IMG/VR virus record: IMGVR_UViG_3300006076_000005
Coordinates: 1-53,485 of that record
DNA: 53,485 nt
Reading direction: 5' to 3' (one strand)
Origin: a virus
Lineage: Duplodnaviria > Caudoviricetes
Positions within the stretch are counted from its first letter, which is position 1, and each line of letters opens with the position of its first letter. Of this stretch, positions 1 through 53,485 are shown one piece after another. The notes beneath the pieces are model-generated. The model was given only the letters and a program-made list of their open reading frames with translations, had not been told where the DNA came from and searched no databases. The position numbers and the translations under genes were made by a program.

Positions 1-130
1 TACGGCACCGGCTCCCGGGGGATACCAGCTGGTTAGGCTGGTTCGGCCGCCCAAATCTTTATTTTAGGTGGCGATTTTATCCACCCCTGCCTGCGCAAAA
101 CCCTAGAAACCGGCAGGAAGTTTCTAGAGC
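1..130 (-). ncRNA. Unidentified structured RNA (probable 5' part, runs off the window), with H-type pseudoknot
   Basis: 73/130 nt are G+C in an AT-rich genome and there is no ORF. On the minus strand: stem CUCUAGAAAC(129-120)/GUUUCUAGGG(110-101), whose loop UUCCUGCC can pair with GGCAGGGG(91-84); further hairpins GGUGG/CCACC and ACCAGC/GCUGGU. G-U pairs favour the minus strand. Confidence 0.6.
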
Positions 131-230
131 TTCGTATTAATGATATATAAGTGAAATTTTTTACAAATAATTTAACAACCTACTTCATACATTGAATCCT
201 GTAGAAAGAATAAAACAATAAGGAGTTATA

Positions 231-707
231 ATGGGTAAAAAAGAAAAAAAGTTAGTTATTAAGAACAATAACAACAATAAGAATAAAGAAGTGGTTAAGT
301 GGGATGATCTTATAGTAGTGCATGAAAATGCTGTTAATATTTTAAAAGAAACTGTAGATAGGCTAAAAGAGATGACGACTAAATATGCTAAATATATAAA
401 CAGTAATGAAAAATTAGGCAATGATTTAGTAGCTATTTCTAAGTCTATAGAACAATTTAAAAACGAACTAGATGAGATCAAATCTCTACATACAGTTAAA
501 AACAACAAAGGTGAAGTAGTATTTAGAACAGGTGAAGTGTCTACCGATGATGAAAAAATAATGATTTTATTTATTAACGCTAATTTAGCTTATGAAGGTT
601 TTATAGAAAAAATAACTAACTATTTGGATACAACTATTGTCACATTTGCAGGTAACTTAGCAGAAGAAGTTGAAAAAACTAAAAAAGGAGACAAAAATGG
701 AAAATAA
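231..707 (+). CDS. Hypothetical coiled-coil phage protein (158 aa)
   Basis: AAGGAG SD upstream of the ATG; overlaps the start of the next gene. Confidence 0.8.
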   Translation: MGKKEKKLVIKNNNNNKNKEVVKWDDLIVVHENAVNILKETVDRLKEMTTKYAKYINSNEKLGNDLVAISKSIEQFKNELDEIKSLHTVKNNKGEVVFRTGEVSTDDEKIMILFINANLAYEGFIEKITNYLDTTIVTFAGNLAEEVEKTKKGDKNGK

Positions 708-2136
708 TACTTCAGGGGGTTTATTTAACCCAGACCTTGTATTTAAGAATGTAGAAAAAGTTGATTTTAACAAAGTGGTTAACTATAGAGAAAAAAGATA
801 TGTTCCAACATCCACTAGAAAAGAAATAGATGAATTTATAAAAAATGTTGATAGCAAAGCTTTGAGTAAAGCTGATCAAGAGACACAATTTTCTTTTGCT
901 ATAGAAGAAGCAACTAGGGATATGGTTAACGAACATGATATCGGTTATAAAAAATTAGAGGATGTTACTAACGAAGTAAAAGATGAAGAGAATGTTAATT
1001 TAACTATAAGAGAACTTACGACAAGCAAAAGAGCTAGAACTGGTAAAGCGGCATTGTTAAAATTAGTAAAAGCTACAGGCGTAGGAGCTATAACACAAAT
1101 ACCATTGTATCATAGTGGGTTTTGGATAACAGTAAGACCTCTTAAAGACACAGAGATAATTAACTTAGGTTTAGATTTATCTAATGCTATCTCTGAACTC
1201 AACAAGTCTACTTTAGGTATAGTTAACACATTAGTTAATCTACCTTATGTAGAGAAGATAACTAACCTACTTAATGATATTATCATTAACACAACCCTTA
1301 AACTAGATGATGAAGATGATATTTTAGATTATATAAACATAAATGATCTTTATACTATAGCGTGGGGTATTGCTAAATCTATGTATCCTAAAGGCATGGA
1401 TATTATAGTCCCATGTAAAAATAATGCTGTAGTAGATGAAAATACAGGATTACCAAAATGTACTTATAAAGCAAGAGTTAAAGTTGATATAGATAAACTA
1501 TTCTGGGTAGATAAAACAAAATTTACAAAAGATCATATTTCACAAATGTCAAAAAGAAAACCTAACTCTGTTACCAAAGACGAAGTTAAAGAATACCAAG
1601 AAACATTAACTACAAATGAACCATTATCTTTTACTTTAGATAGCGAAGACGGAAGCAGAATAGATATAACATTACAGAGTTGTAGTGTTAATAGATATTT
1701 AGAGTTGGGTTATAACCTAGTGGAACAAATAGAAGAATATTTAGACAATGTTATAAACAAACTTAATGTTAAAGATGAAGATGCTAAAGAGAATGCTAAA
1801 GAAAGAATATTAAGAACATTCTATTTAAAATCATACACACATCTATTTAAAGAAATTAGGATAGATGATGCTAGATTAGAGTCTATAGAGGAGATCGTAG
1901 AAGCATTAGAAGTATTCGATAGTTCTATAGAATTCAGTAAGATTATTAAAGATAAACTTATAGAATTCTTAGATAGAAAATTATTAACAGTTATAGGTAT
2001 ACCTAATTTTACTTGTCCTAAATGTAGAGCAACACAATCAGAAGATGCTATTATTCCTATAGCGGTATACGAGTACTTTTTTTTGTTAGTAAATTCTCGT
2101 TACAATGTGATTATGGAAAAGCAGACGATAGCTTAA
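697..2136 (+). CDS. Conserved phiKZ-like protein, putative baseplate-hub/tail assembly chaperone (T4 gp26-like, Zn-ribbon Cys motifs)
   Basis: AAGGAG precedes ATG 697 (track start TTG 670 is unlikely). Motif IPLYHSGFWITVRP, Cys clusters VPC..PKC and FTCPKC, and C-terminal YFF on a U8 run. Confidence 0.6.
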   Translation: MENNTSGGLFNPDLVFKNVEKVDFNKVVNYREKRYVPTSTRKEIDEFIKNVDSKALSKADQETQFSFAIEEATRDMVNEHDIGYKKLEDVTNEVKDEENVNLTIRELTTSKRARTGKAALLKLVKATGVGAITQIPLYHSGFWITVRPLKDTEIINLGLDLSNAISELNKSTLGIVNTLVNLPYVEKITNLLNDIIINTTLKLDDEDDILDYININDLYTIAWGIAKSMYPKGMDIIVPCKNNAVVDENTGLPKCTYKARVKVDIDKLFWVDKTKFTKDHISQMSKRKPNSVTKDEVKEYQETLTTNEPLSFTLDSEDGSRIDITLQSCSVNRYLELGYNLVEQIEEYLDNVINKLNVKDEDAKENAKERILRTFYLKSYTHLFKEIRIDDARLESIEEIVEALEVFDSSIEFSKIIKDKLIEFLDRKLLTVIGIPNFTCPKCRATQSEDAIIPIAVYEYFFLLVNSRYNVIMEKQTIA

Positions 2137-2669
2137 CACTTAAGACTAACAGGTTATTAGAAAACATTTGTAAGGAGAGATTTGAAGAGTATGGTAAATT
2201 AAAAGAACTTGATTTCTTTTATCAGTCCGCTAGTAATAACATTATAACTAATATAGAAAGATTTCTAGACATAGTTTTTAAACACATACCTCCTAAGAAG
2301 TATAGAGGTATAGAATTACAAATCATACGCAGGAAACTATATAGATTTCTATTAAACTTAAAAGTTAATTCTAAGAATAATATAGATGCTATAAAATATG
2401 AACCTGAAACTAACCCTAACTTTATATCAACGCTTTTTGATTCTATAGAAACATATGTTAAGTTAGATATATTTAAAACAACAGGTATATCTTATACAGA
2501 ATTTAAAAACTTGACAGTTCTTGAACAGATAGTATTATTAGAATATGTTAAACAGAAAAAGGATGAAGAAACAATAGTGTCAGAAATAATGTTTGATAAG
2601 ACAGAAGAGTTAGACAATAAACTAGACAATATGGATATAGGTAGTCTTTATAAAAGTAACGGATTTTAG
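2082..2669 (+). CDS. Start-less -1 frame extension (about 195 codons) of 697..2136; putative frameshifted GT-type / T4 gp51-like domain
   Basis: The frame is stop-free from 2028 to TAG 2667-2669 with no ATG/GTG/TTG until its last ~53 codons. It contains GISYTEFKNLTVLEQIVLLEYV, and a hairpin starts on its stop codon. Confidence 0.65.
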   Translation, partial: FVSKFSLQCDYGKADDSLTLKTNRLLENICKERFEEYGKLKELDFFYQSASNNIITNIERFLDIVFKHIPPKKYRGIELQIIRRKLYRFLLNLKVNSKNNIDAIKYEPETNPNFISTLFDSIETYVKLDIFKTTGISYTEFKNLTVLEQIVLLEYVKQKKDEETIVSEIMFDKTEELDNKLDNMDIGSLYKSNGF

Positions 2670-2695
2670 TCAGGTTCTATTATAAGAACCTGACT
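2668..2695. terminator. Hairpin terminator
   Basis: AGTCAGGTTCT-attata-AGAACCTGACT, overlapping the TAG at 2667-2669. Confidence 0.7.
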
Positions 2696-2727
2696 GTTAC
2701 ATTTTTTTAAATAAAAAGGAGTTGATG

Positions 2728-3495
2728 ATGGAGAACATAGGTATAAAAATAGGAGACAATATTTATGTAGACCTTGAGTCTTTATTCGACATACGTTTTA
2801 GTGTATTAGAGAACTTTTTTCAAAATGTAAAATATAAAAACCTTAATTTTATCGATATGATAAAAAAAGATAAAGTTCTATATTATGGTAGAATGACTTT
2901 AGGTTTAGTTAATATACCTACAAGTTATTTTAGATATATTTATAATAAAATTCTTAACAATGAAAATAAATTCAAAAAGATACTTAAAAGAAGTAAATTA
3001 ACTAATGTTACTAATATAATAAATGCTGAAACAGTTCTATTAGAATCTAAAAAACTAACAGAAGATGAAGTGAAAGTTAAACTATATGTTAACACATTTC
3101 CTTATACATTAACAGAAAAAGAAAAAGAGACATTGAGGTTTATATTAACAACTGTTACTATATTAAGACATGATGATATAGAGATTGTAAAAGAAGACAA
3201 CACTACTTTAGTAAACAATATGAAATCTGGTAAATATGATGTTATGTTTATGTATAGAGGTTTTGAATGGATTATGGTTAATAAGTTCCTTTATAACATA
3301 AAAGTTCCAGAAGTTAAATTATATACTCCTGCTATATTTGAAAATGTTAATATAGATGTAGATAAACCAGAACAGATAGAAACTCTGTTTAATTCTTATA
3401 AAGAGATATTAGAACCTTATGTAGATTTAACGTTCTTGCCACATGAGGTTTTTTCATTATCCTTTCCTATATACGAAAAAATAAAAAATAGCTAG
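2728..3495 (+). CDS. Conserved phiKZ-like hypothetical protein, degenerate HAD-like N-terminus
   Basis: SD AGGAG at 2717-2721; YVDLESLFDIR resembles the DLDxLLDTR family of phiKZ-like phages. Confidence 0.65.
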   Translation: MENIGIKIGDNIYVDLESLFDIRFSVLENFFQNVKYKNLNFIDMIKKDKVLYYGRMTLGLVNIPTSYFRYIYNKILNNENKFKKILKRSKLTNVTNIINAETVLLESKKLTEDEVKVKLYVNTFPYTLTEKEKETLRFILTTVTILRHDDIEIVKEDNTTLVNNMKSGKYDVMFMYRGFEWIMVNKFLYNIKVPEVKLYTPAIFENVNIDVDKPEQIETLFNSYKEILEPYVDLTFLPHEVFSLSFPIYEKIKNS

Positions 3496-3517
3496 AGTAG
3501 GTATAAACCTACTCTAG
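3492..3517. terminator. Bidirectional hairpin terminator between convergent genes
   Basis: CTAGAGTAGGT-ataa-ACCTACTCTAG; both TAG stop codons lie in the stem. Confidence 0.75.
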
Positions 3518-3819
3518 TCTTTTATTTCCATATCTCCTAATACATTTTCTGCCAATTCGTTATCTTCAAATTTCTTACTTAATTTATTTTCTAGAGCATT
3601 TATGAAGTCTTGATCTTCTTTATCCAAAATAAATTTACCTGTTTTAAGATCTACTTTTACAAATGGATTAAATGTAAATCTAGGAGATGGATATTTTTTC
3701 CTAAGATTTAACATAGTTCCAAATACCAAGTCCTCGGCTCTTAATATTCTCGTATTTTTAGGTAAAGTGTTATTACTATTTTTATTAGAAGCGCGATGGA
3801 CGCCTATTGCCCTGTTTTG
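3514..3819 (-). CDS. rpoB: Exon 2 of non-virion RNA polymerase beta N-terminal subunit (phiKZ gp123-like)
   Basis: In frame after the intron terminal G (TTG|CAA). Reads QNRAIGVH...AEDLVFGTMLNLRKKYPSPRFTFNPFV, the gp123-type C-terminus. Confidence 0.8.
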   Translation of the reverse strand, partial: QNRAIGVHRASNKNSNNTLPKNTRILRAEDLVFGTMLNLRKKYPSPRFTFNPFVKVDLKTGKFILDKEDQDFINALENKLSKKFEDNELAENVLGDMEIKD

Positions 3820-4240
3820 CAATATCTTCACGTAGGGTCGCTACTCCTACGCCGCGGCTTTACCCGCTGCTCTAGGTTTCCCTAGACGACCAGGGTTTAC
3901 ACATCCTGGAAGGTTGTATACTATAGGGCTGTTAGTATACAACGTTGAGACTATATCTTCAGTAGCATAAAGCTACTGGGCGGCTTTACGAGGTCGCTTG
4001 ACCTCTCTCTTTAACAGAAGTCTTGGTCATTTAACTCCTGTTAAAATTTAGTCGTTGAACGTTCGCCATAGGTTTATAACCCTTAGGTGCTTCGCTGCGG
4101 ATCACCCATTATTGCATCCTTACACTTTTTACCATACCCTGTTGGTTAGACAGGCCCCCACATCTGTTTCCAGTGTGAGTTGGTATGCAAGGCTTTAGGG
4201 CTTTCCCGCAATTAACCGCCTTTAAAGAGAACCAAAGTTA
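3820..4240 (-). ncRNA. Group I self-splicing intron, 421 nt, no homing endonuclease ORF
   Basis: P AAUUGCGGGAAA (4213-4202), Q GAUCCGCAGC (4103-4094), R GUUCAACGACUAAA (4060-4047), S AAGAUAUAGUCU (3959-3948). P1 is exon AGAGGAU / IGS GUUCUCU with a U-G splice pair; P10 UUUG/CAAA; P3 GGCGGUU/AGCCGCC; terminal G at 3820. Confidence 0.95.
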
Positions 4241-5686
4241 ATCCTCTAGTATGCTTGTCATTTTCCAATAATAGTTATCACCACTATAATCGTTGTTAGG
4301 CATGACAGCAATATTAATCTGACCCGCTTTGATAAGGTTGAATATTTTCTTAGGTGTTATGTAATCTGTAAATATTCTAGCTGCCTCTTTTTCACTTAGT
4401 TTACCTTTAGCTGCTGTTCTTTGTAATTCTAAGAATGCTTTGTTAATACTTACAATAAAGTCGAATAGAATGTAATATAGAATCTCTATATATCTGTTAT
4501 TTATATCGGATAGATGAGATTCTAAAAACATAGTCAACTCGTTGAAGTGATCGACAGCGTAGAATAGTAGTTCGAAGAAATCCTCTACATAAATGTTTTT
4601 CTCTTCTAGTTTCTCTTTGATAATATTATCCAAATAACCATTTAAGATATTGATATGTTCTGTCATATCTTCTAATATCCTAATAGGTGTGTAGTTGTTA
4701 TTGAACACATATTTACCTAATAAGATAACCCAAAATCTAGTTTCGTCGTCCATATCCACTGGATCTAATTGTGTATTAGGTTCTTTCTTTTTACCTAACA
4801 CATCTTTTAGATTAAGTGTTACTGTTGGAAATATGTCAAATAGATAAATAAGCCCTGTTATGAGGCTCTCCATAGTGGAATTAACATCTTTTTTCTTAAC
4901 ATAAATTTTAACTTCATGTGGTATATAATTTAGATTTCTTAATATACCAATTCTAGGCTTCTGTCCTGTTGTTGTATATTCTATATAACCTTCTTTTCTG
5001 AGTCTTTCGCCTTCTTCTAATGCCTCTTTATCATTACCTATAAGGACTATAGGTTCTGTATTAAAATAGTGTTTAAACAACCCAAAGAACCCCCATTTGA
5101 TAAGTAGATATATCATAATAGGAGGATTTTTGTTAATGTTCTTATCATTTTGTAACTTAAATATATTACCATATATAATAGGTCTAATATGTTTTTCTCC
5201 GTTGATTAAAATAACTCTTTCCATTTTCTTAATGTTAAGTTTATCTCTCAATAGTCTAATAAATACTCCTCCTATTTCAGGTGCTATAGGATATTGAGAT
5301 AAAACAGGAACTATTAAGTAATCAGCACTTGATAATTGTAATGCTCCTCCTCTTTCTACAAATGGTAAACTAACAGTTTTTCTTATTTCTGAATTCTTAT
5401 ATCTGAATATGAACTCTATCTTAAACAGATAATTCTTTGTTATGTCTACTTCATTCTTACTATATGCTGTATTAATGTTTGTTTTAAAGTCTTCTTCAGG
5501 TGTTAGATGTCTATAACCTAGATATTCGAATTCTAAATCTTTATCTAATGTAACTAAAGCAGATTTTATTACATTATCTAAATAGGTTGTTATCTTCTCT
5601 AACATTTTAGTAGCTAATCCGTTCATTATGTTAGAATTGAATTTAGGTGTATTTCTATCTAATACGTTTCTTAGTATTGGGTTCAT
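4241..5686 (-). CDS. rpoB: Exon 1 of non-virion RNA polymerase beta N-terminal subunit (phiKZ gp123-like); spliced product 583 aa
   Basis: Motifs LPFVERGG..L, VPVLS, FIRLLRDKL; position three genes downstream of the MCP, as in phiKZ. Ends SILED immediately before the intron. Confidence 0.85.
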
Positions 5687-5759
5687 TGATACTCCTTTAA
5701 TAAAGTTTTTTATACACTCATTATCATGAGTCTCTAATAAAATAAATTAGAAAAAAGGA

Positions 5760-6896
5760 TTAGAAGTCTGGAACTGGTGATAATAGTTCCAGAGCTTCTT
5801 TTGTGGTTTTGATAAGTTCTTTATCTCTAGCAAATTCTTCTTTCTCTTTAGCAATAGCTTCTTTATCGGCTTGTATAGCAGATTGGGTTGCTTTATTACC
5901 AGAGAAGTTAGATTTAAATACATCGGTCATAATCTGCATTAATCTTTCAGTACTGAATAACTTGTTATAATCCACTTTTAGATCTTCATATCTACTTATG
6001 GCTTTTTTAAATGCATTTTCAATATCGTCATAAGTTTTAGCAACAACATCTATATCGAGTGTTTTATTCAACGTAGATATTCCTATATTAATCTCCAACT
6101 TATCTTTCTTATCTTCTCTAAATTTCTTTATTACATTATCTCCGTGCAATATCGACAGAATAAACTCATCTTTTTCACTTCTACTTGTGGGTTCTAATTC
6201 AAATTCTAGATTACAGAGATTAACATTTATGTTTTCATTATTAGTAGATCTATATTCTAATTTAACATAATAAGCATCTAAAACTTTCTTTCTCAATGTC
6301 TTAAGTTTATCTTTACCTTTCCTGTCCGTAAAATTGTTTGCATTCCAGTCTACATATATCTTTAAGTTAAGGAACTCATATACTTCTTCCTCTTTATTTA
6401 GCGGTATTTTAGCTATTATAAAGAATTTTATATCTATGTTATGTACACTAGCTTTAACAGTTTCTCTTATATTAATAAGTTTTGTTTTAATAGAATTATA
6501 AATAGGATCATCTATCATAGCTTCTAATGTCTTTAAATATAGGTTCTTATATCTAATGTTATTAAAATATATCTCCTTAACAGTAACAACACAAGGCTCT
6601 TTAAATATTAAATTTAAGTTATTGTTAAACATAATAGGCATAAAAACATTATCTTTCTCTATCATAGCGTCTATATAACTTTCATTCGTCATATACCATT
6701 CTTTAACACTATAATTTAGGTAATTGATAGATCTATCGACTACATCACCAGGTGATGGTTGAGGTAAAAATATAGGTGATTTATATTCATTAAACTCTAA
6801 TACAGTTACTTCTAGATCAGAAGTTAAATCAAATTTAACTTCTCCAGTATCATCAGTAAATTCTGGTATTAACGGATCGTCTAAATTTATAACCAT
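5760..6896 (-). CDS. Conserved hypothetical protein (phiKZ gp122-like by synteny)
   Basis: 378-aa ORF with SD and C-terminal coiled coil, between the MCP and the RNAP gene. Confidence 0.6.
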   Translation of the reverse strand: MVINLDDPLIPEFTDDTGEVKFDLTSDLEVTVLEFNEYKSPIFLPQPSPGDVVDRSINYLNYSVKEWYMTNESYIDAMIEKDNVFMPIMFNNNLNLIFKEPCVVTVKEIYFNNIRYKNLYLKTLEAMIDDPIYNSIKTKLINIRETVKASVHNIDIKFFIIAKIPLNKEEEVYEFLNLKIYVDWNANNFTDRKGKDKLKTLRKKVLDAYYVKLEYRSTNNENINVNLCNLEFELEPTSRSEKDEFILSILHGDNVIKKFREDKKDKLEINIGISTLNKTLDIDVVAKTYDDIENAFKKAISRYEDLKVDYNKLFSTERLMQIMTDVFKSNFSGNKATQSAIQADKEAIAKEKEEFARDKELIKTTKEALELLSPVPDF

Positions 6897-6960
6897 AGCT
6901 ACTCCTTTTCATATTTTTTTACATATTAGTTATTTAAAGCTATAATAAAATAGAAATACA

Positions 6961-6994
6961 AGATAGTAGTAGGTAATAACACCTACTACTATCT
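6961..6994. terminator. Hairpin terminator
   Basis: AGATAGTAGTAGGT-aataac-ACCTACTACTATCT just downstream of 7004..7654. Confidence 0.75.
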
Positions 6995-7003
6995 ATCTTT
7001 AAT

Positions 7004-7654
7004 TTAAATGTTGAAGTATCTTTGTAAATTCCTTACGATGTTAGCCGGAACATAATCTCCGAATGTTTTAAAGTTAATTCTTTTTAGTTCTTTTCTTCTA
7101 TTTTTAGGTTCTTTTACAGCATCTATAAAAGTTATAATAAACCCATAAGCTGCTCTTGATCTTCCACCAAATTTCCAGAAATGATCATATTTAAGAACTG
7201 TTATAGGATTAAGAACATCGTTATGTCCTAATTTAAATAATTTAAGTAATGTTTCAAATCTAGTTTTAAATAATCCATAATCAGGAGTATCTAATTGGTC
7301 TACAATTAGTTTATAGAATCTGTAGTTAGCGTTAACATAATCATGCGGGTTAGGATTAGATCTTAAAGTGTTAACATAATTTTTTACACCTATAACGAGA
7401 TCTTTTACCTTACTATTATCTTTTAAGTTTTCCAAAGCACCATCTAGTGTTTTAGCATTGATTGTTTTAGGTTTTACCTGTTGTTTAGTTTTCTCTTCCT
7501 TAGGTTGCGAGCTCTCAGGTTGTTTATTAACGATAGTTTTATTAGTTTCTGTTGTAGTTGTCGTTTGTTTTTTTGTTTCTGGTTGCTGTTTTTGTTCTTG
7601 TTTAGTAGCTGTTTCTGCTTTGTTAGTTACTGGTCTTTTAGTAGTTTTACTCAT
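7004..7654 (-). CDS. Conserved hypothetical protein with T/K/Q-rich disordered N-terminus (gp121-like by synteny)
   Basis: AAAGGA precedes ATG 7654 (MSKTTKRP); helical C-terminal domain. Confidence 0.7.
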   Translation of the reverse strand: MSKTTKRPVTNKAETATKQEQKQQPETKKQTTTTTETNKTIVNKQPESSQPKEEKTKQQVKPKTINAKTLDGALENLKDNSKVKDLVIGVKNYVNTLRSNPNPHDYVNANYRFYKLIVDQLDTPDYGLFKTRFETLLKLFKLGHNDVLNPITVLKYDHFWKFGGRSRAAYGFIITFIDAVKEPKNRRKELKRINFKTFGDYVPANIVRNLQRYFNI

Positions 7655-7705
7655 TTTAAATCCTTTATTGTAAAATTTTAAAATTTTAATCAAAAAAAGA
7701 TAATA

Positions 7706-7733
7706 CCTAGGCATACCCTAAGGTATACCTAAG
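7706..7733 (-). terminator. Terminator downstream of the major capsid gene
   Basis: Minus-strand CUUAGGUAUACC-loop-GGUAUGCCUAGG followed by a U-rich tract. Confidence 0.6.
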
Positions 7734-7743
7734 TTTGTTTAAA

Positions 7744-9912
7744 TTAGCTTAAAGACTCAACATAGATAGGAAGTTGTCTAACAGCTTCATCAAGATTGAT
7801 CACATTGGCTACTACAACAATTGGTAAGAATGGTTGATGTTTGAAGCTTAGGATAACATCATTTTGATCGTATTTAGCTTTGCCTTCTCTTACACCATAA
7901 CTAAGTACAAATTCATTTTTAACCCATGTTACACCAAAGCTTAATGGGTTAGCTGCTTTATTAATGTTAGCGTCAAGTTGTCTGTCGATACCGAAACTGA
8001 TGATCATTTTGTCATCCATGATGCTATATTTAGAACTAACTACAACATATCTGAATTTTTCATCTTCGAAAGATTTGAAGTATTGGTTAATCTTAGCACT
8101 AGTACCAATAATAACTACTGGTTTTTGTCCTGGATAGTAATGATCGAATGCAAATTTATAATTAGATTTAGTATACATATCCCAAGCAATAGTTTTGATA
8201 TAAAGTTCAAATGCTGCTTGAATATCTACTAATCTTTCTGAAGTTTTTAAGCTGTTAACAAGTCTTTTAACATCGATAACTAAGTTATCTTTATGATATT
8301 TGTTAATTAAGAAGTTAGCAACACCAAATGTTTTATAATCATTCGCCATATGTGGTAATGCTGCGATGTATTTAAATAGTGTTGTAAATCCATGCGCGTT
8401 CATAGCGTCTACACTATATCCAACTAAGCTATAAAGACCTTTAGGTTTTTTGTCGCTTCCAAGTTGGAACGCAGGTGTTTTTTCAGAAAGTTTAACTCTT
8501 GAAGGAACATTATAAACAAATGCATAACTAGAGATGTTAAGTCTTTTTCCTTCATATCTTCCCATTTCGTTGTTACCATAAGCTTCTATGTCATAAGCTG
8601 CTAATTTAGCTCCGCTAACAGCTGCAACTGCATCTGTATAATCATCAGGACTTAACTCATTTCCATTGTTGTCGTAAATACCTTTGAATTTACTGCTAAA
8701 TTGATTTACTAAGATGTTGGCAGTATCAACGTTAGCATCACCTTTGAAGTTAACTTCTAAGATCATATAGTAACCGTCTGTTAAATCTTGTAAAGCTTTA
8801 ATTTGTGTTGGTTTTCCACTAGCTGTAATAAATGGTGCTTTGAAAATGAATGATCTAGACTCGTTAAGTTGCATATCTTTATCATTACCATCTAGCGTAT
8901 ACAAGAATGAAATAGGTAATCCACCAACTTCTTTTCTATAAAGTTCTTTTACATCATTACCATCTTTGTCTTTACCAGTGATCCAGAAGTATACTGTTTC
9001 AATGTTTAATACTGGTAAAATAGTATCTAATTCGTTTAAGAACCCTTTTGCTAAAAGTGTGTCTGTTTGGCTAAGATTTAAGATATTTGTTTCAACACCA
9101 GCTTTGATAGCTGCAGTTGTGACTTTAACACCATCCATTAATTCAACTTCTTTTTTAGCACCCTCTTCGTTTAATAAATAATTAGTATTAACATACTCGC
9201 CATCTACTCTTAAGATAGGATAAAGTCTGTTTCCATCGATAACGTATCTGTTAAAGTCTTCGATATGCTTAATATATGGTTCTTTTTTGTAATCCACTGG
9301 TTTACCGTTAGGTAATCTTTTAAATGGTGTAATGTAATGGATAACATCAACTTCTACATAAATTTCTTGTGTGTCAATATCTAATTGTACTGTTGGGAAG
9401 AATGTTTCAATAACAGGATCTTGTTTTTTCTCAATGCTGTTAAATGCTACTGTAAAGAATACAGATTTTTTAATATCGATGCTGTTAACATCTTCATTAG
9501 CTGGAATTAACGAACTATAAAGATCTTCTGAGTTGTTTATGGCAGGCGAAAGATCTCTACTAACAGAAACAACTTCAATATTTTCATTAGCCGCTTTTAA
9601 TTCTTCTGCTAATCTACTTTGTCTTTTAGATAATTTTTCAAGTGTTTCAACAGGATTTAAAACACTTTTAACTAACCTAGTTGATTTTTCAACTAGATCT
9701 TCACTATCATCATCACTACCGATACTATCTTCATGCGCTATACCTGTTGTAAGCGCTGCTTGAATAGTATTTAAAAAGTTAACAGCTTCAGGTGTTGTAG
9801 TTCCAATATCTTCACCAGCTGCAACAAGTTTACCGATACTTTTTAGTTCATCTTGCGTATAATTATCAATTTTCTCTGCAAGATTATTTAAAATAGTTTC
9901 TATTTTACCCAT
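7744..9912 (-). CDS. Major capsid protein (phiKZ gp120-like), with cleaved propeptide
   Basis: 722 aa; Q(D)PVIETFFPTV motif, NPLSFGVTW and HQPFLPI C-terminus; AxE sites in the N-terminal ~140 aa; divergent from DnaB as in phiKZ. Confidence 0.88.
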   Translation of the reverse strand: MGKIETILNNLAEKIDNYTQDELKSIGKLVAAGEDIGTTTPEAVNFLNTIQAALTTGIAHEDSIGSDDDSEDLVEKSTRLVKSVLNPVETLEKLSKRQSRLAEELKAANENIEVVSVSRDLSPAINNSEDLYSSLIPANEDVNSIDIKKSVFFTVAFNSIEKKQDPVIETFFPTVQLDIDTQEIYVEVDVIHYITPFKRLPNGKPVDYKKEPYIKHIEDFNRYVIDGNRLYPILRVDGEYVNTNYLLNEEGAKKEVELMDGVKVTTAAIKAGVETNILNLSQTDTLLAKGFLNELDTILPVLNIETVYFWITGKDKDGNDVKELYRKEVGGLPISFLYTLDGNDKDMQLNESRSFIFKAPFITASGKPTQIKALQDLTDGYYMILEVNFKGDANVDTANILVNQFSSKFKGIYDNNGNELSPDDYTDAVAAVSGAKLAAYDIEAYGNNEMGRYEGKRLNISSYAFVYNVPSRVKLSEKTPAFQLGSDKKPKGLYSLVGYSVDAMNAHGFTTLFKYIAALPHMANDYKTFGVANFLINKYHKDNLVIDVKRLVNSLKTSERLVDIQAAFELYIKTIAWDMYTKSNYKFAFDHYYPGQKPVVIIGTSAKINQYFKSFEDEKFRYVVVSSKYSIMDDKMIISFGIDRQLDANINKAANPLSFGVTWVKNEFVLSYGVREGKAKYDQNDVILSFKHQPFLPIVVVANVINLDEAVRQLPIYVESLS

Positions 9913-9978
9913 TTTTTTACTCCTTATAATGTTTGATTTATTAAATTCAATATATGATTTAGATAAGCTCTGTTAAAG

Positions 9979-10641
9979 TTAAATATTCATGATCATTTTT
10001 GTTTTAACATCGATATACAAAAACTCAGTAAGTTTCTTAACTTTTATATTTACTTCTTCTAAACCCCAAACTTTTTCATAATTTATAACAAAATCCAATA
10101 AAGCCATAAAATATTCTATAAAGATTTTTTTCTTATTTAAATCGTATTCTCTTAATGTAATGGCTTTTTCATAATCCAATCCTAGTAATACAAGATTAAA
10201 TGTTTCTAATATTACTGCGTCATTTCTAAGTGCATTTTCGTCTATAGTAGTATCTTTGGTTTCAGTTCTTACCATATTAGGTTCTTCTATGTTTAAAATC
10301 TTTAATAAATACTTTAAATTATAGTATAATGTTTTTATTTCTTTCATCTCTTTCTCAAGGCCCAGGTTTTTAAATCTTTCATATAGATCAAAACTACCAT
10401 CACCAATACTTAAACTAGATGTCAAAAACGTATCAAGTTGTCTAAGGTTTAATACTAACGGTAAAAGAATACGTTCTATATCCTCCATACTTAAGTTAAT
10501 CAATAAGTCATTAATTAATAATCTTGCTTGTAATTTATCGTTAAGCTTATTCTCTTTTAATTTAAAAAGAAAATTTTTTATAGAATTAAGGTTGCTTCTA
10601 TAATGTTCCAGTTCGTTCTTTGTTAGGAAAATAGGTATCAT
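9979..10641 (-). CDS. Hypothetical protein (phiKZ gp119-like by synteny)
   Basis: AAGGAG before ATG 10641 (MIPIFL); lies between the helicase and MCP genes. Confidence 0.6.
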   Translation of the reverse strand: MIPIFLTKNELEHYRSNLNSIKNFLFKLKENKLNDKLQARLLINDLLINLSMEDIERILLPLVLNLRQLDTFLTSSLSIGDGSFDLYERFKNLGLEKEMKEIKTLYYNLKYLLKILNIEEPNMVRTETKDTTIDENALRNDAVILETFNLVLLGLDYEKAITLREYDLNKKKIFIEYFMALLDFVINYEKVWGLEEVNIKVKKLTEFLYIDVKTKMIMNI

Positions 10642-10740
10642 GATTACTCCTTTTATTTTTCTTATATGCATAAAAAATCATTGAAAAAGTTATTTGTAGC
10701 ACGTGATGAATTGATTCTATTTATAATTAAAGGAGCATAA

Positions 10741-12228
10741 ATGAACGAACTAGAAGTATTCTTAAAATCTCTCCTATTATTAGCGGCCGAATACAAACTA
10801 AAAGGAGGGATAGAGTCTAAAGAACTAGTTGAAGAAATATTAAAAGAAACAGAAAACAGAAACCAAGTTAAGGTTTATAAAGATAATACGGAATTAGTAG
10901 ATAAACTAAGAAAGATACTTTACGAGATTATAGAAGGGAAGGTGCAGCCAAAGGAAGATAACTTAATAGATATAGAAGTCTTATTAGTAGAACAACCTTA
11001 TTACATAAAGTTATTCGAAAAATATATTAACAAAGAAGTAACAGAAAATGTTCTAAGTAATCTTAAAAAGAGTTTATTATCAGAATTGAAGGCTGTTAAA
11101 GCTAAAAAAATAGGATTAGATTTTTTGGGTAGATTGAACAGAACCAAAAACATAGATGAACTTTTAGAAAAGGTTATAAATAATTTACAAAAAATAAAAG
11201 ATGAGAAAGAAGTTAAGATAGCAGGGTTGGTGGCCGAGGTTGATTTAATGTCTGAAGATAGTGTTAAATCTATAGCTAAAAGAGCTAAAGATTTAGCTGT
11301 TGGTGAAGGAGGATTTAGAACGGGTTGGCCGTGCATAAACGAAATGACCCAAGGAGGTTTTAGAAGAGGAGAGTTTATTACAGTTTCTGCTTTACAACAT
11401 AACTATAAATCAGGTTTTGTGAAATCTATATTTGCGCAAATGTTGAGACTCAATGAACCTAAACTAGAAGATCCTAGTAAAAAACCTATGGTTCTATTTA
11501 TAAGTCTAGAAGAAGAATTAGAGAACATATTTTTATTCCTTTATCAGTATTTGAAATTCTCTGTAGAAAATGTTGCTTTAACTAAATCAGAATTAAAAGA
11601 GATAGATCAAGAAGAGATGAGTAAATATGTAGCCAAACATTTAACTTCAAAAGGTTTTTATCCAAAACTTATGAGGTTCAATCCTTCTTATTTAACATAT
11701 GAGAAATTGTTTAAAATAGTAGAAGATTTTGAAGCATCAGGTTATGAAGTTCAAGCTGTTATAGTAGACTATGTTAAAAAGATGAATAGAGCAGGTTGTA
11801 ATAGTAGTGGACCACAAGGAACTGATCTATTAGATCTATTTTCAAGGATAAGGAACTTTATGAGTAGTAAGAAAATAACATTCATAACACCTCATCAGTT
11901 ATCTTCAGAAGCTAAGAGACTTATCAGAAATAGGATGCCTGTAGACGAGTTCGTTAAGTTTGTAGCTCATAAAGGTTATTACGCAGATAGTGCTCAATTA
12001 GACCAAGAGATAGATTTGGAGATATTCTTAGGTAAAGCTAAAATAAACAGAGAATGGTATCTAGCTGTTCAATTAGGTAAACATAGGATAGCAACAACAT
12101 TACCAGAAGAGAAAAAATTCACTATGTTAAAATTCCCTAGACAGATGGTTCCTATTCCAGAAGAAAATGAACATCACGATTTAGTTTGTACTGTAGCTAA
12201 TACAGAACAAGATGAATTTGATTTCTAA
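10741..12228 (+). CDS. dnaB: DnaB-like replicative helicase (phiKZ gp118-like)
   Basis: GFRTGWPCINEMTQGGFRRGE, phiKZ-type Walker A ALQHNYKSG, FISLEE, IVDY, ITPHQLS, LDQEIDLE, GKHR. Confidence 0.92.
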   Translation: MNELEVFLKSLLLLAAEYKLKGGIESKELVEEILKETENRNQVKVYKDNTELVDKLRKILYEIIEGKVQPKEDNLIDIEVLLVEQPYYIKLFEKYINKEVTENVLSNLKKSLLSELKAVKAKKIGLDFLGRLNRTKNIDELLEKVINNLQKIKDEKEVKIAGLVAEVDLMSEDSVKSIAKRAKDLAVGEGGFRTGWPCINEMTQGGFRRGEFITVSALQHNYKSGFVKSIFAQMLRLNEPKLEDPSKKPMVLFISLEEELENIFLFLYQYLKFSVENVALTKSELKEIDQEEMSKYVAKHLTSKGFYPKLMRFNPSYLTYEKLFKIVEDFEASGYEVQAVIVDYVKKMNRAGCNSSGPQGTDLLDLFSRIRNFMSSKKITFITPHQLSSEAKRLIRNRMPVDEFVKFVAHKGYYADSAQLDQEIDLEIFLGKAKINREWYLAVQLGKHRIATTLPEEKKFTMLKFPRQMVPIPEENEHHDLVCTVANTEQDEFDF

Positions 12229-12252
12229 TTAAAACTACAAAAGGAGGTTAGA

Positions 12253-12585
12253 ATGTCTGGTTTACTAGTATTGATTTTAACAACAGCATCGCTTATTTTT
12301 ACAATGGTAGGAATTATGATAATGGCAAACAAACTGGCTGAAAAACTTTATGAGAAATTTTTTTGTAAGCCCAACGATGTTCATAGATTTAATAAAACAT
12401 TTGCTATAGAAATTCTTATTTTAATCTTATTCGGATATCTTTTATCTTCTATTACTAAAGAACAAACCTATTATATTTTAAAACAAAATGGTGAATTAGT
12501 TAAACATGTTGAGATTAGTTTGTTGGGACATAAAATAGCTGAAGGCGATAAAGTTTTAAAATATAAAAAAGAAAACAACTACTAG
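12253..12585 (+). CDS. Small membrane protein, 2 predicted TM helices
   Basis: AAGGAGG SD; two hydrophobic segments. Confidence 0.7.
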   Translation: MSGLLVLILTTASLIFTMVGIMIMANKLAEKLYEKFFCKPNDVHRFNKTFAIEILILILFGYLLSSITKEQTYYILKQNGELVKHVEISLLGHKIAEGDKVLKYKKENNY

Positions 12586-12609
12586 TAGTCGTTAAGACTA
12601 CTAGTAGTT
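12577..12609. terminator. Bidirectional hairpin terminator
   Basis: AACTACTAGTAGTC-gttaa-GACTACTAGTAGTT, containing both convergent TAG stops. Confidence 0.75.
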
Positions 12610-13533
12610 CTGTATTCCTAATTTATAAGGTATAGAGCCTTTAGTGAAAATTATAGGTTGGTATTTAGTACCATTTTTTTCTCCATTTTTATACTCTATA
12701 TCAACACCTAGAATAAAACTATTTGTGTTAGCTTTTAATAAATCTTCTAGTGGAACTATAGCAGATGTTCCATTTACTTTTTTTTGCCAAAATAGTTCAG
12801 CATCGCCTATACCTGTTCTAAATAGTTTAAATGTTGTCTTTTTAAGATTTTCTATAGGTTTTATAGTTAGTGCAAGACCGTCTTCAACATCTGGGTTTTC
12901 CTCAGGGGTTTTTATAACAATTTCAGGAATAGGTTTAATATAAATAGGTTGTGTGGCAAACTCACTTACATCTCCACTTGATGCTCCGTGCGCTACTTTT
13001 ATAATATAAACTCTTCCTTCTTTTAAAATAATATTATCCATAAACTTACTTGTTAAATCATTTCTATCTTTAGGAAGCACAAAAACTGGTTTACCATCAC
13101 TTGTTTCAATTATCCAACTTGTGAATAAATGTTTAGCGTTACCAGAAGTTGAAATCTCGTTAGTTTTAATAGTGAATAATGTCGATGGAAAATTATCATA
13201 AGGAAAATCCAAATAAATAAAAGGTTTAGCCACCATAGATGGTATATCATATCTCTGAACTACTTTAGTATAATCTTTAGCCTTTATAATACTAACAGTA
13301 GCTTCGAAGATAGTTTTGTTAGTAATAACTCTTGCAAAACCATAATAAGTTTTATTAGGGTCTAGATCAACATCAAATACTATAGAAGTAAGATGTCTCT
13401 TATCTGCTTTTGATTCTACTATTACATTTTTACCTTTAGGATCTTCTGCTAATTTCCAATCAGTTGCTTCATGTTTCCAACCTAATGACTCTGGTAGGTC
13501 TGGTTTGTTGATACTTAATACTACTAATCCCAT
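12601..13533 (-). CDS. Virion structural protein with FN3/Ig-like repeats
   Basis: Two HxxTxW repeats (KHEATDWKLA, KHLFTSWIIE), typical of phiKZ-like surface proteins. Confidence 0.6.
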   Translation of the reverse strand: MGLVVLSINKPDLPESLGWKHEATDWKLAEDPKGKNVIVESKADKRHLTSIVFDVDLDPNKTYYGFARVITNKTIFEATVSIIKAKDYTKVVQRYDIPSMVAKPFIYLDFPYDNFPSTLFTIKTNEISTSGNAKHLFTSWIIETSDGKPVFVLPKDRNDLTSKFMDNIILKEGRVYIIKVAHGASSGDVSEFATQPIYIKPIPEIVIKTPEENPDVEDGLALTIKPIENLKKTTFKLFRTGIGDAELFWQKKVNGTSAIVPLEDLLKANTNSFILGVDIEYKNGEKNGTKYQPIIFTKGSIPYKLGIQNY

Positions 13534-13594
13534 AATAACTCCTTGTTGACTGATTATTTATATTAAAGTTTATTCAGTAAAATTCAAGTAGCAA

Positions 13595-13622
13595 CAGTTA
13601 GGGCATGTGTTTACCCTAACTG
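13595..13622. terminator. Hairpin terminator downstream of SF2 helicase
   Basis: CAGTTAGGG...CCCTAACTG. Confidence 0.5.
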
Positions 13623-13651
13623 CATACTATTATTTTTATAAGTATGGTTTA

Positions 13652-15208
13652 TTAAATTTGTTCACTATAACGTTTAAATTCTAATCCACTGACCCTATCT
13701 CTAAAGAATTCAACTCTATCTTTAGTATATCTTATATGCGAAGGTATATCTTCGGAATAGGTAAATACAAAGAACACATCGCCATCGTCTCTTTTTCTTA
13801 ATCTACCTTTAGTTTGTTCATTAGCCGCAAGAGATTGTATATTGATAGTCTGTATAACAGTTAATAGATTAGGAATATCTAGCGCAACACCAGCGCTTTG
13901 TAATGTACTAACTATAATATTGCTTGTTAAGATAATATCATAAGGATCTTCTTCAGTATACTTATTTATAATAAGATCAGAGTAATGTTCTCTTAAATAA
14001 TCTCTTATCACAGTACACATTTTAACAGTTCCAGCATAAATTAAACATTTATCATCGTCCTTTCTTTTCTTTTTAATGTAAAACTCATCAACTAGATTTT
14101 TAATAAATTTTAGATAGTTCTTTAAAACATTATTCCTACGCATGATAGATTTTTCAAATTTAGCTTGGTTATAACCTCTACTTGTTTTAAATGCTATCCT
14201 AGAAGGACTTTCAAATCTATAAGCAATACCATATGCTTTAATATATTTATCATAAGTAACAATATTAGATATGCGATGGTTATCGGGAATGATAGTTCTA
14301 TACATATTTTCAACATTCCTTTTATTAGATATTAATGTAGCAGTTAGTATTAACATAAATCTCACATTAGCAAATAAACTAGTTTTAACAACTTGATGAA
14401 AATGTTGATGTCCTTCATCGTTAAGTATAGTGTCCACTTTCATTTTTTCAAATATCATTTCAGGATGTATATCGCCATATCCTATAAAACCTCCAGATAG
14501 ATATGTCTTTATAAAAGTATTGATGCTAGGTAAGCTTATTATAAAACATTTGTATTTAACAAGATCTTTGTCTTCCATTTCTAATAATCTTAAAAAGCTA
14601 TTAGAACCTTGTAATATCATAATTTCATCTTCTTTTATGTTAGTTAGATATGTTATATCGTTCTTCCATTTTTCCATATATACAGGTAGGATCAATACAG
14701 CAAATCTTTTCTTAATCTTACTTAAAGCGTACATAGAGATAAAAGTTTTACCTTTACCTGTTTGTAGATCTACTAAAACATTATTTGTTTTGGCATTTAT
14801 AATTGCTTTAGCGTACTCTTCTTGATAATCTCTAGGTCTGAAATCTTTATTTATTTCAAATTCTACATCCTTACCTTTTATAGGTTCATGATGTTTTAAA
14901 ACAAAATCAAATCCATTGTGTTCCACATATTCTAACAATTCATCAAGCAAGGTTCTTGGTATTCTAAAACAATTATCACTTCTGCTTATACCTGGTATTT
15001 TTTCTTCTACAATGAAAAAATCGTGTTCCTTTGTTTTCTTAATAGTTAATCTTCTAGTTTTAGGATCTTTAACTTTAACATAATTAAATAAAGATAGTCT
15101 ATATAGAAAACTATTAAGCGATGTATACAACTGTGTGAAATTTTTACTTGTTATCTTAATGAATTGCCCATATACATCTATCTTTACTTGTAATGGCTTT
15201 TTCATCAT
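13652..15208 (-). CDS. SF2 (UvsW-like) helicase (phiKZ gp75-like)
   Basis: Q motif PRDYQ, Walker A LQTGKGKT, DEGH, LTAT, STLQSAGVALDIPNL, QTKGRLR. Confidence 0.92.
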   Translation of the reverse strand: MMKKPLQVKIDVYGQFIKITSKNFTQLYTSLNSFLYRLSLFNYVKVKDPKTRRLTIKKTKEHDFFIVEEKIPGISRSDNCFRIPRTLLDELLEYVEHNGFDFVLKHHEPIKGKDVEFEINKDFRPRDYQEEYAKAIINAKTNNVLVDLQTGKGKTFISMYALSKIKKRFAVLILPVYMEKWKNDITYLTNIKEDEIMILQGSNSFLRLLEMEDKDLVKYKCFIISLPSINTFIKTYLSGGFIGYGDIHPEMIFEKMKVDTILNDEGHQHFHQVVKTSLFANVRFMLILTATLISNKRNVENMYRTIIPDNHRISNIVTYDKYIKAYGIAYRFESPSRIAFKTSRGYNQAKFEKSIMRRNNVLKNYLKFIKNLVDEFYIKKKRKDDDKCLIYAGTVKMCTVIRDYLREHYSDLIINKYTEEDPYDIILTSNIIVSTLQSAGVALDIPNLLTVIQTINIQSLAANEQTKGRLRKRDDGDVFFVFTYSEDIPSHIRYTKDRVEFFRDRVSGLEFKRYSEQI

Positions 15209-15278
15209 GATTACTCCTTTAAATAGTTATCTTTCAGTTTAGTTATGTGGGTATAAAAAAGTATAGAAACAAAAGAAG

Positions 15279-15309
15279 AAGGTTAGTGGTAATAGATACC
15301 ACTAACCTT
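15279..15309. terminator. Hairpin terminator
   Basis: AAGGTTAGTGGTA-ataga-TACCACTAACCTT. Confidence 0.7.
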
Positions 15310-15312
15310 ATT

Positions 15313-15786
15313 TTATATAACGTAAGGAACTCCTTTTCTCTTAAAAATGAGTCTTTTAACAATATAAGTTCTGGGGAGACTCAGTTCTTTCGATAATCTT
15401 GTTATAAAAACTTTACTAGTTTTTATCATATCCTCTACATCTTTCTTAAAGGATAATTCTTCTATTAGACTACTTATTAATTTAGCCGCATGTTTGAATG
15501 TTAAATATTTGTTAAAACTTATAATAAAGAAAAATCCTGTTATAATAATAGCTATACCACTAAATGTTGATAATAAGACTAAAACATTGTTAACGGACAA
15601 TTTCTTATCACCGACTTCAAAAAACAGAAGTGTTATTAACTCCACGGGTAATAAGATTAGAAGAATCAAAGTTAAAATAGCGTATTGCCTTTTTTTCTTG
15701 TTAAAAAATTCTCTTAAAGTTTTTAACCTTAAGATATACTCATCCATTCCTTTATTAGTAATAAAACTCTTTAATTCTTGTAACAT
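15313..15786 (-). CDS. Membrane protein, 2 TM helices
   Basis: Hydrophobic YAILTLILLILLPVELITLLFF and VLVLLSTFSGIAIIITGFFFIISF. Confidence 0.7.
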   Translation of the reverse strand: MLQELKSFITNKGMDEYILRLKTLREFFNKKKRQYAILTLILLILLPVELITLLFFEVGDKKLSVNNVLVLLSTFSGIAIIITGFFFIISFNKYLTFKHAAKLISSLIEELSFKKDVEDMIKTSKVFITRLSKELSLPRTYIVKRLIFKRKGVPYVI

Positions 15787-16175
15787 GTCGGATCCTTATC
15801 CTTTTTTTCTTTGGAACATATACTGTCTTCATTAAGTTCCATTTTTCTACTAAAAATGCATATATTTGCAACCATAACAATGATCTTCATCAATGTTATT
15901 ATTCTACAGTCATTGCTATCGCTATTACAAAATTTAGTAATGAGATCGTCTACCTCATCTACGTTTTTCATATGTGTATATAAAACATATGTTAGGGTTG
16001 AAGCTATAAAAATAGAACTTATCAACGCTAGATAGATTTTAATACCTACAATAAAACCTTCTACAAAGATAAGAGATAATACAGCAGTGATTAATAAGAA
16101 AGAAACTAAAAAAGATAGAATAAAAAAATAAACAGATATTTTTTTTAAGATAACAACTTTATCTTCTAGAACCAT
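15771..16175 (-). CDS. Membrane protein, 2-3 TM helices, Cys-containing
   Basis: SD AAGGA; hydrophobic segments; overlaps the next gene. Confidence 0.65.
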   Translation of the reverse strand: MVLEDKVVILKKISVYFFILSFLVSFLLITAVLSLIFVEGFIVGIKIYLALISSIFIASTLTYVLYTHMKNVDEVDDLITKFCNSDSNDCRIITLMKIIVMVANICIFSRKMELNEDSICSKEKKDKDPTCYKN

Positions 16176-16275
16176 GATCATTCCTTTACTATTATACTAT
16201 TTAAAAATTGGTATCAAAAGTTTAGTACTAAATTATTCAAGACAAACTTTTTTAAAACATATATACAAGGGAGAA

Positions 16276-18321
16276 CTATTGTTCCCCCTCATACATGATA
16301 ACTTCATTTGGTTTCAAAAAGGTATCCATAGGTGTGGATGGTTTGTGTTCTTTCTTATAGAGTAATGGATGAAGAATTTTGTTTTGTAAATCATCCCAGT
16401 CATAACTAGCTCCTATACTTCTACCATCTATAACTTCTTTAAATCCTCCTAGGTTTTTGATACTACTGTTTCTACCTAGATCATAATCTAATTCATTTGG
16501 ATTTTGAATAGTTAAAGCATAAACAATAACTTCTATCAATGCTAGGTTGATGTTAAGTTTAGTATTAATTAATCTAAACAATTTCTCTACTAAAACATGA
16601 GGCGCATATTCGCTTCTATAAACATCGTCTACTTTAATAAACTTCCTACTCTTAATAAGGTCTTTGAATTCTTTATTCAACGCACTGAAGTCAAACTCTT
16701 TTTCTTCATACATGAAAATACTACTTTTAGCAGGATAATTTGTTATATCTATAAAATATGTTTTTTCATCAGGAGTTTCATATCCTTTTTCCATAACATA
16801 TCCGATAAAAGGAATAGTTAGATAAGCATATCTGTTTTTAGATTTTAAAGGTAGTGTGACTTCATCTTTAACTTCACCTGTTTTCTCATTAACAAATATA
16901 AGATCTACGGACTCTAGTCTAGAAATTTTGTTTACGGTAATGTTTCTGATATTTTTCATCTGTATAGCCGATTTCAATCCCCAAGCTTCATTTTGATTTA
17001 TTCTAAGATAAACTTTTGTTCCTTTTCTATTAACCGTTGAAGCTCTAGGATAAAGTTTCTCTTTTCTTACAATAAAGAATTTAGTTACTATATCTTCTAA
17101 TTCTAAAGGAGTAGTGGTGGCTGATTTTAATAAATGTTTTGCACTTAATAGAGATTGTGATTTTTTAGCGTTTACAAATGCCGAAACAACATTACCAAGA
17201 TTCTCTCTATTAAGTATTGAATGTGATATATCACCTATACATTTACTACATATTGCTTTTTTATCAGAGCAACTACAATATACAGCCGATCTTATTTTAA
17301 TAATTTTTCCTATAAGATGTTTTTCATTACCTTCTATAACTTTTTCTTCACCTGTAATAGGATCTAAATAATATTTACCTACTAGGTTCTTTAAATCTCC
17401 TCCGTGTATAAGTTTTCCATTGTCGTTATATTCAGGAGGTCTTATTAAAAATTCTACATATGTAGGATGATCACAAGGTTCTCTTTGTATTCTTTCTATA
17501 ACCATAGTTAAAAGTTGTATCTCTCTATTTGCATATTCGGAGTCCTGAATGGCTTTAGTAGAAAGATATTGTGCTTTAGCTCCGGCTCTACTTTCTATAG
17601 CCGCATCATACATATTTTTAAAACCTAGCGTGAAACTATTAGTCATAGGCTCTTTAAATAGTTTACTATCTAATTCCGTTAGATAACCTCTAGAACCTAA
17701 TAATTGTTTTATTTGGTCTTTACTAACAGCTCCTGATAGATATAGCATAGTCATAAGGTTATGGTTATATCTTCTACTATGGAAAATATTGTCAAGAACT
17801 TTATAAGTATTTTCTATAGATTCTTGATTTTTGTTCATATTAGCATTAGCAATAGCTTGTAATAATTCTTCGTCGAATTGTATTTCTAAAATATCTTGTA
17901 TTTCTACATCTATAGCATACTCGATGATATCTCTCACTAAGTCTTTATTAACTTTATGAACTGTATCGTACATAGCCTTAAATAAAGCTCTTAATGTCTC
18001 ACTGTTGTCTTTAGTAGGATCTAAATTCTCTTTAAAAAATTTCTTATAAATTACAGCATAAAGATCTATATAAGTAGAAGATGCGAAATAACCTTCTACG
18101 TAATAGTTAGGTATCCATAACTCACTTGTTAAGGATATTTGAAACTTAGTTAAAAAGTCTAAGAAATATCTAAATAAGATAACATCTTTATAATATGCAT
18201 TTTCTATAACAACATTGTCTTCGAACTGTAAATTAAGGTTAGTTCTAAGTTGTAATATTCTTTCAGCTGGAAGCATAAAGAGCTTCCTAACAGGAATGAT
18301 ATGTTTGTTTTTACTTTTCAT
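16276..18321 (-). CDS. rpoC: Non-virion RNA polymerase beta' C-terminal subunit (phiKZ gp74-like)
   Basis: QLLGSRGYLT, ESRAGAKA, SEYANRE, Zn site RSAVYC...ICSKCIG, SQSLLSAKH (trigger-loop region). Confidence 0.9.
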   Translation of the reverse strand: MKSKNKHIIPVRKLFMLPAERILQLRTNLNLQFEDNVVIENAYYKDVILFRYFLDFLTKFQISLTSELWIPNYYVEGYFASSTYIDLYAVIYKKFFKENLDPTKDNSETLRALFKAMYDTVHKVNKDLVRDIIEYAIDVEIQDILEIQFDEELLQAIANANMNKNQESIENTYKVLDNIFHSRRYNHNLMTMLYLSGAVSKDQIKQLLGSRGYLTELDSKLFKEPMTNSFTLGFKNMYDAAIESRAGAKAQYLSTKAIQDSEYANREIQLLTMVIERIQREPCDHPTYVEFLIRPPEYNDNGKLIHGGDLKNLVGKYYLDPITGEEKVIEGNEKHLIGKIIKIRSAVYCSCSDKKAICSKCIGDISHSILNRENLGNVVSAFVNAKKSQSLLSAKHLLKSATTTPLELEDIVTKFFIVRKEKLYPRASTVNRKGTKVYLRINQNEAWGLKSAIQMKNIRNITVNKISRLESVDLIFVNEKTGEVKDEVTLPLKSKNRYAYLTIPFIGYVMEKGYETPDEKTYFIDITNYPAKSSIFMYEEKEFDFSALNKEFKDLIKSRKFIKVDDVYRSEYAPHVLVEKLFRLINTKLNINLALIEVIVYALTIQNPNELDYDLGRNSSIKNLGGFKEVIDGRSIGASYDWDDLQNKILHPLLYKKEHKPSTPMDTFLKPNEVIMYEGEQ

Positions 18322-18339
18322 AAACGCCTCCTTTATTTA

Positions 18340-20556
18340 TTAATCATCATTTTCTGTTACATCTTCTATGTCGGTTGCTGCCGTTATCTTTTCTTCTAAG
18401 ATCTTGCTTGGATCATATGCAATGTGTTCTCTTTCATCTTTAACATATTCTAGTTCAAATCCTATCGTCTTAGTAACAGAGTTGAAGATAGTAGTAGGTC
18501 TATCTTTTCCATATTGTATTTTATTCCTATCTACTAACATATCAACATTGGTAGGTTTTTCGTTAAGAATAAGATTTCTATAAACTTCAGCGTGAGTTTC
18601 TAAGCTTGTTGCTCTATCTCTTAGTTCTGCTAAAAGATATCTTCCTCCATATGCTACAATGATCCTTGTTTCAGATTCTCCTAATGCTCTTACTGGATTT
18701 CTTCTATATGGTAGTCTATGTTTATCATGTTTGGACATAACTATTGGTATACCAAAATAGTTGGTTTTAGCAGAAGCACAAGTTAATCCGCTATCACCTA
18801 TTTTGTTCAGTAATACGGTATAAATAGGAGCTATCATGATAGGTCTTTTACTGATTTTAGTTCTACCGTCATACTTAAAAGTTACTTTATCGTATGTGGG
18901 TTTGAACCTACTATTCATTAGGTCATAAACAATTTTCCATTTTCTTTTCTTAGTATCTAGTCTTAGGAATAGATAGAAATGGTCTTTTACTATTTCTTCG
19001 ATAATAGTTCTTATATTTTCAAAATCTTTATTCTCTAAAACTTGACGATATGCTTCATATTGTTCGTTCTCTATGTAAGATAAGAACTCTACTACAACAT
19101 TCATAGCTTCTAATAACTTATTAGCATCTTCTAAATCTTTATCTGTTTTAACAATATCTCTAACTATTCTCTCTAATTTAAGCATAGACGCTTTAGTATA
19201 TCTTTCATAAAGCAATCCGATATTTAACCTATTATTAATAGATCTTGGATCTATGATAATATCTGCTCTATTACCATCTTTATCCACGGGCATATCGTCA
19301 TCTTTCCATACTTGTACTATTGTTCCTTTGTTACCATGGAAGTTAGAGAGTTTGTTTTTAACACCTATACCCATGTCATACATAACGGTAAATTCTATTC
19401 TATAAAGTTCTAATTCTGTCTTTTTAAATGTTTTCTTAAGTCTACTGTTTTCTTTGTCTGACTCTATCATGCCTATAGTTTCTACTATAAGCGTGTTGAA
19501 CTTATTACTTAAAGGTAATTCATTACCTATTGACTCTGCTTCTCTTTTAAGTCTTTTATATACAGAATAGATCTGATTGTAGAATGCTAACAATGCGTCT
19601 TTGTAGTTTTCTAGTAATTGAAATGTTCCTGTTGGTAATTCTCTTTTCTTTTTAGCATTTCTATATACTTTTATATCTACAACAGTTCCTCCAGGCTTTC
19701 TGGCATATAGTGCTTTATCGAATATAGGGTTAAATTCTCTAACACTTTCTCTGTCTATTAAAACAGGTGTTAAGAATGTATCATAATCTTTAGACTCTAA
19801 TTCCCTAACTACTGCTATAACGCCTTTTTCGTTTATTTTCTCACCTATCTCTGGAAAAGGTTTGTAGTTATTTTCATCCCCATAAATGTTAAGCAGTAAG
19901 CTATCTTTACTAACATCTAGAGAATAAGTCTCAAATATCTGGTAGTTAAATTTCTTACAGAAACTTTCACTAACTACAAAACCGTCTTCATCAACTGCCG
20001 GAATAGTCATAAAAGCCACATTAGCATTAACACCGAAACCATAATCTCCATTATCTTTTAAAGTCGGTGGTTTAGCTAGTATCTCACCTGGATTAAGTAT
20101 ATCTCCTGGTTTAAGATAATTGACTTTAGGATTTAATTCATATTTGAAACCGAAATAAGGATGATACCTATTAAACATAGGTATATTGATGTAATCGATT
20201 TCACCTGTTTCAAGATTTTTATAGATAATATAATATTCTACAGGCGCGTCTACTTTAAGTGTTTTATATCTAGTAATTACTGCTTTTACTTCTGCTGGAA
20301 CTTCTACCATTTTAGAAATCACATATTTTCCAAATTCGTGTTCTAGACCTGTTTGGATAGTATTAACCTCAGGATTTAATGGAACAATAATTTGCGATAA
20401 ATGAGAACTCATCATCAAACCCCTCGGAGAGCTATTATGCTCCACGAAGGGGTTCAATGCTGCTGATGAGAAATACTTAACATTAAGTTTTAATGGACTA
20501 TCCTCAGGCTCCACAAAGTGTTGTTCATATTTTTCGATGATGTTCTTTTTAGACAT
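18340..20556 (-). CDS. rpoB: Non-virion RNA polymerase beta C-terminal subunit (phiKZ gp71-73-like), uninterrupted
   Basis: NSSPRGLMMSSHLSQ, GFGVNANVA, DEDGFVVSES, KLSNFHGNKG, DMPVD..GNRADII, RLNIG, LNKIG, RALGESE. Confidence 0.93.
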   Translation of the reverse strand: MSKKNIIEKYEQHFVEPEDSPLKLNVKYFSSAALNPFVEHNSSPRGLMMSSHLSQIIVPLNPEVNTIQTGLEHEFGKYVISKMVEVPAEVKAVITRYKTLKVDAPVEYYIIYKNLETGEIDYINIPMFNRYHPYFGFKYELNPKVNYLKPGDILNPGEILAKPPTLKDNGDYGFGVNANVAFMTIPAVDEDGFVVSESFCKKFNYQIFETYSLDVSKDSLLLNIYGDENNYKPFPEIGEKINEKGVIAVVRELESKDYDTFLTPVLIDRESVREFNPIFDKALYARKPGGTVVDIKVYRNAKKKRELPTGTFQLLENYKDALLAFYNQIYSVYKRLKREAESIGNELPLSNKFNTLIVETIGMIESDKENSRLKKTFKKTELELYRIEFTVMYDMGIGVKNKLSNFHGNKGTIVQVWKDDDMPVDKDGNRADIIIDPRSINNRLNIGLLYERYTKASMLKLERIVRDIVKTDKDLEDANKLLEAMNVVVEFLSYIENEQYEAYRQVLENKDFENIRTIIEEIVKDHFYLFLRLDTKKRKWKIVYDLMNSRFKPTYDKVTFKYDGRTKISKRPIMIAPIYTVLLNKIGDSGLTCASAKTNYFGIPIVMSKHDKHRLPYRRNPVRALGESETRIIVAYGGRYLLAELRDRATSLETHAEVYRNLILNEKPTNVDMLVDRNKIQYGKDRPTTIFNSVTKTIGFELEYVKDEREHIAYDPSKILEEKITAATDIEDVTENDD

Positions 20557-20689
20557 AGATCCTCCTTAATTCGTTGTTAATTTCAGAGATCATCACACTG
20601 ATCTCATATGAGTGATATGATAATAAAAAAATATTGAAACAAAAAGTTTTCAACGTGTAGTTTTTAATTAAATCAGTAAAGGATTAACA

Positions 20690-21388
20690 ATGCATTTTGA
20701 CGGCACTATCACTTGGGAATTTATAGGAACTATAGTTTTTTCTATCTTATCTGTCGTAGGTGCTTATTTTAATCTTAAAAATAAGATAGAAATATCGTCT
20801 ACCACACTAGAAGAATTAGAATCTACTAATGAAACCATCAATAACGAATTAGGTAAGCTTAAAGAAGATTTACAGGTAAAGTATAATCTAAATAAATCTA
20901 CAATACACGATGAGATAAAAACAGAGATAGAAGAACTTAATAAAAAACATCTAGTGTTAGAAAATAATATTAAGAAAGATATAGAAAAACTTAAAGGTGA
21001 AGTTGTTGACATTATGAAGAATATGGCTGCTGTGTATGAAGAAAAACTAACTAATATACAGAATATAGCAGAAGAAAGATTAAGTAATATTAAAAGAGAA
21101 TCTAGCGACAAAATAACTAAATTAGATAGCTCTATGGAAAAAGAGTTAGAGGCTATAAAGAACCTATTCTTTAGAAAGCTAGATGAAGCTAATACTAATA
21201 TAACAACTATAAGAAAGAATTTATCTAACCTAGAGATAAAGTTAGAAAAGTATAACGCCAATAGTATATCTAATGCCGAAAATCTTAAGTATGTAACTAA
21301 AATAGTAGAAAAGAATGAAAACGATGTTAAACTTCTTATGGAAAGATTACTATTTAAAAATGTTAAAAATGATCTTAATAATAACTAA
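20690..21388 (+). CDS. N-terminal TM anchor plus long coiled coil (holin/spanin-accessory-like, function unknown)
   Basis: FIGTIVFSILSVVGAYF followed by heptad-rich helices; SD AAGGA. Confidence 0.65.
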   Translation: MHFDGTITWEFIGTIVFSILSVVGAYFNLKNKIEISSTTLEELESTNETINNELGKLKEDLQVKYNLNKSTIHDEIKTEIEELNKKHLVLENNIKKDIEKLKGEVVDIMKNMAAVYEEKLTNIQNIAEERLSNIKRESSDKITKLDSSMEKELEAIKNLFFRKLDEANTNITTIRKNLSNLEIKLEKYNANSISNAENLKYVTKIVEKNENDVKLLMERLLFKNVKNDLNNN

Positions 21389-21469
21389 TTAATTAATGGT
21401 TAAATAAAAAGTTATATTTAAGTGATGTAGGTAACTATAACCTACAGAACAAATAAGAAAGGATAGGTT

Positions 21470-21637
21470 ATGGCTAAAAAAGTTGTAAAAAGAAAAGCGA
21501 CTAAAAAAGTTACTAAAAAACCTGCAATGAAACCTAGAAAAGCTACTTCTAGAAAAAAACCTGTTAAAAGAGTTGGTGGTAAAAAAACTACTAAAAAAAA
21601 GTCAGTAAAAAAAGCAACTCGCAAAAAAAGAAGATAA
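21470..21637 (+). CDS. Histone H1-like Lys-rich peptide (55 aa)
   Basis: MAKKVVKRKATKKVTKKPAMKPRKATSRKKPVKRVGGKKTTKKKSVKKATRKKRR; 29/55 K+R, no D/E; AAAGGA upstream. Below the ORF-track cutoff. Confidence 0.75.
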   Translation: MAKKVVKRKATKKVTKKPAMKPRKATSRKKPVKRVGGKKTTKKKSVKKATRKKRR

Positions 21638-21831
21638 ATTGGGCTAAAAAGGCAGTTAAGCATCCTGGAGCATTTAAAAGCTGGTGTCAAAGACAAGGCT
21701 ATAGTAAAGTTAATACAAGATGCATAAATAAAGGTAAAAAAGCGTCAGATCCTTTAGTTAGAAAAAGAGCAGTACTAGCAGACAACTTTAGAAAAATGAG
21801 AGCTAAACGTAAAAAGAAGGTTAAAAAATGA
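21595..21831 (+). CDS. Start-less -1 frame basic domain (WAKKAVKHPGAF...RKRAVLA), probably fused to 21470..21637
   Basis: The frame opens right after TAA 21592-21594 at an A8G run; its stop TGA overlaps the next ATG (ATGA). Confidence 0.6.
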   Translation, partial: KKVSKKSNSQKKKINWAKKAVKHPGAFKSWCQRQGYSKVNTRCINKGKKASDPLVRKRAVLADNFRKMRAKRKKKVKK

Positions 21832-21971
21832 GGCGCAATGTTACAAGGCCTAAATACAGAACACAAAGAAGAAAATTAAGAAGAGTATCAAGAAACCCAA
21901 ATTGCACTAGGGCTAGAAACAATAAACCAAGATTATATAAAAATAGAAGAAGAATAATTATTTCGAGATAG
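21828..21971 (+). CDS. Arg-rich protamine-like peptide (47 aa)
   Basis: MRRNVTRPKYRTQRRKLRRVSRNPNCTRARNNKPRLYKNRRRIIISR; 16 R + 4 K, no D/E; AAGAAGG upstream; TAG inside the terminator hairpin. Confidence 0.65.
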   Translation: MRRNVTRPKYRTQRRKLRRVSRNPNCTRARNNKPRLYKNRRRIIISR

Positions 21972-21997
21972 AGGAGTTCCGTATGGAACTCCTCTAT
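21968..21997. terminator. Bidirectional hairpin terminator
   Basis: ATAGAGGAGTTCC-gtat-GGAACTCCTCTAT. Confidence 0.75.
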
Positions 21998-21998
21998 T

Positions 21999-22325
21999 TT
22001 AATATTCTTTCTCTTCTATCAGATCTATTATCTTTTTAGCTACTTCGGGTTTAAGTATCTTTATCTGTTTCTCGCCGTTATAATCAGTAGGATGATAATA
22101 GCCATTTATTAATAAATGTATGAAAAATACAGACTCCGGCAACTTAAATTCTTGTTTAAGTAACCCATAGAAGTCTCCTATATAACTATAACTAACACTT
22201 CCTGTTATATTCTCTACCACATAATCATCTCCTTCTTTTAAATCAGAAGACAACGTTATAACAAACTCTGCTATCCTTTTATAATTTAAATCGTTGTTCT
22301 TACTCATAAATTTTTCTACAGTCAT
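21999..22325 (-). CDS. Conserved small phiKZ-like protein (108 aa)
   Basis: AAGGAG precedes ATG 22325 (MTVEK); motif YIGDFYGLL...LINGY..PTDY. Confidence 0.7.
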   Translation of the reverse strand: MTVEKFMSKNNDLNYKRIAEFVITLSSDLKEGDDYVVENITGSVSYSYIGDFYGLLKQEFKLPESVFFIHLLINGYYHPTDYNGEKQIKILKPEVAKKIIDLIEEKEY

Positions 22326-22365
22326 CTTCGACTCCTTAAAAAAAATAAAAAAGACCCAGAGGATC

Positions 22366-23763
22366 TCATCTGAATCCCCTAGGTACATAAGTCCTTGTTC
22401 TTGTTGTTGTAACAGGAGTCCTGCTTCCAACTTTAACAAAACCTGGATTACTGCCTGTCGACACTGGTCTAGGCATACGAACTCTTGATCCAAAATTAGA
22501 AACAGTATTAACTCTACCTCCAAAACCTGTAGATGCAACTGGTTTACCATAACCCATACCCGTATTACTAACACCTACCGGTCTACTATAGGTGTTGGTT
22601 ACAGGTGTAGGATTATTATAAACATTACCGTTTATCCCTACTGGTTTAGGTCTATTGTCTAAGCCAAATTTCTCTCTCATCCTACTCCAAAAATCGCCTC
22701 CATTATTACTTTGTTGTGTTGGTTGGTTAACTGGCTGCTTTGTTATAGTCTGTGTTGTATTAGGAGGAGTTATTTTATTAACTGTTGATTTTTTAGTTAG
22801 TTCATCTTCTCTAGGTATAGTTCTAACAGTAGAAGCGACTTCTTCTACAAAATCCGATAAATTAGCAATGTCTACAGGTAGAGGTTTTATAGTTAGTTTT
22901 TCTATAACATCTTCTTCTGGATCATGTTTTATTATAGATGTTATAATAGGTTTTACTTTCTTATAGAAGAAATCATATGCCTCCATAAGACTTATGAATG
23001 CTGGAGCTATTTCGTTTATACTACCAAACATAAAACCTTCGTCTAATTTTTCAACACTTTCCTCATAAACGAATTCATAAAGGCTTAGAAAATCGTGCTT
23101 ATCTTTCTTTCTAATTTTCACTCCCATGAATTTTTCTTTATTAGGATTGATATTTGTCAACTCTTCTAAAAACGGAAAAGATAATATAGTAATTTTATTA
23201 TACTTAACATCATTAACTTTACCACCATTCTTTATCATAAGTTTGTTATAAATAAAAGCTTGTTTATATTCTTTAAGAATAACTTCATAAAGTTTAACCC
23301 AGTTCTCTATTGTTTTTTCATCAACTTGTGATTTCATACCAGGAGATTTGTACCTTCCCAGTAACGCTGCGAATGTCACAAGTTTTACATCAGTTGTTAC
23401 ATCTCTCTTTGTATCGGATATTAGATAAAATAGACTTTCACCTAACTGATAAAACACACCCAACATTTTAAGTTCAATGATTTCTCTTAGTCTACTTAAA
23501 GAACTAGAAGTTCCTTTTATAGGATCTTCATTAATAGGGTTAAATAGAACTTTACTAACTTTTATAGTTCCATTGCTAACATCTACAGCAGTTCTTATAT
23601 TCTCCTGTGTTGGTAGAAATACAGGAACTTTGTTAATAGTAAGAGGAGTCAGTTGACTCCCTTTTACAAATACTTGACCATTTTCATCTACAACCATATC
23701 CAACATCTCTAACAGTTCTTTATAAAATTTTATTAGTTTGTCTTGTTTGTTTTGTTTAAACAT
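22366..23763 (-). CDS. Conserved core protein (phiKZ gp70-like) with disordered basic C-terminal tail
   Basis: FYKELL, LPT..N, FNPINED..KG.S, GVKIRKKD motifs; synteny. Confidence 0.7.
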   Translation of the reverse strand: MFKQNKQDKLIKFYKELLEMLDMVVDENGQVFVKGSQLTPLTINKVPVFLPTQENIRTAVDVSNGTIKVSKVLFNPINEDPIKGTSSSLSRLREIIELKMLGVFYQLGESLFYLISDTKRDVTTDVKLVTFAALLGRYKSPGMKSQVDEKTIENWVKLYEVILKEYKQAFIYNKLMIKNGGKVNDVKYNKITILSFPFLEELTNINPNKEKFMGVKIRKKDKHDFLSLYEFVYEESVEKLDEGFMFGSINEIAPAFISLMEAYDFFYKKVKPIITSIIKHDPEEDVIEKLTIKPLPVDIANLSDFVEEVASTVRTIPREDELTKKSTVNKITPPNTTQTITKQPVNQPTQQSNNGGDFWSRMREKFGLDNRPKPVGINGNVYNNPTPVTNTYSRPVGVSNTGMGYGKPVASTGFGGRVNTVSNFGSRVRMPRPVSTGSNPGFVKVGSRTPVTTTRTRTYVPRGFR

Positions 23764-23783
23764 TTTTTACTCCTTTTTGTGTA

Positions 23784-25322
23784 TTAAAATATGTTATCCA
23801 TATGCAAAGCATTTGGATTTGTTATTAAACCGTATGTTCTCTGTTTAGCTTCGCTTGCTTCAGTTATAACAACATCTAACATATTTTGGTAATCAGATGT
23901 TAACCTATTTAAATTACCTTCATCCATAACAAGATGGTTAAATTTAGCATTAGCAAATGTTGGGAATTTATAAACAACTTCAGATCCACCGTCTACACTA
24001 ATTCCAACTATAGTATCACCTTCTAAGATAGACATAACATTAAGCTCTATTTGTAATTCGTCATTATGAGATATTGTAGGCCATACTAGATTAGTAAATA
24101 GTGTTTTAAATTTCTCAAATAGTGGAATAGGGTTCATACCTGTTATTACAGGATTTAATGTATTAGGAGTTATTATTAATTCTCCACTAATGTTGGTAGC
24201 ACTGAATGCTACTTGTCCTAAGAAAGTTTTAGACATAATATCAGAAATAGTTTCTTGGATAAGATACGCTGCTCTGGTTTCGTAGCTTGTATCATGAGTA
24301 TCGGCACTATCGTTTATGTTATAAATAGCTATTTGTTGTGGGCCACTAGCTAAAGTAACAGTTGTCTTAGCCGGTACACTGGGATCTAGTCTTTTGAGAT
24401 CCTCTATTGAAAACATAAACAGTCTTCTAGGATCACTAACTGCCTCTTTTAAATTCTTAATATGTTTAAATAATTTTACCTTATCGAATTCATTTCCTAT
24501 TACATTGGATAGAATGTCTAAATAGATATCTTCGTCATATCCAACATCATCCACTAGATCCATGGTTTCCATGGTTTTCTTAATGAGTTTAGCCACATAG
24601 AGAATTGGTATGTTGATATCTTTCTCGATAAGAGTTATGTCGTTAAACGAAGGTATATTAGAAATATGTTGTATACCTAAATCTATACTTTTTGTTTGTT
24701 TTATCTTTTCTATAACAGCATCAGGTTTAGCTACTTTAAGATGGTTAAATACACCTGTTTCATCAAAGGTTATTTTAAAATTACCTAATATGGTCGGAAC
24801 ATAAGATTGTAATCTTTTGTTAAAAGTTTTCTTAACAGATAAGATAGAATTTGGTATAAACAACATTTTTTCATCTAGTATACCCTCACTACCTTTTTGA
24901 ACATAACCAAAATAATTAGTATATCCTTGCACATATTCTATGTAGCTAATATTGCTGTTAGGAACTTTATACTCTATTTCTAGCGCAAATTTAAATCTTT
25001 TAGTATCCCAACCATTAGCTATAGGCGCCTCTGCTATGATCCTCTCAGATGGTGTCATAAGTTGTGGAGAATTTTTAATTATTTCTGCTTCTATCCCTCC
25101 TGTCTTTATGTCGCCCTCTACTCTTCTACTAACAGCGTCTTTTATTACACTTAAATCTCTCATAGTTGTTTGTGTTGTAATAGGTCTAACGAACTGTTTT
25201 TTGTAAGTAGAGGTTTCTCCTAAAATCAACTTGTTGATACTTACGATAAAGTTCTCTCTAATTCTAACTCCTCCGTTTGTTGGAAAACCATTGTTTTGGT
25301 TCATGCTTACTAATTTTGCCAT
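23784..25322 (-). CDS. picA: Phage-nucleus import factor PicA/Imp1 (phiKZ gp69-like)
   Basis: YKKQFVRP, IANGWDTKRFKF, YVQGYT, FIPNSI, FSATN, FPTFAN; lies between the gp68- and gp70-like genes; ATG 25322 after AAGGAG. Confidence 0.72.
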   Translation of the reverse strand: MAKLVSMNQNNGFPTNGGVRIRENFIVSINKLILGETSTYKKQFVRPITTQTTMRDLSVIKDAVSRRVEGDIKTGGIEAEIIKNSPQLMTPSERIIAEAPIANGWDTKRFKFALEIEYKVPNSNISYIEYVQGYTNYFGYVQKGSEGILDEKMLFIPNSILSVKKTFNKRLQSYVPTILGNFKITFDETGVFNHLKVAKPDAVIEKIKQTKSIDLGIQHISNIPSFNDITLIEKDINIPILYVAKLIKKTMETMDLVDDVGYDEDIYLDILSNVIGNEFDKVKLFKHIKNLKEAVSDPRRLFMFSIEDLKRLDPSVPAKTTVTLASGPQQIAIYNINDSADTHDTSYETRAAYLIQETISDIMSKTFLGQVAFSATNISGELIITPNTLNPVITGMNPIPLFEKFKTLFTNLVWPTISHNDELQIELNVMSILEGDTIVGISVDGGSEVVYKFPTFANAKFNHLVMDEGNLNRLTSDYQNMLDVVITEASEAKQRTYGLITNPNALHMDNIF

Positions 25323-25350
25323 CGACACTCCTTTAAAATAAAAATGTTTA

Positions 25351-25376
25351 GGATAGGTTATATGTATAACCTATCC
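25351..25376. terminator. Hairpin
   Basis: GGATAGGTTATA-tg-TATAACCTATCC. Confidence 0.6.
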
Positions 25377-25397
25377 AAATTAATGATATGGTTTCAA

Positions 25398-26948
25398 TTA
25401 TTTTTTGGATTCAATTATTCTCAGTAACATCCTAATAAGATCGTTCTTAATATCTTCATGGATGCTTATATCTTTAATTACTTTACCATAAGCTTTAATA
25501 ATATCTTCGTTAAACGCTATAGTTCTTAGACTATACTCTTGAAGATTCTGTATCATCCTACCAAGTGTTTCTTCTACATAATCTTTTTCTACTAAATTTT
25601 TACCAGATTTAATAAGTCTTTTATATGGAAAGTATTGGTTAAGTCTCTCTTTAAGTTCAGGATCTATTTTGTTTTTAACTGTTGATGATAACTTAATCAC
25701 ACTAACACCATCTATTCTTATATCATAACTAGCTAATATTATTGCTAGCTTATGAAAATTATTTTTCATTAACCAAATATAGGCTATCGACATTAGATTA
25801 AATAGTTCATCCTTTTTAAGATACATTATACCTCTTGGATCCATAATGTTCTTAAATATATAGGAAGTGATATAAATATTTTCTTTTAAAGGCTTAAAGG
25901 TGGTATGCGTCGCAAACATATCTTTATACTTCTGGAATTCCTCCATAGTGGTGTCTAATCTTAAATCTCTTATCAGTATTTCGGGTTGTTGGACATATGC
26001 TCTAAATTCTTCTATATTACCAACTGTAACATTAGAAGGAGTTCTGAATGACTCTAAGTTAGATTCTGACTCATTGTCGCCTTCACCATTATTAAAATGT
26101 CTTATCTTTATGTCCGATACATTAGATTTGAACTTCAACTGGTTACTACAATAGTTGTAAATTTTCGTTATCGTAGATTTCATATTGCTATCTTCTAGTT
26201 CATTGTTAGTGAATATTTTTTCTACGATAACTTTAGCTAAAAGATAATCTGTTAGAGAAGCTTTACTAACATTCTTTTCTAAAATCCTTATAGTAATTTT
26301 GGCTTCATCGTTTTCTAGTCTATTAACTAATTTCTCTATAGACTCTTTAACTTTAACGAAAGGTTTGGTTTGTGCTATAGGGTGTGTAATGATGAGTTGC
26401 AGATAGATTACTTCTCTATACGGATTATTAGTCAATACTCCACTTTTTAAATGTGCGAATTTACCTATAAGTGGGAATATTGCTTTAAGTATTGTAACTA
26501 ATGCTATAAGCCCTATGTAATCTTCTTTAAGATAAGTTTGTACTCTAGAACCTCTTTCATCTCTTTCTATTCTTTCGTCGAATACATCTCCTAGTTTGCT
26601 AGGAGGTGTGATTATTTTTGTTTTCTTAATAAAATCTATAACATCTTCTAGACTAAAACTATCTAAAATTCTATGGAATATTTCTACAGGTAAAGGTTCT
26701 AAATCTTTCTTTAAAGAGTACTCTAATAGTTCATCATCTGACTTCTCATATTTAGCAAATAGTTCATCTTGAAATTTTCTACCTTTATAATCTAAATAAC
26801 TATTAAGTATAAAGAATAGTTTATCAGGATCAATAGGATCTCTGAGCCTCCTGTTAATTAAAGAATTAACAGGAAACTCTAATTCAGTATTATTATGTTC
26901 TACAATAACTTTAGCATCATATTTACTATTATCTAATTTAAACTTCAT
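25398..26948 (-). CDS. nvRNAP sigma-like promoter-specificity subunit (phiKZ gp68-like)
   Basis: 516 aa; SRVQTYLKEDYIGL..L...LK...P..G, ESNLESFR, L..YFPY; synteny. Confidence 0.75.
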   Translation of the reverse strand: MKFKLDNSKYDAKVIVEHNNTELEFPVNSLINRRLRDPIDPDKLFFILNSYLDYKGRKFQDELFAKYEKSDDELLEYSLKKDLEPLPVEIFHRILDSFSLEDVIDFIKKTKIITPPSKLGDVFDERIERDERGSRVQTYLKEDYIGLIALVTILKAIFPLIGKFAHLKSGVLTNNPYREVIYLQLIITHPIAQTKPFVKVKESIEKLVNRLENDEAKITIRILEKNVSKASLTDYLLAKVIVEKIFTNNELEDSNMKSTITKIYNYCSNQLKFKSNVSDIKIRHFNNGEGDNESESNLESFRTPSNVTVGNIEEFRAYVQQPEILIRDLRLDTTMEEFQKYKDMFATHTTFKPLKENIYITSYIFKNIMDPRGIMYLKKDELFNLMSIAYIWLMKNNFHKLAIILASYDIRIDGVSVIKLSSTVKNKIDPELKERLNQYFPYKRLIKSGKNLVEKDYVEETLGRMIQNLQEYSLRTIAFNEDIIKAYGKVIKDISIHEDIKNDLIRMLLRIIESKK

Positions 26949-26970
26949 AACGATCTCCTTTAGTTAGTTT

Positions 26971-27624
26971 TTAAAATATATCATCTACATCTAGATCTTG
27001 GTTACTAGATTTGTTTTCTTTATTAGTGGAAGTTGTATTATCATTTTTAGGTTTATTATCCAGATTAGGTGTTTGTAATTCTAAAAATGAAGCCACGACA
27101 TCTTCTAATAGCCTTTTATAGCTTTCTAATTTTAATTTACTTATTAAAGTTTTATCGGTAACTCTTTCTCCATTTATGAAAAACTCTTCATAAGGTGTCT
27201 TTAAGAAAGGGAACACATATCTTGTTTCTGCTTTCGATTTTATAAACAGAAAATTAATAACTTCATTGTTTTCATTCTTAACTTTACCAACACCAAAAGA
27301 GCCTATATAGTCTTTTTCATCTACTAGTGGTTTGTTATTGTTATCCCACTTTAATCCGTATATAGCAATTTCAAATTCATACTTGTTATCTTTAAGTTCT
27401 CTTCTATCTAAGTTTTCCATCTCTGCTAAAAGTATCCTTACCTTATCAGATGGTATAGACATTGTAAATAGCAATTTATTTTTCTTTCTATCTTTAGACA
27501 TTTCCTTAACATACAACCTTAATGAATTGTTATATATGCCTAAACTCAACACTCTCAACTTTTCACCATTATCCCTGAATAAAGCAACTTTGCCTAACAT
27601 GTTGTTAATGATTTTCGGATCCAT
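26971..27624 (-). CDS. Conserved core protein (phiKZ gp67-like), acidic tail DVDDIF suggests SSB-like role
   Basis: Synteny; beta-rich core with a low-complexity linker and acidic-aromatic C-terminus. Confidence 0.55.
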   Translation of the reverse strand: MDPKIINNMLGKVALFRDNGEKLRVLSLGIYNNSLRLYVKEMSKDRKKNKLLFTMSIPSDKVRILLAEMENLDRRELKDNKYEFEIAIYGLKWDNNNKPLVDEKDYIGSFGVGKVKNENNEVINFLFIKSKAETRYVFPFLKTPYEEFFINGERVTDKTLISKLKLESYKRLLEDVVASFLELQTPNLDNKPKNDNTTSTNKENKSSNQDLDVDDIF

Positions 27625-27695
27625 TTATACTCCTTTTAATTAATATTGATTTACTTCAAATTAGTATTACGATACTAAAAAAATATTGAATTCCA

Positions 27696-27731
27696 ACGAT
27701 AGTTCCCTTATAACTTAATGGGAACTATCGT
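27696..27731. terminator. Hairpin terminator
   Basis: ACGATAGTTCCC...GGGAACTATCGT. Confidence 0.7.
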
Positions 27732-27734
27732 ATG

Positions 27735-28583
27735 TTAATAAATAGGTTTTATTGTTTTAGTTATCTCTAAATACAAAGACTGATCTTCTTGCTTTATGGA
27801 TCTTAAAACATCTTCATTACTCATATCGTAATACCAATGCTTTCTTAAAGCTAATTTATAAATGTATTTTCTTAACGCAATGGTTTCATGTTTAACATAC
27901 CAACTATCTCCAAAGATCCTGTAAATGATTTCGTTATAAGGTAGTATAGATAAATCATTTTTACCTAATTTATGTAATTTAGTATACCATTTATCTTTCT
28001 TCTTAAATTCACCGGTATGAGACTCAACGACTACAGCATTGTTATATTTAGTATAGTTTAATAAATCTAAACCTAAATGTGTTATAACAAATACATTATT
28101 AGTATGTATGAATTTATAGTCTGTTAATTTAAACAAACCAGGAACAACCGATTGTAAGGATTTGACAGCTTTACGTTGGGTTTTAGTTATTAGAGATTTT
28201 AGAGGATTAAGTTCATTTTCATCTAGCCAATTATGGAACTTTTTCATAGGAGTTTCGTAAGTTGGATAAAACACCCTAATATTAAATCCTGCTTCTTCTA
28301 AAGCTTGTAGAAAGGTTAAACTATCTTCTATAAATAGTTTTATTATCCTAACTTTACCCAAATCATTTTTAAGTAATCTTATCTTATCGTTGGTATTGCC
28401 TTCTAAACAACCTACTAAATTCCTATATAAGGTATAACCATTTATAAATATGGTATCTATTTTACTTATCTTATCTTTAGGATTAGTTTCTTTGTATTGT
28501 TGTATAGACTCTAATATTATACCTGTAGCTATGTTACAGCCTATACTACTGATAGCTTCACTATCTAATCTAACAGGGGTCAT
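27735..28583 (-). CDS. Conserved core protein (phiKZ gp66-like, possible degenerate PIN/5'-nuclease fold)
   Basis: IATG..LES, INGYTLYRN, ITH...DLL, ESHTG...WYTK, IFGD. Confidence 0.7.
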   Translation of the reverse strand: MTPVRLDSEAISSIGCNIATGIILESIQQYKETNPKDKISKIDTIFINGYTLYRNLVGCLEGNTNDKIRLLKNDLGKVRIIKLFIEDSLTFLQALEEAGFNIRVFYPTYETPMKKFHNWLDENELNPLKSLITKTQRKAVKSLQSVVPGLFKLTDYKFIHTNNVFVITHLGLDLLNYTKYNNAVVVESHTGEFKKKDKWYTKLHKLGKNDLSILPYNEIIYRIFGDSWYVKHETIALRKYIYKLALRKHWYYDMSNEDVLRSIKQEDQSLYLEITKTIKPIY

Positions 28584-28624
28584 AGTTTCTCCTTTTTCTA
28601 TTTTTCTACATTAGTTATCTATCG

Positions 28625-29758
28625 TTATATGTCGTTAGAGTTCAAGTTTTCAGTCACTATGTCGAATTCATCTAGAATAAGATTAAGTCTATCGATATCA
28701 TTAACTTTATTTTTTATATAATCTTTAATAGTTTTATCATCTAGCTTTATATCAGATATTCCGTTATTAGTTAATTTTAATTTAGAAATATTGTCTTTTT
28801 CCTTATCTTTTTTAACTTTTATTTTAAATTTTATTTCTGGAAACAGATTAGCTATATCTTGTAAGTTTTCATTAAGCTTATCTTCTGGGTTAACTAATAG
28901 AGCAATGTTACCTTTCTTTATTTTTGTTTTCTTTATATCTTCTATTATGTCTTTTAGAGTTTTGCCTCTAACATCTAGGGTTTTAAAAACCATAGCGTAT
29001 TTATTATCTAAAAACTTGAACATAAATCTATAGTTAATTTTATCATAAGTTATAAAACAACCTCCTTTATCTTCACCTTCATCGTTAAATGTTAGTCTAT
29101 CAAAACTTCCAGGAACTATAATGTTTTTATATTTACTTCTTGTATGTATGTGGCCTGATATAATAGGTCCTCCATATGTTAGGTTGGAGTATAGTTCCTC
29201 ATCGTGACAAACTTCAACCATCTCTGGTAGTTGATATTTAAAAGCTCCATGCATTGCCACTAAATCTACTTTTTCTAAATTATGTTTTTTTAGTTCATTT
29301 ACAACATCTTTATAAACATCTTCAGGTTTAGGTTTCCATTCGTCAGGTATATAAAGTATATCTATATCGAATTTATCTAAATGTTCTATAGATAGTTCTG
29401 TAACGTGTTTATAATCTATTTTAAGGTTCAATTCTTTAATAATGTTGTATAAAGCATTCATCTGTTTCATATCGTGACTCGGAGTTCCTTCTAATGTTCT
29501 TACAACTATATTAAGTTCTTCACATAGTTTTAAAAATTTAGTCAAGAACTTCTGTATTTCTATATAGTCTAGACTATTAGTAGATAATAATCTGTCATAA
29601 ATATCTCCTGGTATTATAACCATATCAGATTTCTGTAAATATGACATGTGTTTATTTAAGAATAATGTTAAATTATTTATAATGTTGGTTGCTTTATTTA
29701 TGTGGTGTCCTAAATGTATGTCTGATATAACAAACATAGTTATTTTACTTTTTGTCAT
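28625..29758 (-). CDS. sbcD: SbcD/Mre11-like metallophosphoesterase nuclease (phiKZ gp65-like)
   Basis: SDIHLG, GDIYD, LEGTPSHD, MHG, GHIH, GSFDRL. Confidence 0.92.
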   Translation of the reverse strand: MTKSKITMFVISDIHLGHHINKATNIINNLTLFLNKHMSYLQKSDMVIIPGDIYDRLLSTNSLDYIEIQKFLTKFLKLCEELNIVVRTLEGTPSHDMKQMNALYNIIKELNLKIDYKHVTELSIEHLDKFDIDILYIPDEWKPKPEDVYKDVVNELKKHNLEKVDLVAMHGAFKYQLPEMVEVCHDEELYSNLTYGGPIISGHIHTRSKYKNIIVPGSFDRLTFNDEGEDKGGCFITYDKINYRFMFKFLDNKYAMVFKTLDVRGKTLKDIIEDIKKTKIKKGNIALLVNPEDKLNENLQDIANLFPEIKFKIKVKKDKEKDNISKLKLTNNGISDIKLDDKTIKDYIKNKVNDIDRLNLILDEFDIVTENLNSNDI

Positions 29759-29806
29759 AAGCGATCCTTTCGATAAATTGAAATTTTTTACAACAAGGAG
29801 TTGTCT

Positions 29807-30241
29807 ATGGAAAAAATATCTATACCTACTTTAACAGATAGAAAATTTGATACCGATATTAATAATATTCTATTAAAAATATACCAGTATTATGTAACTT
29901 CAGATTATGGTCAGACTTTAAGTTATTATGGGTATGTTAAATCATTAAGAGCTTCTCTTAAGAAAGCTGATTATAAACCAGAAAGTGTTAAGGAGACTAT
30001 ATATGAAGATCTTTCAGATATACTGTATAACTATTTTGGTAATAATGCCGAAGTCGAAGTCGATGTAAAAGAAACAAAAAAAGATAATAGAATCTACTAT
30101 ATTGTTTACATTAATTTAACAGTTAATGTGGACGGTAAAACATATATACTTAATAATAAAATAGAAAGTTCTGATCTTAAAGACCTAACATTTAATGATT
30201 ATTTAGATTATTTATTACAAGGAGGACCTGATGAAAACTAA
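29807..30241 (+). CDS. Conserved phiKZ-like protein, possibly T4 gp25-like baseplate subunit
   Basis: IPTL..., SDYGQT..Y.G.V.SL motif; SD AAGGAG. Confidence 0.6.
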   Translation: MEKISIPTLTDRKFDTDINNILLKIYQYYVTSDYGQTLSYYGYVKSLRASLKKADYKPESVKETIYEDLSDILYNYFGNNAEVEVDVKETKKDNRIYYIVYINLTVNVDGKTYILNNKIESSDLKDLTFNDYLDYLLQGGPDEN

Positions 30242-30851
30242 CAAAGAAGTAAAAAGCTTAAAGGATGTTGTTAAAATCAAACGTAATGAGGAACTAAAAG
30301 AGCTGGAAAATTTATCTCAAGATTTAGATAAAATTGCGCATAGTCCTAGTAGAATAACATTAGAAGAATTCGAGACTTATTTTTTACCATATATCATAAA
30401 CGAAGTTGAGAAAGATGAAACCAACAATTTTATTTTTGTTAATAACTTCTTAGAGAAAACAAATCGTAGTTGGTTTAGAGAAATAGAAGTAGTTGATCCA
30501 AAAGGAAATGTGTTGTTTATTTTACCGCCTTTAGCAGTAGATGTTGATATAAAAGAAAATAGTGATGTTGTTGTAAATAAAATAGTTACTAAGTATTACA
30601 ACATGATAAAAAATGGTTATTATAATTCTGAAAAAGAATTAGCTGAAGGTTTAGCAAATATTCTCTCTAATTTAAAAGTAGATGAAGAGAAGTATAAGAA
30701 GTATATAGTAGAATACAATAAAATATTTATAAGCTATAAAGATAGATTTTTAAAAGCTTATAAAAGAAGAAAAGGTATACCTTTAGAAAAAGAAACTAGT
30801 AATAAAAAACCGAACACAATAACAGAAGAAGACGATATTTTTGATTATTAA
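30231..30851 (+). CDS. Conserved phiKZ-like hypothetical protein
   Basis: I..EEF..YFLP, EIEVVD..G.VLF.LPPL motif; acidic tail. Confidence 0.7.
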   Translation: MKTNKEVKSLKDVVKIKRNEELKELENLSQDLDKIAHSPSRITLEEFETYFLPYIINEVEKDETNNFIFVNNFLEKTNRSWFREIEVVDPKGNVLFILPPLAVDVDIKENSDVVVNKIVTKYYNMIKNGYYNSEKELAEGLANILSNLKVDEEKYKKYIVEYNKIFISYKDRFLKAYKRRKGIPLEKETSNKKPNTITEEDDIFDY

Positions 30852-30856
30852 AAAAT

Positions 30857-30890
30857 ACCTATAGAGAGGTCTATAAGCCTCTCTATAGGT
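30857..30890. terminator. Bidirectional hairpin terminator
   Basis: ACCTATAGAGAGG...CCTCTCTATAGGT. Confidence 0.75.
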
Positions 30891-31251
30891 TGTTAATAAA
30901 TTTTGTATTATAGAGATACTCAACCATTGTAAGTCTGTCTATGCTATATCCAGATGGTAATTTATTATCCTCTATTTTAGTTATAAGATAGTAAAATGTT
31001 TCATTGTTTAAATTTACTTTAAACATATAAGGGGCATTAGTTTCTATCTTATCATCAAGTTGTTTTATAAATTCTGATAGTAGGATCTCTTTTAAAATAG
31101 CGTGGAAAGTTATTGTATTTTGTGCTAATGATATTTTATCGTCTATATCATAGCTCCTTATTTGTTTTATAATATTATTAATGTGTTCTGTTAATAATCT
31201 TTCATTAATCTTTACTTTTATTTCATTGCTTTCTAGATTAAAAATTATCAT
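30883..31251 (-). CDS. Hypothetical protein
   Basis: 122-aa ORF coupled by an ATGA overlap to the upstream gene. Confidence 0.65.
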   Translation of the reverse strand: MIIFNLESNEIKVKINERLLTEHINNIIKQIRSYDIDDKISLAQNTITFHAILKEILLSEFIKQLDDKIETNAPYMFKVNLNNETFYYLITKIEDNKLPSGYSIDRLTMVEYLYNTKFINNL

Positions 31252-32609
31252 TGTCTTACTCCTATTAAAATGTCTGTTGATACTACTTTTTTCTGCACCA
31301 TATATGAAAAGCTAACATTATGAACTACACCAGTATAAGTTATAGGTCTATTGTTATCAACCGTTATATATTTAACAGGCATACCTGGATATAAAAATAT
31401 GGGATTAGTATTGACTAGATGCATATGAAAAAATTTAGTTTGGTATTTTTGAAACCTAGCTAAATGTCTTAATATGTTGGAATCAAAATCGACATTCTCT
31501 ATATTAATAAAGTTTCTAAGTTGTTCGTCTAACCTAAACTTTTCGTTATAATTGGAAGTGTCTATAGATGTTCTTACAAATCTTTCTGTATCTACTCTAT
31601 AACCGCCCAACATGTTTTCTGATAATGCAACATCTATACCTGTTATGGTATTATATTTTTCTCTTTCTAACTTAAGTATTTTTTCAGAATTCGTAACTAT
31701 TATTTTATATAAACCATCTTTATAATAAGCTTCTATATCATTTTTAGACATATCTGGATTAGTGGGTTCTAATATAACAAGTTTGGGCATAATAGTTTCG
31801 TTATTAAATCTCTCTTTATCAAATACAGGATATATGTATATACCGTAGTGATTAGGATCAGTTCCAGAAACATGTAAATTAGTGAAATAAACATTAAGTC
31901 CACCATTGTATACACCAAACATATCTTCTTGCATTATCACTGGCAAGGCTATAAGTTTGGTTCCTGATTTTATTAAAATATTATCATAAAGTTTTTCATT
32001 ATCTGGTTTATAAACGAATAGGTCATAATCTAAAGGTTGCGAGAATACAGTTAAGTTTTTTAGATGTTTATGGAAAATAGAAGTTAGGAACTCTTCTATT
32101 GTTATCTTATCATAATCACTATCGTTACCTTTTTCTTTAAATTTTCTATATATCCCGTTTATATAAATTGTTTTTAAAATTAAAAATAGTGGAGATATAC
32201 ATTGTCCTTTAACCTCTTGTAATTCATGTTTATTAAGATCTTCTGCATCAACGCTACCTAATTGTCCTCCTAGTTCTTCCTTATCTATATCTGGTATAAA
32301 CTTGTATCTATTTATTAAAGGTTTTCTTTTACCTTTATATTTTAAAATTATAGTCATTTCTAAGTTATCTCTATCCTTTAATATCCATTCTTTGTAATAA
32401 CCTTTAGGTAATAGAAAACTAACCATTATTTTATCTGTTATATTATCTGTATAGTTTCTTTCTACGTGGAATTGAAAGAAATGTTCTATATAAAGATCTA
32501 TATTCTTATTATGTAAATATACTTTAAATTCAGGAAATTCGAATTTTTTAGATTTCCCTATAACAGATAATGCTTCAGCGTCTATAGCTGTGTTTCTCTT
32601 AAATACCAT
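31248..32609 (-). CDS. Virion structural protein (phiKZ gp101-like, probable baseplate hub)
   Basis: RNY...TD, PDN...Y..I.I..GT.L..LP..MQ...GVY..G, LYPGMPV motifs; synteny. Confidence 0.7.
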   Translation of the reverse strand: MVFKRNTAIDAEALSVIGKSKKFEFPEFKVYLHNKNIDLYIEHFFQFHVERNYTDNITDKIMVSFLLPKGYYKEWILKDRDNLEMTIILKYKGKRKPLINRYKFIPDIDKEELGGQLGSVDAEDLNKHELQEVKGQCISPLFLILKTIYINGIYRKFKEKGNDSDYDKITIEEFLTSIFHKHLKNLTVFSQPLDYDLFVYKPDNEKLYDNILIKSGTKLIALPVIMQEDMFGVYNGGLNVYFTNLHVSGTDPNHYGIYIYPVFDKERFNNETIMPKLVILEPTNPDMSKNDIEAYYKDGLYKIIVTNSEKILKLEREKYNTITGIDVALSENMLGGYRVDTERFVRTSIDTSNYNEKFRLDEQLRNFINIENVDFDSNILRHLARFQKYQTKFFHMHLVNTNPIFLYPGMPVKYITVDNNRPITYTGVVHNVSFSYMVQKKVVSTDILIGVRQ

Positions 32610-32618
32610 TTTTACTCC

Positions 32619-33182
32619 TTAAAATTCTAAATCGTCTAGGCTGCCTATATTAATAATTTTACCATCTGATCTATGTATAGTTACGCCATTAGGAGGTGTT
32701 ACATCATTAGTTAATAATCTATTCTGCAAAGCCAAAATAGAACCAGATTCTTCTAATTTTTTTCTGTTCTCTATTTCAAATAGTTCTTCTATCTCTTTTT
32801 CTCTACCCTCTATTATAGCATTATAGAAATCTTCTATTAATTCAAAAATTTGTTCATTCTCAGGTGTTATCATAGGTTCTAGTTCATCCAGTAATTTGCT
32901 AACATTTTCTACAACTACTTTTAAACCTTTACGCGTAGGAACTTTTACAGTATAACCTTGGTTATAGATTTGTATAACCATAGATAAAGGTAAATAAACC
33001 TGTGTATATTTAAACAAGCTTTTCTTAATAGGTTCTCCGTCTTTGTAATCATATGGTACGCCATCTTGCTCCAATTCAGCTTCTGTAAGCAATGCGATCC
33101 TTGGAACCTTTACTGTAATATAGATATTGTCAAACTTACTTACAACTCTTTTGAGCATTGCGAATGATACTCTTCTTCTCAT
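32619..33182 (-). CDS. Conserved protein (phiKZ gp100-like by synteny)
   Basis: SD AGGAG before ATG 33182; lies between the gp99- and gp101-like genes. Confidence 0.6.
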   Translation of the reverse strand: MRRRVSFAMLKRVVSKFDNIYITVKVPRIALLTEAELEQDGVPYDYKDGEPIKKSLFKYTQVYLPLSMVIQIYNQGYTVKVPTRKGLKVVVENVSKLLDELEPMITPENEQIFELIEDFYNAIIEGREKEIEELFEIENRKKLEESGSILALQNRLLTNDVTPPNGVTIHRSDGKIINIGSLDDLEF

Positions 33183-33210
33183 AACCAACTCCTTGTAAAT
33201 AAATAATCAT

Positions 33211-33242
33211 AGGATAGTTCGTGTTTGAACACGAACTATCCT
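33211..33242. terminator. Hairpin terminator
   Basis: AGGATAGTTCGTGTT-tg-AACACGAACTATCCT. Confidence 0.7.
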
Positions 33243-33247
33243 GTTTA

Positions 33248-34492
33248 TTAAACAAATGGTACAGTAAAAGTAGTAACATAGAATTTGTGTAATAATAGGA
33301 GTATGGGTAAATAATAGAATAGGTGCTCCTCATTGAGTAAATGTAGATTTTCGTATAGTTCCGTTAAATCATCAAATTCTATAGGTTCTCTTAATATCAT
33401 GCTTAATACAAGTTGCTCGAATAGTGTTAAATTCTCAGTATCTATCTCATCGTCTCTCTTTATTACATCATATATCTCTTTTCTAAAGATATATCTACCG
33501 TCAGGTAAGTATGGGTACAATTCATTTATTATACCATTGTCTTTATAATCGCCAGATCCTTTAAGTTCTAATATATAATCTATACAACTATAAGACAATG
33601 ATGAAAGATAAGGATTAATAGGAAATCTAGCCGGTTTGTTTTCAACACAGAACTCTTTTATTCTACCAGTAGGTTGGTTAGAGTCTATTAGATAATCTAA
33701 AATAGATAAACTCTCTGATTTTAAACCCACTATATTAAGTTCAACAGACAGATTACTATAACCTATAACTTTATCTATAAAATTCTCCATTTCAGGATCA
33801 TAGATTATGTTATTATGTTCATTTTCATATGTTAAGTAGAATTCATGATCAGGGATTATAAAGGTTTCTTGGAAAAGATTAACCATTTTTTCTATACGTC
33901 TAAATATCTCTTCTCTTTCTACAAAATCTTCTTTTTTATATAAAGGTTGCGTATGTGTTTGTCTATATTCATCATTGTAGATAAGTTCTTCTGTAGTAGA
34001 CTCTAATAGTTTCTTAATAAGAGGATCTTCTAAATTTTCATATTCTCCATAAAGCATAAAACTTATTTTAAACATATTGTCGTTATTATAATTAAATCTT
34101 TCAACACTTTCTATAGTAAATATAACGTTTTTACCATCTATTAACTTAGCTATAAAGAGATCATTTGGATTAGGTATAAAATCTATATCTATAATAGCTT
34201 CGCCTTTTAGATCATCTCCTATACCCTCTGGTAAGGGTTCTTGTAGGTATAATGTTAGATTGTCTATTCTGATATAGTCTTGCAATGTAGGATCTAAATT
34301 AGGATCATACTCGGTTACTTGAACCATTTCATTTATAAGTCTATGAAAATAGGTTACTTTCCATTTGTGACCTTGAATAAAAGCTCTAACAGGTTCATCA
34401 ACTACCTCACTTCTAAACAATGGCACAAGTGATCTATCTTCTTTCTCTTTGATCTCTGCTTCTAACTCTTTTTTTAAACCATATATAGGCAT
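33248..34492 (-). CDS. Virion neck protein (phiKZ gp99-like)
   Basis: I.G..W.VTYF, QDY.RI, PNPNDLFIA...DG, FYYLPILL. Confidence 0.72.
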   Translation of the reverse strand: MPIYGLKKELEAEIKEKEDRSLVPLFRSEVVDEPVRAFIQGHKWKVTYFHRLINEMVQVTEYDPNLDPTLQDYIRIDNLTLYLQEPLPEGIGDDLKGEAIIDIDFIPNPNDLFIAKLIDGKNVIFTIESVERFNYNNDNMFKISFMLYGEYENLEDPLIKKLLESTTEELIYNDEYRQTHTQPLYKKEDFVEREEIFRRIEKMVNLFQETFIIPDHEFYLTYENEHNNIIYDPEMENFIDKVIGYSNLSVELNIVGLKSESLSILDYLIDSNQPTGRIKEFCVENKPARFPINPYLSSLSYSCIDYILELKGSGDYKDNGIINELYPYLPDGRYIFRKEIYDVIKRDDEIDTENLTLFEQLVLSMILREPIEFDDLTELYENLHLLNEEHLFYYLPILLLLHKFYVTTFTVPFV

Positions 34493-34507
34493 TATAACTC
34501 CTTTCTA

Positions 34508-35887
34508 TCAGTCTTTATTAACACCATACTTATGCAGTAATAATTCACTATTACTCGTTATGATGTTTATGTTAAGTTCTTTAAATAGTTTTTTTGTATC
34601 GTTTATGACATCTTCTTCTTTTTTATCTATATAACTTAAGTCTATAATAAACTTAAATATGATATGGTAAACTTTTGTTATATTCATAGGTTCTTTAGTT
34701 CTTACATTGTTATTTTCATCCACATAGAGACCAAGATCTTTTATATTGTTACCCTCATATAGTTCTAATAACACGCCTGTCTTACCTAGTCTTGTTATAT
34801 TAGAACCTCTTCTTTTCATATATTCTACAAGGTTATCAGGTAGTCCTATATATTTTAAATCATCAAGATTAAACAATAAATCTGGTTGGTCTTTATCTAC
34901 TTCTATAAGTAATGATAGGAAATTAATATTCCATATTTTTTTATTAGGATCAGGCATTAGAGCAAAGTTGTCATAATTAGGTACTTTGAATATAATGTCT
35001 TCTTCATTTTTCATACCTAAGGAATACTCTACTAACCAAGATCTTAATAATAAAGTAAAATCTATATTAGGAGTAACTTTAGCAAAAGTTTCTTCACCCA
35101 ACCATACTTTACTAAGGGGTTTGTTATTAATTAATATAGGATATTGAACAAACAAACTAATAGGATTATCAAATGTTACTCTATAATCAAATTCAAATAT
35201 GTATTCAGGTACATCATTTCTTGTTATTTCTATATTTTCAGGATTAGTTTTAAAACTACCATATCTATTCATTTGTTTACCTCTATAAACTGGTATCTTA
35301 TATTCACTACCTCTTTTTACAGCAGCATCTAGTTCTTTAATAGCTATACTATTAAGGTAATCTATAACATCTATATCTAAACCTTTCAATGTCTTTATTT
35401 CATTAGCTAAAACTATTACATTATACGGGAATAGAAAGCTATATTCAAGGTTATGACTACATACATAATTAGTAGTGTAATAGAAATTAAGTAGTTTAGA
35501 TTTTAAGTTTAATAGTTCTTGTTTGGATTGTGATCTAAATCTATAATGTAAATTAATTTCAGTCTGTCTAAATAATGGTCTTATAGAAAATCCATTATCT
35601 TTATCTAAAACAATAGGAACTGTTCTATAACGTATATAAGAAGTGGTTATAGCTAATTCTTCGGTTGGTTTTATTTCATATTCTATATCTAAAGTCGGTC
35701 CTCCTAAAGTATTGTCATAAACATAATCTGGAAATTCAACATTTTCTCTATCGTACTTAGTTTTAAGATATAGGAATGCGTTAAAATCCTTAATAAATCT
35801 GGACATAATATCATTAGTTATCTGTTTTATAATTTTATTATAAACAGTTATTTCTTGTCCTTCTATATTAGCTATTTTTGTTATCAT
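34508..35887 (-). CDS. Virion structural protein (phiKZ gp98-like, neck/tail terminator)
   Basis: PI..D......I.P, H.LEY, F..P......YP..INN; synteny. Confidence 0.7.
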   Translation of the reverse strand: MITKIANIEGQEITVYNKIIKQITNDIMSRFIKDFNAFLYLKTKYDRENVEFPDYVYDNTLGGPTLDIEYEIKPTEELAITTSYIRYRTVPIVLDKDNGFSIRPLFRQTEINLHYRFRSQSKQELLNLKSKLLNFYYTTNYVCSHNLEYSFLFPYNVIVLANEIKTLKGLDIDVIDYLNSIAIKELDAAVKRGSEYKIPVYRGKQMNRYGSFKTNPENIEITRNDVPEYIFEFDYRVTFDNPISLFVQYPILINNKPLSKVWLGEETFAKVTPNIDFTLLLRSWLVEYSLGMKNEEDIIFKVPNYDNFALMPDPNKKIWNINFLSLLIEVDKDQPDLLFNLDDLKYIGLPDNLVEYMKRRGSNITRLGKTGVLLELYEGNNIKDLGLYVDENNNVRTKEPMNITKVYHIIFKFIIDLSYIDKKEEDVINDTKKLFKELNINIITSNSELLLHKYGVNKD

Positions 35888-35914
35888 AATTACTCCTTAA
35901 AGAGATTTTTTCAT

Positions 35915-35952
35915 AGCAAGTAGGGCGTTGGTTTTACGACGCCCTACTTGCT
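35915..35952. terminator. Hairpin terminator
   Basis: AGCAAGTAGGGCGT...ACGCCCTACTTGCT. Confidence 0.7.
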
Positions 35953-36443
35953 TCTACATTAAAGTAATTCTTATAAAAATCTTCAATTCTATAGATCAAT
36001 TTTTTAATATCTAAATCAGGTCTTTGTAATTCTAACATAATAATAATTTTAGATAAAGCATATAAGAGATTAGCTGGTTTATGTTCTAGAACAGATAATC
36101 TAGTTTCTATATCAGTTAGGACTGTATCTTTTCCGCCTATAGGCGAAACTGACCTATCGTTTATAATTACTTCTAGATTATATGTGGTCTCAGTTGTTAT
36201 AATAGTATCTATTGTCTCCATTAGATTTAACATATCCTTTATGCCAAATAACTCATAGACTCTTCCATCAACATTATCTGTTTTTTCTTTTGTAAGTTTT
36301 TTTATATCCTTAGCTATCTCATACATAGGTCTATCTAGAAATCTTAAAACATTATTATCTAAGTTTACCAGATGACCTATATTGTTCTGTCTATTGAATT
36401 TTGTTTTATTTTTCCCTAAACGCAAATTAACTGGTAACAACAT
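35934..36443 (-). CDS. Hypothetical (probable head) protein
   Basis: 169-aa ORF immediately after the head-protein paralogues. Confidence 0.6.
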   Translation of the reverse strand: MLLPVNLRLGKNKTKFNRQNNIGHLVNLDNNVLRFLDRPMYEIAKDIKKLTKEKTDNVDGRVYELFGIKDMLNLMETIDTIITTETTYNLEVIINDRSVSPIGGKDTVLTDIETRLSVLEHKPANLLYALSKIIIMLELQRPDLDIKKLIYRIEDFYKNYFNVEASRAS

Positions 36444-36444
36444 A

Positions 36445-37863
36445 TTAACTCCTTTTAATATAGTTTTTTACAAAATTATTTATAGCTTCTTCCGCTACTT
36501 TTTTCTTTTCTTTTTCCTCTTTTTCTTTTAACTTCTTAATCTCTATAACTGCCGCATTGTTAATGTCTAGTAAAACACTATAAAGTTCATTAGCAAAGTT
36601 TCCATATGTAGTTATAATAGTTATAATGCTCTTAATAGAATTAGTATAAACTACTAATATATTTTTAACTTCTCCAAACACTTTTTTATATTTTTCATCA
36701 ACACTTTCGACTTTTATTCCGTTAATATCGTTACCTATCTTTGTACACTCGTTCCCTAAATCGCTTATAGTATCGGTAAATTTGTTATAGATATTATCAA
36801 AACTAGTTTTATTAACTTCTTTAATATCTGTATCTTTATCTATCATAACGCTATTAGCTTCTATATTAACACCAATGTTCTTTTCAGTATTTTTTATTTG
36901 TTTAGTTTTATTGCCCTCTAAACTATATGATTCCACAGTAGCTTTTTCTTCTTTAAAGTTTAGTCCTATTTTAGTAGCAAAACTATTTTTAGGTATTTCG
37001 GTAAGAACTTCTTTATTAAAGATAGAGTCTTCTATAAATCTTATAAACTTATTGTTAATCTTTACAACATGAAATGGATCTTTAAGACTATTTAAAAAGA
37101 AATTAGTAAAAGCTAAACTACCATCTACAAACTTATCTTCTCCTTTAGCTATAGATGTTAACACATCAACAGGTGTGACATTATTTTTTAAATCATCTTT
37201 TAATTTCTTAATAACATCTGTTAAATTTAATAGGATTTTATTAACGAATTCTTCAGCTGTATCTAAAGATTTAGTTATATAAACATACAAGATATTGTTT
37301 TCTAGATAGAACATATTTTCTACTTTAACGTTTTTATCTAGTAGAATAGCAACTTTAATTAGCTTATCTAATAGCTTTTTAGCCTCATCGTTAGGTATAG
37401 CTAAAGGATCTTTTAACTTAGGAAAATCTTTTATCTCTTTAATAGTGGAGTTGATACTATCACATTTATCTTTGTTAGATTTTGTTTTAGATTTAAATAA
37501 ACTTTTAAACCAATCCGCTATCTTACCTAATAGTTCTCCTATCTTTTCAAATATCTTACCTATAAATTCAAATATTTTATCAAAGATATCTTTTATAGCA
37601 TCTCCTATACCTTCCTGTGCTATAATTGTCATAGGGTATCTTATTGTTTCATGTTTAATGTTTAATTCCTCGCAAGTTATTGTTAGATACTTGTTTATTA
37701 TTTTTAATTCTGTATCAGTAAGAGTTATGTTCTCATTAGCGCTTACAATATTGTCTGCTTTTTCTAAATAAGTTATCGCTTTGTTAATCTTTAGAGATTC
37801 ATTAACTATCTGGTTAAATTCGTTTTCAATATTGATGATGTCTACTAAAATAGCTTCTGCCAT
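36445..37863 (-). CDS. Internal head/ejection protein paralogue (phiKZ gp93-97 family)
   Basis: Acidic propeptide, IAQE|GIGDAIKDIFDKIFEFIGKIF amphipathic helix. Confidence 0.75.
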   Translation of the reverse strand: MAEAILVDIINIENEFNQIVNESLKINKAITYLEKADNIVSANENITLTDTELKIINKYLTITCEELNIKHETIRYPMTIIAQEGIGDAIKDIFDKIFEFIGKIFEKIGELLGKIADWFKSLFKSKTKSNKDKCDSINSTIKEIKDFPKLKDPLAIPNDEAKKLLDKLIKVAILLDKNVKVENMFYLENNILYVYITKSLDTAEEFVNKILLNLTDVIKKLKDDLKNNVTPVDVLTSIAKGEDKFVDGSLAFTNFFLNSLKDPFHVVKINNKFIRFIEDSIFNKEVLTEIPKNSFATKIGLNFKEEKATVESYSLEGNKTKQIKNTEKNIGVNIEANSVMIDKDTDIKEVNKTSFDNIYNKFTDTISDLGNECTKIGNDINGIKVESVDEKYKKVFGEVKNILVVYTNSIKSIITIITTYGNFANELYSVLLDINNAAVIEIKKLKEKEEKEKKKVAEEAINNFVKNYIKRS

Positions 37864-37904
37864 TATTTACTCCTTGTATGTTTTTTATTAAAAAATAATT
37901 CAAG

Positions 37905-37934
37905 ACAAGACGGAGTCTTAAGACTCCGTCTTGT
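37905..37934. terminator. Perfect 30-bp palindrome / terminator
   Basis: ACAAGACGGAGTCTTAAGACTCCGTCTTGT. Confidence 0.7.
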
Positions 37935-37937
37935 TTG

Positions 37938-39521
37938 TTAACGTTCATAATATTGTTTAGTACCAGCGTTTACTAAATTAGTAACAAACGCATCATAATC
38001 ATATATGATTTTAATTAAAGTTCTAATATTTGTCAATGCGTAAAGATTAACATAAAGTTCAAATTTCACTATGTTAGCAACAGATCTAGTAAAATATTTG
38101 ATCAATTCTATTTTGTTAGTGTAGTTTTTATCTTTTTTATTTGCAATTTTCTTACGTTCTTCCTCCATGTATTCTATTACTTCATTCGCATAACTGTCAA
38201 ATTTTTTCTCCGCCTTTTCTAAATTTTTAACTTTTTTACCTAGTATTTTGTTAGTTTTACCCATATCGTTCATTAATTTTTCTGTTAATATCTTATTTCT
38301 TAGAATAAAATCTTTTAAAGCTTTATCAAAATCTTCAATACTTTTGGTTTTTGTAATAATATCTATAAATTCATCTATTAACTTGTCTGTATGAGTTGTT
38401 TTTATGTTGTCCTTTGAGAACTCTAAAGTTGATTCATTTACTTTTATTTCAGCAAAACTTTTAACAACATTATTTTCAATGTTTTTTTGTCTAACTAAAG
38501 TAGCATTATTTATAGGTATTTTAAATGCTTCTTTTTCTCTATAAATACTTATTTTGTAAATACCTGAAATTACATCTTCACCATCAGTCGGTTTGTATGC
38601 TTTGCCATAATAGAGCTCATCCTTAAATACTGATAGGATTGTTTCTGTGTTAAGATTTTTTACAATTTCTAAAGTTTTTCCTATTTTCTTTTCAATTTGG
38701 TTATTAAGTTCGTTAATATAAGTCTTTAATGCCGCTTTACCGGTTTTATCGAAAGCATTACCTCTATCTTCAGGTATTAAATCTTTACCTTTTATAGTTG
38801 TTTTCTTAATATTTTCCAATTCCGCTTTTAAATCAGATATAAGTTTTGCAGTATCTATTTTTTCATATACACCCAGTTTAGAAAATACAGCACTAAAATC
38901 CTTTGTATTAATACCTTTTACTACGTGATTAACATAAAAATCCGCCATTAAACTTATATTAGATGTTCTGTAAGAATTAAGTTTAGATATATAAACATCT
39001 TTGTTTTCTATAACTAATTTTAATGTGTTATTTTTTATTTGTTTTATCATAGTTTCTGCAGAAACATGTCTCCCTGAACTTTCGCCAGAACTACTTTCAA
39101 AAAAACTTTTTATAAATTCTACAAACTTTTTAATAAGGTTAATAATAAACTCAAATAGCTTTTTGATACTTTCAAAAATAGCTTTAAATACACTACCTAT
39201 AGCATCAAGTATACCTTCCTGCGCAACCATAGTATTTTCATCTAGTTGTAGATCTAAATTAAGGTCTTCGTTAACAGCTTTAATGTTGGCTATAGCTAAT
39301 AACCTAGTAGCTTCATCTAGTTCTTCATTACTGGTTATAAGTTCTTGTGTTCTATTTAACTTCTCCAGATTTTTATCAAGTATGCCTGAAATAATTAATT
39401 CTTTCCAAACTTCTTCAGCTGTTTGGATCTCTTCCATAGCGTTGTCTAACTGTCTGTATAGATCATTTTGATATAATGCTACAGAAGCACTATGACTTTG
39501 TTTTAAAGGTACAGTAACCAT
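37938..39521 (-). CDS. Internal head/ejection protein paralogue
   Basis: VAQE|GILDAIGSVFKAIFESIKKLFEFII. Confidence 0.75.
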   Translation of the reverse strand: MVTVPLKQSHSASVALYQNDLYRQLDNAMEEIQTAEEVWKELIISGILDKNLEKLNRTQELITSNEELDEATRLLAIANIKAVNEDLNLDLQLDENTMVAQEGILDAIGSVFKAIFESIKKLFEFIINLIKKFVEFIKSFFESSSGESSGRHVSAETMIKQIKNNTLKLVIENKDVYISKLNSYRTSNISLMADFYVNHVVKGINTKDFSAVFSKLGVYEKIDTAKLISDLKAELENIKKTTIKGKDLIPEDRGNAFDKTGKAALKTYINELNNQIEKKIGKTLEIVKNLNTETILSVFKDELYYGKAYKPTDGEDVISGIYKISIYREKEAFKIPINNATLVRQKNIENNVVKSFAEIKVNESTLEFSKDNIKTTHTDKLIDEFIDIITKTKSIEDFDKALKDFILRNKILTEKLMNDMGKTNKILGKKVKNLEKAEKKFDSYANEVIEYMEEERKKIANKKDKNYTNKIELIKYFTRSVANIVKFELYVNLYALTNIRTLIKIIYDYDAFVTNLVNAGTKQYYER

Positions 39522-39567
39522 GTTAACTCCTTACTTACTTAATGTTTTAATCAAAGAAAAAAAGTTC

Positions 39568-39596
39568 ATAGAGAGTTCCTTAATGGAACTCTCTAT
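39568..39596. terminator. Hairpin terminator
   Basis: ATAGAGAGTTCC-ttaat-GGAACTCTCTAT. Confidence 0.75.
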
Positions 39597-39604
39597 AGTT
39601 TATA

Positions 39605-41095
39605 TTAAACTTTTTTGTAAAGTCTAGCAGACTCTTTATAAACATCACCTATAGTTGATCTTGCTAAACTCATATATGTTTCTGCAAACCCTCTAGCTTC
39701 TTCTTTAGCTTTGCTAGTAAGAAGACTAAAGATCTTTCTAATAACATTCGCTACATCGGAATTAGATTTATATTTTTCACTTTTAAGAGTTTTGTCTATA
39801 GATTTCTCCATATCTTTAGCAGCTTTATCTACCATCTTTTTATATTTATCCGCGTTTTTGTTCGCTTTTTTAGCTTTATCTTCAAGATTATTAACAAATG
39901 TTTCTAATTCGCCGAAAGTTAACGGTTTAATATTTTCATAATCATCTATTAAATCATCTGTTTTAGGACTAACGATTGTTAATTCATAGTGTACGTTAGA
40001 AACAAATTTATTTAAATCTTCGTATGTCATATCGGTTTTATCTATATGGTCGAATCCGTCATCTTTAATACCTATAGTCGCAATAGCAACTTTGGTAGGT
40101 GTTAATGAAATAACCTTTTGATAACAAGCTGCGTATTTGTCGGCGATAGCTGAAATTTCACCGTCTACTGCATCGAAGATGTTTTTATAGTCGTTCTCCT
40201 TTATTCTTTCAACTTTTTTCTCAACATTACTAATGCTGTCTAATCCAGTTAATTCAACAAGTAATGCAATAGCTGATTCTCTAGGCGTTGTTTTGTTAAG
40301 AATGTTGTAACTGCCTTCAGTCTTACCATCCTCTTTGATTTTACCATCATCACCATCCTTTTTGATTTTACCATCATCTTCGTGCGCCACAACAAGACTT
40401 TCTTGAACAACTGTTGGGATTATATTATCTTTAGTTAAAAGATCTTTAACAGTATCATACTGCTCATTCACAAATTCGACATATTCATTACCTGTTAGTT
40501 TTTTATTTCCTTTTTCTAGCATAACAACAGTAACTTTACTTACTAATCTTTTAGCAGTTGCTTCTGGAAATTCGTCTACACTAAGATCTGTCTTTTTCTC
40601 TTTTTTAAGCTTTTTAACTAAGTCAGCAAGTTCCTGATAAGTCGCGCCCTCTTTACCGAAAATACCTTTAACAAAGTCAACTACTTTCATAATTAGGTTT
40701 CTAATAAATTCCCAAGCTTTCTTAGCGTATTCTTTAATTTTATCCCAAACATTTTTCATAGTGTCTTTAATACCTTCTTCAGCAACTGTAATATCTTCAT
40801 TAGCAGGAACTAATTCACCAGCAAGATGATCTTGATTAATATTGCTTAATGCAATAGCAGCCATTTCTTGCGCCACAACAGAACCCAAACTTCTATCTTT
40901 CTGAGCTACTGCTTTTGAAAATTCAGCAGCTTCTTCAAGTTCTCTAGCTGTTTTATCTAATGCAGCTAACGCTAAACCAGCAGCATTAAGGTCTTCATTA
41001 GCAATTCTTACCTCATCCGCTAAAGTTAAAAGATCAGTTTCACTATTAGCCGATCTCATTGATCTACCAGTTTCTTTAAGATTAATTGTTAACAT
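39605..41095 (-). CDS. Internal head/ejection protein paralogue (gp93-like)
   Basis: Multiple AxE sites; VAEE|GIKDTMKNVWDKIKEYAKKAWEFI. Confidence 0.78.
   Translation of the reverse strand: MLTINLKETGRSMRSANSETDLLTLADEVRIANEDLNAAGLALAALDKTARELEEAAEFSKAVAQKDRSLGSVVAQEMAAIALSNINQDHLAGELVPANEDITVAEEGIKDTMKNVWDKIKEYAKKAWEFIRNLIMKVVDFVKGIFGKEGATYQELADLVKKLKKEKKTDLSVDEFPEATAKRLVSKVTVVMLEKGNKKLTGNEYVEFVNEQYDTVKDLLTKDNIIPTVVQESLVVAHEDDGKIKKDGDDGKIKEDGKTEGSYNILNKTTPRESAIALLVELTGLDSISNVEKKVERIKENDYKNIFDAVDGEISAIADKYAACYQKVISLTPTKVAIATIGIKDDGFDHIDKTDMTYEDLNKFVSNVHYELTIVSPKTDDLIDDYENIKPLTFGELETFVNNLEDKAKKANKNADKYKKMVDKAAKDMEKSIDKTLKSEKYKSNSDVANVIRKIFSLLTSKAKEEARGFAETYMSLARSTIGDVYKESARLYKKV
40325..40378. 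repeat. 27-bp tandem duplication (1 mismatch), in frame
   Basis: accatcctctttgattttaccatcatc / accatcctttttgattttaccatcatc, encoding DDGKIK(K/E)DG twice. Confidence 0.9.
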
Positions 41096-41159
41096 TATCT
41101 TCTCCTTATGTAGTTTTTTTAATAATTCAAAATATGTTTATACTATGTAAACACATTCA

Positions 41160-43499
41160 CTATATGTTTTTCTCTTTCTTATCTATAGAATTTTTTATTT
41201 CATCAAACATTTCATCAACCACTTTTTCTGCTTCTTTTAAATCCTTAGCTATCCCTTCTTTAAATTTCTTATGGTCATCACTTATACCATAATAGTCTAA
41301 ATAAACTCTATAAAAGATCCTATTGCCTGTAACTTCAACATTACCTACTTTATCAGAGTACTCCATAAATACTCTAGTAAGATTTAAAATAAGTCTTAGA
41401 TCCAATAACAAAAACTTCTTAACGAATAAGATTTGTTCTTTTAATAATAACGATTTAACATATTGTAAATAATCTAAAGAAAAAGCCGCCACACTATCGA
41501 TATCAACATTATTAACTATAGATTTAATTAAATTTATTACTTTATCATCTGTTATATTTTTTATACTACTTATTTCTACTAGAATATTCTTAAATGCGTC
41601 TAATTTTTCAGTTTTACCATCTGTATTTAATTCAGTTTTTATGTTATCATCAGCTCTATCCATTTTACCTTTTAGTTTTTCAATAACTTTATTCAGATTT
41701 AATATATCTTTTTTGTATGCGCTTGTTACAGGAACATATTTATTTAAATAAAAATTATTTAGAAGTTTTTCTTCTCTTTCATTTCTTAAAAACGAGAAGT
41801 TCAGTTTCTTGTTAATAACAGCTTTATTACTATTATAACGTTTTATGTTTAAATCCGGATTAAACTTATTATTTAATTCTTTAAAGCTATTCAATAAGCT
41901 ATCCTTATTATATACGAAAATATTATAAACTTCAGATATCACTACCATTGTTATAATATTAATCATAACTTTTCTATCTACAGTCATACCGCCTTCTAGA
42001 TTTAACTTTCCACTATTATGAAGTTTAAAAAGTTCTACCATTCTGCTAGCTAGTTTATTATAATATTTTATAGAACTTGTTAATAAATTATAAAAATCTT
42101 GATCTATACTTTCGGCTTTTAATTTTAAGACTGTGTCTTCTATATCTATGTTTTTAGCAAAAGCTATAAAATCCAGAACTAACATAATTCTACTATCGTC
42201 AGGTATACCCTCATTGTTCATGGTTTTATCTATAAGTTGTGAAAGTTTATCCCAATCCACTTTTTCTTTGTTTATAAGTTTTTCAATACTTTCCTTTTTA
42301 GATAAAAATGATCTATTAATGAAGTTAGATGTCCTAATAGAACTCAATCCTAAGAAGTTTTCATCACTATTTAATTTTGATAATTTTATTAATTCTACTA
42401 ATGTTGTTTCCTCAAAATCGTTAAATAAATCTACGCTAAACCCGCCTGTCGTTAATTTTTCTTGCAATTGCATTAACCCCTTATCTATATTATCTAGAAA
42501 TTTATATAAACCATCTACTATACCATTTTCATAATTTAGAAAAGGATAAACAATAGCATCTTTTTTCTCATTTAGAGATTCTATTACTGACTCTAAACTT
42601 TTTGTAGTATTGTTAATATACTTAAACACATTCTCTATATATTTAGCGTTAAAGAAATCACCTATAGTTAAGGCAACTTCGCAATTTGCAACATTACCCA
42701 TATAACAACCTTCGAATACAGGTGCTAACGAGTATATCTTTAATTCAGAACCTTCAGTAACAATATTGTCATCACCATTTTTAGGTATAGCATGTGTGTA
42801 TATTTTATTAATTCCAATAATGTGTCTAACATAGTCTTCAGCATAGTCTCTCATTATTTTTATAACTATATCGAAAATAGTTTTATAAGTTATGTTATTT
42901 TCTTTTTTAAATTTGTTTTTAATTTCCGTTAGAACTCTTTCTTTAACTTCATCTACTTTATCTTTAGCTTTTTTTACGGCTTTTTTAACAGTAGTAGAAT
43001 AGCTTCCCCCACTACTACTTCCACCACCACTTGAACTACCACCTCCAAATAGTCCTAATATAAAATTTATAACGGCTTTTATAATACCTATAACAAACTT
43101 AATAAGACTAGCGATTATGTTAATAATGGTTCTGAAGACAAACATAATACCTTTACCTATAGCAGAAAATATGCCTTCTTCACCTACAGATAATTCTACT
43201 AATATAGAATCTTTGCTTTCACCAGTTATATTTTGTATTGTATCTGCTATTATCGGTACAAAATTTTCTTTAGCTACACCTAATTTGCTAGTATTATATA
43301 ATGTTTCTAATTTCTTAAGATTAACTTCCTGTAAGACCAATTGTCTTTCTTGTTCTAAGAAATTATTATAGTATTCATTAGCTTTTAAAATATCATCGGT
43401 TAAATTAGTTTCTAACTCTTTAACGATCTCTTTCGTAACGTTTAATGTTTCTTTGGTTATATTTAGTTTTTCTTTTAACGATACTGTAACAGTAGACAT
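41160..43499 (-). CDS. Large internal head/ejection protein paralogue
   Basis: VGEE|GIFSAIGKGIMFVFRTIINII hydrophobic helix followed by a GS linker. Confidence 0.72.
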   Translation of the reverse strand: MSTVTVSLKEKLNITKETLNVTKEIVKELETNLTDDILKANEYYNNFLEQERQLVLQEVNLKKLETLYNTSKLGVAKENFVPIIADTIQNITGESKDSILVELSVGEEGIFSAIGKGIMFVFRTIINIIASLIKFVIGIIKAVINFILGLFGGGSSSGGGSSSGGSYSTTVKKAVKKAKDKVDEVKERVLTEIKNKFKKENNITYKTIFDIVIKIMRDYAEDYVRHIIGINKIYTHAIPKNGDDNIVTEGSELKIYSLAPVFEGCYMGNVANCEVALTIGDFFNAKYIENVFKYINNTTKSLESVIESLNEKKDAIVYPFLNYENGIVDGLYKFLDNIDKGLMQLQEKLTTGGFSVDLFNDFEETTLVELIKLSKLNSDENFLGLSSIRTSNFINRSFLSKKESIEKLINKEKVDWDKLSQLIDKTMNNEGIPDDSRIMLVLDFIAFAKNIDIEDTVLKLKAESIDQDFYNLLTSSIKYYNKLASRMVELFKLHNSGKLNLEGGMTVDRKVMINIITMVVISEVYNIFVYNKDSLLNSFKELNNKFNPDLNIKRYNSNKAVINKKLNFSFLRNEREEKLLNNFYLNKYVPVTSAYKKDILNLNKVIEKLKGKMDRADDNIKTELNTDGKTEKLDAFKNILVEISSIKNITDDKVINLIKSIVNNVDIDSVAAFSLDYLQYVKSLLLKEQILFVKKFLLLDLRLILNLTRVFMEYSDKVGNVEVTGNRIFYRVYLDYYGISDDHKKFKEGIAKDLKEAEKVVDEMFDEIKNSIDKKEKNI

Positions 43500-43574
43500 T
43501 TAACACTCCTTATCATAAATTTAATTCATCAAATTTGGACGTATAAGATAAATAAGGAAATGAGGGTTAATTTA

Positions 43575-44603
43575 CTACACCCTCACTTCCATATATTTTT
43601 TAATCTTCATATCCAGTTTATTAAGTTTCTCTTCATAGAACTCTATCTGTTTTCTGAGTTTCTCATTATTGATATCTCCAGATTGTCTAGATTTAAGTTC
43701 TAGTAGTTTAAGTTCTAATAATCTTTTTTTCTCTTTAAGATTTTCTAATCTCATTAATGAAAGATCTACCAGGAACAATCTTAAATGGTAAATAGGATTA
43801 CCTATGAAATTAGTTGCTATTCCTATATCTTCTTTTATCATAACTTTATTATGGTTACGAGAATGTTTACGAGAGTGTTTGGTATTTGATTTAAATGTCA
43901 CAAGATCTAAAAGCTTACCAACAAATGATTTTGTAAATAGATCTTTGAAATTGAATTTCTTACTTAAAAAATCCATAACTACAATCTCGGATGGTATATC
44001 CGAAATTTTCTCCATTTTAAGAGTAGTTATAGTTGGTATGTTACCTATAGCATCAACAACTGCTTTTAAATCCGCTTTGTGCATTTCAGGTATTAAATTA
44101 AAAAAAGTAACTGTCTTACCTGCTATAGAGGATTTGATTTCCTGATCCAATTTACTTTTCTCTTTTATATAGAATCTATTTATAATATTAGTTATAATAA
44201 GTGGAGTATTTTCTAAAAAGAAAGCTCCTTCACTCACTAATGCTAAAATAAGTCTTTTATTAAGATCTGACGTATTAGAAGCTAAAGTGTCTTCCACAAC
44301 ATCATCTATCTTATCTTTTAATGTTGGTAAAATGCTTCTATATTTTTCTAATGCTTTTAGGGTTACCTTAAATATATCTTCATCTGTCTTTATAGAGGCA
44401 ACTTTTTTAAAATTGATAGCCAGAACACTTTCTGTAATATTGTTCTTGTCTTTTGTTTCTTTTATTAAATCAGTTATAGCAGGTAATATTGTTTTACCAA
44501 ACTCTTTATCTATATTGTCTAAAATATTTAACAACTCTTCTTTTTGGAACACATAATGCTCCATAGTCACTTTTCTTCTTCTGTATGGTTTGTTATGCAT
44601 CAT
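43575..44603 (-). CDS. Virion head protein (phiKZ gp90-like)
   Basis: C-terminal NFIGNPIYHLRL...RLLELKLLELK...L.KQIE.Y motif. Confidence 0.78.
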   Translation of the reverse strand: MMHNKPYRRRKVTMEHYVFQKEELLNILDNIDKEFGKTILPAITDLIKETKDKNNITESVLAINFKKVASIKTDEDIFKVTLKALEKYRSILPTLKDKIDDVVEDTLASNTSDLNKRLILALVSEGAFFLENTPLIITNIINRFYIKEKSKLDQEIKSSIAGKTVTFFNLIPEMHKADLKAVVDAIGNIPTITTLKMEKISDIPSEIVVMDFLSKKFNFKDLFTKSFVGKLLDLVTFKSNTKHSRKHSRNHNKVMIKEDIGIATNFIGNPIYHLRLFLVDLSLMRLENLKEKKRLLELKLLELKSRQSGDINNEKLRKQIEFYEEKLNKLDMKIKKYMEVRV

Positions 44604-44620
44604 CTACTCCTTATATATTT

Positions 44621-45802
44621 TTAAAATGGTTGATTATTTTTTAAGAATTCTTTAACTACTTTTTCAACGTCAGATTCTTTACCTTTTTCTAACATTTTGA
44701 AATTAAGAATGCTAAATCCAGGTATACTTTTAATAAATACAGTAACTTGTTCTTTTTCTAAATCCACAAATGTTAAATCAAACCCCATAAACTTATCCAA
44801 CACTTTATCTTTATATCTATCTTTTAATAAGCTTCCTCTTATGTTAGATTCTATAAGTGCTTGTTTGTCTTGGTTAAAAATATAAATATTATAGTTTTTA
44901 GCAAAAGAGTTAGTTCCGTTAATAAGGTCTTTAACCATAGTAACTTTGTCAACTTTGTTTAAGTAGTTAGCTATATCAGATTCGTTACTCAATTTTCTTT
45001 TTCTATATTTTTCTACTAAATCAGATGCTAAAATAAGGTCTGCTAAACTTATAGCTCCTGCTCTCCAATCCCAAAATCTTGATAGGAATTTTTTATCGTG
45101 ATCATTTTCTAACATATTGTTAATAAAGTTTTCAGCGTTAATAAATTTAATATTAGGATAAACTATTAACGGTACCGAAATAGTCATTTGTTTAACATCT
45201 TTTTTACCATTAGGTAAAGTTATGGAATTATAAATATTGAATTGTAAATCAACAGTATTTATGAATGCTTTCGTATCTTTAAGCTTATTAAATTCAGCAT
45301 TACTCATATGGTAATCAAGTGGTTCTCTTACTAAACTTCTCATATACTTAGCCTCTTGTGCTATAGTTAATGTTCCTTCTTCTTTTACTACATCTGTAAC
45401 AAAATCTGTTGTTAAAGATTCTTCCGCTATAAGTGATCTTAATCTCTCTAACTCATCTATACCAACATTTCTAGTATTAAGTAACGCGACAGTATCTGCC
45501 ACTCTGTAACCATATAGTTCTATTAATGTTCTATAAGCAGTAGCTAAGAACCCTATAAACAATTTAACTTCTGTTTGTACAAGTTTTTTATAATCGTTAG
45601 GATCCATGTATTTAAGACTTTCGTCTACAAATATAAATGGTGTAACAACGAAGTTACCTACTAACTTTGTGATATCCCCTTTAGCAATGATATCCCTTCT
45701 CTTCATAAGGTTTTGCAAAACTTTGTCATCTTCATGATCTCCAATAGATTTAAAGATATTAGCTAAAATCAAAAACGACTTAGTAAACGCCTTACCTATC
45801 AT
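44621..45802 (-). CDS. Inner-body/head protein (phiKZ gp89-like)
   Basis: V.P..FVD, RF.DWRAG.I...DL..A.DL, D...E.V motifs; AxE sites. Confidence 0.78.
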   Translation of the reverse strand: MIGKAFTKSFLILANIFKSIGDHEDDKVLQNLMKRRDIIAKGDITKLVGNFVVTPFIFVDESLKYMDPNDYKKLVQTEVKLFIGFLATAYRTLIELYGYRVADTVALLNTRNVGIDELERLRSLIAEESLTTDFVTDVVKEEGTLTIAQEAKYMRSLVREPLDYHMSNAEFNKLKDTKAFINTVDLQFNIYNSITLPNGKKDVKQMTISVPLIVYPNIKFINAENFINNMLENDHDKKFLSRFWDWRAGAISLADLILASDLVEKYRKRKLSNESDIANYLNKVDKVTMVKDLINGTNSFAKNYNIYIFNQDKQALIESNIRGSLLKDRYKDKVLDKFMGFDLTFVDLEKEQVTVFIKSIPGFSILNFKMLEKGKESDVEKVVKEFLKNNQPF

Positions 45803-45896
45803 AATTACTCCTTTACATAATTTGTTACCTTAGGCAAAAATCAAACAAAACAAAATAGGCGTTGGTTTGATTAAAATTGCAATACAAGGAGTTGTT

Positions 45897-47075
45897 ATGG
45901 AAAAATTTATAGGAAGAACAGAGATGGGTGATTTTAGTAGGATGGTAAGTGAAAATCTTTATGGTATAAATATATTAAGGGAATTACCTCCTATATTACC
46001 TAATAAAGATCATCACGGATTTACATTCTTTACGAGACCACAACTTAACTTATCTACAATTAACATAAGTAATGTTAGATACTTTTTACAATTATTAACT
46101 AACAAAGAATTAAGTATACCAAGATTTGTAAGAGCGACATTAGATCCAAGATTACAAAGAGGCATAGTAGAAATGCCTGGTACTAACTTTTACAATAATG
46201 AAAAGAAAGATTGTCCCCTAGTTGATAAGTATAATCCTTTTATACCTATATTAAGCAATCTTTTAACTAACATAAGCGGTTGGCCTGATATGGTTTCACC
46301 TACATATACATCTAATTCAGGTATGAGAAAAGAACAGTTCTCTATGATAGATGGAACATTTGAGATATTTGATGTTTATGATCTTAATTGTACTTTTAAA
46401 AACATAATAAACGAACCTTTGACATTATTATTCCAAGTATGGGTTCAATACGCTTCATTAGTATTTGAAGGTAAAATACATCCTTATTTAGATTTTATAG
46501 TAGAAAACGAATTTGATTATAATACTAGGATATATAGGTTCATAACAGATCCTAGTGGTAGATACATAACTAAAGCCGCTTGTACAGGCGCTGCGTTTCC
46601 TACTAACTTACCTTTTGGTAAATTTTTCGATTACTCTAAAGATATACCATACTCAGACCAGACAAAAGAGATAAACATAACATTCAAGTGCATGGGAGCT
46701 TTGTATAACGATGTTAAGATTTTTGTAGCTTACAATAGAGTTTGGAGCTATTTTAATCCAGAAGTAAGGGCTTATTTAAAACAAGAAGCCTGTAATTTAG
46801 AGGTAGTACCATACGATTTATTACCATTACTTAATTATAGATCATATCCTATTATTGATATATCTAAAAATGAATTTGTTTGGCTTATTAATAAAGATGA
46901 CCCTGTTTATAAGAAAATAATGGAAGAAGCTAAAAAAGGAGAAACAGATAAATATTTGGAAAAAACTGATGAAACAACCGAAGAATTAAATTCTGAAGAC
47001 ATAATAGATCTTTCAAATACTGCCTTTATGCCTAATCCGGCAGACGACACACAAACATCAAATTTATATATGTAA
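45897..47075 (+). CDS. Baseplate / tail-tube-like structural protein (phiKZ gp88-like)
   Basis: GFTFFTRPQLNL, NPFIP.LSN...ISGWPD, DYNTRIYRF..D, FKCMG. Confidence 0.85.
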   Translation: MEKFIGRTEMGDFSRMVSENLYGINILRELPPILPNKDHHGFTFFTRPQLNLSTINISNVRYFLQLLTNKELSIPRFVRATLDPRLQRGIVEMPGTNFYNNEKKDCPLVDKYNPFIPILSNLLTNISGWPDMVSPTYTSNSGMRKEQFSMIDGTFEIFDVYDLNCTFKNIINEPLTLLFQVWVQYASLVFEGKIHPYLDFIVENEFDYNTRIYRFITDPSGRYITKAACTGAAFPTNLPFGKFFDYSKDIPYSDQTKEINITFKCMGALYNDVKIFVAYNRVWSYFNPEVRAYLKQEACNLEVVPYDLLPLLNYRSYPIIDISKNEFVWLINKDDPVYKKIMEEAKKGETDKYLEKTDETTEELNSEDIIDLSNTAFMPNPADDTQTSNLYM

Positions 47076-47086
47076 AGGAGTAAAAT

Positions 47087-49921
47087 ATGGATATTAAAAA
47101 TTATTTATTAGATCCTAATCTAATACAAAAAACAAGTTTAGACAATTTAGAAAAAGCTTTAGATGGTAATTTAGATATAACAGACCCCACTAACCCATTT
47201 ATGTTTCTATTAGAAAATAGTGCTAATGTGGCGGCTTCAACTCTACAAGGGTATATGGCTTTATTAAGAAGAGTTTATCCTAACCTAGCTAAAGAACCCG
47301 AAGATCTTTTCCCGCACTTTAACTCTTCTGCGTTAGCTAATATTTATAGTTCTCCTAGTAACGCTATATTTAACCTTATTATAAATATTGAAAACTTTAT
47401 AAATAATTCTACACAAGGTAAAGGTTATTATCTAGCGATTATACCAAAATATAGTTATATTAAAGTAAACAATGAATACACATTTACCTTACTTAACAAC
47501 GTAGTTATTAAATATTATCCTAATTCTAAAAAGATAATATGTAAAATAGAAGGCAATAGCGAAATAGAAATATCTGAAAAAGAAAACGAATATTTAGAGT
47601 CTAGTATATTTAAAGATAACAACGGTAAAGACTGGATGATTTTAAGAATACCTATGAAACAATTAACTAGATTTAAAATAAGCGATAACTTTATATCCAC
47701 TATGGCTTATAAAAAGACTTTTAAGATAGAAGACTATTTTAACTACATCGTAGTGAAAACTCTTAATCCATTAACCAACAAAGAAATAAAGCTTAATATA
47801 ACGCATGATGATTATAATATAAACCCTAATATACCGACTATGATAGTCAAAGCACTACAACAAGAAGTAACACTAGAATTACCTGTTATTTATAATCTAA
47901 AAGGAGTTGTTAGCGATAGGTTCGATATTGAATTATTTACTACTAAAGGAGCGTTAGAAGTACCTATAACTAAATATGATACTGACAGATTTGTTTTAAC
48001 CATAGTTAATGAAGAAGATTTACCCGACGTATTTAAAATAAGCGACATCAATCATTTTGTGACCGCTTATACGGACATAACAGGTGGTAAAAATGAGATA
48101 GACTTTATGGAACTGAAAAATAGAATCATAGACTATACTACAGGTGATAATAAAATACCTTTAACGTTAGAAGAGATAAAGGAGAAAGCAAGTAGGTATG
48201 GTTACAGGTTTAGATATGTATTAGATACTATATTTAAAAGAGAGTTCCTTATTAATAAACCTATTATAAACATAAATCCCAATATAGTAATAGATACTAA
48301 CGATTATCAAGATTTTATTAGATTTACTAAACCAGAAGTTGCAGACACAAAAATCAAATTCGTTAATGAAGATAAATCTGTCATTATAGAACCTTACCAA
48401 ATGTTTGAGTTTAAAGATGGTAGACTCACTATACTTAAAGAAAAAGAAATGGAATATATAAGAAATTTACCTAAAAGCAATATAGACGAATATAATAATA
48501 GAAAGATATTCTTTAACTTCTTTAAATATATTTTAGACAATGATGAGAAATTAGAATATAGGATATATGATGTTTCAGAACCTAAAATAGTTTCAACGGC
48601 TACAGAGTATAACAATGATGATCTAAATACTATAGTAGTTATAAAATCAAGATCAGTTATACGATATGACAATAAATATATTGTAAAATATGTTATAGAT
48701 GGTAATACCAATATTTTAGAATTAGATGTAGAAGAACTATACGGAGAATTGTCAGTAACATTAGACAATAACGAAGAGATAAAATTTAATACTAAAGCTT
48801 ATTTAGATAATACAGATCTAATATTTGAGTTCACTATACCTTATGATCCTTATATAACAAAAAACGACCTTATGCAAATATTTAGTAATTATGGAGAAAT
48901 CAATACTGCTTATATAGGTAATAGCAATAAAGCTAAATTTAGACTATATACTAAAGACCCTCAAGCAGCCCCCGGTCATAATTTTAGAGTTGACGATATA
49001 AGCGACACTAATGTTGTGGCTGTTATATACGAGGATGAGTCTACTTTAGATTTTCTAACAAGGATAGATACTTTATTTTCTAATTATTATATAGATTATA
49101 CGGAGAGAAAATTTAAGACTTACGACAAGGATGTTTATTTAACGTATAGTGAAGATGTGTATGAACTAGATGATGATGGTTTACCTAAACTTTACCCTAT
49201 CTATGATGAAAATGGTAACATCGTAGATTATGAAGTTAAAGTTTTACATAAAAAAGGCGACGTAGTTAAAAACGAAAATGGTGATCCTATTGTAAAACAT
49301 AAAAAAGGTGATATTATATTAGATAAAAATGGTAATCCTATTATAGATAATGAAGTAGGCGTTATACACAACATCAATATACATCTTATGGAAGATATCT
49401 ATTTAAGAACTTCTAATTTAGATTATGTAGCCTATATATTAGATTACCATAAAAGACTTAGAAATATATTAAGAAAAGAGATCCTTGAATTTAATAAACA
49501 ATTATTAGAAAATACTAAGTTTAAATATATATCCGATTTCAACTTAGGTAAGGTTATACTTAACTATAACTATAGTTATCTAATTTTTGATAATTTCTTA
49601 AAACCTACTATAACCTTATATGTAGATAAAGATAGCATAAATTTCTCATTAACAGACGAACAAAGATTACAAATAGTTGGCATAATAGAGAAGTACTTAG
49701 TAGACAACTTTAAGATCAATGATTTAGAAAAAGAGATAGAGGAGTTTTTAGGAAATGAAGTTAAAAGTATTAAAATCGATCTCTTACCTAATAATGATAT
49801 ACGATATATAGACTATTCTGAAAAATCTACAAAATTTATTATAGGTAAAAGATTAAAATTTAACGATAATGGCGATACTTATGTAGATGCCGATGTTAAT
49901 ATAGTAACAATAAAAATATAA
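47087..49921 (+). CDS. Baseplate wedge protein (phiKZ gp87-like)
   Basis: DPTNPFMFLLE, YP.LA....DL..H, TTKG, HKKGD repeats. Confidence 0.85.
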   Translation: MDIKNYLLDPNLIQKTSLDNLEKALDGNLDITDPTNPFMFLLENSANVAASTLQGYMALLRRVYPNLAKEPEDLFPHFNSSALANIYSSPSNAIFNLIINIENFINNSTQGKGYYLAIIPKYSYIKVNNEYTFTLLNNVVIKYYPNSKKIICKIEGNSEIEISEKENEYLESSIFKDNNGKDWMILRIPMKQLTRFKISDNFISTMAYKKTFKIEDYFNYIVVKTLNPLTNKEIKLNITHDDYNINPNIPTMIVKALQQEVTLELPVIYNLKGVVSDRFDIELFTTKGALEVPITKYDTDRFVLTIVNEEDLPDVFKISDINHFVTAYTDITGGKNEIDFMELKNRIIDYTTGDNKIPLTLEEIKEKASRYGYRFRYVLDTIFKREFLINKPIININPNIVIDTNDYQDFIRFTKPEVADTKIKFVNEDKSVIIEPYQMFEFKDGRLTILKEKEMEYIRNLPKSNIDEYNNRKIFFNFFKYILDNDEKLEYRIYDVSEPKIVSTATEYNNDDLNTIVVIKSRSVIRYDNKYIVKYVIDGNTNILELDVEELYGELSVTLDNNEEIKFNTKAYLDNTDLIFEFTIPYDPYITKNDLMQIFSNYGEINTAYIGNSNKAKFRLYTKDPQAAPGHNFRVDDISDTNVVAVIYEDESTLDFLTRIDTLFSNYYIDYTERKFKTYDKDVYLTYSEDVYELDDDGLPKLYPIYDENGNIVDYEVKVLHKKGDVVKNENGDPIVKHKKGDIILDKNGNPIIDNEVGVIHNINIHLMEDIYLRTSNLDYVAYILDYHKRLRNILRKEILEFNKQLLENTKFKYISDFNLGKVILNYNYSYLIFDNFLKPTITLYVDKDSINFSLTDEQRLQIVGIIEKYLVDNFKINDLEKEIEEFLGNEVKSIKIDLLPNNDIRYIDYSEKSTKFIIGKRLKFNDNGDTYVDADVNIVTIKI

Positions 49922-49951
49922 CAGTAGATAGGGTTATTCCCTATCTACTGT
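49921..49951. terminator. Bidirectional hairpin terminator
   Basis: ACAGTAGATAGGG-ttatt-CCCTATCTACTGT. Confidence 0.75.
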
Positions 49952-49953
49952 TG

Positions 49954-50487
49954 TTAAAATTCAACTTTATCATTAATTATTATGTCTATGATTTCTTCTA
50001 CATTGTAGAACTCACTAAGAACTTTTAAAACTAATGAGTTTGATATTAATTCAAAACCAAATGATTTTAAAATATCCGGTCTAGATTTTACTATCGCAGG
50101 TATGCTATAAATACCTCTGTCATCTATTAACATAGACGCTACATCTCTAGCTAACTTTTTATAATTGATGTTGAAATCAGGCAAGTACGATAAAGTGTTA
50201 TTAAATGTTATACTAGCAGTAGCTAAAACATAAGCTAAATCTTGTCTAAATTTTTCACTCTTATAATAACTTAAAGGAGCTTCGTCATCTAGCGTAACAG
50301 GACCACGATTATTTTTAATATCGTCCAGGACATCTAAAAGATATGATATAAAAATGTTTTTCTTTTCACCATTATGTAGTACTAAGAAATTAGGATATTT
50401 AAGTTTAAAACTTTTAGCCCTAGTCTCAAACGCTTCCACAAGTTCGTCAAAATCTGTTGGTAAATCTGTTATTTTATATTCTACCAT
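49954..50487 (-). CDS. Hypothetical (probable virion) protein
   Basis: 177-aa ORF with SD AAGGAG. Confidence 0.65.
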   Translation of the reverse strand: MVEYKITDLPTDFDELVEAFETRAKSFKLKYPNFLVLHNGEKKNIFISYLLDVLDDIKNNRGPVTLDDEAPLSYYKSEKFRQDLAYVLATASITFNNTLSYLPDFNINYKKLARDVASMLIDDRGIYSIPAIVKSRPDILKSFGFELISNSLVLKVLSEFYNVEEIIDIIINDKVEF

Positions 50488-50497
50488 AATATTCTCC

Positions 50498-51931
50498 TTA
50501 GCTGTTTAATTTATTAAATCGATTCTTGAATACATGAAGTTCATTATCTTCAAGAAGTTCTATCATTTCATTAATGAGTTCTCTATTATCTGTTGTGTTT
50601 AAATTGTCTGTGCTATATCCATACTTTTTAAGTATAGAGAATCTCTCTTTAATTAATTTCATTGTGTTGTCTATAGACTCTATCTGTTCTAATATAATAG
50701 ATGATCCTATACCATCTTTAGGATCAAGTTTTCTTAATTCTCTAACTAACTCTGTTCTTATTTTCCTTAAACGTTTAAATAAATCATCATAGTGTTGGTT
50801 CTGTTCTTTAGATCCAAATATTGCTTTAAGCATATTGAGAATGATGTTTGCTATAAAACCTAATATAAATGTTAATAACTTAATACCTAATATAAAGCCT
50901 AATATAAGTATACCAAAAATATTGAATACTATCAAAGTTAATAAAGTCGTTATAAGTATAATAAATATCTTTATAGTTTTTATAAAAGGATTAATTGGTT
51001 TTATTTCTGTTGTTTTTGTGTCATTAGTTTCTATAGTTCCTAAACTTGCTAACTTAACTAACCCTGAAGCTAAACTATCCCCCATACCTAATTTAGTAGC
51101 AAACTGATCTGCTAACCTTTCAAAGTCTATGTTCATTATACCTTTTTTAGTATCTAGCTTATAAGTTTTAATAACGAATATATCTAAAGCTTGCAATATA
51201 CCTATAGCTGATTTACTATCCACTTTAATACCAGTATCTTCTAAAGCTATAGTTATAGACTCTATATCCGATTTGTTTTTAGTAAATTTTTCATACATAA
51301 AATTCTCTAATAACACTAATGTATTTTTAGTAGTAGTGAACATGTATTCTACATATGTAAATGCGTGTCCTACTTCATGTAACATTATAGCTACTAACTC
51401 AGTAGGAGTAACGTTCTTTACTATAGCTTCCATAAAGTTTATATAAATCGGAAATTCTACATTATCTAAACCTTTAACATATAACTTATTAGGATATACT
51501 TTTAACTTATTCTGTTTTAAAGCATCAGTTATGTTTTTCATAACTTCATACATTCTCTTTTCATTCTGAGAAGCTAATGTTTCCCATAGGATAGATATAG
51601 ATTGTTTTTTAGGAAATAATGCATCCAAATTATCTATAGCTAAACTTACAGTTTTATAATCTAATGGAGGAGTTATTATATAAAAACTACCTTTCATTGT
51701 GTTATAAACGGCGTAGTTAATACCGAACCTGTTCTTAAGGGTTCTATTTATGTTCTCTAGACTCTTAGTTATTACACTATCTTTAAACATAGATTTTAAT
51801 TTATCAGATCTATAATAATTCATAGATCTCTCATTGAACGACACACTAGCGTCATCAAGAACAGTATTAAGTACTTCGTATATCTTCTCTACTTCTTTAA
51901 CTATTAAATTAATGAAATCATTATTGTTCAT
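50498..51931 (-). CDS. Head protein with zincin HExxH motif and hydrophobic hairpin (phiKZ gp84/gp86-like)
   Basis: ELVAIMLHEVGHAF, ERLADQFATKLG.G..L.SGL.KL, ~50-aa hydrophobic stretch, YDD...R...IR. Confidence 0.75.
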   Translation of the reverse strand: MNNNDFINLIVKEVEKIYEVLNTVLDDASVSFNERSMNYYRSDKLKSMFKDSVITKSLENINRTLKNRFGINYAVYNTMKGSFYIITPPLDYKTVSLAIDNLDALFPKKQSISILWETLASQNEKRMYEVMKNITDALKQNKLKVYPNKLYVKGLDNVEFPIYINFMEAIVKNVTPTELVAIMLHEVGHAFTYVEYMFTTTKNTLVLLENFMYEKFTKNKSDIESITIALEDTGIKVDSKSAIGILQALDIFVIKTYKLDTKKGIMNIDFERLADQFATKLGMGDSLASGLVKLASLGTIETNDTKTTEIKPINPFIKTIKIFIILITTLLTLIVFNIFGILILGFILGIKLLTFILGFIANIILNMLKAIFGSKEQNQHYDDLFKRLRKIRTELVRELRKLDPKDGIGSSIILEQIESIDNTMKLIKERFSILKKYGYSTDNLNTTDNRELINEMIELLEDNELHVFKNRFNKLNS

Positions 51932-51996
51932 AGATGCTCCTTTTATTGTGGTGTTTTAGTGAAGATTCATCACAAGCACAAAGATAAGGAGTTATT

Positions 51997-52404
51997 ATGG
52001 CATTAATTTATTTAGACGATTACATAGATCTTAACAATTATGGGGATATAGTAGGAGTAAGTTATCAAGTAGCATTAGATAAGGATTTTAAAAGCATAAT
52101 CTATCAAGATTTTATGGATAAGGAACATATACATACAAAAAGATTACCTATCTATATAGAGTTTTACAACACACCTAATGAATACATACTTGATGGTGAA
52201 TTATTTGTAAGATGTAAAATTTATTATAAAGGTGGAAGTGATGGTGCTATAAATGAGAGTAAATGGTTTATGATAGAAGAGGATATTAAAAAGCGTTATA
52301 TAAGTCCTGTAAAATTTGAAGGTATTATAGTTGGCTATACTTTTTATAACCCTGATAAAAAAGATAAAGATGTCATGGTTCTTAATGAAAAAATCGACAC
52401 ATAG
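51997..52404 (+). CDS. Small FN3-like putative virion protein
   Basis: YQVALDKDF...VRCKI...SKW resembles the N-terminal repeat of 12601..13533. Confidence 0.55.
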   Translation: MALIYLDDYIDLNNYGDIVGVSYQVALDKDFKSIIYQDFMDKEHIHTKRLPIYIEFYNTPNEYILDGELFVRCKIYYKGGSDGAINESKWFMIEEDIKKRYISPVKFEGIIVGYTFYNPDKKDKDVMVLNEKIDT

Positions 52405-52432
52405 ACATAGTCTTCTTAAGAAGACTATGTCT
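52403..52432. terminator. Perfect 30-bp palindrome / bidirectional terminator
   Basis: AGACATAGTCTTCTTAAGAAGACTATGTCT between convergent genes. Confidence 0.75.
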
Positions 52433-52901
52433 GTTCTTTTATAATTAAAATATTATCTTCTATACCTGTCTCTTTGTCTAGTTTTGTGTAATTAACAAAT
52501 AAAATATCCGTCTTTTCTAGATTCTCTTTTATTAGTTTATCAGGTTCAGATTTATTCTCTACTATAATAGGTTCTTCTATATAGTAAACAAAACTATCGA
52601 ATTCTTCGCTATATGTTACTTTTTTTAGCGGTAGCATAAAGTTGATCCCTATTTCAACATCTTGTTCTTCTTCCAAATTAAAAAGCGTATTCTTTATGTT
52701 TCTATTAAATTCCTCATCTTTTAATATTCTTACTATTTGTAAGTTAGTAATATCTAAATTACATTTTTTCAACAACATAGTTAGCCTAAAAATTAAAACT
52801 TCCCCTACACGCATGAGATCAGATTTTTTATATATCTTTGGTATAGTAACTAACTCTAATACAGCATTTGTTCTTAAACAATCGATTAATGACTTTTCCA
52901 T
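52425..52901 (-). CDS. Hypothetical protein
   Basis: AAAGG precedes ATG 52901 (MEKSL). Confidence 0.6.
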   Translation of the reverse strand: MEKSLIDCLRTNAVLELVTIPKIYKKSDLMRVGEVLIFRLTMLLKKCNLDITNLQIVRILKDEEFNRNIKNTLFNLEEEQDVEIGINFMLPLKKVTYSEEFDSFVYYIEEPIIVENKSEPDKLIKENLEKTDILFVNYTKLDKETGIEDNILIIKEQT

Positions 52902-52917
52902 ATTATAACCTTTCTGT

Positions 52918-53484
52918 TTAATTTTCATTAACATCATAATGTATACCTAACATATCATGCAACGTCTCGCCTTCTTTAATATAGAAACCTATAGACTCTA
53001 AAACAATATACAACACTTTACAATTATCCAGAATAATTCTTTTAACATCAAGTATAGGCATAACCTCTTCAGGTAAACCTTTAGCATAAGTTATAATTAA
53101 AGGAAATTTATAAGTTTTAATAGCTTCTTTTTTGGTTTTGGCTAAGAAATTAGTAAACTTGTTTCTAAAATCTTCTGGTAGTGAATTTATGTAATTTTGC
53201 ATATCTGTTTTAGAATTAATGATAGTTGGAACTTTGATAGCCATGTAAGTTGGTTCAGGAGCATCTCCATATTTATCTGCAAATATTTCTTGCCATACTA
53301 GATATTGAAAATATGGAGAACTATACTCATCTGCTTTATAGGCTTTAGCTTCTTTTATTTTTTCTAATTTCAAAATTTCTGGAGAGCCTGTTTTAACTTT
53401 ATTAATAATAAGTTTTTCAGCATCTAGAACCATATCTATGTATTTTTTAAGAGAAAGTTTTTTATTACTATTAACAGTCCAGAT
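52918..53484 (-). CDS. Split family-B DNA polymerase subunit, C-terminal fragment (phiKZ gp82-like), 5' end outside window
   Basis: The frame is open to the window edge; Y..Y..WQE.F..KYG....P.Y...K, G.PEE....D..RI, Y.VLES.G. Confidence 0.8.
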   Translation of the reverse strand: MWTVNSNKKLSLKKYIDMVLDAEKLIINKVKTGSPEILKLEKIKEAKAYKADEYSSPYFQYLVWQEIFADKYGDAPEPTYMAIKVPTIINSKTDMQNYINSLPEDFRNKFTNFLAKTKKEAIKTYKFPLIITYAKGLPEEVMPILDVKRIILDNCKVLYIVLESIGFYIKEGETLHDMLGIHYDVNEN

Positions 53485-53485
53485 G

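What the first reader, a model, noticed from the sequence alone, without database searches (positions are those of the whole stretch)
1..150. Unassigned GC-rich pseudoknotted RNA starting just downstream of a candidate early promoter
Seen: a 56% GC non-coding island. On the minus strand it forms a 10-bp stem (129-120/110-101) whose loop UUCCUGCC pairs with GGCAGGGG (91-84), an H-type pseudoknot. It is followed by hairpins GGUGG/CCACC and ACCAGC/GCUGGU nested in CGGC/GCCG. The motif ATATCATTAA (146-137), identical to the one upstream of picA, sits a few nt before the first stem. I could not recognise tRNA, tmRNA, RNase P, hammerhead, pistol, or group I/II cores in the visible part. Inference: this is the 5' end of an independently transcribed large phage ncRNA or ribozyme, with the pseudoknot possibly protecting the 5' end. 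Most of it is probably outside the window, so its identity cannot be settled here.
Basis: partly seen in the sequence, partly recalled or inferred. Interest (0 to 1): 0.75.

Follow-up and report, generated by a model that had tools for sequence, protein, structure and literature searches.

The report
Orphan GC-rich RNA-like island in phage
A 133-base GC-rich, non-coding, strongly folding stretch sits where related giant phages have only a short AT-rich gap between two diverging gene blocks; it looks like a lineage-specific structured RNA, but what it does cannot be settled from the sequence in hand.

Summary
The island is real. Bases 1-133 are 55.6% GC in a 28.4% GC phiKZ-like jumbo-phage fragment, and they are non-coding. 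The 10-bp hairpin is there. A co-occurring strain keeps it through a compensatory A-T to G-C change. The minus strand folds better than shuffles (z -2.9); the plus strand does not (z -0.6). The claimed pseudoknot pairing exists but is at chance level (5-12.5% of shuffles). The island matched no Rfam family, tRNA or tmRNA, and no other sequence: INPHARED phages, IMG/VR probes, 128 loci, 5 relative phage records, 401 Campylobacterales genomes.

In 16 of 19 relatives the same position is a 21-162 nt AT-rich gap between a leftward operon and the rightward ORF, so the island is a lineage-specific insert. The window appears to be the right-hand 53.5 kb of a 72.5 kb contig. Its left edge would then be a trimming boundary, not an assembly break. 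The minus-strand fold closes inside the window, so "mostly outside the window" is not supported.

Best reading (0.4): a structured minus-strand leader or leader-derived small RNA of the leftward operon. Rivals are a larger ncRNA, the structured end of a mobile element, and an intron fragment. A host CRISPR spacer starts at base 81.

The parts
1..133 (-). GC-rich non-coding island, 55.6% GC. The strand is the best guess, not shown.
   Evidence: for composition. for the fold asymmetry (minus -55.4 kcal/mol with 6 G-U pairs; plus -45.2 with 2); stops in all minus frames. The only long plus frame (3-140) takes 4 of the 5 strain differences at second codon positions (positions worked out by hand).
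97..133 (-). First hairpin. The core is 10 bp (101-110/120-129) and extends to 15 bp on the minus strand. The loop is 111-119. UUUU follows the extended stem on the minus strand.
   Evidence: The variant strain has 109 A>G together with 121 T>C (A-T to G-C, compensatory). It also has 124 C>T, which gives G-U on the plus strand and C-A on the minus strand. No change is listed in loop 111-119.
84..91 (-). Stretch complementary to the hairpin loop (possible H-type pseudoknot).
   Evidence: 8 pairs including 2 G-U. Reached by 12.5% of shuffles over 100 nt and 5% over 45 nt.
67..85 (-). The MFE uses an alternative pairing here.
24..42 (-). ACCAGC/GCUGGU hairpin with a 7-nt loop. It is kept in the MFE of both strands.
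   Evidence: The weak Rfam hits (12.6-14.3 bits) are only this hairpin.
12..16 (-). GGGAG on the minus strand, Shine-Dalgarno-like. It lies 11 nt from the window edge, in an internal loop of the MFE.
   Evidence: Its role is inferred only.
137..147 (-). ATATCATTAAT motif just upstream (minus sense) of the island; candidate promoter or initial transcribed sequence.
   Evidence: The second intergenic copy at 25380-25390 is also followed by a hairpin. Related ATCAT..TATG-like strings lie upstream of the syntenic minus-strand gene in relatives; this was judged by eye.
192..197 (+). TTGAAT, 39 nt upstream of ORF 231-707; candidate late promoter of the rightward block.
   Evidence: 6 of 46 genes have it within 80 nt upstream, against 1.4 expected.
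231..707 (+). First gene of the rightward block (158 aa). It is followed by a homologue of phiKZ gp77 at 697-2136.
81..115 (+). Start of a match to a CRISPR spacer carried by a contig of the same metagenome. The end coordinate is approximate and was not shown.
   Evidence: loose end of 26 nt before base 81; its 22-nt core is a CRISPR repeat in 13 genome stretches.

Best explanation
The island is a lineage-specific, structured, non-coding RNA element read on the minus strand. It lies between the divergent promoter region (about 137-200) and the leftward operon, which in relatives starts with a fast-evolving ~300-350 aa gene followed by a ~430 aa gene.

It would be made as the 5' leader of that operon. 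It begins with a very stable 10-15 bp hairpin, which could shield the 5' end. Together with the UUUU that follows, the hairpin could also stop part of the transcripts early and release a short leader-derived RNA. A multi-helix domain follows and ends near a GGGAG at the window edge.

Shown: the composition, the lack of coding signal, the hairpin and its compensatory change, the strand asymmetry of folding, and the absence of the element from relatives at the same position.

Inferred: transcription, the strand, the start point, the link to the downstream gene, and any regulatory effect.
For: Folding:
- The minus strand folds at z -2.90 (1 of 200 shuffles), the plus strand at z -0.61.
- Minus 133->1 gives -55.4 kcal/mol with 46 pairs, 6 of them G-U, and closes within the window. 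It keeps the same architecture at 55 and 70 C. The plus strand gives -45.2 with 2 G-U.

Variant strain:
- A second strain in the same run (contig depth 29.9, against 23 for the window strain) carries the right part of the island at the same place.
- It changes 109 A>G together with 121 T>C, which pair with each other. No change is listed in the loop.
- A 161-nt contig identical to window 1-83 has depth 51.7, about the sum of the two strains. Elsewhere the strains differ by 16 of 129 and 34 of 201 bases.

Synteny:
- The gene order from ORF 231 rightwards is conserved.
- In 16 of 19 relatives examined, a minus-strand gene starts 21-162 nt from the ORF-231 homologue, across an AT-rich gap. The 3 remaining loci show a minus-strand start codon in the printed 200 nt.
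- None of 22 loci has a non-coding GC island there.
- The homologue of the second leftward gene (P0024, 436 aa) is recorded on a 72525-nt contig, as is the window's own protein P0001. It is not in the window, so the leftward operon does lie to the left.

Other:
- The ATATCATTAAT motif plus a hairpin recurs upstream of another minus-strand gene.
- In 201phi2-1, 8 of 11 small RNAs arise by early termination in 5' UTRs (PMC11512511, passages read).
Against: - No transcript data.
- In the variant, 124 C>T keeps the pair on the plus strand (G-U) but breaks it on the minus strand (C-A). The natural variation therefore does not settle the strand.
- The terminator scan finds nothing in 1-400. The run after the hairpin is only UUUU.
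- The promoter motif rests on two intergenic copies, and its 16-mer is not enriched.
- phiKZ 5' UTRs are mostly 31-40 nt (PMC8244752, passages), so a leader of 133 nt or more would be unusual.
- The first leftward gene of this phage was not identified. What abuts base 1 is unknown.
- A contig runs at least 78 nt further left.
- No homologue was found, so there is no covariation beyond one pair in one strain.
Confidence: 0.4

Rival explanations
1. It is the 5' part of a larger, independently transcribed phage ncRNA or ribozyme that continues beyond the window.
For: A contig identical to window 1-83 continues 78 nt further left. Its depth equals the sum of both strains, which would mean 161 nt or more are invariant while neighbouring sequence differs by 12-17%. 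The minus strand folds best. The island matches no known family, so it would be new.
Against: The fold closes within the window. The composition of the extra 78 nt is unknown. No ribozyme or large-RNA family gives even a truncated match at E up to 10. No homologue was found anywhere. Synteny predicts a protein gene right here.
Confidence: 0.2
2. It is the structured end of a mobile element inserted in the intergenic gap. One example is the right end of an IS200/IS605-type element, whose guide (omega) RNA would run on the plus strand up to about base 133. Another is the non-coding end of an IS110- or IscB-type element on the minus strand.
For: It is an insert relative to all relatives. Its composition is foreign to the phage. 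A hairpin lies 4 nt from the sharp compositional boundary. The 124 C>T change fits a plus-strand RNA or a DNA hairpin. The left part is identical between diverged strains, and extra contigs lie on 1-100 (summed depth 97 and 232, against about 53 for the two strains). The architecture of such elements is recalled, not tested.
Against: The plus strand folds no better than shuffles. The island was not found in 401 Campylobacterales genomes by DNA (10 short chance-level hits), nor in 151 by model. No second copy exists in the window. No Rfam match on the island at E up to 10; I recall that HEARO is an Rfam family. The summed depth also double-counts overlapping short contigs. The element would separate the operon from its promoter.
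Confidence: 0.15
3. It is a fragment of a self-splicing intron like the one in this phage's RNA polymerase gene.
For: The phage has a 421-nt, ORF-less group I intron of 40-59% GC at 3820-4240 on the minus strand. Relatives have more. phiKZ has introns in polymerase genes close to gp77 (PMC11512511, passage).
Against: The same Rfam search that scores the real intron at 78.3 bits gives nothing on the island, even in truncated mode at E up to 10. There is no exon on either side: 134-230 has no usable frame on either strand. The N-termini of the neighbouring gene are not conserved among relatives, so it is a poor homing site.
Confidence: 0.05
4. It acts as DNA (a binding, replication or recombination site), or it is an assembly artefact.
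For: The compensatory change is equally compatible with a DNA hairpin. The location between divergent units suits a control region.
Against: Two independent contigs of two strains join bases 70/81-133 to the AT-rich phage sequence, so that junction is not chimeric. The strand asymmetry of folding is not expected for a DNA site.
Confidence: 0.1

Closest known systems
5'UTR-derived small RNAs and structured leaders of phiKZ-like giant phages (201phi2-1 sRNA005, phiKZ sRNA upstream of gp182)
   Same: A short structured RNA region directly downstream of a phage promoter and upstream of a gene in the same sense, in a phiKZ-like genome (PMC11512511, passages read).
   Different: No sequence or model match to any relative. 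It is much more GC-rich than its genome and longer than typical phiKZ leaders of 31-40 nt (PMC8244752). It sits at a different locus. Transcription is not shown. Table S4 of PMC11512511, which lists those sRNAs, could not be seen.
Group I intron (Rfam RF00028) of the same phage, 3820-4240 minus
   Same: A GC-rich, ORF-less structured island in an AT-rich jumbo phage.
   Different: No model match, no flanking exons, and an intergenic position.
Guide RNAs at the ends of IS200/IS605-, IscB- or IS110-type elements (recalled from the literature, not read here)
   Same: A structured non-coding stretch with a sharp boundary, a hairpin near the end, lineage-specific presence and possibly extra copies.
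   Different: No associated nuclease or recombinase gene is visible. The plus-strand fold is not significant. No Rfam match on the island at E up to 10 (HEARO recalled to be in Rfam). No other copy was found in the sequences searched.

Membership tests
Group I intron (RF00028) | Match to the covariance model of the catalytic core | tested here: not met
   One search finds only 3929-4296 (78.3 bits). (E up to 10, truncated matches allowed) gives no intron hit on 1-300.
Group I intron (RF00028) | Interrupts a gene whose two exons join into one conserved frame | tested here: not met
   No exon-like frame in 134-230 on either strand. The left side is not visible. For contrast, the real intron restores residues 484|485 of the L003 homologue.
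tRNA / tmRNA | Cloverleaf or tmRNA recognised by ARAGORN | tested here: not met
   0 genes in the whole window.
Any Rfam 15 family (riboswitches, ribozymes, RNase P, 6S, SRP, GOLLD, ROOL, HEARO and others; membership of these in Rfam is recalled) | Score at or near the family's gathering threshold | tested here: not met
   The best scores are 14.3, 12.6 and 7.3 bits, against thresholds of 60, 45 and 95. The two on the island cover only the 19-nt hairpin at 24-42.
H-type pseudoknot | Loop-to-flank pairing beyond chance or supported by covariation | tested here: inconclusive
   The pairing is present but is reached by 251 of 2000 and 102 of 2000 shuffles. The loop is unchanged in the variant. 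The partner 84-91 lies in the part of the variant contig where differences are not listed.
5'UTR-derived sRNA / structured leader of giant phages | Lies between a transcription start and a gene of the same sense | tested here: inconclusive
   Synteny places a minus-strand gene to the left in 16 of 19 relatives, and the second gene of that operon is on the parent contig. Neither the start site nor the adjacent gene is seen.
5'UTR-derived sRNA / structured leader of giant phages | Promoter-proximal intrinsic terminator | tested here: not met
   0 terminator-like sites in 1-400. The hairpin is followed by only four U.
IS200/IS605 (TnpB) right end with omega RNA | Lies at the 3' end of a tnpB gene on the same strand | not testable with these tools
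   The left flank is not available.
IS200/IS605 (TnpB) right end with omega RNA | More than one copy in host or phage genomes | tested here: inconclusive
   Extra contigs lie on 1-100 in the run. No copy was found in the window, 128 loci, 5 phage records or 401 Campylobacterales genomes.

The most novel reading that the evidence does not exclude
An orphan structured RNA of more than 200 nt that evolves far more slowly than its surroundings. It would be specific to one lineage of hydrothermal-vent jumbo phages of Campylobacterales and placed at the head of the operon for a phage RNA polymerase subunit. It could be a new ribozyme or riboregulator, or the guide RNA of an undescribed mobile element. 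The host's CRISPR system has sampled it.
Probability: 0.2. Interest if true: 0.65.

Novelty: new member of a known kind. Interest (0 to 1): 0.35.

Why it matters
Structured RNAs of giant phages are barely charted. In AT-rich phages of vent bacteria they stand out as GC islands, which makes them easy to find. An element kept identical between strains that differ by 12-17% elsewhere would be a good candidate for a regulatory RNA of the phage's own transcription machinery. That holds only if the depth reading is right. As it stands it is a lead, not a discovery. It has one sequence, one compensatory pair, no homologues and no transcript.

Tried and rejected
Searches that found nothing on the island:
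- BLAST of 1-2200 and 1-160 against INPHARED phages: no match.
- Exact probes from the island in IMG/VR: 0 matches in 3 scans.
- Earlier-findings look-ups: nothing.
- BLAST of 1-160 against 115 fetched loci: only AT-rich 13-25 nt matches.
- DNA search in 5 whole relative phage records: none.
- DNA search in 5 candidate host genomes: E 0.07 or worse.
- DNA search in 401 Campylobacterales genomes: 10 genomes with 19-45 nt matches at E 0.001-0.008, against about 4 expected by chance.
- A covariance model built from the single sequence plus its MFE found only itself in the window plus 128 loci, in 5 phage records and in 151 genomes.

Getting the left flank:
- A single-protein search of IMG/VR found no relative.
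- An alignment-based search gave relatives of 48% identity or less. The 87% and 77% relatives seen as proteins were not returned.
- The first leftward gene of this phage was sought by profile. Contig lengths were looked up for 20 of the 150 listed hits. None lies on the 72525-nt contig.

Expression:
- No RNA holder was listed for the stretch.

CRISPR type of the arrays with the matching repeat:
- 16 flanking ORFs were scanned and none is a cas gene, so the type is undetermined.
- None of 101 spacers from those arrays matches the window over its length.

Rejected readings:
- tRNA-like reading of 17-85, by eye and by ARAGORN.
- Coding reading of plus frame 3-140. Its composition is odd, and 4 of 5 strain changes fall on second codon positions.
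- The GC island in L020 next to the syntenic gap is a coding gene start.
- The GC islands in L003 at 2891-3840 are unrelated.

Full report
**What the window is.**
The window is an IMG/VR virus record of 53,485 nt, rated 19% complete. It carries a phiKZ-type major capsid protein at 7744-9912 on the minus strand (PF25620, E 9e-69). It also carries a polymerase-family gene (phrog_2943) and a homologue of phiKZ gp77 at 697-2136. It is therefore a fragment of a phiKZ-like jumbo phage. It is 28.4% GC. The one sequencing run that holds it is labelled a hydrothermal vent metagenome.

**The observation.**
Bases 1-133 are 55.6% GC, and the composition drops sharply at about 133.
- the 10-bp stem 101-110/120-129;
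- the loop complementarity to 84-91;
- GGTGG/CCACC at 67-71/81-85;
- ACCAGC/GCTGGT at 24-29/37-42;
- CGGC/GCCG at 9-12/46-49.

The minus strand of 1-150 folds at -55.5 kcal/mol, z -2.90, matched by 1 of 200 shuffles. The plus strand gives z -0.61, matched by 57 of 200.

Folded alone, minus 133->1 gives -55.4 kcal/mol with 46 pairs, 6 of them G-U. It forms a 15-bp first hairpin and then a multi-branched domain whose closing helix pairs 93-96 with 5-8. The fold therefore closes inside the window. The architecture persists at 55 and 70 C. The plus strand gives -45.2 with 2 G-U pairs.

The pseudoknot pairing (8 pairs, 2 of them G-U) is not beyond chance. It is reached by 251 of 2000 shuffles over the 100 nt downstream, and by 102 of 2000 over the first 45 nt.

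The 10-mer TTAATGATAT occurs 4 times, against 0.84 expected. Two of the copies are inside genes. The two intergenic copies (137-146 and 25380-25389) have the same orientation, and a hairpin follows each on the minus strand. The longer 16-mer is not enriched.

**Not coding, not a known RNA.**
All three minus frames carry stops. The only long plus frame (3-140) has an odd composition. Four of the five listed strain differences in it fall on second codon positions (worked out by hand).

ARAGORN finds no tRNA or tmRNA in the window. Rfam at gathering thresholds finds only a group I intron at 3929-4296. At E up to 10 on bases 1-300, the only hits on the island are two that cover the 19-nt hairpin at 24-42, at 12.6-14.3 bits.

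The real intron is a useful contrast. The L003 homologue of the polymerase gene is uninterrupted. It aligns to window 5686-4241 and then to 3819-3556. The intron is therefore 421 nt (3820-4240, minus strand) with no ORF.

**Natural variation.**
Contigs of the one holder run were laid on 1-1500.
- The window strain is a contig of depth 23 that runs from base 81 onward with no differences.
- A second strain, depth 29.9, covers 70-198 with 16 differences and one insertion. It covers 789-989 with 34 differences.
- The listed differences in the island are 109 A>G, 121 T>C, 124 C>T, 130 C>A and 131 T>C.

Positions 109 and 121 pair with each other, so A-T becomes G-C, a compensatory change. The 124 change turns G-C into G-U on the plus strand but into C-A on the minus strand. 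Conversely, the 102/128 pair in the window is G-U on the minus strand and C-A on the plus strand. The variation supports the hairpin but not a strand. No change is listed in loop 111-119.

A 161-nt contig identical to window 1-83 runs 78 nt further left. Its depth is 51.7, close to 23 + 29.9. I read this as both strains being identical there. This is an inference from depth alone.

Summed depth over 1-50 (97) and 51-100 (232) exceeds the two strains. Part of the excess is double counting of overlapping short contigs. Part comes from other contigs at 85% identity or more that the table did not list. I cannot say what those are.

**The left edge.**
The window's own protein P0001 is recorded on a contig of 72,525 nt. 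So is P0024, a 436-aa homologue of the second leftward gene of relatives. No homologue of that gene is in the window. The ORF at the right end of the window is cut by the end.

I infer that the window is the right 53,485 nt of a 72,525-nt contig, with 19,040 nt removed on the left. If the usual host-trimming conventions apply (recalled, not checked), position 1 follows the end of a called gene. The left edge is then not an assembly break.

P0024 and P0025 are 85% identical and differ within their first 20 residues. This fits the two strains. It also argues that this gene does not abut the island.

**Synteny.**
From ORF 231 rightwards the gene order matches L003, L004 and L006. To the left, relatives carry three minus-strand genes: one of about 300-350 aa, one of about 425 aa and one of about 260 aa.

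In 16 of 19 loci examined, the gap between the first minus-strand gene and the ORF-231 homologue is 21-162 nt and AT-rich. In the other 3, the printed 200 nt show a minus-strand start codon. No non-coding GC island lies there in any of the 22 loci scanned.

The island is therefore an insert specific to the window's lineage, placed where the leader of the leftward operon should be. The N-termini of the first leftward gene are not conserved, which speaks against a homing intron there.

**Search for relatives of the island.**
Nothing was found in any of these searches:
- phage GenBank records;
- IMG/VR, by three exact probes;
- 115 loci by BLAST;
- 5 whole relative phage records;
- the window plus 128 loci, by a single-sequence covariance model;
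- 401 Campylobacterales genomes by DNA, with only chance-level short hits;
- 151 Campylobacterales genomes by model.

**Reading.**
The evidence fits a structured RNA better than a protein, a DNA repeat or an artefact. Two strains' contigs join 70/81-133 to the phage sequence.

I favour the minus strand for three reasons. The fold statistics point that way. The leftward operon lies on that side. The motif-plus-hairpin arrangement recurs upstream of another minus-strand gene. The simplest function is a long structured leader. Its first hairpin would protect the 5' end or, with UUUU, release a short RNA. In 201phi2-1, 8 of 11 small RNAs come from early termination in 5' UTRs (PMC11512511, passages).

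Four points weigh against this reading:
- the terminator scan is empty;
- phiKZ leaders are mostly 31-40 nt (PMC8244752, passages);
- the 124 change favours the plus strand;
- there are no RNA data.

I give this reading 0.4. The rivals are:
- a larger independent ncRNA, 0.2;
- the structured end of a mobile element, possibly a plus-strand guide RNA, 0.15;
- a DNA-level site or an artefact, 0.1;
- an intron fragment, 0.05.

**Verdict.**
The pseudoknot and the promoter are weaker than stated, and the "large ribozyme" is unsupported. The element is an orphan structured island of moderate interest. It is worth a look at the parent contig's left flank, which would settle most of the alternatives.

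Noticed in passing
window 81 to about 115 (+); L118-L130: A contig of the same metagenome matches the window from base 81 and is preceded by 26 nt of unrelated sequence. The 22-nt core of that sequence is a CRISPR repeat in arrays with a period of about 70 nt. It occurs in 13 genome stretches; 11 are titled Campylobacterales, Campylobacteraceae or Sulfurospirillum MAGs, one Pyrodictiaceae and one Aquificota. So a host spacer targets the island, and the host is probably a Campylobacterales bacterium. The repeat ends in ATTGAGAC next to the spacer. From what I recall of crRNA processing, the crRNA would pair with the minus strand. The CRISPR type was not determined: none of 16 flanking ORFs is a cas gene.
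   Followed up: partly
window 3820-4240 (-): A 421-nt ORF-less group I intron (RF00028, 78.3 bits) splits the polymerase-family gene. Exon 1 is 5686-4241 and exon 2 is 3819-3514. The L003 homologue is uninterrupted. Relatives L006 and L015 carry one and two group I introns.
   Followed up: yes
whole window; left edge: Two proteins share the same 'longest contig' length of 72,525 nt: the window's own P0001, and P0024, which is not in the window. The right-end ORF is cut. The record therefore seems to be a jumbo-phage contig from which 19 kb were trimmed on the left, perhaps as 'host'.
   Followed up: partly
window, upstream of 6 genes (for example 192-197; upstream of 7744-9912): TTGAAT lies 35-59 nt upstream of 6 of 46 gene starts, against 1.4 expected. 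One of them is the major capsid gene. It is a candidate late-promoter element. Many intergenic gaps also hold a perfect hairpin followed by a T-rich run.
   Followed up: partly
window 70-198, 789-989, 1090-1187, 1372-1499: A second strain of the phage co-occurs in the same run at similar depth (29.9, against 23). It differs by about 12-17% in nucleotides and 85-87% identical in proteins.
   Followed up: partly
window 2137-2721: A 585-nt stretch without an ORF of 60 aa or more lies between the gp77-like gene and the next gene. It holds only a 52-aa ORF (2511-2669) and a hairpin near its end.
   Followed up: no
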